A stretch of 64,000 nt of DNA from an uncultured Gemmatimonadota bacterium (GTDB taxonomy: Bacteria; GCA-2686955): positions 1 to 64,000 of the forward strand of contig CAZBBK010000024.1 of NCBI GenBank assembly GCA_964490075.1, in the 5' to 3' direction. Under the pieces are notes generated by a model. The model was not told where the DNA came from. It saw only the letters and a list, made by a program, of their open reading frames with translations, and did not search any database. Every line of letters starts with the position of its first letter. Position 1 is the stretch's first letter. The position numbers and the translations under genes are program-made. This document shows positions 1-64,000 of the stretch, one piece after another.

Positions 1-72
1 CCGGCGGATTGGCCTGGCCTGACTGGATCATCCCTGAGCAGGGGCTCCAGCCAGGATGGGAAAAACGGTACC

Positions 73-135
73 GGGCATGGGGCGGGATGAGCGGCGTTCC
101 GGGCGCTCTCCGCGTAGAGAGGCGCCAGATCGAAA
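73..135 (+). repeat. Copy A of a dispersed ~32-63 bp repeat family (core CGCTC..GCGTAGAG..CGCCAnATCGAAA)
   Basis: Aligns by eye with the reverse complement of 5231-5294 and with 5351-5382 and 5849-5880. Confidence 0.7.
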
Positions 136-143
136 CGTCAGCG

Positions 144-1694
144 TCAGCCCCCGCCCGCCCCGGCGAAGTGCGCCACACGGGTATCGTACTCGGGCTGCTC
201 GCGGCGCTTGCGCGCCCGCTTGTGGTAGGCGTGCAGGCCGAGCACCAGCCGCGCCACGATGTCGCTCTGGCGGAACTCGCGCTCCTGTGGATCGGCGCCG
301 GCCGTGACCTCGCGGCAGAGCTCCAGATGGCGGCGAATCGCCTCGCCCACGCGCTGGAAGCCGCGCGCCTCGAGATCGTAGAAACTGGCCAGCGCCGCGG
401 CGCTGCGCACATCGTCGTCGCGCAGGAAGTCGGCCGGATCGTGCAGCTCGCAGCGGTAGCTGAAGCCGACTCCGCGGAGCCGCTTCGACCCCAGCTCCAG
501 GAGGGAGCGGCTCACCGACTCGCTCTCGCGCGCCGAGCGGCTGGCCACCGCGTGGGTCAGGGCACGGCCGAAAGGCTTGCGCCAGGCCGGCATCCGGGGA
601 GTCGCCTGGTCGATCCCCGGCAGACAGGGCGGCTCCTGCTTGAGCACCAGCGCCAGATCGCGATGCAGCTGTTCGTCGCGGCGCCGCGGCGCGCTGAGCA
701 CCATCTGCCGCTGGGTTCCCGCTGCGTCGCCGGCGAAGAGGCGCTGGTCGAGCATCTCGGAGCCGAATTCGCGCAGATTGCCGACCGTGGCGCGGCCGTG
801 CTGGTAGACCGTGGGCGGACGGGTGCCGCGCAGGAAGAAGGCCTTGATCCGGTCGAAGAAGACCCGGCGCCGCGCGTCCTGGTAGACCTCGTACGAGCCG
901 ACCTGGACCACGTGCAGCTGATAGCCGGCGTCGGCGATGTAGTGCCAGGCGTTGCCCTGGAACTCGTGGCGCAGCCACTCGCCGCCGGGCCCGCCCCAGA
1001 GCTCCGCCAACGACGCCAGGTCGGTGAAGACTTGGGCCTGGTCGGCCCCGTAGGTCGCGGTGCCGGGTGGGACGGCGAAGAGCCAGGGCTGGCGGCGCAG
1101 GATCTCCGGATCCCGGGTCTTGGCGGCACGCACCAGCTGGCAGTGGGCATGAGCCTGGCTCGAGGGGCCCGATGCGTTTCCCATCAGGAGAATGGCGGGG
1201 TCGTACGGGAGCGGCGCCCGGGTCGCGGGATCGAGTCGCACGCGGCGTCTCGAATCGTGCAGATGGCGATCCTGGTTGCGCCGATCCTCATCCGGATGGC
1301 GCGCGCCCTCGGCCCATGCCTCGCCAGCGCGCCGCGGGCCTTCCGGGGCGATGTCGATGCCCCAGATGCGGGCTTGCGGGTTGAGCATCAGCCACTCTTT
1401 GAAGGCCCAGGCATCGAAATGCTCGGGGCTCGGAAAGCGGCCGCGGAAAAGCGCTCGGATCTCCATCTCGCGATGATCCGCCGCCTGCCGGTAGACCCAG
1501 TTCCGGAACGCCGCCAGATCTTGCTCGCTCGCCGGCGGCAGCATACGCTCCAGGCGCGTTCCCTCGGAGCGCCGCAGGGCGGCCTCGGCCAGCCAGCCAT
1601 GTACTTCGACACCGAACGCAAAGGCGTTCGGCGCCGCGAGGGGCACGAAGACCAACAGGATGACGAGGAGGAGCAGGGCTCGGATCCGGCGCAT
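144..1694 (-). CDS. Secreted phospholipase C / S1-P1 nuclease-like zinc hydrolase
   Basis: Signal peptide MRRIRALLLL...AFA, then FGVEVH (compare P1 nuclease WGALGH), RHPDED and GNAWHYIADAGYQLH (H-x3-D-x5-H zinc motif). Confidence 0.6.
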   Translation of the reverse strand: MRRIRALLLLVILLVFVPLAAPNAFAFGVEVHGWLAEAALRRSEGTRLERMLPPASEQDLAAFRNWVYRQAADHREMEIRALFRGRFPSPEHFDAWAFKEWLMLNPQARIWGIDIAPEGPRRAGEAWAEGARHPDEDRRNQDRHLHDSRRRVRLDPATRAPLPYDPAILLMGNASGPSSQAHAHCQLVRAAKTRDPEILRRQPWLFAVPPGTATYGADQAQVFTDLASLAELWGGPGGEWLRHEFQGNAWHYIADAGYQLHVVQVGSYEVYQDARRRVFFDRIKAFFLRGTRPPTVYQHGRATVGNLREFGSEMLDQRLFAGDAAGTQRQMVLSAPRRRDEQLHRDLALVLKQEPPCLPGIDQATPRMPAWRKPFGRALTHAVASRSARESESVSRSLLELGSKRLRGVGFSYRCELHDPADFLRDDDVRSAAALASFYDLEARGFQRVGEAIRRHLELCREVTAGADPQEREFRQSDIVARLVLGLHAYHKRARKRREQPEYDTRVAHFAGAGGG

Positions 1695-1872
1695 CGGCTT
1701 CACCACGGGGAGCGAAGACCCATAGCCGCGATGCACATCGGAACGGGACGGCGCAAAGGCGCACGCGGAAGCTTGGGCCCGGGGGGACGATATGTTGTTG
1801 TCCTATTGTTACCCAATTCGGCCTCTTCGCTCCACATCTACGCCGACCTCAGGGTCTCGCTCGGAGGACACG

Positions 1873-2733
1873 GTGCGTCTCTTGGCGATCAGCGATCTAC
1901 ACCTCTCGTACTCGGAGAACCGAGATCTGCTCCGGGCACTGCCGCGTCATGCCGAAGATTGGCTGGCGGTGGCCGGTGACCTGGCCGCCGGCCAGAGCGA
2001 CCTGCTGTGGGGGCTGGAATGCCTGCTGGAGCGTTTTGCGCGGGTCATCTGGGTGCCGGGAAACCACGAGCTCTGGTCCTCCGAAGGCCGCTCCGGTCCC
2101 GATCGCTACTCCGCGCTGGTCGCTCTCTGCCGCGAGCGCGGCGTGCTGACGCCCGAGGACCCCTTTCCGATCTGGGAAGGACCCGGTGGACCGGCTCTGA
2201 TCGCGCCGCTCTTCGCCCTCTACGACCACAGCTTCCGCCCGCCGCACGTGGCGCGCGAACGGGTGCGGCGCTGGGCTCGGCGCGCCGGCCTCGGGCCGGT
2301 CGACGCGCGGGCGATCGACCCGGCGCCCCATGCGAGCGTCGACGAATGGTGCGCGGAGCGGGTGCGATACTCGGAGCGGCGTCTGCTGGCGGCGGGAGCG
2401 GCGACCGCCGACCCGCCGCCGCGCAGCGTGCTGATCAACCATCATCCCTTGCGCGCCGACCTGGTCCGGCTGGTGCGGATCTTCCGCTTCGGCCCCTGGT
2501 GCGGCACCACGCGCACCGCAGACTGGCCGTGGCGCTTCGCCGCCTCGGTGGTGGTCTCCGGCCATCTGCACATGCCCGCGACGGAGTGGCGCCGGGGCGT
2601 GCGCTTCGAAGAGGTGTCGCACGGCTATCCCCACGAGCGCGCCGGGCGCTCCTCCGCCGAGCTCGATCTGCGGGAGATCCTGCCCGGCCCGGGGCCCAAA
2701 GAGGCGCACCCGGCCCCTCACTGGCGGCGCTGA
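1873..2733 (+). CDS. Calcineurin-like metallophosphoesterase (resembles the PptH/Rv2795c-type subfamily)
   Basis: SDLH, AGD, WVPGNHELW, NHHP and SGHLH motifs; GGAGG upstream of GTG at 1873. Confidence 0.85.
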   Translation: MRLLAISDLHLSYSENRDLLRALPRHAEDWLAVAGDLAAGQSDLLWGLECLLERFARVIWVPGNHELWSSEGRSGPDRYSALVALCRERGVLTPEDPFPIWEGPGGPALIAPLFALYDHSFRPPHVARERVRRWARRAGLGPVDARAIDPAPHASVDEWCAERVRYSERRLLAAGAATADPPPRSVLINHHPLRADLVRLVRIFRFGPWCGTTRTADWPWRFAASVVVSGHLHMPATEWRRGVRFEEVSHGYPHERAGRSSAELDLREILPGPGPKEAHPAPHWRR

Positions 2734-4106
2734 GCCGCCCACCAGTCGGAGCTCGGCCCCCCGAAAATCCCCTGGTCCGCGCGCCCCTCCCCGCGCGCCG
2801 GTCCCCCGGCATCACCGAGCCGCGCGTCGTGGTCCCCGCCGTCCACCGCCGGAGAGGCGTCGTCCAGCACGAAACCGTCGATGCCGTCGAGAGCCAGCGC
2901 CCAGGCGGAGCGCGCGCCGCCGAGCCCGTCCGCCTCGACCAGGCCGCGCCGCGGGTCGACGAAGAGCGGATCCAGGCCGGTTCGATTGGTCTCGTCGAGC
3001 GCCACGTTGGCGGGCTCCGAAGGATGCTGGATCAGGTTGTAGCGCAGCTCGATCCGGGCTTCGGGGCGCGGCGAGCCCTGCACGTGGATCGCTTCGCGCT
3101 GCGCGTGCTTCGGGTCCCGGCCGTTCATGTGAAAGATGTTGTTGCGCACGTCCGCCAGGGCCGCCACCAGGCGGCATTCGCGCTCCTTCGCCACCAGCTC
3201 GGCGGGACGGACCAGCAATCCCGCCGCGTCGTTGGCCAGGAAGAGGTTGTTGTAGATCGCGGTCGCCTCGCTTCCGCGCTGGCCGTCGAGCACCAGCCCG
3301 TGTCCGCCCAGCCTCCCCAGTCCGATCGGATGATCGATCGAGAAGGCGCCCGCGAAGAGGTTGTTGTGTACCCGCACCGCGCCGGGGAGCTGCAGGTGCA
3401 GCTGCGCCCGATGCGACCTCAATAAGACATTGTGGACGATCTCGAGATCCTGGCCCTCGGTCACGTGCACCCCCTCGGTGCCGCAACGGGCGATCAGGCA
3501 GTGCTCGATCCGCCCACTGGAGCGATGCAGCTCGATGGCGTTGCCACCCAGTCCCAGGAAGGCGCAGCGGCGCACCAGGATCCGGGAAGGTGCCTGGGCC
3601 AGACGAGCCGGATCGAGCGCATTCCAGCGCGTATCGCAGCCGCGGGTCTGAGCCGAGACACCGGCCTTGATGCCCACCAGGAGCGATTCAAAGGTGCAGT
3701 CGTTGACGCTGATTCGAGATTCGACGGCATCGCCGGCGGTCCAGGCGTTGAGCAGATGGATGCCGATCGACGAGTCTTCGCGACCTCGGAAGTCGATCCC
3801 GGAGACCGAGAGCTCGAAGGGAAGTGCCTGGCGATTGTCGATCTCGAGGATGCCCGCCCCATCCTCGCCCGGGGCCCAGCGCGCCGGCTCATCGCCGGCC
3901 GCGACCAGAGTGAGGCGCGAGAGACGGGCCGCATCGATCCGCAGCGATTCGCGGAACGAGCCATCGAGGGCGAGGGTGTCGCCGGCGGCGCAGGTCGCGA
4001 TCACCTCGCGCAGCGAGGATCGATCGCCCGACACCTCGATGGTGGTGCCGGACGCCGGGTGCAGGGCGGCCGCCGCCAGGGTGCAGAGAAGGGTCTTGGC
4101 GTCCAT
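2718..4106 (-). CDS. Secreted right-handed parallel beta-helix repeat protein
   Basis: Signal-like N-terminus; repeated I.HN / V.NNLF / I.NNLF / V.NNIF; C-terminal SPAVDGGD...RADQGIFGGP; GGAGG RBS. Confidence 0.75.
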   Translation of the reverse strand: MDAKTLLCTLAAAALHPASGTTIEVSGDRSSLREVIATCAAGDTLALDGSFRESLRIDAARLSRLTLVAAGDEPARWAPGEDGAGILEIDNRQALPFELSVSGIDFRGREDSSIGIHLLNAWTAGDAVESRISVNDCTFESLLVGIKAGVSAQTRGCDTRWNALDPARLAQAPSRILVRRCAFLGLGGNAIELHRSSGRIEHCLIARCGTEGVHVTEGQDLEIVHNVLLRSHRAQLHLQLPGAVRVHNNLFAGAFSIDHPIGLGRLGGHGLVLDGQRGSEATAIYNNLFLANDAAGLLVRPAELVAKERECRLVAALADVRNNIFHMNGRDPKHAQREAIHVQGSPRPEARIELRYNLIQHPSEPANVALDETNRTGLDPLFVDPRRGLVEADGLGGARSAWALALDGIDGFVLDDASPAVDGGDHDARLGDAGGPARGEGRADQGIFGGPSSDWWAAQRRQ

Positions 4107-4198
4107 GATCGGCGACCTCCGAAGGTCGAAAAGAGAGAGCAGGTCTATCTCTTTCAGGATCGGCCGATCGGCGCCTTGGATTCAGCTCCTCGAGTACC

Positions 4199-5140
4199 TC
4201 AATGCGACGCCAGCACCTCCTCGATGCTGCCGAAGGGGGCGGGTTGGTGCTGGTCGAAGTCGATCAGGCCGCCCGGAGTGGTGACGAAGGTCGCCCGGTA
4301 GCGGTGGTCCGCCGATTGCACCCGCACCATCTTCTCGCCGCCGTGGAAAGCCCAGTGTTCGCCGCGGCTGCCGAAATGCTCGATCGGGACTCCTTGGCGG
4401 GTCTTGATATGCCACTGCTCCGACTCGATGTCCCAGGTGCGATCGACCACGAACTCGATCACCTGCCAGAAGCTCCCCGAAGGCAGCACCCCCTGGTCCA
4501 CGTTGAGCCCGGAATCGTTCGGCAGCCCGAAGGCCATGCAGTGCGGAAAGCTGCGGGCGACGTGCATCAGGTCGCCCTCGCGCCCGCGTTCGTGGTGCAG
4601 AGTGGTGACCACGTTGCGCGCCAGGCTGAAGGCGTCGGAATCGTCCATCGGGTAGTGGGCGGCCGAGGAGAGCACCTCGCCGAGCTGGTCGGCGCCGGCC
4701 GAGAAGCCGACGGTGAGCAGCCCGCGCGCCTGGCGCTCGTGGAGGATCCGGCCGAAGCGCCCCGGTTCGGAGCCGAAGCGGGCGCCCAGCGCCTTGTAGC
4801 GGCGCAGCCCCAGCTCGCTGCTGCCGCCCGCCAGCAGCACCACCTGCGAGCTGTAGAGCAGGTGCCAGAAGCGATCGACGTCGTCGGGGCCGAGCCCGCT
4901 GGACCAGTAGAAAGGCACCAGCTCGAGGCCGTGCTGCGCGAAGCGGTTGAAGTACCAGTCGAAGGTCCCGGTCTCGTAGCGCTGGCGATCGTACTCGTCG
5001 CCGCCGTTCACGGTCTGCGACATCGGCAAGAGCAGGATGCGCTTGTTCTCGGTGCCCTGCAGCGCCCGTTCGATGATCAGATCATCGTGGATATGGCGGC
5101 AGCGATTGTGCGAGCTGTAGATCAGGCAGGTGCCCCGCAT
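4199..5140 (-). CDS. Peptidase E / cyanophycinase-like (S51, class I glutamine amidotransferase-like) protein
   Basis: LAGGS loop, nucleophile elbow GFSAGA, downstream TLHH; GGAG RBS before ATG at 5140. Confidence 0.65.
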   Translation of the reverse strand: MRGTCLIYSSHNRCRHIHDDLIIERALQGTENKRILLLPMSQTVNGGDEYDRQRYETGTFDWYFNRFAQHGLELVPFYWSSGLGPDDVDRFWHLLYSSQVVLLAGGSSELGLRRYKALGARFGSEPGRFGRILHERQARGLLTVGFSAGADQLGEVLSSAAHYPMDDSDAFSLARNVVTTLHHERGREGDLMHVARSFPHCMAFGLPNDSGLNVDQGVLPSGSFWQVIEFVVDRTWDIESEQWHIKTRQGVPIEHFGSRGEHWAFHGGEKMVRVQSADHRYRATFVTTPGGLIDFDQHQPAPFGSIEEVLASH

Positions 5141-5230
5141 GGTCGTCTCCGGCGATGGTAGATGAAGGGATGAGCGGGGGATTATGACTGAAATTGCGGG
5201 TTCTGGACAGATGTGGTTGCCGTCGCGGTA

Positions 5231-5294
5231 TTTCGACCTGGCGCCTCTCCGCGCAGCGAGCGCCCGGAACGCTTCCCATCCTGCCCCGACGCCC
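5231..5294 (-). repeat. Copy B of the dispersed repeat family
   Basis: Reverse complement GGGCGTCGGGGCAGGATGGGAAGCGTTCCGGGCGCTCGCTGCGCGGAGAGGCGCCAGGTCGAAA closely matches 73-135. Confidence 0.7.
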
Positions 5295-5350
5295 GCCCAT
5301 GTCCGACTCCCCGCCACAGCGGGCGAGGGCAGGCCATGTCGTACATCGGC

Positions 5351-5382
5351 CGCTCCATGTGTAGAGGTCCGCCACATCGAAA
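5351..5382 (+). repeat. Copy C (core only) of the dispersed repeat family
   Basis: CGCTCCATGTGTAGAGGTCCGCCACATCGAAA. Confidence 0.55.
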
Positions 5383-5474
5383 CCTCGGATCCCGGAAAGC
5401 CGGAATCCACACCCGCGTGAGAACCCCCTTCCACGGGCGCCCCCCTCGTTCCGGCGCCGTGGCATCAGCGCCGG

Positions 5475-5730
5475 AATCCGGTCGTAACTCGCGACTCCGA
5501 TCGAGGAGCCGAAAGTTGGGGCCAGATTCTGGTCACAACTCACGACTCTCGATCGAGAGTCGCGAGGTACGACGCGAATACGGTCGTGGCTCCGGGTTCA
5601 TCGCGATGAGAGGCGAGTTGTGACGGATATACGGTCGTAGCTCCGCACTCTCGACCGAGAGTGGCGAGTCTTGTCGCGAAAAGGCGTCATGGCTCGCGGC
5701 TCCGGGCGCGGAGCCGGGCTTTGTGTCGGG
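5475..5730. repeat. Tandem array of 4-5 imperfect palindromes with 51-bp period (REP/BIME-like)
   Basis: GGTC(G/A)Y(A/G)(A/G)CTC starts at 5480, 5531, 5582 and 5633, with a degenerate copy near 5685; each unit is self-complementary, e.g. GACTCTC-GATC-GAGAGTC. Confidence 0.75.
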
Positions 5731-5848
5731 GCCGGCCGCGGGGGCGGAGACGGCAACGACCCGACACGACCACAGCGCCAGCGGGTTCGACATCCACGCC
5801 GTCGTCGCCTTGGAAGCCGGCGACCGCCCAGGCCTGGAGCGTCGGTGC

Positions 5849-5887
5849 CGCTCCCCGCGTAGAGGCGCGCCATATCGAAACGACAGC
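5849..5887 (+). repeat. Copy D of the dispersed repeat family
   Basis: CGCTCCCCGCGTAGAGGCGCGCCATATCGAAACGACAGC versus copy A CGCTCTCCGCGTAGAGAGGCGCCAGATCGAAACGTCAGC. Confidence 0.7.
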
Positions 5888-6084
5888 TCCAGAATCGACC
5901 GGTTGACGCCACCACTCCGCGGTGTTTCAACACCAGTGATCGAAAATGGGGCGATGGATCGCGCCGCGGGGCGCGAGCCTGAGCTCCAGCGCCCACAAAG
6001 GGGGTCGTTGTATATCGCGGATGGGTGTCCAGGATCTCTCTCCCGTAGGAGCCTCTGTCCTTTTGCCTGAGTCGGCGCCGGCAA

Positions 6085-6775
6085 TCACGTCGAGCGAGGA
6101 CGATCAGATCGAGAACGGCGGCTTCGACGCCTCGTGGAGTCGAGCCGACGATCCGTACAAGAACGAGCGGCAGGCGCCCTTCCGGACGATGTGAGGGTCA
6201 CCGACGACCTGGACCGGCAGCCTTGCGACATGAGCGATCCGCCGCCCGAGGCGATCGTGGCGGCACTGCCGATCGAGATCGCCCCGGACGGTTGGCTGGA
6301 GATCGCCGGCAACGCGGTGCTGCCGCAGTTTTGCTACGACCGTGTCCCAGTACAAGGAGGATGTGCAAATGGGGTCGGACCCCGACAACTGCGAACCAGA
6401 ACGCCATCCGGACTCCGAGCGCACGCTGATGGTCGGTCAGCGCAACTTCGGTCACCAGAGCGCGACGGGCACCGCGCGCGCTTTTGTTCGCTTCGAGCCG
6501 GAGGGTCTTCCGAGCGAATCCGATGCGCCCTGGAATCATGTCTCGAGGGCGTTGCTGAGGCTTCTGGTCTATCGCCAGGACTACAGCGGTCGTCTCGACC
6601 GCAACTACGCCACCGGCTCACACTGGCTCGCCCCCGCCCGCATCGGCGCCTATCGAATCCCGGAGGAGCTGAAGTGGACCGAGACGGTGACCTGCACCGA
6701 TCCAGGCGATGGAGACGATCTTTGGCATGACGCCGCGCCCACCTGGAAGTCCTGGGTTGACTGGTGGCATTGGAA
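6085..6775 (+). pseudogene. Frameshifted remnant of an extracellular protein (DNRLRE-like segment ARAFVRFE..LP...ALLRLLV)
   Basis: Protein-like text continues across ORFs 5946-6194, 6134-6730 and 6342-6863, with frame changes near 6180 and 6345. Confidence 0.45.
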
Positions 6776-7577
6776 CGCGACGACTCCGCCGAGCTACCCG
6801 GACGGTTTGTGGTCACCTTTGCCAACGGGGAGGATTCGACCAGTGTTCTGGCGGGGCTGGTGATTACCGGCGGAAATGCGTACACGGGAGGTGGTGTGTA
6901 CTGCAGTGGGAGCGGACCGCGCCTGGTTCGCTGCACGATCCGCAACAACAGAGGCCGGATGGGCGGCGAACGAAGGAGGCGGAATCCACATCGACACGCC
7001 GGAGAGCGCGCGCATCGAGAACTGCATCATCGCGCGCAATCGAGCGCTGTGGGGCGGCGGCATCAACGAGGTGGCCGCCGCCACCCACTACGACCAGTGC
7101 ACCATCGTCGACAACGTGGCGACCGACGAAGGCGGCGCCATCTTCAACGCCTACTACTTCGCCCCGCCCCGCTCCCTCACCAACTCGATCGTCCGCGGCA
7201 ACACCCCCGACCAGTTCGATGGATTCACCGACTCCCTCACCGTCCGCTACTCCAACGTCCAGAACGGTTGGCCCGGCGAAGGCAACCTCGACCTCGACCC
7301 CCGCTTCCGCACCCTCGGTCCCTTCGAATACCTCCTTGGCCCCGCCTCCCCGAGCATCGATGCCGGCGATCCCACGGTCGACGACGCTCTCTCCGACTGG
7401 CATCCGCGCTGGCCGGCGCACCTGCCGAACGGCACGCGCTCAGATATGGGGGCCTACGGTGGACCGGAGAATCGGGGGTGGCTGGGCGCTCCTTGGGTGC
7501 CGGTGGTGGCAGCGGAGCCGCCGCCGGTGCGGCTCGGAGGCCGGTCGAATGAGGCGGGCGGCTCCACAACGAGATGA
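6764..7577 (+). pseudogene. N-truncated, frameshifted parallel beta-helix (GGGI/GGAI repeat) surface protein
   Basis: VVTFANGEDSTSVLAGLVITGG..GGGVYC..P.L..CTIRNN (frame of 6764) continues as GGGIHI...GGAIFN...SPSIDAGDP...RSDMGAYGGP (frame of 6876); shift near 6955. Confidence 0.7.
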
Positions 7578-7598
7578 GCGAGCCCCAACACCCCAACA

Positions 7599-8462
7599 TC
7601 AGCTCCCGTTCAACCTCCAGTCGTAGTCCATGGTGCGCAGCTCGTAGCCCCCGGCGCGCGCAGCCGCGGCGGCGCTCTCCTCGCCGCCGAACAGGGCGAT
7701 GAAAGCGAGCACCGCCGGCGCCCGCCCGGCGCGCTCGGCGTGGCGCTCGAAATCCTCTCGATACCAGTCGTAGAGCGCCGAGAGATGGACCACCTTGGCT
7801 TCGTGGTCGAAGCGCACGTGGCGCGGATCGCTGGTGAGCTCGAGGGTCGCGGCGTCGAGCTCGGACTCGAGGGTCGCGGCGGACCAGGCGGCGCGGCGCA
7901 GGCGCGGGCAGGAGATCGAGGCGCAGTTGATCGCGGCATGGATGCGGGCGTCGTCGAAGCGCATTCGCAGGATCTCGTTTTCCAGGTCGTGCAGGTTGAT
8001 CTCATGGCCGTCCAGGCGGAAGCGCAGGCCGTAGAAGAAGCCGAATCCGCCGCCGGGGGCCAACGCGGCGCGCACCTCGCGCACCGACTCGATCGGCCAG
8101 TGCTCGACCACGCCGAGCAGCACGAATGCGTTGTAGGCGTTCAGGTAGTAGGCCAGACGGTGGCCGGCGCTCGGAAAGCGCTCCGGAGCGGTGGCCGGGC
8201 CGGCGACCGCCAGCAGCGCGCAGTAGGCGCGCAGCGCGCTCGAGTCGCGCACCAGCGCCGGGTAGTCGACGCCGGTGGGACCGACCACCTTCCGCAGCAC
8301 CCCGTCGAGCAGGTCGTGCGGGAATCCGGGCGCCGTGAAAGGCGGCGGCTCGGTCCCTGCCTCGATGGTGCGCATCCCGATGGCGCCGCAGGCGCTGGCC
8401 GCGGCCAGGGTCCAGATCGCCAGCAACAGGGCGCAGGCTCTTCGCGGCATCGGTCTCTTCAT
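7599..8462 (-). CDS. DUF547 domain-containing exported protein
   Basis: VDY, LAYYLNAYNA, LENEILR, DARIHAAINCASISCP and YDWRLN motifs. Confidence 0.9.
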   Translation of the reverse strand: MKRPMPRRACALLLAIWTLAAASACGAIGMRTIEAGTEPPPFTAPGFPHDLLDGVLRKVVGPTGVDYPALVRDSSALRAYCALLAVAGPATAPERFPSAGHRLAYYLNAYNAFVLLGVVEHWPIESVREVRAALAPGGGFGFFYGLRFRLDGHEINLHDLENEILRMRFDDARIHAAINCASISCPRLRRAAWSAATLESELDAATLELTSDPRHVRFDHEAKVVHLSALYDWYREDFERHAERAGRAPAVLAFIALFGGEESAAAAARAGGYELRTMDYDWRLNGS

Positions 8463-8492
8463 GGGTCGGCATTCCCGGCTGCGGAGGGTGGG

Positions 8493-8963
8493 TCAGTCGG
8501 AGCCAGAGTAGGTCGTGGAATCGCCGCCTACTCCGATCCGCTCGCGAAAAGCGGCCGGGAAAGGGGCCGCCGCGAAGCTCCGGGCGCCGCTGTCGCGGCT
8601 CACGAAGCAGACCACCAGGGCGCCGGTGGCGATCGCCGTGCGTTCCCGTCCCGCGCCGCGGCTGAACTCGAAGGAGTAACGAACCGCGCGGCTGCCCAGC
8701 TCTTCCACCTCCAGTCGAACATCGAGGATCTCCTGAAAGCGCGCGGGGTTTAGGAAGTCGCACTCGGCGTGCACTCGCGGCAGTCCCCAGCTCTGCTCGA
8801 ACGACTCCGCGCCGAGATCGAAGCCGACCGCCCGGTAGAAATCGTGCTCCGCCTCCTCCATGTAGCGAAAGAAGCTCGTGGAGTGCACGATGCCCGCCAT
8901 GTCGGTCTCGTGAAACTCGATCCGGCGCCGGTAGAGGTGCTCGGAACAGATCTTCATCAGCAT
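8493..8963 (-). CDS. Acyl-CoA thioesterase (YbgC/4HBT hot-dog family)
   Basis: FHETDMAGIVH...FFRYMEEAE; start overlaps the upstream stop (alternative start 8957). Confidence 0.9.
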   Translation of the reverse strand: MLMKICSEHLYRRRIEFHETDMAGIVHSTSFFRYMEEAEHDFYRAVGFDLGAESFEQSWGLPRVHAECDFLNPARFQEILDVRLEVEELGSRAVRYSFEFSRGAGRERTAIATGALVVCFVSRDSGARSFAAAPFPAAFRERIGVGGDSTTYSGSD

Positions 8964-9772
8964 CGCTCCGCCTGCTGGAAATGCTCCAGCATCAAGGGGT
9001 TCAAGAGCTCCGAGCACTGCGCGATGACTCCGTGCCCGGCGCCGTCGAAGCGCGCCAGGCGCGACCCCGGGATCGCCCGAGAGAGGCGGTCGCTCTCGCG
9101 CGGCGGGATCACGATGTCACCGCCCGGGCGCACGATCAGGGTCGGCAGCCCCTCCAGCTCGGCCAGGCGGCGCCGGGTGGAATGGCCCAGCACGGCGCTG
9201 AGCTGGCGCGCGAAGGTCGCCGGATGCGACTGGATCGCCAGCAGCGACGCCGCCATCTCGAGCAGTGCCGCGTTGCCCGGATCGTCGCGGAAGGTCGGGG
9301 GAAAGAGCAGGGCGGCGACCCGCGCCCAGCGTTCGGCGCCGCGGTGCAGCTGAGAGCTGTGCAGCAGGTGGAGGGCGCGCGGGCGCGGCGGCGAAGTGCT
9401 CGGACCTCCGGCGTGGGTGGCGATCAAGGTCAGGCTGCGAGCCCGCGCTCGCGAATCCAGGGCCAGGCGCTGCACGATCATGCCGCCCATGGAGATGCCG
9501 GCCAGGTGGGCGCTCCCCCAGCCGAGATGATCGAGCAGATGCAGCGCATCGGCGGCCATCGAGCGGATGCTGCACAGGCCGCGCGGTGGATCGCTGCGCC
9601 CAACTCCGGCGTTGTCGTACCAGGCCACTCGGTGGTGCTGTTGGAGCTCCAGGATCTGCGCCAACCAGGCCTCGCCCCGCACCCCCATCCCCATGACCAG
9701 CAGCACCGGCGGACCCGCGTTTCCCCCGGTGTCGTACCAGAGCCGGCGTCCACCCCGCTCCAGGTAGGGCAT
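8957..9772 (-). CDS. Alpha/beta fold hydrolase
   Basis: DNAGVGRS, GISMGG nucleophile elbow, D.VIPP, GAGHG. Confidence 0.9.
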   Translation of the reverse strand: MPYLERGGRRLWYDTGGNAGPPVLLVMGMGVRGEAWLAQILELQQHHRVAWYDNAGVGRSDPPRGLCSIRSMAADALHLLDHLGWGSAHLAGISMGGMIVQRLALDSRARARSLTLIATHAGGPSTSPPRPRALHLLHSSQLHRGAERWARVAALLFPPTFRDDPGNAALLEMAASLLAIQSHPATFARQLSAVLGHSTRRRLAELEGLPTLIVRPGGDIVIPPRESDRLSRAIPGSRLARFDGAGHGVIAQCSELLNPLMLEHFQQAERC

Positions 9773-9773
9773 C

Positions 9774-11495
9774 TCAGCCCCGCGCCGCCGCCGCCGCGAC
9801 ACGCGCCAGCTGCCAGGGCGAGGGATGGGCCTCGAAACGGGTGATTTCCTGTGCCGCCCGGTAGCCGCTCTTGTGGGTCGGGAACCAGGGCGGCTTCGGC
9901 CGCACTCGGAAGGGCGTGTGCAACACCGTCTTGAGGGGTTTGTCGAACATGTAGGTGTTGTGGACGAAGCCACGCCCCGACTGGATATCGTCGAGGCGAT
10001 GTCCGGGGTAGGCCCCCCAGGGCGGCGAGCAGAGGCCGAACACCAGCCCCGGCCAGGTGTTGACCGTGATCGAGCCGTAGCGCAGTCCCTCGAGCGCCGT
10101 CTGCAGGGCCGCCTCTCCGCCCGCCGCCTCGCGCGAGCGCGGGTGGACCAGGATCGACGCGGCCAGCGTTCCCCAGACCCGCTCGTTGCAGAAGTGCACG
10201 GCGCGCGGCAGGAAGTCCTCGGCCATGTGGCCGCGCAGCGGCACCTCGTGGAGCACCGCGCAAAAGGGCTCCTGGCGGAAGCAGATCTCTTCGCGCGCGG
10301 TGGAATCGAGATCGGTGATCAGGGTCCAGGGCACGTTGACGCCGTCGTCTTCGGCCAAGAGCTCGGCATCGGGATGGGCCGCGACGAAGCGCGACCAGCG
10401 TTCCCGGGCCCCGGGGTAGTAGGCGCGGCGCACCGGAAGCCCGGTCAGCAGCGCGCGCAGGCGGCTCAGAAAGGCCTCGCGCTGCGGCCAGTCGGCGCTG
10501 GTGACCAAGAGCTTGGCGGCGTTGCAGTTGAACGAGGCGTTGTTGACCACCATCGCGGCCAGGTTCTCGGCCTGGAAGGCGAGATCGGCGGACGACCAGC
10601 GCCCGGGCACCACCACCACTGGCGTCACATTCCCCAGCTCCGAGGCGATCGGCTTCTCCAAGAGCGGGCTGCCGGCTTTCTTGCGCCTCTCCTGCTCCGC
10701 TCCCACTCCCCAGACGATGGCGTCGTGGGTGGCGTCGGAGCCGGTGATGTGGATCTCCTCGACCCCCTCGTGGGCGACCAGATGGGCGCCGACCTCGGCG
10801 CCGCCGTAGACCACCTCGAACCAGTCCTCGCTGACCAGGCAGCGCAGCGCCCGGCGGATGAAGGGCCCCAGATACTCGTTCACCGGGTTCATCTTGAGCA
10901 CGCAGGTCCGGTTCTCCACGAAGAGCTTGTGCAGCACGTCGGTGGGACCGATCGAGGCGATGTTGCCGGCTCCCAGGACCAGCGCCACGCCGCCTTCCAT
11001 CCGCGGCTCCCGATAAGCGGCCGCCTGGTTCGCGGCCAGGTTGTCGCGGCTGATCGACCGGTCCAGCCACACCTCGGCGCGGAAGCCGGAGAAGAGCAGC
11101 CGATCGGAGAGCCGATCGGGGAACACCCGGGCCGTCAGCCGCCCGTCGCCGCGCTGCTCGAGCGCCCCCGCCGGCAAGCAGGGCGCGCCGCGGTCGCGGA
11201 TCTCGGCCAGCGCCCGCTGCAGGCAGCGCATATTGCGCACCACGGTCATCGGTCCGGCCAGCCACTCCTCTCCGGCCGCCGCGCTGCCGGCGTTGAGCTC
11301 CTTGGCGCCGATCGCCGCCGCGACCCAATCCTCCGCCACCTCCATCACCCCCTCGATCATCTGCTCCAGGAGGTAGATGCGGCGGTCGGGGGAGAGCGCG
11401 GCGAAGCGACCCTTGGCCTCTTGCAGCCTGGCGACGATCCGGTCGAGCTCGACGAGCGGGGTGGCGGGCGGCGCGGACTGCGTCTGGGCAGACAT
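9774..11495 (-). CDS. Aldehyde dehydrogenase family protein
   Basis: GAGN, KMNPVN, HITGS, SELGNV, NASFNC and EPFC motifs; GGAGG before ATG at 11495. Confidence 0.9.
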   Translation of the reverse strand: MSAQTQSAPPATPLVELDRIVARLQEAKGRFAALSPDRRIYLLEQMIEGVMEVAEDWVAAAIGAKELNAGSAAAGEEWLAGPMTVVRNMRCLQRALAEIRDRGAPCLPAGALEQRGDGRLTARVFPDRLSDRLLFSGFRAEVWLDRSISRDNLAANQAAAYREPRMEGGVALVLGAGNIASIGPTDVLHKLFVENRTCVLKMNPVNEYLGPFIRRALRCLVSEDWFEVVYGGAEVGAHLVAHEGVEEIHITGSDATHDAIVWGVGAEQERRKKAGSPLLEKPIASELGNVTPVVVVPGRWSSADLAFQAENLAAMVVNNASFNCNAAKLLVTSADWPQREAFLSRLRALLTGLPVRRAYYPGARERWSRFVAAHPDAELLAEDDGVNVPWTLITDLDSTAREEICFRQEPFCAVLHEVPLRGHMAEDFLPRAVHFCNERVWGTLAASILVHPRSREAAGGEAALQTALEGLRYGSITVNTWPGLVFGLCSPPWGAYPGHRLDDIQSGRGFVHNTYMFDKPLKTVLHTPFRVRPKPPWFPTHKSGYRAAQEITRFEAHPSPWQLARVAAAAARG

Positions 11496-11614
11496 CGACG
11501 GCCTCCGGTCGAAGATCTGAAGTGTGGGCGACTCGCTGCGTATCATAGGACTCTGAGCGACCAGGGGTTGCGTGAGTTGCGCGGTCGTACCGCGATCGCG
11601 ACGAGGAGGCGCCG

Positions 11615-12136
11615 ATGAGCGAAGCAAGGACCGGCGGGGCGTCGGCATCCCGAGAGCGCGCGCCGCGGCGTCGCCGAATCGGTGTGGTCGGTGCCGCCAG
11701 TGCCGAGCCCGCGGTGCTCGAGGAGGCGCACGCCGTCGGTCGGGCGCTGGCCGAGGCGGGGGCGATTCTGGTCTGCGGTGGCCGCGGCGGAGTGATGGAG
11801 GCGGCCTGTCGGGGTGCCCGCTCGGCCGGAGGCCTTACCCTCGGCATCCTGCCCGGCGAATCCGCGGGCGAGGCGAACCGCTGGGTCGACATCCCGGTGG
11901 TGACCGGGCTCGGCGAGGCGCGCAACGTCATCGTCGCTCGCACCAGCGAGGCCCTGATCGCGTTGCCCGGCGGCGCCGGCACGCTCTCGGAGATCGCCTT
12001 CGCGCTGAAGTTCGCGCGCCCCGTGATCGCCCTCGGGGACTGGGATTTCGACCCGGCGATCGTGCTCGTCGAGGATCCGCGCGAGGCGGTGCGCCGTGCT
12101 CTCCAGGCGGCCGGCGAAGCGGGCGCGCGCGGATGA
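11615..12136 (+). CDS. TIGR00725 family (LOG/Smf-like Rossmann fold) protein
   Basis: CGGRGGVMEA, GLGEARN, GGAGTLSE; GAGGAGG RBS. Confidence 0.9.
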   Translation: MSEARTGGASASRERAPRRRRIGVVGAASAEPAVLEEAHAVGRALAEAGAILVCGGRGGVMEAACRGARSAGGLTLGILPGESAGEANRWVDIPVVTGLGEARNVIVARTSEALIALPGGAGTLSEIAFALKFARPVIALGDWDFDPAIVLVEDPREAVRRALQAAGEAGARG

Positions 12137-13062
12137 GATGCGCCCTCCCGGCGGCCCTGCTGCCCGCTCTGCTGGCGGTCTTCACCCCGCTGCACCGGGT
12201 CGAGGAGGGCGTGAAGGTGCCCTACCAGCCGGTGATGATCGCAGGGGTCCGCGATCCGGTCTTCGCCTATCTGGTGGCTCTTGCGCGCGACGACGCGCGT
12301 GGAGAGCTCAGCGGCACCGCCCTCGACCGCCTGGTGGAGAAGAGCGGTCGCGAGAGCCGGCTGCCCCATGCCCTGCTGCACGAAGTCAGCCGGGTCGCGG
12401 GCGCCACCGCGGAGCTGCCGGCCCGGGTGCGCGTCGCCTTCTCCGACCCGCTCGACGTTCCGGTGCCCTACTCGATCCTCGGCTACCACCCCGGATCGCT
12501 GCGCGCCTCGCGGGAGCTGCTCTTCGACGAGTGGTTCCTGGGGCGGATGCGTCTGCCGGACGATCCCGCGGGCGGCCGCCGCTACCTGGAAGAGGTGCGG
12601 CTCCTGGTGCTGCGCCGGGGAGAGCTGCAGATCGACATCGACTGGTGGGTCGACAAGCTCTTCGGCTCCAAGCTGGACGACACCGAGGTCATCGCGCTGG
12701 CCCTGGCGCGTCTGGACGATCGCCACCTCGGCATCGCCACCGGCCTCAACGGCTCGGGACGGGGACGCAGCGGGACCTTCGATCTGCATGCCGACGAGAT
12801 CGTCTTCCCCTCGCCCAGCCACCTGAAGTTCGCCGGCCGGACCTTGCGCCAGCGGGCGCGGCGTTTGCTCCCCGGTACGACCCCTAGCGAGTTTCCGTCC
12901 ACGAATGCAGCTCCGCGCCTGCCGGGCGGGACGGACCCATCTGCTGCGTTGGCGAAACCTCGAAATAGCCCTGCTATTCCTTCGGCTTCGCCGCCTTGCA
13001 GCTGGGCCCGTCGCGCTCCGGCAGCCGCAGACCTGCATTCGTGGACGGAAACTAGCGAATGA
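12133..13062 (+). CDS. Hypothetical protein with hydrophobic N-terminus; its last ~56 aa derive from an inserted palindromic element
   Basis: ATGA overlap with the upstream stop; protein-like composition up to ~12880. Confidence 0.7.
   Translation: MRCALPAALLPALLAVFTPLHRVEEGVKVPYQPVMIAGVRDPVFAYLVALARDDARGELSGTALDRLVEKSGRESRLPHALLHEVSRVAGATAELPARVRVAFSDPLDVPVPYSILGYHPGSLRASRELLFDEWFLGRMRLPDDPAGGRRYLEEVRLLVLRRGELQIDIDWWVDKLFGSKLDDTEVIALALARLDDRHLGIATGLNGSGRGRSGTFDLHADEIVFPSPSHLKFAGRTLRQRARRLLPGTTPSEFPSTNAAPRLPGGTDPSAALAKPRNSPAIPSASPPCSWARRAPAAADLHSWTETSE
12884..13058. mobile_element. MITE-like long imperfect palindrome with 21-bp perfect terminal inverted repeats
   Basis: AGTTTCCGTCCACGAATGCAG (12890-12910) / CTGCATTCGTGGACGGAAACT (13033-13053); CTAGCGA directly repeated at 12884 and 13052; interior self-complementary around AATAGC-CCT-GCTATT. 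Confidence 0.8.
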
Positions 13063-13705
13063 CCAGCGCCCGCGCTGTGGCGGGCGCCCGCAGGTCGCCG
13101 CGCTCGATCTGCTCGCGCAGCCGCTCCAGGTCCTCGATCCGGTCGATGTCGAAGGCGCGCGGGAGGCGCTGGGTGGTCCAGCCGAGGGAGTCGAAGGCGC
13201 GCGCGGTGTCGGCGAATGCGTGGCGGCTGCTCCAGCGAACCTGGTGCAGCGCGCCGCGCGGCGGCGCGCAGGGCACGCCGATGACGTAGTAGCCGCCGTC
13301 GTCGGTCGGACCCAGCACGGCCCGGCCCTCGGCCACCGCCCGCGCCGCTTCGACCAGGCGCTGCGCCGGCAGCCCCACGGTATCGGTGCCGATCGCCAGT
13401 GCACCGCCTTCCGAGCCACGCGCGGCGCGCCGCAGCGCCCGCTCCAGTCGATCGCCCAGGCTGCCGGCGCGCTGGTGCCAGATGCACGGCGGCGGATGCA
13501 GCTCCGGCAGGGCGCGACGGGCCCCGTCGAGCACCAGCACCGGCTCCAGCGCGGGGCCGGCCGCCTGAATCCAGGTCCAGGAATCGACCAGCAGCGCCGC
13601 CGCCAGGCGCGCCGCCGGCCGGTCCCCGATGGAGCGCGCCAGTCGGGTCTTGACGCGGCCCGCCACCGGGGCTTTCGCCATCATGCAGATCGTCACCGGG
13701 GTCAT
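13052..13705 (-). CDS. TIGR04282/DUF2064 family nucleotide-diphospho-sugar transferase-like protein
   Basis: MAKAPVAGRVKTRL, LGDRL, IGTD, VLGPTDDGGYYVIG, WS, DIDRIEDL. Confidence 0.9.
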   Translation of the reverse strand: MTPVTICMMAKAPVAGRVKTRLARSIGDRPAARLAAALLVDSWTWIQAAGPALEPVLVLDGARRALPELHPPPCIWHQRAGSLGDRLERALRRAARGSEGGALAIGTDTVGLPAQRLVEAARAVAEGRAVLGPTDDGGYYVIGVPCAPPRGALHQVRWSSRHAFADTARAFDSLGWTTQRLPRAFDIDRIEDLERLREQIERGDLRAPATARALVIR

Positions 13706-14478
13706 CGCTGCTCTTTCGCCGCCACCACTTGCGGCCGAATCAGCCCCAGCTCGGGATCGCGACCGAGCGAGGCGCGCAGCGCCGCTTGCACGTAGTCGAT
13801 CGCCCCGCGGGTCGCGGACTCCAGGTCGTCGCCCCGCGCCAGGCGCGCCGCGAGTGCGCTCGAAAGCGTGCAGCCGGTGCCGCGGGCGGCGGCCCCCTCG
13901 AGTCGCCGATGGCGCAGCTCGATCGGCTCGAGCCCCGGCCTGTAGAGCCGATCGACGAGTGGATCGCCGGGCCCGTGCCCCCCCTTGAGCAGCACCGCGC
14001 AGGGCTGCCGGGCGCACCAGTCGGCCAGCGGCTCCGTGCCTGCCAGGGCCCGTGCCTCCGGCAGGTTGGGGGTCAAGAGCGTGACCCGCTCGCGTAGAGG
14101 GGCGAGCTGCGCGCCGAGCGAGTCTTCCCACAGAAACGACTGGCCGCTGCTCGCTCCCGCCACCGGGTCGAGCACCAGGGGCGCCTCGTATGCGCGCAGC
14201 GCCATCGCGATCGCGCGCACCACCCCTGCGGGGCCGAGCATGCCGATCTTGAGGGCACGCGGCTGGAGATGGTCCAACACGCTCTCGATCTGCGCCCGCA
14301 CCAGCTCGGGGGGCAAGGGGTGGAGGGCCTGCACGCCGGCCGTGCTCTGCGCCGTGACCGCGCTGAGCGCCACCGCGCCGTGCACTCCGTGGGCGGCGAA
14401 GGTCGCCAGATCGGCCTGGGCCCCGGCGCAGCCGCTGGAGTCGGAGCCGGCGATGCTGAGGGCGACCGGCGTTGCCAT
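13702..14478 (-). CDS. thiD: Hydroxymethylpyrimidine/phosphomethylpyrimidine kinase
   Basis: LSIAGSDSSGCAGAQAD, KIGML, LDPV, TPNLPEA, LKGGH, GTGCTLSSA. Confidence 0.95.
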   Translation of the reverse strand: MATPVALSIAGSDSSGCAGAQADLATFAAHGVHGAVALSAVTAQSTAGVQALHPLPPELVRAQIESVLDHLQPRALKIGMLGPAGVVRAIAMALRAYEAPLVLDPVAGASSGQSFLWEDSLGAQLAPLRERVTLLTPNLPEARALAGTEPLADWCARQPCAVLLKGGHGPGDPLVDRLYRPGLEPIELRHRRLEGAAARGTGCTLSSALAARLARGDDLESATRGAIDYVQAALRASLGRDPELGLIRPQVVAAKEQR

Positions 14479-14521
14479 CGTCTGATCCTCTCCGCGGTCC
14501 TCGCGCCGCGCGCCTGATACC

Positions 14522-15625
14522 ATGCGCGCGATGCAGAGCGCGCTACTCGTGTCGAGCTTTGGAGGACCGCGAGCGATCGATCAGGTTCGCCCCTTCCTGG
14601 AGGCGCTCTTCTCCGATCGCGACGCGATCCGCCTGCCGCTGGGACCCATCCTACAGCGTCCACTGGCGCGCTGGATCGCGCGCCGCAGGGCTCCGCGCAG
14701 CGCCGCCCAGTATCGGGCGATCGGCGGGGCGTCGCCGCTGCCGCGAATCACCCTCGAACAGAGCGCGACTCTCGAGGCGCGGCTGCGGGCGCGCGGCAAC
14801 GACGCGTTGGTATTCACCGGCATGCGTTATGGAACGCCCGGCATCGGCGACGCGCTCGATGCCGCGCTGGCGGCGGGCGCGCGGCGCATCGTCTGCCTGG
14901 CGCTCTATCCGCAGTACTCCATCGCCACCACGGGCTCCGCCTTCAACGCCGTGGCGCGCCACCTGGCCGGTCGCCGGGATCCGCCGCCGCGTCTCCATTT
15001 CGTTCCGGCCTTCTACCGCTCGCCCGGCTACCTCGATGCGCTGGCGGAGCGAATCGCCACCGCGTTGCGTGCCGCCCCGGGAGGGTCGCATTTGCTCTTC
15101 TCCGCCCACGGCATCCCGGCCGCCTACGCGCGGCGTCTGGGCGATCCCTACCCGCGCCAGATCCAGGAGACCGTGGCGCTCGTTCTGCCGCGCATCGAAG
15201 CGCTGCTCGGCGCGCCGATCGAGAGCTCGCTGGCCTGGCAGTCGCGGGTCGGCCCCGCTCGCTGGATCGGTCCCTCCACGGCCGCCAGGATCCGCTCGCT
15301 GGCCAGGGAGGAGCGGCGCTCCGTGGTGGTGGCGCCGATCTCCTTCGTTTGCGACCATCTGGAGACCCTGTTCGAGATCGACATCGAGTACGCCCGTCTC
15401 GCCGCCGAAGTGGGCATCACCCATTTCTCGCGCAGCGCGGCGCTCGACGGTCATCCTCGTTTTCTCGACGCGCTGGTCGAGGCGGTCGCCCCGGCGCTGG
15501 CTGGCGACGTGCCGCCCTGCTGCGAAATCTGCCTGCTGCCGCTGCAGCCGCGGCGGGAGGGACGCTGTGCGTGCCATGATTGCGGCCATCGGCCGCCTCT
15601 CTGGCGGCGCTGGAATCGATCCTGA
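14522..15625 (+). CDS. hemH: Ferrochelatase with Cys-rich C-terminal extension
   Basis: FGGP, YRAIGGASPL, MRYGTP, LYPQYS..TTGS, FSAHGIP, DPY, WQSRVGP, F..DHLETLFEID. Confidence 0.95.
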   Translation: MRAMQSALLVSSFGGPRAIDQVRPFLEALFSDRDAIRLPLGPILQRPLARWIARRRAPRSAAQYRAIGGASPLPRITLEQSATLEARLRARGNDALVFTGMRYGTPGIGDALDAALAAGARRIVCLALYPQYSIATTGSAFNAVARHLAGRRDPPPRLHFVPAFYRSPGYLDALAERIATALRAAPGGSHLLFSAHGIPAAYARRLGDPYPRQIQETVALVLPRIEALLGAPIESSLAWQSRVGPARWIGPSTAARIRSLAREERRSVVVAPISFVCDHLETLFEIDIEYARLAAEVGITHFSRSAALDGHPRFLDALVEAVAPALAGDVPPCCEICLLPLQPRREGRCACHDCGHRPPLWRRWNRS

Positions 15626-15636
15626 AAGGGTGAAGA

Positions 15637-17367
15637 ATGACGACACGGCGGCGACGCCGAATCCTGATCGCAGTATTGGCCGCGGCGTTCCTCGGGGCCG
15701 CCGCTTTCCCGCTGCTTCGCCCCTCGATCGCCGCGCTCGGCCGGCGCGTGGCGGCGAGTGTGCGCGAGCGACGCACCCGCGCGGAGTTCGAGGCCAGAGT
15801 CAGGCAATTCCTGGCCGAGCCCGATCCGGGGCTCCGGATCGCCGTCCACGATCCCCTGCGCAGCGCCGGCGGCTACAACATGGTGCTGATCTGGCGCCGC
15901 ATTCCGGCGTTGATGGACATGAGCGGCGCCATCGTGCACGTCTGGAACGACGTGATCTGCCGGGGTCGGGCGCGTCTCGATGAGCGCGGCAACCTGCTGC
16001 TCATCGACGCCGACACTTCGTTGCGCGAGGTCGACTGGGAGGGGCGGGAGATCTGGCGCTTCGACGCCGGCGAGCTTCCGGCGCGAGATTTCCCCCACCA
16101 TGATCTGATTCGCTTGCGCAACGGCAACGTTCTCGTGCCCTATCGGGAATGGGGCAGCAAGCTCGACTACCTGCTCGAGCTCTCCAGCTCTGGAGAGACG
16201 GTCTGGAGATGGCATTTCGCCGATCACATGGAGCGCGATTTCGCGGGCCTGGAGATCGATCCGCGCGACATTACCCACGTCAACTCGGTGCAGGAGCTGC
16301 CGGAAAACCGCATGCATCAACAGGGCGACGACCGTTTTGCGCTCGGCAACATCCTGGTCAGCGCGCGCAACCTGAATACGGTATTCATCATCGACAAGGA
16401 GAGCGGCGAAGTGGTGTGGCGCTACGAGCAGGATCTCGACCACCAGCACGAAGCCCAGATGATCGCTCCGCACCTGCCCGGGGCCGGCAACATCCTCGTT
16501 TTCAACAACGGTCTGGCCAACAAAAACGCCTACCGGCGCAGCGAAGTGCTGGAGCTCGATCCGGTCGCCGAAGAGGTGGTGTGGCGATACGCCTCGGAGC
16601 GCTTCTTCTCACCGACCGGTGGCGTGCAGCAGCGGCTTCCCAATGGCAACACTCTGATCTGCTCCAGCGACGGCGGCCGCACCTTCGAGGTCGACCCTGG
16701 AGGGACCATCGTCTGGCAGTGGACGCCACCCTTCCCGCCGATGCGTTCACGACGCTACGCAGTGGACTTCTGTCCCCGACTTCCGGACTCGCCGATCAGC
16801 GCCGCCGACCTGGAGCCGAAGGCGGCGAGCACGCCTTTCATCGACCGCTCGCTGTACTCCTTCGTGATCCAACACGATTCGCTGTCGACTCGGAACATCG
16901 ACGGCGAGGATCGCCCCTGCCTGCCGGACGCGAACGAATGCCGCGATCTCTTGATTCCGCAGCAAGCGGTGATGCTCGCGGGCTACGGTTTCGCCACCGA
17001 AGGGCACGATACGGGGCGCACCCAGGTTCGCGATGGCACGACCTTCACGATCGCGGTGCGCTCCGCCGGAGAAGATAAGGAGGAGCACGTCTTGCTGGAA
17101 GACACCCTGGTGCCGGGTTCGGGCGAGGACTGGGTCGAGCGAGAGCTTGCGCTCGATGCGTTCGCCGGCCAAGAAGTCCAGGTATGTCTCGACGCGAAGG
17201 GATATGGAGACGGGAATGCGACGCCGCGCATCGCGTTCTGGCGCCGTCCCAGGATCTTGGCCGGGGGCGCACGCGCCCTCGCGGCGGGGCTGGACCAGCC
17301 CGCCGACGAGCTGGACGGGGGAGCGACCGCCAAAAGGCAGATGGAGGCTCTGGGCTACGTCGATTGA
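15637..17367 (+). CDS. Aryl-sulfate sulfotransferase (ASST)-like beta-propeller protein, membrane-anchored
   Basis: PHHD, THVNSV, SARNLN, HQHEA, FNNG and RLPNGNTLI motifs; C-terminal MEALGYVD. Confidence 0.8.
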   Translation: MTTRRRRRILIAVLAAAFLGAAAFPLLRPSIAALGRRVAASVRERRTRAEFEARVRQFLAEPDPGLRIAVHDPLRSAGGYNMVLIWRRIPALMDMSGAIVHVWNDVICRGRARLDERGNLLLIDADTSLREVDWEGREIWRFDAGELPARDFPHHDLIRLRNGNVLVPYREWGSKLDYLLELSSSGETVWRWHFADHMERDFAGLEIDPRDITHVNSVQELPENRMHQQGDDRFALGNILVSARNLNTVFIIDKESGEVVWRYEQDLDHQHEAQMIAPHLPGAGNILVFNNGLANKNAYRRSEVLELDPVAEEVVWRYASERFFSPTGGVQQRLPNGNTLICSSDGGRTFEVDPGGTIVWQWTPPFPPMRSRRYAVDFCPRLPDSPISAADLEPKAASTPFIDRSLYSFVIQHDSLSTRNIDGEDRPCLPDANECRDLLIPQQAVMLAGYGFATEGHDTGRTQVRDGTTFTIAVRSAGEDKEEHVLLEDTLVPGSGEDWVERELALDAFAGQEVQVCLDAKGYGDGNATPRIAFWRRPRILAGGARALAAGLDQPADELDGGATAKRQMEALGYVD

Positions 17368-17374
17368 GGGGGCG

Positions 17375-18534
17375 TCAAGTGGAACGAACGAAAGGGGGCT
17401 GCGGCGCCCCCTGCGGCGTCATCACGAGCTGGTAGAGCTGTAGCCCACGCGCGCGAAAGGCCCCGGCCGACATCAGGAGGTAGAAGTGCCACATGCGGCG
17501 GAAGCGTTCGTCGTAGCGGCCGCGCAGCCCGGGCCACGCCGCCGCGAAACGGCGATGCCATTCCATCAGGGTGCGGTCGTAGTCGGGGCCGATATTGTGC
17601 AAATCCTCGAGCACGAAGACACCCTCCATGGCCTTGCCGAGCTGGGCGATCGAGGGCGCACAGGCATTGGGGAAATGTACTTGTGGAACCAGGGATCGAT
17701 CAGCTCCCGGCTCGCCACGTTGCCAATGGTGCGTACGAAGGCGACGCCGCCCGGCGCCAGGCAACGGGCCGCGGTCTCGACATAGGTGCGGTGGTTCTTG
17801 CGTCCCACGTGCTCCATGATTCCGATCGAGACCACCGCATCGTATCGCCCCGTCGCGCGCCGGTAGTCCTCGAGTCGGATTTCCACCGGCAGGCCCGCGC
17901 AGCGCTCCCGGGCCAGGGCCGCCTGCTCCTTCGAGACCGTCAGCGCCACCACTTCCGCGCCATGACGCTCGGCCGCGAATTGGGCGAAGCTGCCCCAGCC
18001 GCAGCCCAGCTCGAGAATGCGCATGCCGCTGCGTGCGCCGATCTTGCGGCAGACCAGCTCGAGCTTTGCCTCTTGCGCCGCTTCGAGATCGTCCGCCGCC
18101 TTCCAGTAGCCGCAGGTGTAGACCATGCGCCGATCGAGCATCGCCCGGTAGAGATCGTTGCCGATGTCGTAGTGCTGCTCTCCCACCTGGAAGGCCCGCT
18201 GCACCGACTGCAGATTGAAGAGCTTCGCCTTCATGACGTTGGCTCGGACCCGCGGATTGCGACGCACCTCATCGTCGATGCGCGCGGCGATCATCCGGGA
18301 GGCGAACTGGTCGACCGCCTCGCTGTCCCACCAGCCCTCCATGTAAGCCTCGCCGAGTCCCAGCGAGCCGTCGCGAAACACCCGAGCGTAGAAGCGCGGA
18401 TCGTGAATCGTGATGTCGTGCGCCGCGCTGCCGCCGACCCTGACCGCGGCGCTCTCCAGCCACCCCCGAACCACCGCCTCGCTGTTGCCCGCCGTCGCGT
18501 TCGCCGCCACCCTTCGCTTCTCCATGGTCTCCAT
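17375..18534 (-). pseudogene. cfa: Cyclopropane-fatty-acyl-phospholipid synthase with a single-base frameshift (real or sequencing error)
   Basis: HYDIGNDLY, YTCGYW, ELGCGWG, DPWFHKYI, then the frame changes near 17674 to FPN..PSIAQL...RMWHFYLL; one T missing from ATTT(T)CCCC. Confidence 0.9.
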
Positions 18535-18547
18535 GTGAACCGCCTCC

Positions 18548-19708
18548 TCATTGGCTGTCGCTGCTCTGGGCGCCGCTTGGTCCGCCGCCGACCAGGCTCC
18601 GGAGCGCACGCCCTCCCGGCAAGCTCTTGCCGCTGAAGAGCCAGACGAAGACGCGCGCCACCGCCCGATCCAGCCACGCCGCCCGAACACCAGCGCGCAC
18701 TCTCGCCCCGCCTCGCAGCCGCCCCCCGGCGCGTTGCAGGTCGCGCACCAGCGCATAGTCGACGAAAAGCGGATCGGCGCGGAGCCGTCGCTGGTAGCTC
18801 CGCCCCGCTCCGTCCAGCAAGGCCTGCGCACAAATCCGCCCCGAACGCACGGCCGGGAGGATTCCCTCCGCGGTCAGCGGATGGGCCAGACCGAGAGCGT
18901 CTCCCACCAGAAAGGCACCCTGGTCGGCCAGGGCGGCCCTGCGGTTCGGGACGAAGAGATGGTAGGACCAGCCTCGCGCGCGATCCAGCTCGCGCCGCGC
19001 CTCGGCGGGCAGATGTTCACCGGCCTCGAAGTGCGCGAGGGCGCCGCGCCACGCCGCGCGCACCTCCTTCGCGCGCGCCCTGCCGCAGCCGACGTTCAGC
19101 CAATCGGTCTTGGGGACGGCCCAGGAGTAGCCGCCCAGATCGTCGTGCAAGAGCAGCTCCGGCTCGCCGTCCTCGCCCGACCGACAGGCGGCCAGTGCGA
19201 CCGGGTCGGTGCGCAGCTCCAGCTCCTGCGTTCCGGCCGGCGGATCGGCGCGGCGTGCGAAGAGCCCGCGCGCGACCGGACAGCTGGTGCCCCCGGCGCC
19301 GACCAGGAGCGGCGCCCGCCAGGCATCGTCGACGATCCAGTGTCCCGAGGAGTCGCGCTCGATGGCGCGCACGCGATGCCCCTGCACCACTTCCGCCCGG
19401 CAGCGGCGCAGCAGGAAGTGGTCGAGCTCGGCCCGGCGGATGAACCACCCGTGGGCGCCGAAGGTGTGGCGCCGGCCGCGGTAGTGGACATGGCAGCGCC
19501 GCCATTCCCAGAGCGCGCCCGGGTAGTCCGCGGGAGCCAGCTCGAGCGCGTCCCAGATCGGATCGCTGACCCATCCCGCGCAGAGCTTGACCCTCGGAAA
19601 GACCGCCGCGTCGATCACCGCGACGCGCCGGCCGGCACGCACCAGCGTTTCTGCACAGCTGCTGCCCGCCGGTCCGCCGCCGCCGACGATGACGTCATAC
19701 TCGATCAT
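18548..19708 (-). CDS. FAD-dependent oxidoreductase, geranylgeranyl reductase family
   Basis: VGGGGPAGS, FPRVKLCAG, GYSWAVPK, LVGDA.GLAHPLTAEGI. Confidence 0.85.
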   Translation of the reverse strand: MIEYDVIVGGGGPAGSSCAETLVRAGRRVAVIDAAVFPRVKLCAGWVSDPIWDALELAPADYPGALWEWRRCHVHYRGRRHTFGAHGWFIRRAELDHFLLRRCRAEVVQGHRVRAIERDSSGHWIVDDAWRAPLLVGAGGTSCPVARGLFARRADPPAGTQELELRTDPVALAACRSGEDGEPELLLHDDLGGYSWAVPKTDWLNVGCGRARAKEVRAAWRGALAHFEAGEHLPAEARRELDRARGWSYHLFVPNRRAALADQGAFLVGDALGLAHPLTAEGILPAVRSGRICAQALLDGAGRSYQRRLRADPLFVDYALVRDLQRAGGRLRGGARVRAGVRAAWLDRAVARVFVWLFSGKSLPGGRALRSLVGGGPSGAQSSDSQ

Positions 19709-19712
19709 GCGA

Positions 19713-20885
19713 TCAGAGTACGACCTCGGGCGTGGCCCGCTGCCGATGCTGCGCCAGAACGCGGTCGTAGACCGAGTGCATATCGCGGATCATCCGCTCG
19801 GGAGTGAAACGCGCATGCGCGTCGGCGCGGCCCCGCGCACCCATTTGCGCGCGCAGCTCGGCGTCGAGCAAGAGGCGCGAGATCCGGTCGGCCAAGCCCG
19901 AGGCGTTGCGCGGCTCGACCAGCCAGCCGGTCTCTCCGTCACGAACCGCCAGGGCGGTCCCCTCGACGCGGGTGGCCACCACCGGTCGCGATGCGAAGAG
20001 CGCCTCGAGCACGATCAGCGGCAACCCCTCGCCGTAGATGCTCGGCAGGCAGAGCAGATCCAGGGTGTGCAGCACGTCGGGCACGTCGTCCCGGTAGCCG
20101 ACGAAATGGACCCGGTCGGCGACTCCCACCTGCTGGGCGATTTCTTGCAGGCGGCGGACGTAGCCCGGCTCCGCCTCGCTGCCCACGATCAGGCAGTGGG
20201 CATCCGGCACCCGGTGAGTCACGATCTCGGCCGCGTGGATCAGGTCGTCGACGCCCTTGCGGGCGCGCAGCACGGCGATGCAGCCGAACACCGGAGCGCC
20301 TTGAGGGATGCCGAGCTCGGGCCGCAGGTCGCGGCGCGGCCCTTCATCGGTCATCGGATCGACCCCGTTGGGGATCACCGTGGAGGCGACCGCCGGATAG
20401 TCGCGCTCCAGCGAGGGCGCGACGAAGATGAAGTGGTCGGTCAGCTTCTCGGTGAGGCGATCGTAGCGCCAGTTGAACCAGTTCTTGAGATGGTTGGCGG
20501 TCTCGTCCAGCGTGCGGCTGTGGATGTGCGAGATGACCGGCACCCCGGCCCGGCGCGCCGCCAGCCGGCCGACGAAATTGGCGCGCACCGTGTGGGTGTG
20601 GACCAGGTCGATCTCTTGCTCGCGGATCAGGCGGGCCACGCGGCCCACCAGAGCGAGGTCGAAAGGACCGCGCGCGGTCAGACAGTGCAGATCGAGATCT
20701 CGCTGTTCCGCGCGCGGGCGGAATCCGCCCTCCTTGAGGGAGAGAAAGACCGGCTGGTAGTCGCCTCCGTCACGGCTGCGGGTCCCGTAGGTCAGCGCCC
20801 AGACCTCGACGCCGCCCACCAGGTCGCCGTTGAGCATGATCAGCACTTTACCGGCGCTGGATGACGCGGCGGAGTCGGTCGTCAC
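19713..20885 (-). CDS. Glycosyltransferase family 4 (GT-B)
   Basis: GGVE, IPNGVD, RKG, GYRDDV, PS..EGLPLIVLEA; GTGA overlap with the gmhA stop. Confidence 0.9.
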   Translation of the reverse strand: MTTDSAASSSAGKVLIMLNGDLVGGVEVWALTYGTRSRDGGDYQPVFLSLKEGGFRPRAEQRDLDLHCLTARGPFDLALVGRVARLIREQEIDLVHTHTVRANFVGRLAARRAGVPVISHIHSRTLDETANHLKNWFNWRYDRLTEKLTDHFIFVAPSLERDYPAVASTVIPNGVDPMTDEGPRRDLRPELGIPQGAPVFGCIAVLRARKGVDDLIHAAEIVTHRVPDAHCLIVGSEAEPGYVRRLQEIAQQVGVADRVHFVGYRDDVPDVLHTLDLLCLPSIYGEGLPLIVLEALFASRPVVATRVEGTALAVRDGETGWLVEPRNASGLADRISRLLLDAELRAQMGARGRADAHARFTPERMIRDMHSVYDRVLAQHRQRATPEVVL

Positions 20886-21487
20886 TGGGGAAAGAGCCGT
20901 TCTTCTACGAGTTGACAAAGGGCATGCCCGATGAAGATGTGGCATTCCTGAATGCGTGGGGTCGCCCGAGCCGGCACCCGAATCGAAAGATCGGCAACCC
21001 GCGCGCATTCCCGACCATCCGCGCCGGTGAGCGCGATCGCGAATGCGCCGCGCTCCCGGGCGCAGCGCAGTGCGTTCACGACATTGGGAGAAGATCCGCT
21101 GGTGGAGATTCCCAGCGCCACGTCCGCCGCCCGGCACACGCCCCGGAGCTGGCGCTCGAAGACCTGGTCGAAGCCGTAATCGTTGCCGATCGCGGTCAGG
21201 GCCGAGGGATTGGTGGTCAGGGCGGTGGCGGGCAGGGCCTCACGCTCCAAGAGGAAGCGGCCCGAGAGCTCGGCGGCGATGTGCTGCGCGTCGGCGGCGC
21301 TGCCGCCGTTGCCGAAGGTCCACAGGTGCGCTCCGGTGCCCAGCGCGGCGGCGATTCGATCGGCGGCAGCGGCGATCTCGTCGGCGGCGGAAGCGGCCAG
21401 CGCCTGCAGGGCCGCGCTGCACTCGGCGGCGTTGGCCTGCAGCAGATCGCGCACAGGTCGCGGATCGGTTCCTTTGCTCTCGGTCAT
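20882..21487 (-). CDS. gmhA: D-sedoheptulose-7-phosphate isomerase
   Basis: GNGGSAADAQH.AAEL, GNDYGF, GISTSGSSPNV, TPRIQECH. Confidence 0.95.
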   Translation of the reverse strand: MTESKGTDPRPVRDLLQANAAECSAALQALAASAADEIAAAADRIAAALGTGAHLWTFGNGGSAADAQHIAAELSGRFLLEREALPATALTTNPSALTAIGNDYGFDQVFERQLRGVCRAADVALGISTSGSSPNVVNALRCARERGAFAIALTGADGRECARVADLSIRVPARATPRIQECHIFIGHALCQLVEERLFPQ

Positions 21488-21599
21488 CCGGGCGCACTTT
21501 CCAGGCGGGTCGCAGGGGGGCTAAGAGTGCAACCGTAGCCTCGGGGGGGGCGAGTGTCAAAGTCGGTCCGAGGTCACCGAGGCTCCCGGCAAAGTCGCC

Positions 21600-21648
21600 G
21601 GGACCGGGCTTCAGGCCTTGGGCTTCAGGCTTCAGGTATCGGGCATCG
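21600..21648. repeat. Degenerate heptamer tandem repeat, (GGCTTCA-like) x7
   Basis: GGGACCG GGCTTCA GGCCTTG GGCTTCA GGCTTCA GGTATCG GGCATCG. Confidence 0.7.
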
Positions 21649-21877
21649 GCCACGAACTCCCCCGCGCGTGCGTCCGGAACCGAAGAGCAGGCGAGCTCGA
21701 GGCAACGAAGAGCCGTTTCGCGCTCGACTTGCGGGCGAAACGAACCGCGTCCCCCAATTCGGCGAAGCGTTCAAGTCGAAGCTCCCCGCACGACCGGCGC
21801 CAAGAACCCGGTGTCTGGAGGCCGACGCTGCTATTCTACGCGGCTCCCATCGAAGCTCACCAGGACGGAGACCAACC

Positions 21878-23143
21878 ATGGGATTCTTCGAGAAGTGGCG
21901 CGGCAAGCGCAAGAGCGCGGGTGACGCGCAACGGAGCGCGGCTCCGAGCGCATCGGCCGCCGGCGAAACGCCGCCGGTCAAGGCGGCGATCACCGAGGCG
22001 CTGCGACGCATTCAGGCGCCCGGACTGATGACCGACGTGATCGCCCTGGGACTGGTGACCGGGGTGCGGGTCCAGGGCGGTGACGCCACGATCACCCTCT
22101 CCCTCTCCAATCCCGACGAAGAGATCCGGCGCAAGCTGGGCGAGACGATCAAGGCCGCCGTCGCCGAGGTGCCCGGAGTCGACTCGGTCGGCATCATTTT
22201 GATGAACCCGCCGCCCCGCGAGCGCGCATCCGGCCCGGCCGGTGGACACCGGCCGATTGCCACCTCCGCCGCGGCCGCGCCGGGCGCCGCGCCCGGCAAG
22301 GCGGTGCCGGAGCAGGGCCCGAACCCCTTCGAATCGCAGGCGCCGATCCCCGGGATCGAACGCATCGTCGCGGTCGGCAGCGGCAAGGGGGGCGTCGGCA
22401 AATCGAGCGTCGCCCTGAACCTGGCCCTGGCCCTGCGCGCCCAGGGGCGGCGCGTCGGCCTGCTCGACGCCGATATCTACGGTCCCAGCCTGGCGATCAT
22501 GGCGGGGCATCGCCGCAAGCCGGTGGCCAGCGCCGAGAGCAAATTGGAGCCGGTCGAGAAGCTGGGACTGAAGATGATGTCGATGGGCTTTTTGATCGAC
22601 CCTGGCGAGGCGGTGGTGTGGCGCGGTCCGATGCTGATGGGCGCACTGCGGCAGTTCCTGCTCGACGTCAGCTGGGGCGAGCTCGACTACCTGGTGGTCG
22701 ACCTGCCGCCCGGAACCGGAGACGTGCAGCTCAGCCTGGCGCAGATCACGCAGGTGTGGGGGGCGCTGCTGGTGACCACCCCGCAGGAGGTGGCCTGCGC
22801 CGACATGCGGCGCTGCGCCGGCATGTTCGCGAAGGTGGAGATCGCCCTTGTCGGGGTGGTCGAGAACATGAGCGGCTTCGTCTGTGATGCGTGCGACGAG
22901 GCGACACCGATTTTCGGGGCGGGAGGAGGCGCGCGCGAGGCTCGCGCGCTCGGCGTGCCTCTGCTCGGCCAGATCCCGCTCGACCCGGCGATCTCGGCGC
23001 AGGGCGATGCCGGCGAGCCGATCGTGGCGGCGGCGCCCGAGGCTCCGGCGTCGCGGGCCTTCGCGGCGCTCGCCGAGGCGCTGCACGAAGCCCGCCCGGT
23101 GCGCCCGGGACAGTCGCGTCCGGCGGTCGCCGGCCCGGCCTAG
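21878..23143 (+). CDS. mrp: Mrp/NBP35 (ApbC) Fe-S cluster carrier ATPase with N-terminal DUF59-like domain
   Basis: SGKGGVGKS, DADIYGPS, WRGPM, DLPPGTGD, ENMS.F.C..C; GGAG RBS. Confidence 0.92.
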   Translation: MGFFEKWRGKRKSAGDAQRSAAPSASAAGETPPVKAAITEALRRIQAPGLMTDVIALGLVTGVRVQGGDATITLSLSNPDEEIRRKLGETIKAAVAEVPGVDSVGIILMNPPPRERASGPAGGHRPIATSAAAAPGAAPGKAVPEQGPNPFESQAPIPGIERIVAVGSGKGGVGKSSVALNLALALRAQGRRVGLLDADIYGPSLAIMAGHRRKPVASAESKLEPVEKLGLKMMSMGFLIDPGEAVVWRGPMLMGALRQFLLDVSWGELDYLVVDLPPGTGDVQLSLAQITQVWGALLVTTPQEVACADMRRCAGMFAKVEIALVGVVENMSGFVCDACDEATPIFGAGGGAREARALGVPLLGQIPLDPAISAQGDAGEPIVAAAPEAPASRAFAALAEALHEARPVRPGQSRPAVAGPA

Positions 23144-23155
23144 GGAGCCCGACCG

Positions 23156-24109
23156 ATGTTCAGACGCCGCCGGATGCGGGCCGATTCGGCCCCCGGAGCC
23201 CGGGAACGGCTGCGCAGCGCCCTGGCGCGCAGCCGGGCGCGCCTGGCGGGGCGGATCGGCGACACACTGCGCTCCGGGCGCGCCGGCGCCGATCTGCTGG
23301 AGGAGCTGGAGCAGATCCTCTACGAGGCCGATCTTGGAGTGCGCGCCTGCGAACAGGTGATCGAGGGGCTGGGCGAGCGCCTTCGCCGGCAGCAGCTGAG
23401 CAGCGCCGAGCAAGTGACCCGGGCGTTGCGCGAAGAGCTGCTCGAGATCCTCGGCCAACGCCCGCCCAGCGTCGCCCCCGCCGGGTCGGCCCGGCCGCGG
23501 GTGATCCTGGTGCTCGGCGTCAACGGCTCCGGCAAGACCACCACCATCGGCAAGCTCGCCCATCGCTTTCGCGGCGAGGGGAAGAAGGTGTTGATCGCGG
23601 CGGCCGACACCTTCCGCGCGGCGGCGATCGATCAGCTCGCGGTGTGGGCCGAGCGGGCCGGCGCGGAGCTGATCCACCAGGCTCCGGGCACCGATCCCGC
23701 CGCGGTGACCTTCGATGCCCTGGCGGCGGCGCGTGCTCGCGCGGCCGACATCCTGCTGGTCGACACCGCCGGACGCCTGCACACCAAGCTCAACCTGATG
23801 GAAGAGCTGAAGAAGCTGCGCCGCGTTCTGCGACGTGCCGACCCGAGCATGCCGCACGAGTCGCTGCTGGTCCTGGACGGGGTCAGCGGCCAGAACGGCC
23901 TGGTGCAGGCGCGCCAGTTTCACGACGCGATTGGATTGAGCGGCGTCGTGCTCACCAAGATCGACGGCACCGCCAAGGGCGGCGTGGTGCTGGCGGTGGC
24001 GGCCGAGCTCGGCATTGCGGTGCGCCTGGTCGGTGTGGGAGAGGGGATCGACGACTTGCAGGATTTCGATCCGGAGCTTTTCGTCGACGAGATCCTGCGT
24101 GCGCCCTGA
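23156..24109 (+). CDS. ftsY: Signal recognition particle-docking protein (NG domain only)
   Basis: GVNGSGKTTTIGKLA, DTFRAAA, DTAGRLH, TKIDGTAKGG. Confidence 0.97.
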   Translation: MFRRRRMRADSAPGARERLRSALARSRARLAGRIGDTLRSGRAGADLLEELEQILYEADLGVRACEQVIEGLGERLRRQQLSSAEQVTRALREELLEILGQRPPSVAPAGSARPRVILVLGVNGSGKTTTIGKLAHRFRGEGKKVLIAAADTFRAAAIDQLAVWAERAGAELIHQAPGTDPAAVTFDALAAARARAADILLVDTAGRLHTKLNLMEELKKLRRVLRRADPSMPHESLLVLDGVSGQNGLVQARQFHDAIGLSGVVLTKIDGTAKGGVVLAVAAELGIAVRLVGVGEGIDDLQDFDPELFVDEILRAP

Positions 24110-24123
24110 CGCGTCAGGCGCTC

Positions 24124-26025
24124 CTATCCGACCGACCAGCCCGGGCCGACCGAGCCATCGACCGCCACCAGCGTGAGCCGCTTGCCCTTCTTCGCCGCCA
24201 ATAACATGCCCTGAGAGCGCACCCCGCGAATGGTCGCCGGCTCCAGGTTCGCGACCACCACGATCATTCGGCCGACCAGATCCTCCGGAGCGTAGTGCTC
24301 GGCGATGCCGGCAACGATCTCGCGGCGCTCGCTGCCCAGGTCTATCTCCAGGCGCAGCAGGCGATCGGCCCCCGCCACCCGGCTGGCGGCCAGCACCTCG
24401 GCGGTGGTCAGACCAAGCTTGCCCACCTCTTCGAAGGCGCACAGGGCCACCTCTGGTGCCGGCGCCGGATCGTCGCGCTTCTCCTTCACGGCCGGGGCCT
24501 TCTTGATGCGCGGGAAGAGCGCCGGCAAGGGGCCGATCGGAGTGCCGGGGACCAGCACGCCCCAACGCGCCAGGTCGTCGCGGTGCGGCTCGATCCGAGC
24601 CTCGGCGAGCCCGAGAGCGCCACGCAGCGCCGCCATTCGCTCCGGGATCACGGGGTAGAGCAGCCCCGAGATGATGCGCAGGCACTCCGCGGCCGTGTAG
24701 AGGACCCGCCCCAATGCCTCCAGCTCGCCCTTCTTGGCCAGGCTCCAGGGCGCCGCACGGTCGAAGTAGCGGTTGGTCTCGCGCACCGTCTCCAGGACCC
24801 GGGCGATGCCGCGGTCCAGGGCCATGGCCCGGACCTGGTCGAGCATCTCGCGAACCGCCGCCAGGGCGTGGTCGCGCAGCGCCTCCTCGGCGGCGCCCGC
24901 AGTGCCCGGGCTCGGCAGCCGCGAAGCGAAGCTGCGCTCCACCATCTTCACCACCCGGCTGACCAGGTTGCCCAGGTCGTTGGCCAGATCGGCGTTGTAG
25001 CGCTGCACGAACTTGGCCTCGGTGAAGGAAGCGTCGTTGCCCAGGCTCATGTCGGCCAGCACGTGGTAGCGCAGTGCGTCGACCCCGTAGCGATCGACCA
25101 TCTCCATCGGGTCGACCACGTTGCCCACCGACTTGCTCATCTTGGCCTCGTCCATCAACCACCAGCCGTGGGCGAAGATGGTGTCTGGCTGGGGCAGACC
25201 GATGGCGGCCAGCATGGTCGGCCAGTAGATCGAATGGGTGGTGAGGATGTCCTTGCCGATCAGGTGGAAGCTGGCGGGCCAATGGCGCTCGAAGGCTTGC
25301 GGGTCGGATCCGTAACCGATCGCGCTGATGTAGTTGACCAGCGCGTCGAACCAGACATAGCAGACATAGTTTTCGTCGAAGGGCAGCTCGATGCCCCATG
25401 GCAGCCGGCTCTTGGGTCGCGAGATACACAGATCGCGGAGCGGCTTCTTGAGCGCGCCCAGCGTTTCGTTGCGGCGGAACGCGGGCTGAATGAAGCGGGG
25501 ATGGTCGTGGATGTAGTCGATCAGCCACTCTTGGTAGTTGCTCATGCGGAAGAAGTAGTTTTCTTCGACCACCTTCTCGACCGGATTGCCCTCGGGACTG
25601 AGCCCCTCGACCAGGTCTTTCTCGGTGTAGAAGCGCTCTTCTCGGACCGCGTACCAGCCGGCGTACTCCCCCTTGTATATCTCGCCCTTGTCCCAGAGAT
25701 CGGTGAGGATCTGCCGTACCACCGTGCGGTGTCGCTGCTCGGTGGTGCGGATAAAATCGTCGTTGGAGATCTCCAGCCGTCGCCACAGATCGCGGAAGCG
25801 CACATGCGTGTCGTCGGCATGGCGTTGCGGAGAGATGCCGGCGGCGGTCGCCGCTTCGTACACTTTTTGGCCGTGCTCGTCGGTGCCGGTGAGAAAAAAC
25901 GTCGGCACATCCATCAGGCGGTTGAAGCGGGCCAGCACGTCGGCGACCAGGGTGGTGTAAGCGTGGCCGATATGCGGCTTGTCGTTCACATAGTAGATCG
26001 GGGTGGTGATGTAGAAATGACTCAT
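24124..26025 (-). CDS. metG: Methionine--tRNA ligase with C-terminal tRNA-binding domain
   Basis: YITTPIYYVN, HIGH, GTDEHG, YVWFDAL, KMSKS, C-terminal NLEPATIRGVRSQGM. Confidence 0.98.
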   Translation of the reverse strand: MSHFYITTPIYYVNDKPHIGHAYTTLVADVLARFNRLMDVPTFFLTGTDEHGQKVYEAATAAGISPQRHADDTHVRFRDLWRRLEISNDDFIRTTEQRHRTVVRQILTDLWDKGEIYKGEYAGWYAVREERFYTEKDLVEGLSPEGNPVEKVVEENYFFRMSNYQEWLIDYIHDHPRFIQPAFRRNETLGALKKPLRDLCISRPKSRLPWGIELPFDENYVCYVWFDALVNYISAIGYGSDPQAFERHWPASFHLIGKDILTTHSIYWPTMLAAIGLPQPDTIFAHGWWLMDEAKMSKSVGNVVDPMEMVDRYGVDALRYHVLADMSLGNDASFTEAKFVQRYNADLANDLGNLVSRVVKMVERSFASRLPSPGTAGAAEEALRDHALAAVREMLDQVRAMALDRGIARVLETVRETNRYFDRAAPWSLAKKGELEALGRVLYTAAECLRIISGLLYPVIPERMAALRGALGLAEARIEPHRDDLARWGVLVPGTPIGPLPALFPRIKKAPAVKEKRDDPAPAPEVALCAFEEVGKLGLTTAEVLAASRVAGADRLLRLEIDLGSERREIVAGIAEHYAPEDLVGRMIVVVANLEPATIRGVRSQGMLLAAKKGKRLTLVAVDGSVGPGWSVG

Positions 26026-26037
26026 GGCTGGCTCTCT

Positions 26038-27687
26038 TCAGGGAATCACCCGGCGCAGATCCTCGACCTCCGCCCAGGGCTCCAATCGGTGCCCGGCGGC
26101 GACGATCCGCTCGGCCAGTGTAGACGAGGGGTACTGACTCGAGGCCAGGAAGATCTCGCGTCCCGCCGCGATCTCGGCGAGCAGGCGGCGGGCGAGGGCG
26201 TCGCGTTCGGCCGCGCTGCCGCCCCAGCGCTGAAACCAGCGCACCACCTCGACATCCGGGCGCACGCCCTCCACACCCTGGAAGTAGTCCGCCATGATGG
26301 CGTAGCCGTGGTACCAATCGTCCACCACCAGGGCGCCGGCGGGCAGCGCATGCAAGGCGCGGCGGTAGTGCTCGGCGGCTCGCACGGCACTCTTGTCGGG
26401 ATTGGTGTAGTAGGCCAGATCGTCGCGCGTGGGAATCCGCGGCAGGATGATCGGGTAGTCGGCCGACGCGCGGGCTTCGATCTCGGCGAAGAGCCGCGCC
26501 TCGCCTCCCATGAAGCGTCGCACGAAGTCATCGGCCAGCCGGTAGTGCACGATCTTGCCGCAGACCGGCAGGGCCATGAAGGAGAGGCAGGCGAGGCGCC
26601 GCCACGGGGGCCAGCGGCGGGTGGCGGTCGAGAGGGCCGCCAGGCCCTCCCCCAGAAAGAGCGCCAGGATGGCGAAGCTGGGCAGGTAGAAGTAGATCCG
26701 GTCGGGCACGTCGTAGGCCAGCACCGCCAGCAGGTTCAAGCCCGCGATGCCGGTCAGCAGCCGGACGCGGCGCGGATCGCGGCGCGCCACGTGGCGCCAG
26801 CCGCCGATCCAGGCGGCGGTGTGAAAGGGATAGAATTGGTAGCCGGTGATGACCACCAGGAAGGCCACGACCCGGGCGTAACCGCGCACGCCGATCGGGG
26901 CGAAGAAGGAGCTCTGGAACTCCCCGCCACCGGCCGCTCGGGCGGTAGCGGTCCAGCCTTCGCTCAGGGCGTGGGCGGCGAAGAGCGCCGCGTAGGGGAG
27001 CAGCCCGGCCGCGAAGCAGGCCGCGACGCGCAGCAGCGTGCGGCGCCGCTCGCCGGCGGGGACCGCGCCGGCGGCGAAGAGCAGCAGGGGGGGCAGGACG
27101 AGCAACGCCGCCTGGTGGTTCAGCGTCGCCAGGCCGATCACGAAGGCGGCCCGGCCCGGCGCCGGGGAGCGCCCGGCGGGGCGGCCGACGAGGAAGAGCA
27201 ACGCCGCGAATAGCAACGCCACTTCCAGCGTGTAGACCTCGGTCTCGGTCGCCAGCCACCACAGGTCGTAGGAGGTGGCGAAGGCCAGCGCTCCGACCAC
27301 GGCACCGTAGCGCGAGCCGCTGGCGCGCAGAATCAGCAGGCAGGAGAGCGCCACCGCCGTCGCGCCGAAGCAGGCACAGGCCAGGTTGACGCGCAGGGCG
27401 AGGCTGCCGACCGGCAGCCAGGAGAAGGGCTTGGCCGCGAGCACGAAGAGCGGATGCTCGATCGACGCCACGCCGAGGTGAAAGTGGTGCACGAAGGCGG
27501 TGTAGCGTGGAGCGTCGATGAAGCCGACGGTCGGCAGCAGCGAGGCCGCGTAGAGGGCCAGCGCACAGGCGCCGACCGCGAGCGCCAGGAGCCACTCGCG
27601 GGCCACGGAGGCGGGCGGGGCCTCGCGGTGGCCCGGGGGGCGCAGAGCGGCGGCCGAGAGGTCTGAGGAAGAGGATGAGGCAGGCAA
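26038..27687 (-). CDS. DUF2723 / TMEM260-like GT-C fold membrane glycosyltransferase
   Basis: LPTV...D, HPLFVL, LRVNL, W..ATETEVYTL, multiple transmembrane helices; start uncertain. Confidence 0.7.
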   Translation of the reverse strand: MPASSSSSDLSAAALRPPGHREAPPASVAREWLLALAVGACALALYAASLLPTVGFIDAPRYTAFVHHFHLGVASIEHPLFVLAAKPFSWLPVGSLALRVNLACACFGATAVALSCLLILRASGSRYGAVVGALAFATSYDLWWLATETEVYTLEVALLFAALLFLVGRPAGRSPAPGRAAFVIGLATLNHQAALLVLPPLLLFAAGAVPAGERRRTLLRVAACFAAGLLPYAALFAAHALSEGWTATARAAGGGEFQSSFFAPIGVRGYARVVAFLVVITGYQFYPFHTAAWIGGWRHVARRDPRRVRLLTGIAGLNLLAVLAYDVPDRIYFYLPSFAILALFLGEGLAALSTATRRWPPWRRLACLSFMALPVCGKIVHYRLADDFVRRFMGGEARLFAEIEARASADYPIILPRIPTRDDLAYYTNPDKSAVRAAEHYRRALHALPAGALVVDDWYHGYAIMADYFQGVEGVRPDVEVVRWFQRWGGSAAERDALARRLLAEIAAGREIFLASSQYPSSTLAERIVAAGHRLEPWAEVEDLRRVIP

Positions 27688-27786
27688 GGGCGGTCCCGGC
27701 CAGGAGTGAGGAGGCGCGGATGATAGCAGCCGGGCAGGGGCCGAGCCTGTGAGCTAGAGTCGTGCGCGAAAGGAGCCCGTCCCGCC

Positions 27787-28329
27787 ATGAGCTGGATTCA
27801 GACCCACAGCGGCCTCGCTTTCGACCTGGCCCATCCCTCTCCCGAGATGGTCCGGATCGAAGACATTGCCCACGCCCTCGCCCATCTCTGCCGCTTCACC
27901 GGACACGCCCGGGTGTTCTACAGCGTGGCGCAGCACTCGATTCTGGTCTCGGAGCGTTGCGCGGACGAGGACGCTCTCTGGGGGCTCCTGCACGATGGCA
28001 GCGAGGCCTACATCGGCGATCTGGCCAAGCCGCTCAAGGGGTTGGGGGAGATGACCGGCTACCGCGAGCTCGAGCGGCGTGTCGGTGCCGCCGTCTCGGC
28101 CCACTTCGGCCTCGCCTCCGCCATGCCCGAGAGCGTGCGGAAGGCCGATCTGGGCATGCTCGCGACCGAGGCGCAGCAGCTGCTGGGCACCCCGCCGCGC
28201 TCCTGGGAGCTCGGAGTCGAGCCCTATCCCGATCTGGGAATCGAGCCGCTCCCGCCGGCGCGCGCGAAGCAGGCCTTCCTCGAGCGCTACGCAGGGCTGC
28301 GCGGAGCTCCGCCGCCCCCGCCACGATAG
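27787..28329 (+). CDS. HD-domain phosphohydrolase (YfdR/YfbR-like deoxynucleotidase)
   Basis: DIAHAL...CRFTGH, YSVAQHS, LLHDGSEAYIGD..KPLK, ADL..LATE; AAGGAG RBS. Confidence 0.9.
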   Translation: MSWIQTHSGLAFDLAHPSPEMVRIEDIAHALAHLCRFTGHARVFYSVAQHSILVSERCADEDALWGLLHDGSEAYIGDLAKPLKGLGEMTGYRELERRVGAAVSAHFGLASAMPESVRKADLGMLATEAQQLLGTPPRSWELGVEPYPDLGIEPLPPARAKQAFLERYAGLRGAPPPPPR

Positions 28330-28405
28330 GCGCCCCACCCCTTGCGCTACACTCGCGCGGCGCCGATCGCGCCGGGCGCCCGCGCCTTCATTCGACTGGA
28401 CCCGA

Positions 28406-30142
28406 ATGCGTCCCACTTTCCGCTCATCCGCGTTGGTCTTCCTGCTCGCCGTGCTCGCCTGGGCGCCATCGGTCGGCTCGCCCTTCTGGCTCGACGACTA
28501 TCTGCAGGTCGAGCGGGCGGCGGCGCTCTGGACCGACCCGGGCGGCCTGGCCGACGGCTTTCGCTTTTCGTCCGAGGATGTCTCACCGCTCTGGCTCGCC
28601 AATCGGAGTTGGTCGGTCACCTACTTCCGGCCGCTGGTGCAGCTCGTCTTCGCGCTCGACTGGGGCCTGTGGGGCAACCTGGCGTGGGGTTATCACGCCA
28701 CCAATCTGCTGCTGCACGGCATCGCCGCGGTGCTGGTGGCGCTGCTCGCGGCACGATTGAGCGGCCGCCCGGGGGCCGGTCTCTTGGCGGGTCTGATCTT
28801 CGCGGTGCACCCCTCGCACCAGGACAGCGTGGCTTGGATCACCGGCCGCACCGACGTGGTCGCGACGATCGCCTTCCTGGCGGCGTTGTGGGCACATCTG
28901 CGCTGGCGTGGCGGAGACCGAGCCGCCGGCGTCGCGGCGCCGATCCTGCTCGCCGCGGCCTTCCTCGCTAAAGAGAGCGCCGCCGCCTTTGCGCTGGTCG
29001 CGGCCCTGCTGGGGGCGGCCGAACCCTCCGCGGGCGGAGTCCGTGCGCGCATCGCCAGCGCGCTACGCGCCGCCTGGCCCTCTGTGCTCCTCACTCTTTT
29101 CTACCTGGGGGCGCGCCTCGCCGCGGGCGGCTTCGGCAACCCCAGCTCCGCCTACCTGATCACGCCGGCCGATCCCGGCTTCGCCGCCACCGCGCTGTGG
29201 CGCACCTTCCTCTACGCGGCCAACCTGGTGTTCGGGGTTCCGATCGAGCCGGTGGTGGTCGGACCGGCCCTCGCGGCGCGCCCCTGGGCGGTGTGTGTGC
29301 TGGTCGCCTTGCTGGTGGGGGCGATCGGGTGGGCGCAGCGTCGGGCCCGGCCCGACCGCGGCGTGCTGCTGGGCCTGGCGATCTTCGTGCTGACACTGGC
29401 CCCCGCCATCGGAGTGGTGGCCGGCCAGCGCTTCCTCTATCTGCCCTCCGCCGGCTTCGCGTGCGCGATCGGCGCAGCGTTCGGCGGCTGGATCGACGCA
29501 CGCCGATGGGTGGTCGGCGGCATCTGCCTCCTGCTGGTCGCCGCCTCTTGGGTGAAGATCGCCTTTCGCGACGACCTGATCCGCGACACCATGGCGCCGC
29601 TCCACGCCCTGGCGTCTCGGAGCATCGCGCCCGGCCCCGGGGAGCGCCTCTACTTCGTCGATCTTCCCCCCTTGGTCTGCATGGGATTCGCTGCCGCGGT
29701 GCGCAACATCCTGCGCCTTCCGCGGGTCGAGGTGCGCGCTCTGACCCTGGCGCCCGATCTGCCGCCGAGCGTGAGCCGTTGGGTGGGGAGCGCGCCGGGC
29801 GACGGCGGGGAGACGCGGCTGGGGCGCGATCGACAAGGACGGCTGATCGTGGAGCGCGTGGGGGGGGAGTACTTCGCCAGCTTCATGGAGCGCTTCTTCC
29901 TGTGGGGTGAGAAGCCGCCGGCGCCGGGCACCCGGCTGCGCGCGGGCGAGCTGGCGGTCGAGATCGGCGCCGCGGGCGGGCGCGGCGGGGTGCAGGCGCT
30001 GGCCTTCGACATCGAGGGGGGCGTCGACGCGGCGCGCAACTGGATCTTGCGCTGCTCCCCCGGGACCGTGGAGCGCATCGAGCCGGCGCAGCTGCCGCTG
30101 GTCGAGCTCAGGTCCGTGCCGGTCGCGGGGACCATGCCATGA
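28406..30142 (+). CDS. TMTC-like GT-C fold membrane glycosyltransferase (no TPRs)
   Basis: LDDY, YFRPL, YHATNLLLH, FAVHP...SVAWITGRTD, AKES, QRFLYLPSAG. Confidence 0.75.
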   Translation: MRPTFRSSALVFLLAVLAWAPSVGSPFWLDDYLQVERAAALWTDPGGLADGFRFSSEDVSPLWLANRSWSVTYFRPLVQLVFALDWGLWGNLAWGYHATNLLLHGIAAVLVALLAARLSGRPGAGLLAGLIFAVHPSHQDSVAWITGRTDVVATIAFLAALWAHLRWRGGDRAAGVAAPILLAAAFLAKESAAAFALVAALLGAAEPSAGGVRARIASALRAAWPSVLLTLFYLGARLAAGGFGNPSSAYLITPADPGFAATALWRTFLYAANLVFGVPIEPVVVGPALAARPWAVCVLVALLVGAIGWAQRRARPDRGVLLGLAIFVLTLAPAIGVVAGQRFLYLPSAGFACAIGAAFGGWIDARRWVVGGICLLLVAASWVKIAFRDDLIRDTMAPLHALASRSIAPGPGERLYFVDLPPLVCMGFAAAVRNILRLPRVEVRALTLAPDLPPSVSRWVGSAPGDGGETRLGRDRQGRLIVERVGGEYFASFMERFFLWGEKPPAPGTRLRAGELAVEIGAAGGRGGVQALAFDIEGGVDAARNWILRCSPGTVERIEPAQLPLVELRSVPVAGTMP

Positions 30143-32394
30143 GCGCCGGCGCAGCTCCTCTCGAGAGCTCCTCGTGGAGCAGATCGCTGTGGATGGGCCT
30201 CACCGTCGGTCTGGTCAACGGCGTGTGTGCGGCGCTGGCCGCCCTCTGGACATCGAACCCCTTGCTCGGAAGCTGGTACTTCGTCTGGGAGTACGGCCTG
30301 CGGCTCCTCGCCCGCGCGGTGCCGGAATGGCTGGCCGCCAGCCTCGGCAGCTCGGCCGGTACGTTCACGCTCTTCGGCCTCGCGGGGCTGCTCTCCGGCC
30401 TGGTGCATTGGGGACTGCTGGCGCCTCTGTCGCGCCGGCTCGCCGGCGGCGCACGTCTGGCGCGCGCCCACGTCGCCCTCGGCGCCTTCCTGTCGGTATT
30501 CGTCTACGGGCTGGTCAGCACCTTCGACATCGCCTTCAGCCACGCCGAGCTCACCGCGATGGCGCAGCGCATGATCGCGGTGATCTTCGTGGCCGCCGTG
30601 GGGATCGGCTGTCTGGGGGGGCGCCTGCTCGCCCCGGCGCTCGAGCGCGCGGCGCGGCGGCCGTGCCGTGGGAGCGCCCTCGCGCTGGCGGCGGTCGCGG
30701 TGTTGGGGCCCGGCCTCGGCGCGGCGCTGGGCGAGCGCGGCCGTCGCCAACGAGACGCCGGACCGGTCTACCAGACGCCTCCCGGCCGGGTGATCCTGCT
30801 GGGTATCGACGGACTGGAACGTGGAATCGTCCACGACCTGATGCGGGCGGGGAGGATGCCCAACTTCGCCCGCGCGGTCGAAGGCGGTACGATCGGTCCC
30901 CTGCGCACCATCATTCCCTACTACTCGCCGGTGGTCTGGACCTCGGTCGCCACCGGCAAGCGTCCTCCCAAGCACGGCGTCACAGGCTTCGTCGATGCCG
31001 AGACCCACGACGCGGATCTGCTGGATCGGCGTGACATCCAGGCCGCGGCGCTGTGGGATATCGTGGCGGCCCGCGATCTGCGCGGGGGCTTCGTGAACTG
31101 GTACTACACCTGGCCGGCGGTGCTGCCGGGCGATGGATACATGATTTCCGACCGTCTGGTCTACACCGACCTGCCGATGAACGTCGCCCCCGACTCGTTG
31201 GCACCGGTGGTCGCCGACCAGGTCGCCGGCGCCCGCGACGCCTTTTCGATGAGAGACTACGTTTCGCTAGACTACGATGAGGACTACACCCGCTTTGCAC
31301 GCAACACGGCGGACTACGAGCGGCACCATTTCTACAAGGTGGTGCGCAGATCGATCGCCCGTGACATCACTGCGATCCGCGCGGCGGTCGAGATCGAGCG
31401 GCTGAGCCCACGGCCCTCCGACCTGCTGGCGGTCTACATCCGTGCCAGCGATGCGGTCGCGCACATCCATTGGAAACACCATGTGGCGAGCCGCAACCCC
31501 GGCCTGGCAAGCTGGCTATGGGATGTGCAGGAAGCCGACGTCGAGGCGTTCGGCGAAGCGGTGCGCAGCTACTACGTGACGGTCGATCGGCTCCTGGGCG
31601 AAATCATGTCGCTGATGGATGAGCGCACCACCCTGATCATCGCTTCCGACCACGGCTTCGGCTTCAATCTCGCGGGAGGCAGGGCCGTGAAAGTCGATCG
31701 CCTGCTGGCCGCGCTGGGCTATCTGCACTTCGAGGAGGGCAGCGACACGATCGACTGGCAGCGCACGGCGTTTTTCGACAACCCGAACAACTTGCGCATC
31801 GCCGCCGAGCGGCGCATCTCCGCCAATCTCGCCGGGCGCGAGCCGCAGGGCACGCAGACGGTCGAGGCGAACCGTCGCGATGCGGCCGAGCTGGCCGCAG
31901 CGCTGAAGAGCTTGCGAACCACCGAGGGGGTGCCGGTGTTCAGCGACGTGCGCAGCTCCGGGCTCGAAGGAGGAATCGACCTGGTGGTCGAGATCGAGAC
32001 CGATCTGGCGCTCGACGGCGAGGTCGATCTCGGCGCGGGACGGAGCTTTCCGGTCTCCGAGATGGCGGTCAACTTCGGGATCTCGGGAATGCACCGCATG
32101 GACGCGACTCTGGTGATCTTCGGGCACGGCGTGCGCAAGGACGCGCTTCCGCGCGGCGCGGGAGTGTTGGATGTGGCGCCGACCGTGTTGCATCTGCTGG
32201 GGCATCCGCTGGCACGCGACATGGATGGTCGGGTGCTGCGTGAGCTGCTGGACCCGGACATGGCGGCGCGGCCGGCGGTCTATGTCGACAGCTTCGACGA
32301 GCTCTCGCTGGTCGAGAGCGGGGGCGTGCGCTCCGATGCTCAGGTCGACGAGGTGATCCGCGAGCAGCTCCGATCGCTCGGATACATCCAGTAG
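30139..32394 (+). CDS. Membrane-anchored alkaline phosphatase superfamily (NPP/type I phosphodiesterase-like) protein
   Basis: N-terminal TM bundle; LGIDG, P..SPVVWTSVATG, D..AH, SDHGF, GMH, DVAPT, DMDGRVL; ends LRSLGYIQ. Confidence 0.85.
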   Translation: MSAGAAPLESSSWSRSLWMGLTVGLVNGVCAALAALWTSNPLLGSWYFVWEYGLRLLARAVPEWLAASLGSSAGTFTLFGLAGLLSGLVHWGLLAPLSRRLAGGARLARAHVALGAFLSVFVYGLVSTFDIAFSHAELTAMAQRMIAVIFVAAVGIGCLGGRLLAPALERAARRPCRGSALALAAVAVLGPGLGAALGERGRRQRDAGPVYQTPPGRVILLGIDGLERGIVHDLMRAGRMPNFARAVEGGTIGPLRTIIPYYSPVVWTSVATGKRPPKHGVTGFVDAETHDADLLDRRDIQAAALWDIVAARDLRGGFVNWYYTWPAVLPGDGYMISDRLVYTDLPMNVAPDSLAPVVADQVAGARDAFSMRDYVSLDYDEDYTRFARNTADYERHHFYKVVRRSIARDITAIRAAVEIERLSPRPSDLLAVYIRASDAVAHIHWKHHVASRNPGLASWLWDVQEADVEAFGEAVRSYYVTVDRLLGEIMSLMDERTTLIIASDHGFGFNLAGGRAVKVDRLLAALGYLHFEEGSDTIDWQRTAFFDNPNNLRIAAERRISANLAGREPQGTQTVEANRRDAAELAAALKSLRTTEGVPVFSDVRSSGLEGGIDLVVEIETDLALDGEVDLGAGRSFPVSEMAVNFGISGMHRMDATLVIFGHGVRKDALPRGAGVLDVAPTVLHLLGHPLARDMDGRVLRELLDPDMAARPAVYVDSFDELSLVESGGVRSDAQVDEVIREQLRSLGYIQ

Positions 32395-32402
32395 GTGGGA
32401 TC

Positions 32403-34703
32403 ATGAGGCGTGATTCCGCCGAGCGAGCGCTTCGGATGAGCATCCTGCGGGAGCTCGGCACCGCCGCCGGGATCGGCTTTCCGTTGGGATGGGCGCTGTG
32501 GTGGCTTTCGCGCTCACATTCCGAGAGCGCGCACATCGTCGACACCTTGCTGGAGCTCGTTTTCCTGTTTTGCGGCCGATGGTTGGGTCCCCTGGCGCTG
32601 GGACGCCTGGGAGGAAGCACCGAGCTGGCACTGAGCTGCGGAGTGATCGCCGCGGCGCTCGGGCTGCTGCTGACACCCCTGACCCTGCTCTGGGAGCGCG
32701 CCAGAGGGGGGCCGTGGAAGCCTTGCGAACGCAGCGCCCGGAGGCTGGGGCGCCACGCCGGGCTGCAGGTCGCGCTCCACGCGTCGCTGTGGAGTGCGGT
32801 CGAGCTGAAGTCGCTCGCTTTCGACCTGTTCTTGAGCGGCGACCCGGGCGTCTTGAAGCTGACGCTGGCAGCCGTGACCGGGGCGCTGGTGTTCGGATTC
32901 GTGACCGGTGCCGCGGTGCGCAGCCTGGCCCGGCGTCTGCTCGGGCCGCTCGGAGAATCGCGCCGGCGAGCCTGCGCCCGGTTGATGGCGGCGCTTCCGG
33001 TCGCGGCCTGCGTGCTGCTCGCGATCAGCAGCCGATCGCCGGCCGCCGGATGGCGCGCCGAGCGGGTGGAGACCCTGCGGGCGACGACGCCTTCGACGCC
33101 CACCCGGGTGCTCGTGATCGGTGTTGACGCCGCGTCTTTCGGAATCGTCGCCCCCCTGATCGACGCCGGTCGGCTGCCGGCCCTCGCGGACCTCTTCGCG
33201 CGCGGCGCCGGCGGCCGGCTGCGGGCCGTCATGCCGCCCTTCTCGCCCCCGGTCTGGACCTCGATCGCCACCGGCGTTCGGCCCCTGACGCACGGCATCG
33301 AGGGCTTCTCCGTGCCGCGCCCGGGCAGCTGGGAGTCGGACCTGGTCGGCTCCACGATGCGCCGCGTGCCGGCCTTGTGGGACGTGGCCTCGAGCGCCGG
33401 GATCGAGGTGGTCGTCGGCGGCTGGTTCGCCTCCTTTCCCGCCACCCCGGTGCAAGGCGCGATGGTGAGCGATCGGGCGACCAGCGCGGGTCGGCCGGGG
33501 CGCTGTTTCCCGGACAGCCTGTGCCTGGAGTTGGACCGGATTCTGGCCCGTCTGCAAGCCGACCCGGCGCCCGCGGAGTGGCTCTTCGGTCCCGACTCCA
33601 CGGCCACCGAAGAAGAGCGTGAAGCCCTCGATGTGCTACGCGCCGAGCTGCTCGAGGACCGCCTGATCTGCGCGGTCTCGGACTCCCTGCTGACGCGCCG
33701 CGACTGGCGTCTGGGGATGGTCTACGTGCGTACCACCGATTCGGTGCAGCATCTGTTCTGGAAGTACCGGGCGGCGCGCCGGCATCCACGTCTCGCCGCG
33801 CGTCTGTGGCCGCTCGAGCCGGCGGCGGTGCGGCGCCGGGCCGCCGCCATCGACTCCGTCTACGCCTGGACCGACCGGCGGGTGCGGCGCCTGATCGAGC
33901 TAGCGGGACCCGATGCCGCGGTGATTCTGGTCTCCGACCACGGAGCCGGCGCGCGTCTCGGCGCGGCGCCGAGCTACGATCTGAATCCGCTGCTGCGCGC
34001 CATGGGAGCCCAGTCGATCGACGCCGAGCGTGGCATCGATCTGGCGCGCTCGATCGTCTACGAACGCAGCGCCGAGGTCCCTTATTGGAGCCCGCGCCGC
34101 CGCCTCCACCTCTCGATCGCGGGCCGCGAGCAGGCCGGGCGGCTTTCCGCGCCGGCGGCGGCCGAGACCCGGGACGGGCTGATCGAGGAGCTGCGGGCGA
34201 TCGAACGCTCCGACGGCCGCGCCCTATTCTCCCGGGTGGCGGCGCTCGATCTCGATCCGCGCGATCCCGAGGCGGCCGACATCGCTCTGCGCCTGGCGCG
34301 CGGCTTGCGACCAGAGATGGAAATCAGACTTCCGGGAGGCGGTCGAATCGCGGCGCGCTCGATCGCGCCCCTTTCGCAGGCCAGCTCCTTCTCCGGAAAC
34401 CACCGCGTCGGAGGCATCATCGCCGCCGCCGGCCCCGGCATTCGCGGCCCAGGCGTGCGCCTGCGCGGAGCCTCGGCCCTCGACCTGGCGCCGACCGTCG
34501 CCGTCTTGCTGGGGCTGCCGATCCCCGACGACATGGAGGGGCGGGTTCTCGCCGAGCTGCTCGATCCCGACTGGCTCGAGCAGCATCCCCCGCGGGCTCT
34601 TCCCTCCTGGGGTCGACGGACGATGGGCGAAAGAGCGGTCGACGAGCGCTACAATGACGACGAGTTACGGCGGCGGCTGCGAGCGTTGGGCTACATCCGA
34701 TGA
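32403..34703 (+). CDS. Second membrane-anchored alkaline phosphatase superfamily (NPP-like) protein
   Basis: IGVDA, PPFSPPVWTSIATG, D..QH, SDHG, GNH, DLAPT, DMEGRVL; ends LRALGYIR. Confidence 0.85.
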   Translation: MRRDSAERALRMSILRELGTAAGIGFPLGWALWWLSRSHSESAHIVDTLLELVFLFCGRWLGPLALGRLGGSTELALSCGVIAAALGLLLTPLTLLWERARGGPWKPCERSARRLGRHAGLQVALHASLWSAVELKSLAFDLFLSGDPGVLKLTLAAVTGALVFGFVTGAAVRSLARRLLGPLGESRRRACARLMAALPVAACVLLAISSRSPAAGWRAERVETLRATTPSTPTRVLVIGVDAASFGIVAPLIDAGRLPALADLFARGAGGRLRAVMPPFSPPVWTSIATGVRPLTHGIEGFSVPRPGSWESDLVGSTMRRVPALWDVASSAGIEVVVGGWFASFPATPVQGAMVSDRATSAGRPGRCFPDSLCLELDRILARLQADPAPAEWLFGPDSTATEEEREALDVLRAELLEDRLICAVSDSLLTRRDWRLGMVYVRTTDSVQHLFWKYRAARRHPRLAARLWPLEPAAVRRRAAAIDSVYAWTDRRVRRLIELAGPDAAVILVSDHGAGARLGAAPSYDLNPLLRAMGAQSIDAERGIDLARSIVYERSAEVPYWSPRRRLHLSIAGREQAGRLSAPAAAETRDGLIEELRAIERSDGRALFSRVAALDLDPRDPEAADIALRLARGLRPEMEIRLPGGGRIAARSIAPLSQASSFSGNHRVGGIIAAAGPGIRGPGVRLRGASALDLAPTVAVLLGLPIPDDMEGRVLAELLDPDWLEQHPPRALPSWGRRTMGERAVDERYNDDELRRRLRALGYIR

Positions 34704-34713
34704 GCGGAACGAA

Positions 34714-35370
34714 ATGAGATCCTGGCTCTATCGCAAGGCGGAGCGTTACGACAAGATGTTGCGCATGCTCCACGGCGACACCCTGGGCCGGCGTTTCTCC
34801 GCGATCGCCGAGCTGGTCGGCGAGCACAAGCGGGTGCTCGATCTCGGGGCCGGCACCTGCGCGCTTGCCGGTCATTTACATCCCAGCTGTCGCTATCTCG
34901 GCGCCGAGCTGAACCCGACCTTTCGCGCCCATGCCCAGGCTCGGGGGCTCGAGGTGATCGCGCTCGACGTGTTCGACTTCGGGAACTATCCGCGAAGAGT
35001 CGACGTGATCGTGGCGGGCGACCTGCTCCATCACCTGATCCCGAATCAGCGACATTTCCTGCGCGGCGTGGGACGCCACGGCGCCGCCCAGATTATCATC
35101 TGCGAGAGCTACCCGTACGGAGCCAGGCTCTCCACGCGGATTCTGGGTCCGATTCTGGACAACGACGGTTTCAATAACCTCCCGGCGAGAATCAAGCACC
35201 ATCTTTTCGACGAGTTTACCGAGCAGCGGTTGCGCCGAGAAATGCTCGATGCATTGCCGGAGCGGAGGGCCGAGATCAAGATGCTCTCCGAGCGCACGCA
35301 GCCGGGCAAAGAGCGACGTGGCTGGGACACGATCGTCGCCAGCTTCGTGCGCATGGAGAATCGATCGTGA
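34714..35370 (+). CDS. Class I SAM-dependent methyltransferase
   Basis: VLDLGAGT, DLLHHL. Confidence 0.8.
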   Translation: MRSWLYRKAERYDKMLRMLHGDTLGRRFSAIAELVGEHKRVLDLGAGTCALAGHLHPSCRYLGAELNPTFRAHAQARGLEVIALDVFDFGNYPRRVDVIVAGDLLHHLIPNQRHFLRGVGRHGAAQIIICESYPYGARLSTRILGPILDNDGFNNLPARIKHHLFDEFTEQRLRREMLDALPERRAEIKMLSERTQPGKERRGWDTIVASFVRMENRS

Positions 35371-36374
35371 CGGTAACCAGCCAGGCGCTTCGAGACGCCC
35401 TCGCGCTTCTAGGGGGTCGGCGTGTCGCCGTGATCGGCGACCTGATGGTGGACCAGTACCTGGACGGGGACGCATTGCGGATATCTCCCGAGGCGCCGGT
35501 TCCGGTGGTCGAGGTCGACGCCGCGTCCCATCTCCCCGGCGGGGCCGCGAACGTGGCCCGCAACGTGCGCGTGCTCGGTGGAGAGGTCGCGCTCGTCGGC
35601 CTGGTCGGCGCCGACCAGGCGGCTCAGGACCTGGCGGATCTGCTCGAGACCGAAGGGGTGGGCGGCAACGGGTTGGTGGAGGACCCGGACCGCCCGACGA
35701 CCGTCAAGACCCGGGTGCGGGCGCGGGGCCAGCAGATCGTGCGCATCGATCGGGAACGCACGGTAGCGGCGGGCGCGGTCGCCCAGGCCGCCCTGCTCGA
35801 AGCCGGCCTGAAGGCGCTCGAGGCGAGTGATGCCTTGCTCTTGGAAGACTACGACAAGGGGGTGCTCTCAGCGCCCGTCATCGAGGGCTTGCTGGCCGCG
35901 GCTGAAATGGCCGGCAAGCCGGTCGCGGTCGATCCGAAGTTCCGCAACTTCTTCCGCTACCGGGGAGCGACGGTCTTCAAGCCGAACCAACAAGAGGTGG
36001 AGAAGAGCCTGGGACTGGAAATCGAGGATCAGCAGCAGGCGGTCGAGGCGGGAGCCGAGCTGCGCAAGCGACTGGCCTGCCACGCGGTGTTGCTCACCCG
36101 CGGCGACAAGGGCATGACGCTCATCGAGGAGAAGAGCAAACGCCCGTTCACGGTGCCGGCGAGCGCCCGCGAGGTGTACGATGTCTCGGGCGCCGGCGAC
36201 ACCGTGATCGCGACACTTGCGCTGGCGATGGCGGCGGGCGTGCCCTTGCCCACTGCGACGGTATTGTCGAGCATTGCCGCCGGGATCGAAGTGGGCCGGG
36301 TCGGCGTTGCCGCGGTGGAGGCCGCGTCGATTCTGGCCGCCATCGGCGAGGGAGAGCGAACATGGGGCGCGTAG
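35367..36374 (+). CDS. hldA: D-glycero-beta-D-manno-heptose-7-phosphate kinase (RfaE domain I)
   Basis: GDLMVDQY, RISPEAPVPV, GGAANVA, DYDKG, VYDVSGAGDTV. Confidence 0.95.
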   Translation: MTVTSQALRDALALLGGRRVAVIGDLMVDQYLDGDALRISPEAPVPVVEVDAASHLPGGAANVARNVRVLGGEVALVGLVGADQAAQDLADLLETEGVGGNGLVEDPDRPTTVKTRVRARGQQIVRIDRERTVAAGAVAQAALLEAGLKALEASDALLLEDYDKGVLSAPVIEGLLAAAEMAGKPVAVDPKFRNFFRYRGATVFKPNQQEVEKSLGLEIEDQQQAVEAGAELRKRLACHAVLLTRGDKGMTLIEEKSKRPFTVPASAREVYDVSGAGDTVIATLALAMAAGVPLPTATVLSSIAAGIEVGRVGVAAVEAASILAAIGEGERTWGA

Positions 36375-36850
36375 TGGATCTGCAGGAAGCCGTGCGCGTC
36401 TGCGACCAGGCGCGGCGGGAGGGGAAGCGGATCGTCTTCACCAACGGCTGCTTCGATCTTTTCCACCACGGCCACGTGGAGATCCTCGAGGGCGCCGCGG
36501 TGCTGGGCGATCTGCTGGTCGTGGCGATCAACGACGACGCATCGGTGCGGCGCCTGAAGGGAAGGGGCCGTCCCTTGCAGACGCTGGCGGCGCGGGCCCG
36601 TGTGCTGGCCGCGCTGGCGGTGGTCGACCTGGTGGTTGCTTTCGAAGCGGACACTCCCCTGGAGACGATCGTGGCATTGCGGCCCGAGCAACTGGTGAAA
36701 GGCGCGGACTACGCCGATCGCGAGGTGGTCGGCGCCGAGGAGGTGCGCGGCTGGGGTGGCGCGGTGGAGCTGCTGCCTCTGATCGAAGGCGTTTCCAGCA
36801 GCGATCTGATGCACAGAATCGGGCGAATCGCCCAGAGCGAGGAATCGTGA
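36362..36850 (+). CDS. hldC: D-glycero-beta-D-manno-heptose-1-phosphate adenylyltransferase (RfaE domain II)
   Basis: VFTNGCFDLFHHGH, NDDASVRRLKG.GRP, LVKGADY. Confidence 0.95.
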   Translation: MGRVVDLQEAVRVCDQARREGKRIVFTNGCFDLFHHGHVEILEGAAVLGDLLVVAINDDASVRRLKGRGRPLQTLAARARVLAALAVVDLVVAFEADTPLETIVALRPEQLVKGADYADREVVGAEEVRGWGGAVELLPLIEGVSSSDLMHRIGRIAQSEES

Positions 36851-38040
36851 AGGCGCTGCGTTGGCTGTTTCTGTTGTGGGTCCTCGCCAGCGCGTTCTCG
36901 GTGCTCTGGGTGAGCCAGTGGCGACCGCTCGAAGTGGCCGGCGCCGACGCGCGCTCGGCGGCGCAGGGATGGACCACCCTGACCGGAGCCGTACACGTGC
37001 ACACGCTGGCGTCGGATGGCGGCGGCACGGTGCACGAAGTGGCGCGTGCCGCCGCCAAGGCCGGCCTCGACTTCGTCGTCATCACAGACCACAACACGCT
37101 GCACGCCGCGGACCAGGAAGGTGATCACGGCGGCGTGCTGGTGTTGGCGGGAGTGGAGTGCTCGCGCTCCGACGGACACGTGCTCTTTCTCGGCTCTTCC
37201 GGTCTGCGCGATTCCGACATCGGCGGCGGGGGACGGCGTTTCTTCGACGTTCTCTCCACCTCCCGGGTTCCTTTTGTCGCCCATCCGACCAATGAGCGGC
37301 GGCCCTGGGACGGCAACGTGTGGCCGGCTGGTGGCGGCATGGAGCTGATCAGCTTCAACACGGCATGGCGCGAGCGCTCCCCGATCGAGCTCGCTGCGGC
37401 GATTCTGGCGCTGCCCTTCCGGCGCCGGGCGGCATTCGCATCGATCGTCAGAGAACCCGCCGACGAGCTCGCGATGCTCGACACTCTGGAGACGGTGCCG
37501 CCATTGATCGGATCGGTCGACGCCCACTCCTGCCTGCCGCTTCCTGGCGACCACGTGCTGCGTTTTCCACGCTACGAAGATCTCTTTTCGGTGCTGGTCA
37601 CACGCGTCTATCTGCGGCAGCCCGTGCCTTTCGACGCCGAGCAGCGCATCGAGCGGGTACGACAGGCGCTGGAACGTGGCCGCAGCGAGATCGTGCTTCC
37701 GGCCTTTGGGCCCGTTCCTCCACTGCGTTTCGCCGTGCACACGACCGAGGGCGAGATCGAGGTCGCGGGCGCCCGCCTGCCCGCCTCGCGGGTCGCGCTG
37801 CTCGAAGTGGAGCTGTCGGCCAGCGGCGTGCCGACCGATCTGACCCTGCTGCACGACAACCAGGTGAGCGCGCATTTCGGTCCCGGCACGCCGGGTCGGG
37901 TGCGCATCGTCGGACCCGAGCCCGGCCACTGGCGAGTAGAGGTGCGGCAGGTCCGCGACGCCGAGCGTTTCTGGGGGCCGACCGTGGTGCCGTGGATCTT
38001 CAGCAACGCGATCACCTTGACCTCGGTGCAAGCGCCCTGA
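36847..38040 (+). CDS. Membrane-anchored PHP-domain metallohydrolase
   Basis: HVHT..SDG, ITDHN, GVE, GH, AHP, DAH; N-terminal TM; GTGA overlap. Confidence 0.85.
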   Translation: MKALRWLFLLWVLASAFSVLWVSQWRPLEVAGADARSAAQGWTTLTGAVHVHTLASDGGGTVHEVARAAAKAGLDFVVITDHNTLHAADQEGDHGGVLVLAGVECSRSDGHVLFLGSSGLRDSDIGGGGRRFFDVLSTSRVPFVAHPTNERRPWDGNVWPAGGGMELISFNTAWRERSPIELAAAILALPFRRRAAFASIVREPADELAMLDTLETVPPLIGSVDAHSCLPLPGDHVLRFPRYEDLFSVLVTRVYLRQPVPFDAEQRIERVRQALERGRSEIVLPAFGPVPPLRFAVHTTEGEIEVAGARLPASRVALLEVELSASGVPTDLTLLHDNQVSAHFGPGTPGRVRIVGPEPGHWRVEVRQVRDAERFWGPTVVPWIFSNAITLTSVQAP

Positions 38041-38659
38041 AGTACGAGTGGGCCGACATCCACGCCGAGGCGGGATGCCGGCCCATCGCTCGCCAAGCTC
38101 CAAGGAGGCGGTCGGCATAACTTATCCGGGTGCGCGTCGGGGGAGACGCTATACGGAACTTGGCGATCACCTGGCTAGCGCAAGCTGCGTGCCAGCGACG
38201 GAGAGGGCGAATGGTGGCAGCCGCGAGGCATCGTGCGTCGCCAGAAAACGGTTGATGGATAGGGCTTGTCCGGAGTGGGGGGGCTGGACACCTCGACCGG
38301 CGGTCTCGGGAGGATCGGGCGCCGCTTGCCTATCTGGCGCAGAATCATCCCCTCGGCGGATGCGGCATTGTCATGCTGACAGCTCTCCGCCCGACCTCGC
38401 TCCGGCCGCTCCGCCGCCGCCCCCTGCCCTTCTCGTAGCGGCGCTTGCTCACTGCACTCGACGCGGCGATGCGTGTGGTGAGGCGCGCAGGCTTCTGTGG
38501 CGCCCGCACTTCGCCTGATCAGCGGCGGGCGCTGCTCTGCGCACCGGTGTTCCACACGCGGCGCGCGGGAGAGATAGGGGCTGCCGTCCGCACGACGCCG
38601 CGGCGCGGCGATCTGGCGGGCGAGGCGGGGTGGATGCTCGGCCCGCAACTTGCATGTGA

Positions 38660-39232
38660 ATGGGTGTCGACGACGACCGCGATCGAGGCGTGAAGGCCCG
38701 GTGGCGGCGACACCCCAGAGGCCTTTTCCAGAGTGATCGAGGCCGCGTGGAGAATCAGACGAACCACAGGCCGCATCCAGCGCGCGGTGATTGCCCCCCG
38801 GAAAGGGCCGACGACCCGGCCGGGCGCGCACGGAAGCGCGATGGGTCCTCACCGGCGCTCCTGCTGGTCGACGACTCACCCGGTTTTCTGCGCGCAGCGG
38901 CGCGTGTGCTGGCCGGCAAGGGCTTCGACGTCAAGGTCGCAACATCGGCGGCACGGGCCAAAGAGATCCTGGCGCGCGAGCCGATCGAGGGCGTGCTGCT
39001 CGATGTCGTGCTTCGCGGGAGCGACGGTCTCGATCTGCTGCGCACTCTGGCCGCCGACTATCCGCGGGTACGAGCCTCGGTGGTCACGGGTCATCTGAGC
39101 GCCCGGATCATCGCCGAGGCGAGCAGCTGCGGGGCGCTCGACGTGCTGGTCAAGCCGGTGCAGGGAACGGAGCTGCTGCAAGCCGCCAGCGCCTTGCTGG
39201 GCGACGCTGCCGCCGATTCCAATCCAGGCTAG
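38660..39232 (+). CDS. Stand-alone response regulator receiver domain protein (start uncertain)
   Basis: LLVDD, LLDVVL...DG, VTG, LVKP. Confidence 0.75.
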   Translation: MGVDDDRDRGVKARWRRHPRGLFQSDRGRVENQTNHRPHPARGDCPPERADDPAGRARKRDGSSPALLLVDDSPGFLRAAARVLAGKGFDVKVATSAARAKEILAREPIEGVLLDVVLRGSDGLDLLRTLAADYPRVRASVVTGHLSARIIAEASSCGALDVLVKPVQGTELLQAASALLGDAAADSNPG

Positions 39233-40587
39233 CCAATGCCCCATTCCGTCAGACGACGGTAGATGGTGCGCGGGGCGATGCCCAGGATGCGGGCGGTCTT
39301 CTTCTTGTCTCCGCCGGTTCGGTTCAGCGTTCTGAGGATCATCTCTTTCTCGACCACCGTGAGCTCCGTCCCCACCGGAAAATGCAGCACATCGGTCGAG
39401 CCATCGGCCTCGCCGACCTGTGCCGGCAGCAGGTTGGCGTCGATGAACTCCTCGCGACAGAGCACCACCGCGCGCTCGATGACGTTCTCCAACTCGCGCA
39501 CGTTGCCGGCCCAGTGATAGCGCACCAGAGCCTCCATCGCCGCCCGGGTCAGTCCTTTGATCGACTTGCCGTTCTTGCGGTTGTAGACGGAAAGGAAGTG
39601 GTTGACGAGCAGAGGAATATCGTCGGGCCGCTCGCGCAATGGAGGCACCGCGACGGTGATGACATTCAGGCGGAAGAATAGGTCTTCGCGAAAACGCCGC
39701 GCCGCGACCTCTTCGCTCAGATCGCGATGTGTCGCTCCCACGATGCGCACGTCGGTTCGCAGCGTCTTGGCGCCGCCGACTCTCTCGAACTCCCCTTCCT
39801 GCAACACGCGCAGCAGCTTGACCTGCATCGAAGGCGGCATATCGGCGATCTCGTCGAGCAGCAGAGTCCCGCCGTGCGCGATCTCGAAGCGTCCGCGGCG
39901 CGATCCGACCGCGCCGGTGAAAGCGCCGCGCTCGTGGCCGAAGAGCTCCGCCTCGAGCAGTGTGTCCGGGAGGGCGCCGCAGTTCAGCTTGACGAAAGGG
40001 CTGTCGCGGCGTGGTGAGAGGCTGTGCAGAAGATTGGCCAGCAGCTCCTTGCCGGTGCCACTCTCGCCGTGAATCAAGACGGTGGCCGAGCTGGCAGCCA
40101 CCTGTTCGACCAGCTCGAGCACCGAGCGCATCTGCCGGCTCGTGCCGATAATATGACGCCTGCTCTCGTGTTCCTCGAGGCGCTCTCGAAGCAACACATT
40201 TTCTCGCAGCAGCCGGTGGCGGTCGTAGGCGTGGGTCACGGTGCGAATCAGCTCGTTCTTGCCCGCCGGTTTGGTCAGGTAGTCGTAAGCTCCTTCTCTG
40301 AGACTGGCCACCGCTTCTTCGACCGTTCCCTCCCCGCTCACCATCACGAAGACTGCGTCGGGGCGCCGACTCTGCACTCGACGGTGCAGCTCCCGTCCGT
40401 CTATTCCCGGCATGCGCAGGTCGGAGACGATCACCCCCGGCACCTTGTCACCCACCGCGGCCAGTGCCTGCTCACCGCTTTCCGCCTGGATCACCGCGTA
40501 GCCTTCGCGCTCCAGCACCCGGCAGATCGCCGAGCGGTGGGCCTCGTCGTCTTCGACCACCAGCACCGTTCGCAGCTCCGCGCTCAT
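39229..40587 (-). CDS. Sigma-54-dependent response regulator (NtrC/AtoC type)
   Basis: Receiver (EDD, DLRMP), [30 protein letters not shown]-terminal Fis HTH. Confidence 0.97.
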
Positions 40588-42137
40588 GTCTCGAGCTCCT
40601 GCTCGCTGATCGGAAGGCTGATCTCGAACACCATGCCCGCGCCGCGCCGCGCCCGGGCGGTCAGCCGGCCGCCGTGCTCCTCGACGATCTTTCTGGCCAG
40701 TGGCAGGCCGAGACCCGTTCCGTTGGTTTTGGTGGTGTGAAAGGGCTCGAACGCCCAGTCGAGCCGCTCGCCCGGGATGCCACAGCCCTCGTCGGACACT
40801 TGCAGCTGCGCTTCGTTCTCCCGCGTGGCCACCCTCATGTCGACGTTGCGGCCTCGGGGAGTGGCTTCCAGCGCGTTGCGCAGGAGATTCAGAATCACTC
40901 GATGCAGCTGATCTCGGTCGCCGCTGCAGAGTGCGCCCGGGGACGAGGCTCCCTCCAGGGACAGGCGTACGCCCGCGCTTGCGAACTCCCCGCCGAGCAG
41001 ATCGGCCGCCTCCGAGGCCAGCTCCTCCAGCTCAATCGCCTCGGGCGCGGAGCTCGGCATCCTGCTGAACTGAAGATACTCGTTGACGATGCGGGCCAGG
41101 AGGTCGACCTCGTTCAAGACCGAATCCAACAGTTTCCGGGCCTCGGCGACTTTGCTATCGGGCAGCTCGACCAGCTCGTCGCGAGCCATCTCGACGTTTA
41201 GCTGAATGGCTCCCAGAGGATTGCGCAGCTCGTGCGCCACCTGAGCCGCCATGCGCCCGATTGCGGCCAGCTGCCCGTCGCGGATCACGCGCTCTTGCAG
41301 CTGCTGCCGGAGGGTGATGTCGCGGTGAATCGCGGAAAATCCCACGCACTCGCCACTGCCGTCCCGCAGGCAGGAGAGCGTGAGCTCGATGGCCCGCTCT
41401 TCACCCTCGCGGGTGACGCGCATCGTCTCATAGCCGCGAATCGTGCCGACCCGCATCAGCTGCCGGCGCAGCACGTCGATCTCCCCCGCGTCGCGCAGGC
41501 GCTGCGGGAGGAGGGTCTCCAGCGGCATTCCTTGCACCTCGTGCTCGGAGTAGCCGAAGGTATGCTCCGCTGCCCGGTTCCAGCCGAAGATCCGCATCCT
41601 CTTGTCGAGGAGCATCACCGGATCGCCCGAGCCGGACAGAAACGAGCGCAGCATTTCGAACTGGTGGACCACGCGCTCCAGGGGCTCGGTCACGATCGTC
41701 TCGTCGCGGACGAAAAGGGCGAAGCTGCACGGGCCGCACATCCGCCTCCCGCCCGGATCCTGGCGGCCGCAGGTGTGGACCCAGACATCGTTCTCCTGGT
41801 CGCAGATGCTGCCCGGCCTGCTGGGCGCCGGCGACACCGGAGCGATCGACACCGCGACCCGCCGGCCGGCGATCGTCTCCTCGCCCCAGAGCGCGGCCCA
41901 GCCGGAATTCCTCGATTGCTCGAGGAGGTCGGGCAGCCGCTCGACCAGGCCTGGCAGAAAGCGCTGCAGTGGGGCCCCGATCAGCTCCTCTTGCGGAGCT
42001 CCGAGGGTCTCGCCCAGGCCGGGACCCGCGCGCAGGATCTTGCCCTGTGGGTCGAGCAGGCTCACGCCCTTGCCCCCACCCTCGACCAGGGCGCGTCGCA
42101 GCGCGTCGATCGGCGCAGTGAGCTCCGCGGATAGCAT
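40584..42137 (-). CDS. Cytoplasmic PAS-PAS sensor histidine kinase
   Basis: WNRAAEHTFGY PAS, AHELRNPL, NLLRNA, DEGCGI, FHTTK..GTGLGL. Confidence 0.95.
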   Translation of the reverse strand: MLSAELTAPIDALRRALVEGGGKGVSLLDPQGKILRAGPGLGETLGAPQEELIGAPLQRFLPGLVERLPDLLEQSRNSGWAALWGEETIAGRRVAVSIAPVSPAPSRPGSICDQENDVWVHTCGRQDPGGRRMCGPCSFALFVRDETIVTEPLERVVHQFEMLRSFLSGSGDPVMLLDKRMRIFGWNRAAEHTFGYSEHEVQGMPLETLLPQRLRDAGEIDVLRRQLMRVGTIRGYETMRVTREGEERAIELTLSCLRDGSGECVGFSAIHRDITLRQQLQERVIRDGQLAAIGRMAAQVAHELRNPLGAIQLNVEMARDELVELPDSKVAEARKLLDSVLNEVDLLARIVNEYLQFSRMPSSAPEAIELEELASEAADLLGGEFASAGVRLSLEGASSPGALCSGDRDQLHRVILNLLRNALEATPRGRNVDMRVATRENEAQLQVSDEGCGIPGERLDWAFEPFHTTKTNGTGLGLPLARKIVEEHGGRLTARARRGAGMVFEISLPISEQELET

Positions 42138-42163
42138 CTCGCCTCTCTCGTCCTCTGTGCGGC

Positions 42164-42628
42164 CTATTGGTCCGCCTCCTCGCGCACCACGACCACCGGG
42201 CAGGGCGCCTCGCGAATCACCTTCTCCGTCTCGCTGCCGAGCAGCAAGTGGGCCAACCCTTTGCGCCCGTGGGTGCCCATGACGACGAGGTCGTAGTCGG
42301 CGGCGCGGGCCAGCTCCAGGATCTCTTCATGAACCCGGCCGCTGACGACCTTCGGCCGCAGCTCGATCTGCTCCGGAATGGCGAGCTCCTGTGCGAATTC
42401 CCCCAGGGTGCGCAGGGCGTTGCCGTGGGCCACCTGCGAGAGCGAGAGATTCCGTTCCTTGCCCACGCTCTCGAAGTACTCCGGCCCCAGGAAGACCGGT
42501 GGCTCCCAAACGTATACGAGGTCGATGGTTGCGCCGGTGGCCCCGGCCAGGAAGAGCGCGTAGTCCGCGGCCTTCTTGGAGCAGGGCGAGAAGTCGATCG
42601 GCACGAGTATGTGGTGGATGGCAGTCAT
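42164..42628 (-). CDS. Universal stress protein
   Basis: ILVPIDFS, DLVVMGTHGRKG...LLGSETEKV..APCPV; GGAG RBS. Confidence 0.95.
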   Translation of the reverse strand: MTAIHHILVPIDFSPCSKKAADYALFLAGATGATIDLVYVWEPPVFLGPEYFESVGKERNLSLSQVAHGNALRTLGEFAQELAIPEQIELRPKVVSGRVHEEILELARAADYDLVVMGTHGRKGLAHLLLGSETEKVIREAPCPVVVVREEADQ

Positions 42629-43079
42629 GATCTTGTCTCCGGCGGCGAGACCAAATCCCAAGAGCCGCTGCCGCATATGGTAGTCGATGCCGATCCGAGG
42701 TTCCAGGAGCCTCGGCTACGCGCCATTTTCGAAGAATTGCGAAACCAGGGCTTGCAACCCGCCCCCATGGGCGCGTTACTATGGACGCGGTCAACAAAGC
42801 GTTGGTGGACCCCATCCCTGCCAGGTCGCGAGTCGAGCCGTCGTCGCGAGCGCAGGAACCTGAACCCGCCGCCCCATCGGTGATCCCGCCGAGCAACCGG
42901 GCGACAATGCACCGATCCTCTCAATTGCCGCCTCCCGCGCGGCAAGCATGTGAAGAGCTGGTCCGAATTCCCCTGTGTCATTCGTTGCCGATGGCACCCT
43001 CCGGCCGTGCCGCCAAGGCACCGGCCGAATCGAGCGCAACGGCCGACCGGAGCTCGGACTGGACGTTCTGGAGTGTCTC

Positions 43080-43838
43080 ATGACCGCCGCAGTCGAAGAA
43101 AAGTGGTACAACCTGTCCGAGATGTCTCGGTTGACGGGTATCAATCGCGCCCAGCTACACAAGTACGTGAAGTCGCATCCCGATCGCATCAGGAGTCAGA
43201 GATTTGGAGCTCGGACGAAGTTCCACGAAACGGCGGTCCAGGCCTTCGAGCAGATTCGTGAAGAAGGACTCAAGCGCGTCGGGAAGCCGGTAACGAGGCG
43301 CGACAAGGTCGACCCCGCCAATGTCAAAAGGAAGCCGGGGCGCCCGGCTGTGGCCAAGGCGGCGCCGGCTTCGACGCAGTACTACAGTCTGGCGGAAATG
43401 GCCCGCATGACGGGAATCAACCGCGTCCAACTGCACAAAATCTCGCGCGCCTACGCGAGCCGCATTCCCAGCCGCAAGGTCGGGGGACGCACGCAGTATC
43501 CGACCGACGCGGCCGACGTCTTCAAGCAACTCCGGGACGAACAGCGCGTCAGCGGACCGAAGGCGGTAGTGGCCCCCGTCCGGACCGCTCCGACCAAGAA
43601 GACGTCGTCGGCTCCGCGTGCCAAGGCCGCGCGCCCGGCGCCGGCGTTCGCACCGGTCGACGAGCCGGAACAAGCGACACTGAGCGCCGCCATCGCGCCG
43701 GCAGCAGCGGAGGGTGAACCGGTCGCCGGCGCCGAACAGGCGATCGATGCGCTGACCCTGGCGATCCGCATCATCGCGGCGCCCGCCGATGTGCAGGCGG
43801 CGATTCGAGTGTTGCTGGATCGAGTGGGAACCAGATAG
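43080..43838 (+). CDS. Putative DNA-binding protein with two tandem MerR/excisionase-like HTH domains
   Basis: Internal duplication YNLSEMSRLTGINRAQLHK / YSLAEMARMTGINRVQLHK; KRKPGRP linker; Ala/Pro/Lys-rich tail; GGAG RBS. Confidence 0.75.
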   Translation: MTAAVEEKWYNLSEMSRLTGINRAQLHKYVKSHPDRIRSQRFGARTKFHETAVQAFEQIREEGLKRVGKPVTRRDKVDPANVKRKPGRPAVAKAAPASTQYYSLAEMARMTGINRVQLHKISRAYASRIPSRKVGGRTQYPTDAADVFKQLRDEQRVSGPKAVVAPVRTAPTKKTSSAPRAKAARPAPAFAPVDEPEQATLSAAIAPAAAEGEPVAGAEQAIDALTLAIRIIAAPADVQAAIRVLLDRVGTR

Positions 43839-44093
43839 CGGCGATTCCGTGACCGTCATTCGCGGGAACCGAGGGACCGTGCGGCGGCGCCGCACGGGTC
43901 GCGGTGAAGCCCCGCCCCCCTCGCCCATGAGGCGCCGGTTGGGCGGGGCGGAAGCGCCGCTCCGCGTGACGCTTTGTCCCATGGGTTCGCCCGCGGCGGA
44001 CGATGTGCGGCGCTTTGGCACGGAGCAGGAGCGGGCGTCGTTCAGAGGTCTGGAAGTCCTTGTATTTCAACCACCGTCGGCCGCAGACGGCGC

Positions 44094-44109
44094 TGGCACG
44101 ACCGTTGCT
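44094..44109 (+). promoter_or_regulatory. Sigma-54 (-24/-12) promoter
   Basis: TGGCAC-GACCG-TTGCT is an exact match to TGGCAC-N5-TTGCW and ends ~40 bp upstream of ATG 44152. Confidence 0.8.
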
Positions 44110-44151
44110 CGTACGAGGCTTGAATCCATCCTCTGAGACATTGGAGCCAAC

Positions 44152-45555
44152 ATGCCCGAATTCCTCATCATCGGCGGAGTATCAGCGGGAACCAGCGCCG
44201 CGGCCCGTGCCCGGCGCCTCTCCCCGGATCTGAAGATCACCATCCTCGAAAAGAGCGCCGATATCTCCTACCGGGCTTGCGGCATTCCCGATGCGATGGC
44301 GGAGCCGGACCCCGATCTGGAGAGTCTGATCGTGCGGCCTGCGGCCGCTTTCGCTCAGGACCAGGTGCTGATCCGTTTCGAGCACGAGGCCGTGGGCATC
44401 GATCCCGATCGAGGTCGAGTGCACTGCGTTGCGGGTGGTCGCGACGTAGTGCTGAGCTACGATCACCTGCTCTTGACCATGGGGGCGCTGCCGGTCAGGC
44501 CGGAGGTGCCGGGAGTCGATCTGCCGGGGGTGGAGGTGCTCCGATCTCTGGGCGACGCGCGGGTGCTTCGAACCTACTGTCGCGAGGGAGTGCTGTCCCG
44601 AGTCACAGTGGTGGGAGCGGGCTACGTCGGTGTCGCCATGGCGGAGGCGCTGGCGCGCAGAGGTCTCGATGTGACCCTGATCGAGGAGCGCGATGCGATC
44701 CTGCCCGGAGTCGAAAGCGTAATCGCCCATAAGGTGGTGAAGGCGGTGCGCAAACAGGGGGTGCGCGTGCTGCTGGGGGCCGCCCTGGCGGGGATCGAGA
44801 GGGAATCGCAATCGGCGCGTCACCTGGTGGTAGAGACAGAAGAAGGAACCAAGTTTTCGACCGACCTGGTGCTGCTGGCCACCGGCGTTCGACCCAACGT
44901 CGATTTCGCCAAGGAGGCGGGGGTCGAGCTGGGCGAAACCGGCGCGATCGCCGTCGATGCGCTGCAGCGCACCAATATCGACGGGATCCTGGCGGCCGGG
45001 GACTGTGCCGAGGCCTATCACCGGATCGTCGAGCGAGCGGCGTGGGTGCCGCTCTGCACCACGGCGATCAAGCAGGGGCGCGTGGCGGGCTCTGTGGTTG
45101 CCGGAGAGGCAGACTATTTCCACGGAGTGGTCGGCACCATGGCGGCGGAGGTGTGCGGCACGCAGGTGGCCCGCACCGGGCTGACGATGTCGGAGGCGAA
45201 ATCCGCGGGCTTCGATCCGGTGATGGCCGTAACCAGTGCACCGTCGCGAGCGCCCGGGCGGCCCGAGGGGCGTTCTCTGAACATGGCCATTATCGCCGAC
45301 CGCAAAGAGGGCAGGCTGATCGGAGCCCATTGTTGCGGCCAGGATGGAGCAGTGCTGCGGATCAACACCTTCGCCGCGGCGCTTCACGCCGAGCTGGCGG
45401 CCGAAGACGTGGCGACCATCGATCTCGCCTACACGCCTTCGGCGGCGCCGGTCTGGGATCCGATCCTGGTCGGCGCATCGTTGGCCGCCCGGAAGATCGT
45501 GGAGCCGCCGCGGGCTCCGCGCGCCCGACTGCCGCGGGTCGCCGGCTCGCGCTGA
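44152..45555 (+). CDS. CoA-disulfide reductase / NADH oxidase family flavoprotein
   Basis: IIGGVSAG, ISYRACGIP (redox Cys), GAGYVG, AAGDC, DLAYTP...VWDP. Confidence 0.9.
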   Translation: MPEFLIIGGVSAGTSAAARARRLSPDLKITILEKSADISYRACGIPDAMAEPDPDLESLIVRPAAAFAQDQVLIRFEHEAVGIDPDRGRVHCVAGGRDVVLSYDHLLLTMGALPVRPEVPGVDLPGVEVLRSLGDARVLRTYCREGVLSRVTVVGAGYVGVAMAEALARRGLDVTLIEERDAILPGVESVIAHKVVKAVRKQGVRVLLGAALAGIERESQSARHLVVETEEGTKFSTDLVLLATGVRPNVDFAKEAGVELGETGAIAVDALQRTNIDGILAAGDCAEAYHRIVERAAWVPLCTTAIKQGRVAGSVVAGEADYFHGVVGTMAAEVCGTQVARTGLTMSEAKSAGFDPVMAVTSAPSRAPGRPEGRSLNMAIIADRKEGRLIGAHCCGQDGAVLRINTFAAALHAELAAEDVATIDLAYTPSAAPVWDPILVGASLAARKIVEPPRAPRARLPRVAGSR

Positions 45556-45565
45556 CCGGGTCCTA

Positions 45566-48307
45566 TCAATCCAGACCCGGCGGCACGGCGCCCTCCAGAA
45601 AGCGCTCGAGCCGGCGCGCGTGCGCGGCGTTCCAGCCGCTCTCGATCTGGGCCACGGTCCCGTCGACTTCGATCAGGAGTGTGATCGGAACCCGCGGCGG
45701 AGCGCCACCGAAGAGCATCCGTCGCAGCGGCTTCGAGGCGATGGCATTGCGGTAGGTGGCGTCGGCGGCGTGGATTCGCGTTTCGATCGCCGCCTTGCGC
45801 GTCGGAGGATCGATGCTGATGCCGATCACCGAATCGCGTGGATGACGCTTCGCGAGGCCGGCGAGAAAGCGCATCTCGCGCGGGCAGATCCGGCACCACG
45901 AGGCCCACAGATTCACCACACATCGAGCGCCGCCCGGGACCAGTGCGCGCAGCTCGACCAGCTCGCCGGTCAGCGTTTCCGCGCTGCCCTTCGGCAGCGC
46001 CTCTCCGACCCGCAGCGCCAAGGGCTCGGCGGTGCCGGGATCGGGCAGACGCGCCGCGCGCTGCTCCAGACGGATCGGGCGCTGCTCGCCCGCCACGAAA
46101 CGCCAGTAGCTTCCGGCGGGAAGATCGTGGGCCCGGGTCCGCGAGCCGCCCGGCCACTCTATCTCGACGTCGGCCCGCCGATCGTCGCCCAGGCCGAAGA
46201 GCAGACGCGGGTCGTGCTGGGAGAGAAATCCTGAGCCCGCCGAACGGATACGAGTCTGCGTCCCGGCGGATCCCCTGACCCGCACCACCGCGCCGAGGGC
46301 GCCGGCGCCGCCGCCGTGGCTCCCGGTCAGCTCCAGGCGAAGCCAGCCAGCACTCTGGCCGATGTTGTTGCGATAGAGCAGATGGGTCGGACCCTGCAGC
46401 GTGGTCGCAAACAAATCGTGATCGCCATCGTTGTCGAAGTCGGCGAACACCACCGCTCGGCCATCCCCCTGGTGGTCGATGCCCGAAACTCCCGAAAGCT
46501 CGCGGTAGAGGGGAGGCGTTCCACCGCCCCGATGCCGATACAGACGGTTGCGCTCGTAGCCGCTGAACGAAAACCCTTGGTCGAGCAGGCGCGCCTGCTC
46601 TTCGAGCCAGGCGGACTCTCCAGCCTCCTCGAGCCCTTCCTCGGACGCCACCACGTGGCGCCAATGTTGGCTTCACGTGTCGTGCATCGAGGTTCCCGAG
46701 ACGAATCCGGCCGGCAGATACAGATCTTGCCAGCCGTCGTTGTCGAAGTCCACGAAGCCCCCGCCCCAGGCCCAGCCGGCCGCCAGTCCTCCGCTGCGCC
46801 CGGTCCAGTCCTCGAAGCGCTCTTCCGCGAGGCGCCGATAGAGACTGTTGCCTGCCGCCAGCTTGGCCAGCAGCGGTGGCGGCGCCTCGCCGTAGAGCCG
46901 CGCGAGCAACCGTCTTCCCGCCGTCGAAGACATATTGGTGACGTGCAAATCGAGTGCTCCGTCGTTGTCTACATCTCCGAATGAAACGCCCATGCCGCTG
47001 CCGGGGTCGAGCACACCCCAATCCCGCGCCCGGTCCTCGAAGATGTTGCCGCGGTTGATGAAGAGCGCGTTTTCCCCGAAGTCATTGGCCACGTAGAGAT
47101 CGACTCGACCGTCCCGGTTCAGGTCGGCGAATGCCGCGGCGTAGCTCCAGCGGGAATCGTCCACACCCCAATCCCGAGCTTGCTCTCGGAAAGTGCCGTC
47201 GCGCTGATTCATGAAGAGCAGGTTCGCGGTGCCGTTGCGCGCCCGTGACCAATCATCCGGAAAGACCTTTCCGTAGCGATTGTACGACGTGACATAGATA
47301 TCGAGGAATCCATCGCCATCCACATCGGCGCTCAGCGCCGAGTAGCCGAGAGCAGAACGAGGATCGGATCGCCGCGTGACGTTGCGAAAGCCGAGCCGCC
47401 CCTCGAGGTCGAGACGATTTTCGTAGAACTGAACCGGGCCGACCGCACTCAGGAAGAGATCGAGATCTCCGTCGTTGTCCCAGTCGAGCAGGAGAGGCGC
47501 GGATGCGTCGGGATGGCTGGCGAGACCGAGCGCCGCTCCTCGATCTACGAAGGATCCGTCCCCCTGGTTGAGATAGACGTGGGGCTGGGCGGGACCGGTC
47601 GCGACGATGTCGAGCCAGCCGTCGCGATCCAGATCGCCGGCGCACGCGCCGTGGAACACCCCCTCGGACCAGCGCCACGGCGGTAGCTCGGCCGCCACAC
47701 CCGCCGCGGCGCCCACCTCGTCGAAGAGCTCGGTGTTGGCGAGCAGCGAGCCGGCCGGGCCTTGAGTCAGGCGAATGGGCTTCCAGCGTGCGTGGCGATC
47801 GGGCGTGGCGATGGCTCGTGCGCTGCCCCGCAGCCACTCGCGGTTTCGATCCTGTGTGCGGCCCACCACGGAGTAGTGCAGGGTGGCCTCGAGGCGGCGG
47901 TCGGAGTCCACCAAGCTAGAGCTCTTCACCTTGAATCGAACGTCTTCCAGCTCCGTGAAGTGCTGGTGCCAGCTCCGCACACTGACCAGGAGAGGATCCG
48001 AGCCGGCCCCCGGAGGCCCGCTGGCGCCCGGGAGCCAGCGGCGCTCCTGGGCCCAGGGATCGAGCTCGGCTGGCGCCGGCGCCGGCTGGGGGAGCGGCTC
48101 CAGCTCGGCCCCGGGATGGAAAGCGCGCTCGATTCCCTGCCAATCGCCGTCGCGAACGGCCATCGAGAGATCGAGCAGGTTGTGGGCCAACGACTCGCTG
48201 GCTCGCTCCTGGCGGTCCATGCCGGCGCCGAACTGCTCGGCGCGAGGCGGCACCGGGTCGTTCGGTGCGGCGAGTAGAGCGAGGCCGCAGAGGGTTGTGG
48301 GGATCAT
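45566..48307 (-). CDS. CRTAC1-like FG-GAP repeat / ASPIC-UnbV protein with C-terminal TlpA-like thioredoxin domain; probable selenoprotein (in-frame TGA at 46673-46675)
   Basis: ORFs 46673-48307 and 45566-46654 share one frame separated only by TGA; DxDxDGxxDL repeats on both sides; GSGFLSQ...LFGLG..IEWPGG (ASPIC/UnbV); WASWCRIC; hairpin after the TGA. Confidence 0.75.
46644..46662 (-). promoter_or_regulatory. Candidate bacterial SECIS element
   Basis: mRNA UGA-AGCCAACAUU-GGCGCCAC-GUG-GUGGCGUC: 8-bp stem (one G-U) starting 10 nt after UGA, G-led apical loop after 18 nt. Confidence 0.65.
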
Positions 48308-48403
48308 GGCGGAGCACCCTACCCCAGCGCCCACATGGTAGGCCCGGGGCATTACCATTCGCCTTCGCAACCCTTCGCGCCCGCGATGCCGGGAAGCAGC
48401 ACC

Positions 48404-49036
48404 ATGTCCTCCACCGAAACGATCGAGATCCGGCCGCTCGCGGCGCGCGATGAGGCGTTCGCGTTGCTGCGCTTCCTGGTGTTGGTCTATGCGCTGCTCT
48501 TTCTCGCGCTGTGGGGGCGCATCGAGCGCGGCGGAGAGGAGCTGGGGCTCTTCCCCTTTCAGCTCCCCTTCGGCGAGCTTTCGCAAAGCGATCAGCGGAT
48601 GTACCGACAGTTGCGCGAGGGAATTGCCGAGCTCGTGCGCTATCGGTCGATGGACGGCGCCTGGCCGCCGGTCGCGCTGCTCGAAAGTGCCGGCGTGCCG
48701 CCCTTCGCGGAGCACCCTCTCGATGCCGGAGCCTACCACTGGTCGCTGCGGCTCGAAGGTCGCTCGATTCGATACTTGGGCAGCGCCGCGCCGGGGCGAA
48801 GCTCCTTTCTGGTGACGATTGCCGAGCCCGATCCGCGCGCTCCGGACGTCACCCACCTGGGCATGAAGGCGCTCGACGAGCTGCATCGCCGCCTCGACGA
48901 CGGAACGATCCTCGACCTGGGCGTATGGCTGCGCCCAGGCCCCGCGCCGGCGCGCGTCCTCGATCCGCCGATGAACCAGGACTGGAAACAGATCGTCGCG
49001 TCGCCTCCCGGCGACTCCACCGGAGGTCTCCCGTGA
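48404..49036 (+). CDS. DUF6162 / FpvK-like membrane protein
   Basis: IRP.AA..E + TM, LS..DQ.MY..L, WP.V..LE...VPPF, W...Y.G, DLGVW; lies directly before an FpvC-like binding protein. Confidence 0.65.
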   Translation: MSSTETIEIRPLAARDEAFALLRFLVLVYALLFLALWGRIERGGEELGLFPFQLPFGELSQSDQRMYRQLREGIAELVRYRSMDGAWPPVALLESAGVPPFAEHPLDAGAYHWSLRLEGRSIRYLGSAAPGRSSFLVTIAEPDPRAPDVTHLGMKALDELHRRLDDGTILDLGVWLRPGPAPARVLDPPMNQDWKQIVASPPGDSTGGLP

Positions 49037-49911
49037 ACACACTGATCCTTGCGACCCTGATGGTGGCTCTGACCGTCCCCGCGGCGGCGCCGTCGAGCGC
49101 GGCGGACCTGCGGGTCGGAGTCACGTTGCATCCCTACTACTCCTGGACTCGCAACATCGTGCGCGGCACAGACGTGGAGGTGCGCTCCATCTTGCCGGGC
49201 GCGGTCGATGCCGGCAGCTATCAGCCCTCCCCGGGAGAGATCGAGAAGCTGGTCGACCTCGACGCGATCGTGATCAACGGCCTGGGGCACGACGACTTCA
49301 TCCTGGGGATGATCCGCGCCTCCGGCAACGCAAGCGTCCGCATCATCCGGCCCAACACCGGCACGCCGCTGATTCAAAGCGCCGGCGGTCGCGCGGTCAA
49401 CTCCCACACCTTCATCTCCTTCACCAACGCCATTCAGCAGACCTACCTGATCGAGCGCGAGCTGGCCGGTCTGGCGCCGCAGCACGCCGCCCTCTTCCGT
49501 GTCAACGCCCGCGACTACGCCCGCCGCCTGCGCGCCATCAAGACGAAGGCCGCGATCCGGCTGGTCGCGCCGCGCAGCCCCCGCGTGGTGACGGTGCACG
49601 ACGGCTACAGCTACCTGCTGCAGGAGTTCGGCATCGAATGTGCGGGGGTCGTGGAGCCCTCTCACGGCCTGGTTCCCTCGGCCGCCGAGCTGCAAGCGGT
49701 GGTCTCGCTCCTGCGCCGGCGCGAGGTGCGCGTGATCTTCACCGAAGAGCGTTTCCCCGAGCCCCTGCTGCGCGTGCTCACCGATGCCACGCCGGCATCC
49801 GTGCACGTGCTGAGCCACGTCGCGACCGGCCCCTACACCGACGACAAGTTCGAGACCGAGATGGCCGCCAACGCCGAAGTACTGGTCGGCGCCCTGGCGG
49901 ACCCTGAATGA
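49033..49911 (+). CDS. Metal ABC transporter substrate-binding protein (cluster A-I, FpvC-like)
   Basis: VGVTLHPYYSW, NGLGHDDF, NSHTFIS, HDGYSYLLQEFG, EPSHG..PS. Confidence 0.9.
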   Translation: MNTLILATLMVALTVPAAAPSSAADLRVGVTLHPYYSWTRNIVRGTDVEVRSILPGAVDAGSYQPSPGEIEKLVDLDAIVINGLGHDDFILGMIRASGNASVRIIRPNTGTPLIQSAGGRAVNSHTFISFTNAIQQTYLIERELAGLAPQHAALFRVNARDYARRLRAIKTKAAIRLVAPRSPRVVTVHDGYSYLLQEFGIECAGVVEPSHGLVPSAAELQAVVSLLRRREVRVIFTEERFPEPLLRVLTDATPASVHVLSHVATGPYTDDKFETEMAANAEVLVGALADPE

Positions 49912-50621
49912 GCTCCTCGGACGCGTTGCTCGAAATCGAGGGGATGTGCGTTCGGCTGGGGCGCGAACAGGTGCTGCGCGACGTCGATCTGTGCGTGGAA
50001 CGGGGCAGCTGCCACTGCATCGTCGGCCCCAACGGCGCCGGCAAGAGCACCCTGCTGGCGGCGCTCTTGGGGCGCGTCGATTTCCAGGGCCGAGCACGCT
50101 GCCACTGGCGCCGCGGCGGACGGATCGGCTTCGTCCCACAAAGGGCCGAGATCGACGCCTCGGTGCCGCTCAGCGCCGCGGAGTTCCTCATGTTGGAGCG
50201 TACCCGGTGGCCGGTGGTCGCCGGTCTGGGGCGACGTCGCCGCCGGCGCAGCGCGGAGCTGCTCACGTCGGTGGGGCTGGCCGGGCGGGCCGCCGTGCCG
50301 CTCAACGGCCTCTCCGGCGGGGAGCTGCAACGGCTGCTTTTCGCCAACGCCCTCGATCCCCCGCCCGAGCTCTTGATGATGGACGAGCCGACCAGCGGTC
50401 TCGATCTCGAGGGCCGCGCCGCATTCAACGCCGCTCTGAGCGAGCTGCGCCGCGCCCGGCAGCCGACCATCCTGATGGTCTCGCACGACCTGGCTCAGGT
50501 GCGCGGCATCGCCGACCGCGTCACCGTGCTGGATCGCAGCGTGCTGCGCTCCGGCCCGGTCGACCAGGTCTTGCGCGGGACCGACGACGCCGGGCTCTTC
50601 GACCTGGGAGCGGCGCCGTGA
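49908..50621 (+). CDS. Metal ABC transporter ATP-binding protein (FpvD/ZnuC-like)
   Basis: GPNGAGKST, FVPQ, LSGGELQR, MDEP, SHD. Confidence 0.93.
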   Translation: MSSSDALLEIEGMCVRLGREQVLRDVDLCVERGSCHCIVGPNGAGKSTLLAALLGRVDFQGRARCHWRRGGRIGFVPQRAEIDASVPLSAAEFLMLERTRWPVVAGLGRRRRRRSAELLTSVGLAGRAAVPLNGLSGGELQRLLFANALDPPPELLMMDEPTSGLDLEGRAAFNAALSELRRARQPTILMVSHDLAQVRGIADRVTVLDRSVLRSGPVDQVLRGTDDAGLFDLGAAP

Positions 50622-51490
50622 CCGAGTCCTTCTACATCTGGGTGGCCGATCTGGCGCGCGCCGGCTGGCTGCCGGAGCCCTTCGAATACGCGTTCATCAC
50701 CCGCGGTCTGCTCGCGGTGCTGCTGGTGGCGCCGCTGCTCGGCGGCTTGAGCCACCTCGTGGTCACCCGCCGCCTGGCATTCTTCAGCGCCGCCTTGGGA
50801 CACGCCGCCCTCACCGGCCTCACCATCGGCCTGGTGCTGGGCGAGCCGATCAACTCCGCCTACGGTGGCCTCTTCGGCTTCTGCCTCCTGGTCGCCGTCG
50901 CCATGGTGTTCGTCCGCCGCCGCTCCAAGCTGCCACCCGACACCCTGATCGGCGTCTTTCTGGCCCTCACCTTGGGCCTCGGCATCTGTCTCCTGGTGGC
51001 GGTCACCAAGCGTTTCAACATCCACCAGATCGAGGCCGTCATGTTCGGCAGCCTGCTGACCGTCACCGAGGGCGATCTGGTCCTGCTGCTGGGGGGTTGT
51101 CTCGGTGTCGGCGCGCTTCTCGGCGTCCACTACAACGAGCTCTTGCTGGACAGCTTGGGGCTCACCCCCGGGCGCCTCTCCAGCGGCCGCTCCGCCTTTC
51201 TCGAGTACCTCTTCGTGGTGCTCCTGACCTGCGCCATCGTGGTCAGCTTGAAGGTGATCGGAGCGCTCCTGGTCGAGGCGCTGGTGGTGGTCCCGGCCGC
51301 GGCGGCCCGCAACCTGTCGGCCAGCATGCGCGCCTACCTGCTCTGGAGCATCGTCCTGGCGCTGGCGGCCTGCGTCGCCGGGCTCTTCCTCTCGACCCGT
51401 CTCCTGGTGCCGACCGGGGGGGCGATCGTGCTTTCGATGGCGGCCATCTTCTTCGTCACGCTGGCCATCGGAGCGCTGCGCCGGCCATGA
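50618..51490 (+). CDS. Metal ABC transporter permease (FpvE/ZnuB-like)
   Basis: AFFSAALGHAALTG, PDTLIGVF, FGSLLTV, KVIGALLVEAL..VPAAAA. Confidence 0.93.
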   Translation: MTESFYIWVADLARAGWLPEPFEYAFITRGLLAVLLVAPLLGGLSHLVVTRRLAFFSAALGHAALTGLTIGLVLGEPINSAYGGLFGFCLLVAVAMVFVRRRSKLPPDTLIGVFLALTLGLGICLLVAVTKRFNIHQIEAVMFGSLLTVTEGDLVLLLGGCLGVGALLGVHYNELLLDSLGLTPGRLSSGRSAFLEYLFVVLLTCAIVVSLKVIGALLVEALVVVPAAAARNLSASMRAYLLWSIVLALAACVAGLFLSTRLLVPTGGAIVLSMAAIFFVTLAIGALRRP

Positions 51491-51614
51491 GGGCGCGCCC
51501 ACGGCCGCTCCGGCGTCGCGCTGCTTTTCGTTTCGATTCGGCCTTCGCCACGCTACCATACGCGCGCCAATCGCCATCCGATCAGCCAGACATCAGCCTC
51601 CAGGAGGGTAGACC

Positions 51615-52532
51615 GTGAGAGTTCGTCACCCGGCACGCCTTCGCCTGCTGCTGCCCTCCATCGGTCTCATCGCGGCCGGCTGCGGCGGTGGGCCGGATGC
51701 CGGCCGCGCCGGCGACGCCCCGGCCCCGGACGCCCAGATCATTCGCATCACCGGCTCCGACACCATGGTCAACCTGGCCCAGGCCTGGGCCGAGAACTAC
51801 CAGGCCGAGCATCCTGGCGTCTCTCTCCAGGTCGCGGGCGGCGGCTCCGGGGTCGGCATCGCCGGCCTGATCGACGGCATCGTCGACATGACCAACGCCA
51901 GCCGGAAGATGAAGAAGACCGAGCTTGCGCGGGCGCGAGAGACGCGCGGCGTGGAGGCAATGGAGCACGTCGTAGGTCTCGATGCGCTCGCCGTCTACGT
52001 CCACCGAGACAACCCGCTGGAGTCGATCTCGATTCCCGAGCTCGCCGAGATCTACGGGGAGGCGGGCGAGTACGTCACCTGGGGGCAGTTCGCCCATCCG
52101 GTGCCCGGCTGCGACAGCGACCGGATCGTGCGCGTCAGCCGCCAGAACAACTCCGGCACCTATGTCTACTTCCGCAGCGCGGTGCTGGGCAGCGAGCGGG
52201 AGTTCGAGCTCGGCTCGATCGACCAGAGCGGATCGAAGGACGTGGTGGCCCTGGTCTCCCGGACCCCCTGCGCGATCGGCTACAGCGGTATGGCCTACGA
52301 GACACCCGAGGTGAAATCGTTGCCGGTGGCCGCCGCGAGGGGGGCCGAGGCCTTCGCGCCGACGCCCCAGACCGCCGCCAGCGGCGACTACCCGATCTCA
52401 CGGCCGCTCTTGATCTACACCGCCGGCGAGCCGACCGGCGCCCTGAAGGACTACCTGGACTGGATCTACTCACCGGCCGGGCAGCGGATCGTCGCCGAGA
52501 TCGGCTATGTGCCGATCCGTCCCACGGAGTAG
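51615..52532 (+). CDS. pstS: Phosphate ABC transporter substrate-binding lipoprotein
   Basis: Lipobox AAGC, GSDTM, GGGSGVG, RQNNSGT, YPISRPL. Confidence 0.95.
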   Translation: MRVRHPARLRLLLPSIGLIAAGCGGGPDAGRAGDAPAPDAQIIRITGSDTMVNLAQAWAENYQAEHPGVSLQVAGGGSGVGIAGLIDGIVDMTNASRKMKKTELARARETRGVEAMEHVVGLDALAVYVHRDNPLESISIPELAEIYGEAGEYVTWGQFAHPVPGCDSDRIVRVSRQNNSGTYVYFRSAVLGSEREFELGSIDQSGSKDVVALVSRTPCAIGYSGMAYETPEVKSLPVAAARGAEAFAPTPQTAASGDYPISRPLLIYTAGEPTGALKDYLDWIYSPAGQRIVAEIGYVPIRPTE

Positions 52533-52544
52533 CAGCCCCGATCG

Positions 52545-53453
52545 ATGATGAACAGCCTGCTGCGCCGGCTCCTGGCGAGGTCCGAGCCGCTGGTGGAGCT
52601 CCTGATCCGCCTCAGCGGCTGGAGCGCCATTCTCTTCGTGTTCGGGATCTTCTTCTTCATCCTTCGCGAAGGCGCTCCTTTCCTGATCCGTGAGCTCGAT
52701 CTCCGCGAGTTCTTCACCAGCCCCAACTGGCGCCCCGACTCCGAGCTGCGCCAGCAGTTCGGGATCCTGGCACTGCTCTGTGGCACCCTCTCGGTCACCA
52801 CGCTGGCCATGGCGCTCTCGGTGCCGCTGGGTCTCGGCGCCGCCATCTACATCTCCGAGTTCTGCAGCGGGGCGAGCAAGGAGACCCTCAAGATCGTGCT
52901 CGAGCTCCTGGCCGCAATCCCATCGGTGGTCTGGGGTTTCGTCGGTTACATGGTGATGAACCCGATCATCATCTGGGCCACTGGAGCGCCGGTCGGGGTC
53001 AACGTGCTGAACGGCGGGATCATCCTGGCACTGATGAGCGTGCCGATCATCGCCTCGGTGGGGGAGGACGCGCTCAAGGCGGTGCCCGACTCGTACCGCG
53101 AAGCCGCGCTGGCCCTGGGGGCGACACGCTGGCAGCTGGTCTATCGAGTGCTCCTGCCGGCGGCGCGCAACGGCCTTCTGGCCGCGGTCCTGCTGGGCGT
53201 CGGGCGGGCGATCGGCGAGACCATGGCCGTGCTGATGGCCACCGGTCACGCGGTCCAGATCCCCGGCAGCCTGCTCGATCCGGTGCGCACCCTGACGGCC
53301 ACCATCGCCGCCGAGCTGGGCGAGACCGTCGAGGGCGAATCGCACTACCAAGCTCTGTTCGTGATCGGCTCGCTCTTGATGCTGATCGCCTTCGTGGTCA
53401 ACGTGACGGCCGACCTGGTGGTCAAGGGAATTCGCAACGAGGAGCGTTCGTGA
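52545..53453 (+). CDS. pstC: Phosphate ABC transporter permease
   Basis: ELLAAIPSVV, EAALALGATRW, RAIGETMAV. Confidence 0.95.
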   Translation: MMNSLLRRLLARSEPLVELLIRLSGWSAILFVFGIFFFILREGAPFLIRELDLREFFTSPNWRPDSELRQQFGILALLCGTLSVTTLAMALSVPLGLGAAIYISEFCSGASKETLKIVLELLAAIPSVVWGFVGYMVMNPIIIWATGAPVGVNVLNGGIILALMSVPIIASVGEDALKAVPDSYREAALALGATRWQLVYRVLLPAARNGLLAAVLLGVGRAIGETMAVLMATGHAVQIPGSLLDPVRTLTATIAAELGETVEGESHYQALFVIGSLLMLIAFVVNVTADLVVKGIRNEERS

Positions 53454-54394
53454 TGAAGGCGGAGCCGCGCCGCGAGCCACCGGCCCTGCCCGGTCCCGGC
53501 ACCTTCGCGGTCACCGCGGTCGCGCTTCGCAAGCGCCGGACCGAGCGCGGAATGAACCTGCTGCTCTTGTGCGGGACCTTCTCGCTGCTGCTGCCGCTGA
53601 TCGGGATCATCTCCTACATCGCCTGGCACGCGGCACCGGCCCTGTCGCTCGACTTCATCTTCGAGAACCCGCGCAACTACATGCGAGAGGGGGGGGTCTG
53701 GTCCCCTCTGATCGGCACCTTCTACCTGGTCCTGGTGTCGCTCGCGGTCGCCGCTCCGATCGGCGTGCTGGCCGGTGTCTATCTCAACGAGTACGCCCGC
53801 GAGGGTTGGATCACGCGGATGATCAACCTGGCGGTGGTCAACCTCGCCGGGGTGCCGAGCATCGTGCACGCGCTCTTCGGGGTCGGCGCCTTCGTCCATT
53901 TCGCGGCGATGGGCCGCTCGGTGCTGGCGGCCTCTTGCACCCTGGCGATCATGACCCTTCCGGTGATCATCACCAGCACCCGCGAGGCGCTGGCGGCGGT
54001 GCCGATGGCTTTTCGCGAAGCTTGCTGGAACCTCGGGGCCTCGCGCTGGCAGACGATTCGAACCATCGTGCTGCCGAACTCGATCAGCGGGATTCTGACC
54101 GGCGTGATTTTGCAGGTGTCGCGTGCCGCGGGAGAGACCGCACCGATCCTTTTCACCGGCGCGGTCTTCTACGTCAAGGTCTCCGACCAGGGCTGGGGCT
54201 ATTTCTTCCCCTATGGACTGGGCGATCGTTGCATGGCCCTCTCCTACCACCTGTTCACGATCTCGACCCAGGTCACCGGCGTGAGCGACGCCCAGCAGTA
54301 CGCCACGGCCGCGGTACTGATCGGATTGGTGCTGGCCGTCAACCTGGTCTCGATCGCGCTGCGCTCTTACCTGAGATCGAAGAAGCGATGGTAG
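53450..54394 (+). CDS. pstA: Phosphate ABC transporter permease
   Basis: YLNEYA, NLAGVPSIV, RAAGETAPI. Confidence 0.95.
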   Translation: MMKAEPRREPPALPGPGTFAVTAVALRKRRTERGMNLLLLCGTFSLLLPLIGIISYIAWHAAPALSLDFIFENPRNYMREGGVWSPLIGTFYLVLVSLAVAAPIGVLAGVYLNEYAREGWITRMINLAVVNLAGVPSIVHALFGVGAFVHFAAMGRSVLAASCTLAIMTLPVIITSTREALAAVPMAFREACWNLGASRWQTIRTIVLPNSISGILTGVILQVSRAAGETAPILFTGAVFYVKVSDQGWGYFFPYGLGDRCMALSYHLFTISTQVTGVSDAQQYATAAVLIGLVLAVNLVSIALRSYLRSKKRW

Positions 54395-55155
54395 CCCCCT
54401 CGTCCGCCAAGGTGGAGCTACGCGATGTGAGCGTGTACTACGGAACCCGTCAGGCGCTCGACACGGTCGATCTGCGGATCCCGCGCAAGGGGATCTTCGG
54501 CATCATCGGCCCCGCCAACTCCGGCAAGACCACGCTTCTGAAGTGTATCAACCGCACCATCGACTTCGTGCCTTCGGCAAGAGTCACCGGAAAGGTGCTG
54601 GTCGACGGCGGCGACGTGTGGCGGATGCGCAACGTGTTCGAGCTGCGGCGCCGGATCGGCATGGTCTTTCCCTTGCCGGTCGGGCTGCCGCTATCGGTCT
54701 ACGACAATGTCGCTTACGCGCCGCGCATGGCCGGAGTCGCCGATCGCCGCGAGCTCGACGCGCTGGTACGTCGTTGTCTCGAGCAAGCCGCACTCTGGGA
54801 CGAGGTCGCCGATCGACTCGATCTCCTGGGCACCAAGCTCTCGGGCGGGCAGCAGCAACGCTTGACCATCGCCCGCGCCCTCTCGCACCGGCCCGAGATC
54901 CTCTGTCTCGACGAGTTCTCGATCGCCGTCGACCCCGTGACGACGATGAAGATCGAGGACGTGCTGCTGGGATTGAAGAACGAGATCACGATCATTCTGG
55001 TGACCAACCTGGTCCAGCAGGCTCATCGGCTGGCCGACCGTGTGGCCTTCTTCAACGCCTCGCGACTGGTGGAGGTCGACACCACCGAGAAGATCTTCTC
55101 GGAAAGCCCCGCCCAGCAGCTCACCTTCGACTACGTGCGCGGAAACTTCGGATGA
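54388..55155 (+). CDS. pstB: Phosphate ABC transporter ATP-binding protein, copy 1 (degenerate D-loop and H-loop)
   Basis: GPANSGKTT, LSGGQQQR, LCLDEFSIAVDP, VTNL, C-terminal YVRGNFG. Confidence 0.9.
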   Translation: MVAPSSAKVELRDVSVYYGTRQALDTVDLRIPRKGIFGIIGPANSGKTTLLKCINRTIDFVPSARVTGKVLVDGGDVWRMRNVFELRRRIGMVFPLPVGLPLSVYDNVAYAPRMAGVADRRELDALVRRCLEQAALWDEVADRLDLLGTKLSGGQQQRLTIARALSHRPEILCLDEFSIAVDPVTTMKIEDVLLGLKNEITIILVTNLVQQAHRLADRVAFFNASRLVEVDTTEKIFSESPAQQLTFDYVRGNFG

Positions 55156-55919
55156 GCCGGCCCTGCATCGTGACCGAGCGGCTGAACCTCTTCTACGGGG
55201 ATTTTCAGGCCCTGATCGACGTCGATCTCGAGGTTCGCGAGGGGATCATCACCGGCTTGATCGGCCCTTCGGGCTGTGGCAAGTCGACCCTGCTCAGGTG
55301 TTTCAACCGCTTGAACGAGCGCTATGGCAACGTGAGCACCAGCGGTGAGATCCGCGTCCTCGGCAAGAACATCTACGACCAAGACGTATGCCTCGAGGAG
55401 CTGCGCAAGAGCGTGGGAATGGTGTTTCAGCGGCCGAATCCGCTGCCGATTTCGATTTACGACAACATCGCCTTCGGCACGCAGGTGCACAACCGCCGCT
55501 CGGCGCTGCGCCGCAACGAGATCGACGAGGCGGTGGAAGGGGCCCTGCGCGATGTCGAGCTGTGGGACGATGTGAAGGACCGCTTGCGAGAGCGGGCCAC
55601 TCGGCTCACCCTGGAACAGCAGCAGAAGCTGTGCATCGCCCGCCTGCTGCCGCTCAAGCCGCGTGTCATTTTGATGGATGAGCCTTGCTCGGCGCTCGAT
55701 GGCGAGGGCACCATGGCCATCGAGCAGCTCATGGATCATCTGCGAGGCAAATACACCATCGTCATCGTCACGCACAACATGGCACAGGCACGCAGGGCCA
55801 CCGATGAATGCCTGTATATGCTGCTGGGCAAGCTGATCGAGCATGCTCCGACGGCGGAGCTGTTCTTGAATCCACGGCGCAAAGAGACCGAGTTGTACGT
55901 GGAAGGTCGATACGGATAA
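55152..55919 (+). CDS. pstB: Phosphate ABC transporter ATP-binding protein, copy 2 (degenerate signature motif)
   Basis: GPSGCGKST, VFQRPNP, LTLEQQQK, LMDEPCSALD, VTHNM, YVEGRYG. Confidence 0.92.
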   Translation: MSRPCIVTERLNLFYGDFQALIDVDLEVREGIITGLIGPSGCGKSTLLRCFNRLNERYGNVSTSGEIRVLGKNIYDQDVCLEELRKSVGMVFQRPNPLPISIYDNIAFGTQVHNRRSALRRNEIDEAVEGALRDVELWDDVKDRLRERATRLTLEQQQKLCIARLLPLKPRVILMDEPCSALDGEGTMAIEQLMDHLRGKYTIVIVTHNMAQARRATDECLYMLLGKLIEHAPTAELFLNPRRKETELYVEGRYG

Positions 55920-55950
55920 AGCCGGAGACGCCGACCGAGAGCGAGAAAAT

Positions 55951-56610
55951 ATGCAGAAATTGGATCAAGACCTGAGCGACCTGAAGAGCCAGCTGATGGA
56001 GATGGGGGAGCGCGCCGTGCAGATGGTCACGGCCGTGTTGCGGGCATTCACCGACCGCGACGCAGGGGCGCTCGCCGGCATCGAAGCCGACGAGGACTGG
56101 GTCAACCGCGCGCAGGTCGAGCTCGACCGCAAGACGATCCACCTGATCACCATCTACGGACCGGCGGCGATGGACCTGCGCTTCTTGATGATGGTGGCGC
56201 GGATCACCAGCGACCTGGAGCGGATCGGCGACCTGGCGATGAACACGCGCCCTCACGTCGCCGAACTGAATCAGCAAGAGCCGAGCGGGCCGCTCGGCGA
56301 TCTACAGCGCATGGGGGAGCTTTCGATCGACATGGTGCGCGAATCCCTTCGGGCCTTTCAGAAGGACGACGCGGCGCTGGCGCGCGACACCCTGGGGCGC
56401 GACGACGAGGTCGATGCCCTCTATGATCACATCACGGACGTCGTCGTCGGCCTCATGATGCAATCGACGGCCGCGATACCGCGCTCCCTGGGCCTGATCA
56501 CGCTCGCCCGCTCCCTGGAGCGGATCGCAGATCACGCGACCAACGTCTGCGAAGAGGTGATCTACGTGGTCGAGGGCAAGGATATTCGCCACCGCATGGA
56601 CGAGAGCTGA
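55951..56610 (+). CDS. phoU: Phosphate signalling complex protein
   Basis: DLERIGD, DDEVD, LERIADHATNVCE.VIY..EG.DIRH. Confidence 0.96.
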   Translation: MQKLDQDLSDLKSQLMEMGERAVQMVTAVLRAFTDRDAGALAGIEADEDWVNRAQVELDRKTIHLITIYGPAAMDLRFLMMVARITSDLERIGDLAMNTRPHVAELNQQEPSGPLGDLQRMGELSIDMVRESLRAFQKDDAALARDTLGRDDEVDALYDHITDVVVGLMMQSTAAIPRSLGLITLARSLERIADHATNVCEEVIYVVEGKDIRHRMDES

Positions 56611-56671
56611 GACAAGTGACACCTGACGAGACGCAGGAGGCTCGCCTGCCGAGGCGAGTCGTCGCCGACCG

Positions 56672-57685
56672 ATGATCCAAGCCACACAACCCCTGGAAGA
56701 GAAGCGCGGCGTGCCGGAGACCTATCGTGGGGTCGCCGGCCAGCTCGACCTCGCCGCCGCGTATCGCCTGATGGTCCGCGCCCGGGTCCTGGAAGAGCGC
56801 TTGATCAAGATGGCCAAGTCGCAAGACGGCCAATTCTGGATCGGCGGCCCCGGAGAAGAGGCGTTCAACGTCCCGCTGGGGCTCTTGGTCAAGTGCGGCC
56901 AGGGCCTCGACCACGACTTCCTGCACCTCCACTACCGCAGCTCTGCGATCCTCCTGGCTCTCGGCGCGCGCATGATCGACTTCATCCGCCAGATGGCCTC
57001 GCGCGCCAGCGATCCCTTCAGCGGCGGGCGGAACTTCGTCAACCACGTCGCGGTTCGCGAGTGGAACATCGTGCCCACCTCGTCGACCATCGAGACCCAG
57101 TACTCGATCGCTCCGGGCACCGCGCTCGCCCAGCTGCGTGCCGGCGGCGACGCCATCACGATCGTCAACGGCGGCGACGCCGGCTCGGCGGAGGCGGACT
57201 TCGCCACCTGCCTGAACTGGAGCAGCCGGCCGGACCGTGAGCTGCCGATCCTGATCGTCGTCGCCAACAACCGCTTCGGGATCTCGACTCCCTGCGAAGA
57301 GGTGCACGGCGACGCCATCATCGCGCGGCGCGCGGCGGCTTTCGGGATTCGTTGGGACACGGTCGACGGCAACGATCCCGAGGCCTCTTGGCGGATGCTT
57401 TCGGAGGCCATCGCCTACGTCAGGGCGGAGCGCAAGCCCTTCTGCCTGGAGGCCGCCGTGGGCCGCCTGCACGGCCATTCATCTTCCTCCGGGGCGGCGC
57501 GCGAAGACGGATTCGATTGCGTTGGGGCGTTCGCGGAAAAGCTCGTGGAGCGCGGCGTCCTGAGCCCCGAACAGGTGGCGGCGCTCCACGAGGAGTCGCG
57601 CCAAGAGGCGCTGGATGCGCTGCACCAGGTGCGCCGGGAGCCCGCGCCCGCCGCCGATTCGATTCACGATCACACCTTCGCGTAA
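56672..57685 (+). CDS. 2-oxoacid dehydrogenase E1 alpha subunit (ThDP-dependent)
   Basis: GEEA, HYRS, GDAG...NN ThDP motif, VDGND, RLHGHSSS. Confidence 0.9.
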   Translation: MIQATQPLEEKRGVPETYRGVAGQLDLAAAYRLMVRARVLEERLIKMAKSQDGQFWIGGPGEEAFNVPLGLLVKCGQGLDHDFLHLHYRSSAILLALGARMIDFIRQMASRASDPFSGGRNFVNHVAVREWNIVPTSSTIETQYSIAPGTALAQLRAGGDAITIVNGGDAGSAEADFATCLNWSSRPDRELPILIVVANNRFGISTPCEEVHGDAIIARRAAAFGIRWDTVDGNDPEASWRMLSEAIAYVRAERKPFCLEAAVGRLHGHSSSSGAAREDGFDCVGAFAEKLVERGVLSPEQVAALHEESRQEALDALHQVRREPAPAADSIHDHTFA

Positions 57686-57706
57686 GGGGCGCGATCCGGA
57701 GAGGGC

Positions 57707-58768
57707 ATGGCGAACATCGCGCAGGCGATCAGATTGGCGCTGCACGTCGGCGAGACCCGGCTCGGGGTCAGCGACATTTTCGGTGAAGATGTCGGACCGC
57801 CGCTGGGCGGGGCCTTCTCCTGCACTCAAGGTCTGGAGAAGGCCTGGAACTCGCCGCTCGATGAGCGCGGAATCATCGGCAGTGCATTTGGATTGGCGCT
57901 GGCCGGCCAGCGCGCTGTGGCCGAGATCCAGTTCGCCGACTACGTCTTCAACGCCATCGATCTGCTCAAAATGGCAGGCAACTGTCGCTGGTCGAGCAAC
58001 GGTCAGTTCGAAGTGCCGCTGGTGCTGATGATGCCGGTGGGGGCGGGAATCCACGGCTCGATCTATCACTCTCATTCCTTCGAATCGTTTGCGACCCACA
58101 TGCCGGGCTGGAAAGTGGTGCTGCCCTCGACGCCGATCGATACCTATGGCCTGTTGATCTCCGCGATCAAGGATCCCAACCCGGTCTTCTTTCTCTATCC
58201 CAAGGCCCTGATCCGCGTTCCGGGAGCCGAGCTGATTCCCGGCGAACCGGAGGATCCCAAACTCCTGAGCAAGATGATCGATGCCCCGCTCGGCGCCAAA
58301 CGCGAGGGATGGCGAGCGCAGTGGCCCGAGCTCCCCGACTTCGAAATCCCGATCGGTCCGGCGCGGCTGTTGCGGGAAGGGAGCGACTTGACGGTCGCCA
58401 GCTATGGGCGCATGGCACCGACCTGTGCGGTGGCCGCCGACGAGCTGGCTCGCGAGCACGGGATCTCGGCCGAGGTGATCGATCTGCGAACGATCTGGCC
58501 CTTCGACGAGGCGGCCATGGTCGGATCGGTACGGCGCACCGGCCGCTTCTTGCAGGTCAACGAGGACACCGAGGTCACGAACTTCGGCGAGCACCTGGTG
58601 CGCCGCGTGAGCGAAGAGTGTTTCTACGAGCTGGAGGCCCCGCCGCGACTCCTGGCCGCGGCGAACGCCCCCGGCACCGGACTGGCGTGGAGCTTGGAGA
58701 GCGCGCAGATTCCCCAGCACGACGACGTGGTGCGGGCGATGCGCGAGCTGGCGACCTTGGAGGCGTAG
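57707..58768 (+). CDS. 2-oxoacid dehydrogenase E1 beta subunit
   Basis: GEDVG...GG.F, PLDERGIIG, AEIQFADY, YHSHS, IDLRTIWP. Confidence 0.92.
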   Translation: MANIAQAIRLALHVGETRLGVSDIFGEDVGPPLGGAFSCTQGLEKAWNSPLDERGIIGSAFGLALAGQRAVAEIQFADYVFNAIDLLKMAGNCRWSSNGQFEVPLVLMMPVGAGIHGSIYHSHSFESFATHMPGWKVVLPSTPIDTYGLLISAIKDPNPVFFLYPKALIRVPGAELIPGEPEDPKLLSKMIDAPLGAKREGWRAQWPELPDFEIPIGPARLLREGSDLTVASYGRMAPTCAVAADELAREHGISAEVIDLRTIWPFDEAAMVGSVRRTGRFLQVNEDTEVTNFGEHLVRRVSEECFYELEAPPRLLAAANAPGTGLAWSLESAQIPQHDDVVRAMRELATLEA

Positions 58769-59005
58769 CTGATCGCTGATCCGACATCGCCGCGTCGGCA
58801 ACTCTGACGATTGAGCTCGAACGCCGCGTCTCCGCCGCGCCACGAGTCCCGGGCGGTGCGGTGCAATCCGCTGGGCGGCAAGGGCTAAGAAGCTCTGGGC
58901 GTTGGCCGTCATCGATGGCATGATCGATGCGACACAGGTGGACCTTCATCGGGCCTGGGGGCAGCGCCGGATGTCAGGATCCCACCGCGGAAGTCGGGGG
59001 ACGCT

Positions 59006-59362
59006 ATGAAGAGATTGCTGATTCTGGTTTGCAGCGCAATGCTGGTCGGCGCGGCCTGTGGCTTCGCGCCCGTGGGCTCCGCCAGAGTGGAGCTGCTGGT
59101 CCGGGATGTCGATCCACCCAGCGCCTGCGCGCAGGTCGAGCTCGAGCTCCACAATCGCTACGATCACGCCGTCGTCGTCTCTCTGGAGGTGATCAGAATC
59201 AGGGACCAGGCGTCGGAAGCGCCACTGCCGGCGGTTGCCGAAGTGTTGCTGGAGGCAGGCGAGCTGCGGCCGGTGGCGCGTAGCTGCTCGCAGATGGAGT
59301 GTGAGCACCGGGGCGACGTCGCCGACCTGCGATTGCTCGGAGTGCGCCCGTACCGGCCATAG
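59006..59362 (+). CDS. Small hypothetical exported protein
   Basis: MKRLLILVCSAMLVGAAC signal/lipobox-like N-terminus; GGGGGA upstream. Confidence 0.5.
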   Translation: MKRLLILVCSAMLVGAACGFAPVGSARVELLVRDVDPPSACAQVELELHNRYDHAVVVSLEVIRIRDQASEAPLPAVAEVLLEAGELRPVARSCSQMECEHRGDVADLRLLGVRPYRP

Positions 59363-59551
59363 TCTGATCTCGGACCAATCTCGCCGAAGATGGCGTGCTC
59401 GCCGATGCTTGCGAGCTGGCCGCAGGTGAAATGGGTGGCACCGCTCGTCTGCCTCCGGTGCCGCCGCCGGGGATCTACCAGGTCGATACGGTCGTCGGGG
59501 TCTACCCCGACGATGTCTGGGACCGAGCCGCTTTCCAGACCACGGTCGTAG

Positions 59552-62107
59552 TCAGCCGATCCGTTCCAGCTCGATGATCGGTCCCTCGGGGGCGTGATCG
59601 TCGGAGAGGTCCACCAGGCCTTCCAGCAGCCACAGATTCTCGTCCCGCGGGTCGACGAGCACCTGCTGCAGACTCCAGCGGTGCTCGCCGGCCTGGCGAA
59701 TCACCGTCTTGTCCGAGAGCCGGGCGTGGTGATCCGCACGCAGCTCCCCGTACTCTTCGAAGAAGGGCGTCATCTCCTCCTCGAGCCGAGCGCCGCTCCA
59801 CGTCTCGCGGTCGGGGTGATGTCGCAGACAGCTCGCGGCCTCTTCGAAGTCCCGTACCGCCAGCGCCCGCACCAGAGCGTGGAGCTCCGCGCGGATGCGC
59901 GCGTGGAAGCTCCGCGTATCGCGCGAAAGATCGGCGGGCTGGGCAGCGCGGCGTTCCTCTCCGGGAGCATCCGGACCGGCGACCATGCGTTCCCACTCCT
60001 TCGAGAGACTGGAATCGGTGCGCTCGAGCGCGGCGCGCAGAAAGGCGCTGACTTCGTCTACGCTCTCGGTTCGGTTCAGATGGGGCACGCTCTGCAGCAG
60101 AGTCTTGTAACACTGGCTGAGGTACCGGAGCAGCGTGCCCTCCATCCGCTCCAGTCGATAGTGGACCACGTAGTCGCGAAACGAGTAGTGCCCTTCGTAC
60201 ATCTCGCGGGCGATCGATTTCGGCTTGATGTTCTCCGCCCCCACCCAGGGGTGGTGCGCGGCGAACGCATTGAAGGTGGTGTAGATCAGCTCCTCGTTCG
60301 GCTTCGGATGGCTGATCTTCTCCAACTCCTCCATGCGCTGTTCGTACTCTACGCCCTGCGCCTTGAGATCCGCGACCCGCTCGCCCTTCAGCTTCGACAC
60401 CTGCTGGCGCAAGATCGCGCCAGGATGCTCGAGCACCGCCTCCACCAAGGTCAAGAGATCGAGCCCGTAGTCGGGATCGTCGCGATCCAGCAGAGCCAGC
60501 GCCTCCAGGAGGTAGAGCGACAGCGTATGGAAGATCGAGAAGTCATCTTGAAGGTCGGGCGCGACCAGTACGTCTCGGCCGCGCCCCTCCTTTCGGGCCG
60601 CGCTTTCTACCAGCTCGGCCTTGCGCAGGGCACGGAAGTGAACCTTGGCCTCACGCCGCAGTTTCGGCTTGAGCGCAGCGCGCTCGTGGCAAAGCTCGAT
60701 CAGTTGGACCAGGGCGCGGTAGCCGCCGCCGTGACCGACAACCTGGGAGTTGCGTTGCAATAGGTTCAGCAGCATCGCATGACCGACCGAGAACTGCGAG
60801 CGCAGAGTCTCCGGTGTGCCGCGCTCCAAGCGCCGAAAAGTGTTCTCATCCCAGCCCACGAAACCGAGCTTCGGAGGTTGTCGCTTCTTGAACTTGCGCT
60901 TGGAGCCACTGGCGCCGGCGGCTTTGGCGGCAGCGGCGCGGTTCTCGACCACGTGCTCCGGAGCCTGGCACACCACCCAACCCTGTTCATCGAAGCCCTT
61001 GCGTCCCGCGCGCCCCGCGATCTGCTGAAAGTCCCGAATGGACAGGATCCGTACCTTGTGACCATCGTACTTGCACAAGCGTGTGAACAACACCGTTCGA
61101 ATCGGAATATTGACACCTACGCCGAGAGTGTCGGTTCCCGAGACGATCTTCAGCAGTCCCTGCTGCGCCAGCTTCTCGATCAACAGGCGATACTTGGGGA
61201 GCAGCCCGGCGTGGTGCAGCCCGACACCGTGGCCGATGAAGCGACGGATCGTCTTGCCGTAGGGGCTGTCGAAAGGGAAGCCCTTGATCGCATCGGCCAG
61301 CGCCCGTTTCTCTTCCTTCGGACACAGGTCGATGCTGGTCAGGCTCTGCGCCTGCTCCGCCGCCTGCTTCTGGCTGAAGTTGACCAGGTAGATCGGGGCC
61401 CTTCGCTGCTCGAGCAGCCCTTTGACCGTGTGGTGGATCGGGATCTCGCTGTAGCTGAAGTCGAGCGGCACCGGACGCTCGGTGGAACGTACCACGGAGA
61501 CCGCGCTCCCGGTTCGCTGTTCGAGGTGGCGAACGATCGCCGCAGTGTCGCCCAGGGTGGCCGACATCAGGAGGAAGGTGGTACTCGGCAGAGTGAGCAG
61601 CGGAATCTGCCAGGCAACGCCCCGGTCGACATCACCATAATAGTGAAACTCGTCCATGACGACATATTCGGCGGGGGCCGCGGCTCCCTGTCGCAAGGCC
61701 ATGTTCGAGAGCACCTCGGCGGTGCAGCAGACGATGGGCGCGGATGGATTGATCGCGGCATCGCCGGTCAACATGCCGACGTTGGCCGCGCCGAAATGTC
61801 TGCAGAGATCGAAGAACTTCTCGCTCACCAGGGCCTTGATCGGGGCGGTGTAGTAGGAAGGGCGGTTGCGCGCGGCACACCAGAAATGAGCGGCGATCGC
61901 GACCAGCGACTTGCCTGATCCGGTGGGCGTGCTCAGCACCACGTGGGAGCCGGTCATCACCTCCAGAATCGCTTCTTCCTGGGCCGGGTAGAGCTCCAGT
62001 CCCAGGTCGGCGGTCCAGCCGAAGAAGAGATCGAGCAACTCGTCGTCTTCGACGGGATGACCGAGGGGGACTCTCTCGAGGAGGTTGGGATGGGGCGTTT
62101 CGGACAT
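59552..62107 (-). CDS. Ski2/HelY-like DExH-box helicase with DUF3516-type C-terminus
   Basis: TPTGSGKS, APIKAL, MDEFH, MSAT, HHAGLLP, QIAGRAGR; GGAG RBS. Confidence 0.93.
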   Translation of the reverse strand: MSETPHPNLLERVPLGHPVEDDELLDLFFGWTADLGLELYPAQEEAILEVMTGSHVVLSTPTGSGKSLVAIAAHFWCAARNRPSYYTAPIKALVSEKFFDLCRHFGAANVGMLTGDAAINPSAPIVCCTAEVLSNMALRQGAAAPAEYVVMDEFHYYGDVDRGVAWQIPLLTLPSTTFLLMSATLGDTAAIVRHLEQRTGSAVSVVRSTERPVPLDFSYSEIPIHHTVKGLLEQRRAPIYLVNFSQKQAAEQAQSLTSIDLCPKEEKRALADAIKGFPFDSPYGKTIRRFIGHGVGLHHAGLLPKYRLLIEKLAQQGLLKIVSGTDTLGVGVNIPIRTVLFTRLCKYDGHKVRILSIRDFQQIAGRAGRKGFDEQGWVVCQAPEHVVENRAAAAKAAGASGSKRKFKKRQPPKLGFVGWDENTFRRLERGTPETLRSQFSVGHAMLLNLLQRNSQVVGHGGGYRALVQLIELCHERAALKPKLRREAKVHFRALRKAELVESAARKEGRGRDVLVAPDLQDDFSIFHTLSLYLLEALALLDRDDPDYGLDLLTLVEAVLEHPGAILRQQVSKLKGERVADLKAQGVEYEQRMEELEKISHPKPNEELIYTTFNAFAAHHPWVGAENIKPKSIAREMYEGHYSFRDYVVHYRLERMEGTLLRYLSQCYKTLLQSVPHLNRTESVDEVSAFLRAALERTDSSLSKEWERMVAGPDAPGEERRAAQPADLSRDTRSFHARIRAELHALVRALAVRDFEEAASCLRHHPDRETWSGARLEEEMTPFFEEYGELRADHHARLSDKTVIRQAGEHRWSLQQVLVDPRDENLWLLEGLVDLSDDHAPEGPIIELERIG

Positions 62108-62328
62108 GAGAAAGCTCCCGGGCGGTTGGCTTGCAGGCCGCGAATGGTAGCCGCGGCGGCTTCATTGCGGGGGCAGTTCCGTTTCGCTGGACCGGTCGAC
62201 TACGATATGAGATACTCGCCCGCGTTGCACAGTCGGGGGACGCGCGGCGCTCAAGGGCCCATGCCGAACACGCGGCATCCAAAAGTCGCCGCGATTTGGG
62301 AGTGGGCCACGCAGACTGGAGTAGACGC

Positions 62329-64000
62329 ATGAAGTTCGTTCGGGAAGCGATGCGGATCGAGCGGGGCAGTGACTGGGAGTCGAAGTACTTCTGGCTCGGT
62401 CTGGCGCTGACGGTGGTCGAGTCTCTCGGCGGGCTATACCTGCTCTGCATCGATGAACTGACCCACCTCGACATGACCCTGCTCCTGTTCCACATCCTGG
62501 CTGGGTTTCCCTTCGTGCTGCCCTGCATCATGTTCTGGCGCCGGCACCGGCGCTACGCGCCGATCGTGGAGCGTCCGGCCTACACCTGGCTCGGCTGGAG
62601 CTGCGTGCTGTCGATGGTGTTCGCCCTGGTGTCGGGCATCTGGCTGACCTTCCGGGGAATCTCCGGTATCTACTGGCTGTGGCTGTCCCACACAGTGATC
62701 TCGCTCTACGGTTTTGCCGCGCTCACCCTCTACATCCTGATAACCGTGCGGCTGTGGATGACCGAGCTGGCCGCGACGCCGAAAGCCAGCGCCTTTCTGG
62801 GGCAGACGCTGTGGAAGATCGGTGCCAAGGTCGCGGTGGGAAGCGTGGTGCTGGTGGCGCTCAACATCGCCTATGCCGCCTACTACGAGGAACCGCCCGT
62901 GGACCGAGTCGTCGAGGACTACAGCTACTCCTTTGGCGACGACCCCTTCTACCCGAGCCGCGTTCAGACGGCATCCGGGGGGTTCTACGCTCCGGAGCAT
63001 TTCCTGCGCTCCAAAACCTGCGGCATCTCCGGTTGCCACACGGAGACGCTGCGCCAGTTCGAGGACTCCGCGCACTATCGCACTCCGACGCCGATTTTTG
63101 GCGCGGTGCAATCACTGTTCATGGAGGAGGCCCGCCAAGGCGAGTTCCTCGGATCCCGCGGCACGTTGCAGATCGACGAAATGCGGGATATCCACGAGGG
63201 GCGCGAGAGCTTCCGCTTCTGCGCCGGATGTCACACTCCGGTGGCGCTGATCGCTGGAGCGGTCGACAAGGGCGCGGGATTGCCGAGCTTCGAGGAGTGG
63301 GAAGGGGACTCTTGCATTCTCTGCCATCGCATCACATCGATGGGGGACGTGGGAGGCGGCGGTGGGGGCGACTACACCGTCGCGCCGCCACCCAACCGCT
63401 ATCTCTTCGCCTTCTCTGATCATCCTCTCGGCGTGTGGATCAACAAGACTCTGATCAACAACAAGCCCGAGCATCACATGGCGATGTACGACACACCGTT
63501 CTACGAGACATCGGAGTATTGCGTCGGATGCCACAAGCGGCTCACTTATTCCTACTGGGAAGCCAGTCCCTACAACCACCCGCCCGCCGGTGAAGAGACC
63601 ACGGAGTGCCAGGACTGCCACATGCCGCAGGTGGCGACCGACGACGACGTGTCGGCCCTCGCGAAAGGTACGATTTCCGACCACCGCACGCTGGCGGCCA
63701 ACCTGGTCACACCGATGCTCTACGGCTTGGAGGACCAGGATCGCCTCACGCGCGAGTTCATGATGGACGAGAAAATGGTGCTCGAAGTGGCGGCGCCAGA
63801 CAACACCTGGCCGCAGAGCAAGCTGGAGTTCATCATTCGCGTGATCAACAAGGGAGTGGGTCATATTTTCCCGGCCGGGCCCGAAGCTGACCTGATCGAA
63901 TCCTGGGCCGAGGTGATCGTGACCGACGGTTCGGGCAAGACACTGCTCGAGTACGGAGTGCTCGACGACAAGGGTCATCTGGATCACGATTCGACCTACG
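62329..64000 (+). CDS. Membrane-anchored multiheme c-type cytochrome (c554/c552-like), truncated at the window end
   Basis: Open frame from ATG 62329 to the edge (absent from the ORF track because it has no stop); ~5 TM helices, then CGISGCH, CAGCH, CILCH, CVGCH, CQDCHMP and GVGHIFPAG. Confidence 0.9.
   Translation, partial: MKFVREAMRIERGSDWESKYFWLGLALTVVESLGGLYLLCIDELTHLDMTLLLFHILAGFPFVLPCIMFWRRHRRYAPIVERPAYTWLGWSCVLSMVFALVSGIWLTFRGISGIYWLWLSHTVISLYGFAALTLYILITVRLWMTELAATPKASAFLGQTLWKIGAKVAVGSVVLVALNIAYAAYYEEPPVDRVVEDYSYSFGDDPFYPSRVQTASGGFYAPEHFLRSKTCGISGCHTETLRQFEDSAHYRTPTPIFGAVQSLFMEEARQGEFLGSRGTLQIDEMRDIHEGRESFRFCAGCHTPVALIAGAVDKGAGLPSFEEWEGDSCILCHRITSMGDVGGGGGGDYTVAPPPNRYLFAFSDHPLGVWINKTLINNKPEHHMAMYDTPFYETSEYCVGCHKRLTYSYWEASPYNHPPAGEETTECQDCHMPQVATDDDVSALAKGTISDHRTLAANLVTPMLYGLEDQDRLTREFMMDEKMVLEVAAPDNTWPQSKLEFIIRVINKGVGHIFPAGPEADLIESWAEVIVTDGSGKTLLEYGVLDDKGHLDHDSTY

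Follow-up and report, generated by a model that had tools for sequence, protein, structure and literature searches.

A probable selenocysteine codon in a CRTAC1-type FG-GAP propeller gene with a fused thioredoxin-like domain

Within the 64,000-nucleotide stretch of DNA from an uncultured Gemmatimonadota bacterium that we analyzed (the window), two minus-strand open reading frames stand in the same frame and are joined by one TGA. Is this TGA a stop between two genes, a lesion in one gene, or a codon that the cell decodes? The first-pass annotation favored decoding as selenocysteine (Sec), and read-through translation bore out the layout on which it relied: a single internal in-frame TGA, in the context GFVSGTSMHDT-TGA-SQHWRHVVASEE, interrupts an ORF that runs from ATG 48307 to a terminal TGA, 913 sense codons were counted for the proposed length of about 913 residues, and FG-GAP-type DxDxDG repeats are present on both sides of the TGA. 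The exact start is provisional, because the N-terminus encoded from ATG 48307 is short, hydrophobic and signal-like without a charged n-region, and an alternative in-frame ATG 17 codons upstream (about 48358) is possible. We put at roughly 0.85 the probability of our overall explanation, in which both ORFs belong to a single gene encoding a predicted exported selenoprotein of about 913 residues and UGA 545 is decoded as Sec; a redox mechanism involving the fused thioredoxin-like (Trx-like) domain is given only slightly better than even odds. The features concerned are collected in the table.

Table. Positions of the putative selenoprotein gene and its features within the window.
Feature	Coordinates	Strand	Basis
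Whole putative selenoprotein gene	45566..48307	-	ORF and read-through translation; 913 sense codons, terminal TGA 45566-45568
In-frame TGA, codon 545, probably read as Sec	46673..46675	-	TGA at the homologous column in related loci
Candidate bacterial SECIS-type hairpin GGCGCCAC-GUG-GUGGCGUC	46644..46662	-	Folding, pairing statistics, published bSECIS constraints
N-terminal helix and curved beta-sheet domain, residues about 22-200	47708..48244	-	Model secondary structure; no Pfam match
FG-GAP beta-propeller, residues about 205-660, including two-helix insert 545-576	46328..47695	-	Pfam, model, Foldseek
UnbV_ASPIC domain, residues 670-735	46103..46300	-	Pfam E 1.6e-15, 57.2 bits against a cut-off of 23.4
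C-terminal TlpA/ResA/DsbE-like thioredoxin-fold domain, residues about 765-910	45578..46015	-	Pfam, NCBIfam, structure matches
CRIC part (C805, C808) of the WCRIC motif (residues 804-808)	45884..45895	-	Alignment

Alignment of homologues at the D-x-[U/C]-S-x-x-W-R column, which had been proposed as a check, revealed that the TGA is conserved. In the best 80 of 237 relatives, sampled as contigs of one genome per species, all 80 loci from other species carry TGA at exactly the Sec column (74 are labeled Acidobacteriota in their records and six belong to other phyla), and the internal stop is always TGA, never TAG or TAA. The true terminal stops of these 80 complete genes are TAG in 31, TAA in 27 and TGA in 22. 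Among orthologs listed with two TGAs, the one examined (G135, L108) has the second TGA as its terminal stop, and a second Sec was thereby ruled out in that gene. TGA also occupies the Sec column in an ortholog with 62% identity (G002), whose full-length match spans residues 3-906, and in a 40%-identity paralog in the same genome, and in all 14 TGA-containing paralogs that are more distant, the stop precedes the W of the WR motif by four residues. S546, W549 and R550 show no variation in the 71 alignment rows, and all three lie ahead of any codon at which translation could restart; D543 and T544, which flank the Sec column, are invariant as well. Full-length, uninterrupted homologues without the TGA exist; since S546, W549 and R550 are invariant in these Sec-less forms too, the S-x-x-W-R motif is not specific to selenium chemistry. 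Judged from the aligned sequences, chance cannot plausibly account for finding the same TGA column and the same hairpin in all related loci examined.

The hairpin in the studied gene starts 10 nt after the UGA, with 18 nt from the UGA to the apical loop, and throughout the aligned sequences the stem begins 10-11 nt after the UGA and the loop 17-18 nt after it. It can be drawn as an 8-bp stem with a 3-nt loop or as 6 bp with 5 nt, and in the family consensus six base pairs (GCGUCA/UGACGC) close the loop GGUCG. Apical loops read GUG or CGUGG in the studied gene, GGUCG or AGUUG elsewhere, and GGUC in the paralog; alignment columns 31-32 read G and U without exception across 81 sequences. When folded alone, the 27-nt hairpin stretch gave -13.9 kcal/mol (z -3.2 against shuffles), and the other five of the six sequences folded gave -9.3, -10.8, -9.5, -10.1 and -10.6 kcal/mol. 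The published bSECIS model allows an apical loop of 3-9 nt and an upper stem of 4-16 bp (PMC13188914, Fig. 2 legend) and requires a minimum free energy no higher than -7.5 kcal/mol, and the hairpin lies within all four constraints of the model as given there. The SECIS-like element that the first-pass annotation had placed 10 nt after the UGA thus fits the published description. The 27-nt stretch alone forms the predicted hairpin, but the minimum-energy structure of an 81-nt fold instead pairs ACACGUG, which overlaps the UGA, with CACGUG. The GTG of the downstream ORF (46654) is, as had been noticed, the apical-loop GUG itself, and no Shine-Dalgarno-like sequence precedes it.

Pairing statistics across the family are also consistent with a conserved hairpin. 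Paired cells make up 96.2% of the family alignment versus 90.3% in shuffles, a level that none of 500 shuffles reached. Support from covariation comes from one variable pair, at columns 27-37 (UA 46, CG 17, GU 8, UG 2, AU 1), whose column 27 falls on the third, synonymous position of an Arg codon. The remaining five pairs hardly vary, for which constraint on the protein could account. RNAalifold retains four of the six hairpin pairs. An Rfam search of the hairpin region returned no family, and its two matches (E 0.8 and 4.4), both on the other strand, are chance.

We next considered the decoding machinery. A search of the genome for selA, selB, selC and selD detected all four genes, each with a match above its curated or gathering score: SelA (E 9.8e-129), SelB (345.6 bits, above cut-off), SelD (317.9 bits, from a selD gene that has its own in-frame TGA) and tRNA-Sec (75.2 bits). 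SelA was likewise present in five of five genomes examined from four phylum labels. The TGA form was found in 26 of 151 sampled Acidobacteriota genomes, and 25 of those 26 also encode SelA (23 of 24 with three unpublished genomes left out). SelA was not found in the 26th TGA-bearing genome, G122, which has a tRNA-Sec at 76.2 bits. This co-occurrence test is weak, since most of the sampled genomes of the phylum encode SelA in any case (119 of 151). G072 and G140, which carry TGA-free homologues and have no SelA, gave no clear tRNA-Sec in either case. On this comparative evidence, UGA 545 very probably encodes Sec.

The residues that stand in place of Sec set the family apart from most selenoprotein families, since Cys is rare among them. 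Among the 120 matches listed, 68 end at the Sec column and 22 were unclassified; Cys was found in four, Ser in nine and one of 11 other residues in 17. The best 150 representatives at 50% identity include Ser (8), Glu (8), Asp (7), Ala (6) and Cys (2), and Val, Leu, Gly and Asn also occur in Sec-less homologues. The Cys forms (P0003, P0004, P0007, P0042 and P0244) are a small minority of the Sec-less forms. Varied non-Cys residues at this position had been named beforehand as an argument against Sec, and they are indeed there, with Ser, Glu, Asp and Ala common; given the other evidence, however, they make the family unusual and do not refute Sec. On a quick midpoint-rooted tree, a clade of 91 rows (support 99) has Sec along its backbone, with the non-Sec forms branching within it, and the state changes six times, compared with 27.2 times in shuffles; the direction of change read from this tree, from Sec to non-Sec, is no more than suggestive. 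A broader reading, to which we give somewhat less than even odds, is that CRTAC1/ASPIC/UnbV-type propellers could include a large overlooked class of extracytoplasmic selenoenzymes, and that in soil Acidobacteriota few selenoproteins would be commoner. The helix cap D-T-U-S-x-x-W-R would then mark a catalytic site, and Sec, at a column common to several subfamilies, would be the ancestral catalytic residue of a whole clade, repeatedly lost to non-redox residues.

Domain and fold searches showed that the protein consists, in order, of an N-terminal beta-sheet domain, a CRTAC1-type FG-GAP propeller, an UnbV_ASPIC domain and a TlpA/ResA-like thioredoxin fold with WCxxC. Pfam detected FG-GAP_3 in six stretches (E 2.6e-42) and FG-GAP as well, with propeller and UnbV_ASPIC scores of 143.7, 69.4 and 57.2 bits, all above cut-offs, and AhpC-TSA at residues 767-843, with WCRIC inside (30.1 bits against a cut-off of 26). 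Both the ASPIC/UnbV domain and the WCRIC thioredoxin domain that the first-pass annotation had named were thus recovered. A peroxiredoxin of the AhpC/TSA type with a peroxidatic Cys was considered and rejected: the peroxidatic motif is PxxxTxxC/U (PMC13188914, section 7), and the domain reads NLWASWCRICPRE, with no T-x-x-C context, and is of the CxxC dithiol type. C805 and C808 are Cys in all 59 alignment rows that contain the domain, and no other column of conserved Cys was seen. The N-terminal domain, which had no Pfam match, appears NTF2/SnoaL-like by shape, in our reading of the predicted structure. The AlphaFold model is confident (pLDDT 90.9, and 92 for residues 541-550), and in this single chain the propeller fold runs through the TGA junction. 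Sec had been assigned to a propeller loop; the model places it within the propeller, but at a helix start instead, as the first residue of helix 545-556 in the two-helix insert between blades. In public databases the products of these genes appear in truncated form under the names "VCBS repeat" or "hypothetical", Sec-less relatives are recorded as 'CRTAC1 family protein', and one homologue has the source name 'ketosteroid isomerase-like'.

The proposal that the fused CxxC serves as redox partner of the Sec gained support from the distribution of domains. With unpublished genomes left out, 31 of 34 TGA-containing matches reach through the Trx-like domain (query residue at least 833), as do two of 21 TGA-free matches spanning the Sec column. 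The U-T-C (UxC) subtype brings a Cys of its own close to the Sec and has no Trx domain at its end, and in the paralog without the Trx fusion an AhpC/TSA-like WCSAC gene overlaps the stop codon by ATGA. Three DsbD_TM/CcdA-type genes are encoded in the genome. Because some homologues keep the fusion without Sec or Cys, namely P0006 (Val), P0009 (Ser), P0010 (Leu), G127 (Glu) and G140 (Ala), the Trx-like domain cannot serve Sec alone. We lean slightly toward a redox role of Sec coupled to the Trx-like domain. In the mechanism that we propose, the short stem-loop 10-11 nt past the UGA, with its G/GU-containing apical loop, would recruit SelB, and UGA 545 would be decoded as Sec by the cell's SelA/SelB/SelD/tRNA-Sec system. 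The selenolate would act as the redox-active nucleophile of an extracytoplasmic oxidoreductase, possibly on a peroxide, a disulfide or another oxidized compound bound by the propeller. After turnover, oxidized Sec would be resolved by Cys805/Cys808 of the fused domain, which may in turn be re-reduced via a membrane electron transporter of the CcdA/DsbD type.

The best surviving alternative, albeit an unlikely one, is that Sec serves not as a redox nucleophile but as a ligand for some metal or cofactor bound in the propeller, with the Trx-like domain only keeping that ligand reduced for metal loading. Sec-Mo in formate dehydrogenase and Sec-Ni in [NiFeSe] hydrogenase are models for such a ligand, and TlpA keeps copper sites reduced for metal loading. 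Most Sec-less homologues have oxygen-ligand residues at the column (Ser, Glu, Asp, Asn), yet Ala, Val, Leu and Gly are found there too. FG-GAP propellers bind Ca2+ via DxDxDG loops, and the invariant D543, T544 and S546 could fit a cation site with a changed metal preference; the site is nevertheless not surrounded by a conserved His or Cys cluster, the CxxC being the only conserved Cys, and the UxC subtype without a Trx domain resembles a classical redox pair. A vanadium-haloperoxidase-like (VCPO-like) gene lies directly downstream in nine of 83 loci, but no conserved metal-chaperone or cofactor-synthesis genes were found near the gene in these 83 loci. The neighborhood in general is not conserved and gives no clue to the substrate, since the commonest neighbor, another CRTAC1 paralog, occurs in only 10 of the 83. 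Sec as a redox nucleophile is the reading that we prefer.

Two other explanations deny Sec altogether. It is very improbable that a near-cognate or suppressor tRNA inserts Trp, Cys, Gly or Arg at the TGA in a programmed, hairpin-stimulated read-through. Downstream stem-loops can indeed stimulate stop-codon read-through, and our assignment of Sec is itself a comparative one, but the spacing, size and G/GU loop of the hairpin are those of the SelB-binding bSECIS model, Sec machinery is present in 26 of 26 TGA-bearing genomes of the sample, and clear tRNA-Sec is missing from the SelA-less, TGA-free carriers G072 and G140. This explanation also fits poorly with an internal stop that is never TAG or TAA in the 80 best loci, and with a genome that uses TGA as an ordinary stop, including at this gene's own end. 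An alternative code with TGA as a sense codon was ruled out, as this gene and 22 of the 80 homologues end in TGA. Least probable of all is a real stop, whether between two genes, in a split or degenerating gene or through assembly error: every public gene call examined treats the TGA as a stop, the matches that end at the column (68 of the 120 listed) are accompanied by separately called C-terminal pieces, and a GTG follows 18 nt after the TGA, but a stop of identical type and position in 80 of 80 species-level genomes (best 80 of 237) and in 30-40%-identity paralogs rules out two genes, a pseudogene, decay and sequencing error, the six codons from TGA to GTG include three invariant residues, the GTG sits inside the hairpin loop with no Shine-Dalgarno-like sequence before it, the modeled propeller is continuous across the junction, and uninterrupted homologues exist.

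We know of no enzymatic activity for the CRTAC1/ASPIC/UnbV family, and the Sec site provides a testable catalytic-site hypothesis for it; were Sec indeed the ancestral catalytic residue, this would be a first functional handle on the family from bacteria to humans. Most carriers belong to the Acidobacteriota, which dominate in soils and, among the sampled genomes, so often encode SelA; the family may therefore take a substantial share of the biological selenium demand of soil. With the Sec column mostly aligned to non-Cys residues, the family also makes a case for asking when Cys cannot replace Sec. If the assignment is confirmed, a large multi-domain, predicted exported family joins the prokaryotic selenoproteome, and hundreds of public gene calls ending in "...KDT" need correction. 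The protein had been expected to lie outside the classical selenoprotein families, and Table 1 of the 2026 review is in line with this: its 119 prokaryotic families and subfamilies include no FG-GAP, CRTAC1 or UnbV_ASPIC entry. The family terms do not occur in the main text of deep-Sep, of the 2026 review or of BSepDB, although their supplementary lists may use another name, and a literature search combining selenoprotein or selenocysteine with FG-GAP, CRTAC1/ASPIC/UnbV, VCBS and Acidobacteriota SECIS yielded no relevant prior report. The putative placement of Sec in an extracytoplasmic beta-propeller, with its thiol partner on a separate fused domain, has no counterpart among the 119 families tabulated in the 2026 catalogue.

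The locus resembles several known systems and departs from each. Like bacterial bSECIS selenoprotein genes, of which E. coli fdhF is the archetype, it has an intragenic UGA, a hairpin 10-11 nt on and a small G/GU loop (GGUCG in the family consensus), accompanied by SelA, SelB, SelD and tRNA-Sec in the genome, and it is truncated in automatic annotation. In the minimal fdhF element, the loop reads GGUC and the distance to the UGA is likewise 11 nt. Unlike in known bSECIS selenoproteins, the predicted Sec is outside the thioredoxin fold, and most members have neither UxxC nor CxxU around it; unlike in most selenoprotein families, Sec-less homologues are mostly non-Cys at the column.

The protein shares with CRTAC1/ASPIC/UnbV proteins, as represented by murine 9etn, an FG-GAP propeller followed by UnbV_ASPIC. 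Murine CRTAC1 (9etn_A) was the top Foldseek match (E 8.5e-29, TM 0.73 by target; E 7.1e-26 by sequence), and the UnbV_ASPIC region aligns to its residues 341-483; residues about 490-582, with the Sec and the two-helix insert, were not aligned to mouse CRTAC1. Vertebrate CRTAC1 has a C-terminal EGF-like Ca-binding domain. No EGF family was among our Pfam matches (E up to 0.01); a thioredoxin-fold domain stands at the C-terminus instead and, together with the N-terminal beta-sheet domain, distinguishes the protein from CRTAC1.

The C-terminal thioredoxin fold with WCxxC, together with the CcdA/DsbD-type partners in the genome, recalls the TlpA/ResA/DsbE reductases, and ResA structures match this domain with a TM of about 0.80 by target. 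Its NCBIfam scores are far below the curated cut-offs (ResA 32.7 bits versus 170, DsbE 23.2 versus 123.15, TlpA 22.6 versus 230), and the domain is therefore related to, and not an equivalog of, ResA, DsbE or TlpA. In contrast to these small membrane-anchored proteins, it is fused to a propeller protein of about 760 residues, and its presumed client is the intramolecular Sec. A TlpA/redoxin-type domain and a presumed thiol/selenol redox function are also features of known Sec-containing selenoproteins with a thioredoxin fold. In those families (UxxC or CxxU), Sec replaces a Cys of the CxxC itself (Table 1 of the 2026 review), whereas the propeller protein keeps both Cys residues of its CxxC and would carry its Sec 260 residues upstream, in another domain.

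The minus-strand gene analyzed in the window continues in one frame across a single internal TGA (see table), and we regard it as a genuine selenoprotein gene missed by annotation, at a probability of about 0.93. The first-pass annotation had described a pair of ORFs fused by this TGA, a SECIS-like hairpin 10 nt after it with the downstream GTG in the loop, and a product with FG-GAP, ASPIC/UnbV and WCRIC thioredoxin domains. The TGA lies in the context ...GFVSGTSMHDT-TGA-SQHWRHVVASEE..., and the GTG at 46654, where the mechanically called downstream ORF starts, is the GUG of the hairpin's apical loop. Pfam matches to the product, all above gathering scores, comprised FG-GAP_3 (six stretches), FG-GAP, UnbV_ASPIC (residues 670-735) and AhpC-TSA (residues 767-843, with WCRIC at 804-808). 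With the ORF, TGA context, domains, hairpin and GTG all as described, every element of the observation was thus confirmed. The start codon is uncertain, since translation may begin at ATG 48307 or at another in-frame ATG lying 17 codons farther upstream (about 48358); if the latter is the true start, the gene overlaps at its 5' end with the divergent neighbor (48335-49036, plus strand), which has a weak DUF6162 match under the gathering score. The convergent neighbor (44152-45555, plus strand) encodes a CoA-disulfide-reductase/NADH-oxidase-type pyridine nucleotide-disulfide oxidoreductase (Pyr_redox_2, E 2.2e-58). No TGA interrupts this gene, and Sec-containing members of the same broad family are listed in the table of a 2026 review.

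Coordinates of the TGA-interrupted gene in the window and of related Sec-containing loci
Feature	Location	Strand	Remark
ORF	ATG 48307 to terminal TGA 45566-45568	minus	913-residue product on read-through
Internal in-frame TGA	46673-46675, codon 545	minus	single interruption of ORF
Hairpin GGCGCCAC-GUG-GUGGCGUC	46644-46662	minus	10 nt 3' of UGA
Second Sec-containing CRTAC1-like gene of the window's genome	L023 (G000:C4:90190-94458), 241-2847		TGA at 2110; no fused Trx domain
AhpC/TSA-like WCSAC gene	L023, 2844-3362		start overlaps stop of CRTAC1-like paralog by ATGA
TPR + FG-GAP gene	L023, 3515 onward		next after AhpC/TSA-like WCSAC gene
UxC subtype, DG-U-T-C-LWR	L127/L136 (G134:C1:3999316-4001004), L129 (G098:C41)		same column as Sec545

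When 41 related genomes were searched in six frames, one other genus yielded an ortholog (62% identity) whose TGA falls at this column; the window's genome itself has a 40%-identical paralog on a different contig, reading PVDT-TGA-SHFWRTVV there. We aligned homologues at the D-x-[U/C]-S-x-x-W-R column, as the first-pass annotation had suggested, by scanning at the DNA level one genome per species. Among the best 80 loci of the 237 relatives, TGA occupied the column in all 80, and S[QHLF]FWR[QH]VV came next in the same frame; their phylum labels, which are those of MAGs and may in some cases reflect mis-binning, were Acidobacteriota (74), Latescibacterota (2), and Gemmatimonadota, Planctomycetota, Bacillota and Pseudomonadota (1 each). 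The real terminal stops of the 80 complete genes in this set were mixed (TAG 31, TAA 27, TGA 22), and base composition therefore does not explain why TGA alone occurs at the internal position. Residues S546, W549 and R550, which lie between the TGA and the earliest possible restart codon, were invariant in 71 of 71 alignment rows, as were D543 and T544 in an 11-sequence alignment. Protein databases contain genes of this kind in truncated form: 68 of the 120 proteins listed by a word-indexed search with residues 470-640 were gene calls of about 510-640 residues stopping exactly at ...NGF[IVL]SGK[ST]MKDT. HMMER, run exhaustively on 1.84 billion representatives clustered at 50% identity, gave 3,285 proteins with E no higher than 1e-30, and of the best 150 of these, 36 ended at the Sec column (31 by pattern, 5 by eye) and five were separately called C-terminal pieces starting within about 15 residues past it.

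For the hairpin, 81 sequences (75 of them distinct) covering the TGA with 9 nt on its 5' side and 42 nt on its 3' side aligned without gaps, giving a family consensus of UGA, 11 nt, stem GCGUCA, loop GGUCG and stem UGACGC. Standard pairs filled 96.2% of cells of the 6-pair helix versus 90.3% in column shuffles, a level reached by 0 of 500, and only 13-69% remained paired when the 3' partner was slid by 1-3 columns. Five of the six pairs are nearly fixed, which protein constraint could account for. The pair at columns 27-37 varies (UA 46, CG 17, GU 8, UG 2, AU 1, unpaired 1); column 27 falls on the third, synonymous position of an Arg codon and column 37 on the first position of a Thr/Ala/Ser codon, so that a silent position tracks its pairing partner. 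RNAalifold recovered four of the six pairs, and the same-genome paralog carries a hairpin of other sequence (GCGCAC-GGUC-GUGCGC) at the same place. The window hairpin alone (27 nt) folds at -13.9 kcal/mol; an 81-nt fold of the region favors another pairing, one taking in the UGA. The published bSECIS model (PMC13188914) sets limits on four features: loop and stem size (3-9 nt and 4-16 bp), G in the first two loop positions, the UGA-to-loop distance (16-37 nt), and the MFE (at most -7.5 kcal/mol). The hairpin, folded as proposed earlier, falls within all four constraints, with a spacing of 17-18 nt and energies of -9.3 to -13.9 kcal/mol in the six sequences folded. No Rfam family matched it.

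The Sec machinery sought in the genome as a further check was found complete in the window's assembly (136 contigs, 95% complete), which encodes SelA (E 9.8e-129), SelB (345.6 bits versus a cut-off of 242), tRNA-Sec (75.2 bits versus a gathering score of 47) and, outside the window, SelD (L010, G000:C65:32509-33429; 317.9 bits). This selD, with one in-frame TGA, corresponds to the selenophosphate synthetase form known to contain Sec itself; the organism therefore relies on Sec decoding already. For the window's gene, decoding is of the ordinary bacterial kind. SelA was present in 5 of 5 carrier genomes across four phylum labels. Among 151 Acidobacteriota genomes, three of them unpublished (G093, G068, G190), SelA was found at E up to 1e-60 in 25 of the 26 carrying the TGA form (23 of 24 once these three are left out), and the exception, G122, has a tRNA-Sec of 76.2 bits. 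As a test of co-occurrence this is weak, because 119 of the 151 genomes have SelA anyway (116 of 148 with the unpublished ones removed); for a soil phylum, that puts the Sec trait at a high frequency. Neither G072 nor G140, which have only TGA-free homologues and no SelA, yielded a clear tRNA-Sec (47.1 bits, at threshold, and 45 bits). In the acidobacterial genome G066, the ortholog (G066:C1, 1153740-1156487) lies about 700 nt upstream of selA (1157200-1158285) on the same strand; no second case of this adjacency was seen, and it may be coincidence.

The gene belongs to a family that is widespread and comprises several subfamilies. Of the 151 Acidobacteriota genomes, 44 had a homologue at E up to 1e-40, and 36 of the 63 matches had a TGA. 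We examined 14 distant TGA-containing paralogs (30-40% identity) and six TGA-free ones. The stop stood four residues ahead of the W of the WR motif in 14 of 14 (DT*SxFWR, DL*SFFWR, DL*TYFWR, DT*VLFWN, DT*PTLWR, DY/DF*TFFWR, DG*TCLWR), and the Sec column is thus common to several subfamilies; the TGA-free paralogs read N, A, E, E, S and E. The main form and the UxC form can share a genome, as in the complete genome of P0035 ("Acidobacteria bacterium Mor1"). An ortholog listed with two TGA codons, the one such case checked, has no second Sec, its second TGA being the terminal stop.

AlphaFold2, run on a 115-row alignment with C in place of U, gave a model (mean pLDDT 90.9, pTM 0.88) that comprises, from N to C, a hydrophobic N-terminus, a domain of helix and curved beta-sheet (about 22-200), a propeller, the UnbV_ASPIC beta-domain and a thioredoxin fold. 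Sec had earlier been assigned to a propeller loop; it does fall inside the propeller part, but it is modeled as the first residue of a two-helix insert (545-556 and 565-576; pLDDT 92 for residues 541-550). By Foldseek, the best PDB match of the model was murine CRTAC1 (9etn_A; E 8.5e-29, TM 0.73 by target), whose sequence aligns on both flanks of the segment that carries Sec (about 490-582) but leaves the segment itself unaligned. ResA/TlpA/DsbE structures matched the C-terminal domain (TM about 0.80), which holds the sole conserved Cys, C805 and C808 (59 of 59 rows). Given that translated homologues start with typical signal peptides and that TlpA/ResA-type domains act outside the cytoplasm, the selenoprotein is probably exported.

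Cys is rare at the column. The 120 listed proteins had Cys in 4, Ser in 9, and L, N, E, Q, V, R, D, T, A, M and G in 1-3 each, with 22 unclassified, and the best 150 of the 3,285 representatives had Cys in 2 versus S 8, E 8, D 7 and A 6. Varied residues, which the first-pass annotation had held to count against Sec, thus do occur (Ser, Glu, Asp, Ala); in view of the other evidence, this makes the family unusual and does not refute Sec. S546, W549 and R550 are invariant among Sec-less forms too, and the thioredoxin-like domain is kept in P0006 (Val), P0009 (Ser), P0010 (Leu) and in forms with Glu and Ala from two genomes. In a quick tree of 101 rows, the Sec state formed the backbone of a 91-row clade (99% support) in which Cys, Ser and other forms were nested, with six changes of column state versus 27.2 in shuffles; this would fit an ancestral Sec lost repeatedly, although the tree is midpoint-rooted and its root arbitrary.

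Because Cys is so rare and other points tell against a simple picture, we retain as an unlikely reading that Sec serves as a metal or cofactor ligand. The proposal that the CxxC domain is the redox partner of Sec gained support. In published Acidobacteriota genomes, 31 of 34 TGA-containing matches reached query residue 833 or beyond, through the CxxC, versus 2 of 21 TGA-free matches spanning the column, a contrast whose independence is overstated since the rows are mutually related. Together with the WCSAC gene that overlaps the stop codon of the same-genome paralog lacking the fusion, and with the UxC subtype, which has a Cys two residues past Sec and ends after UnbV_ASPIC without a thioredoxin-like domain, these counts link Sec to a thioredoxin-like module. 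The selenolate at the helix N-terminus would be redox-active; once oxidized, Sec may be resolved either by a local Cys, as in the UxC type, or by a CxxC domain that is fused or lies adjacent and could be re-reduced via the CcdA/DsbD pathway. Three CcdA/DsbD-type membrane reductase genes are present in the window's genome. Gene neighborhood was of little help toward function: the most frequent neighbors were, in 10 of 83 loci, a further CRTAC1 paralog and, in 9 of 83 loci, a vanadium-haloperoxidase-like gene (DUF6851, VCPO_2nd, PAP2) directly downstream on the same strand (e.g., L098:6791-8383).

NCBI records of carriers name the truncated proteins "hypothetical protein" or "VCBS repeat-containing protein", and the propeller part is not covered by any model in NCBIfam release 20. 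A full-text literature search found no prior report of a propeller selenoprotein family. By term search, a May 2026 review, deep-Sep and BSepDB do not use the words FG-GAP, VCBS, propeller or CRTAC1 in their main texts; their supplementary tables, including the BSepDB family list, might list the family by a different name. That the protein represents no classical selenoprotein family, as first suggested, agrees with Table 1 of the review, in which none of the 119 prokaryotic selenoprotein families and subfamilies is entered with an FG-GAP, VCBS, CRTAC1 or UnbV_ASPIC domain. The TlpA/redoxin-type entries of that review carry Sec within a UxxC or UGC motif, unlike the window's protein. New for Sec are the host fold, the predicted extracytoplasmic location, the placement of Sec away from its proposed thiol partner, and homologues with residues other than Cys.
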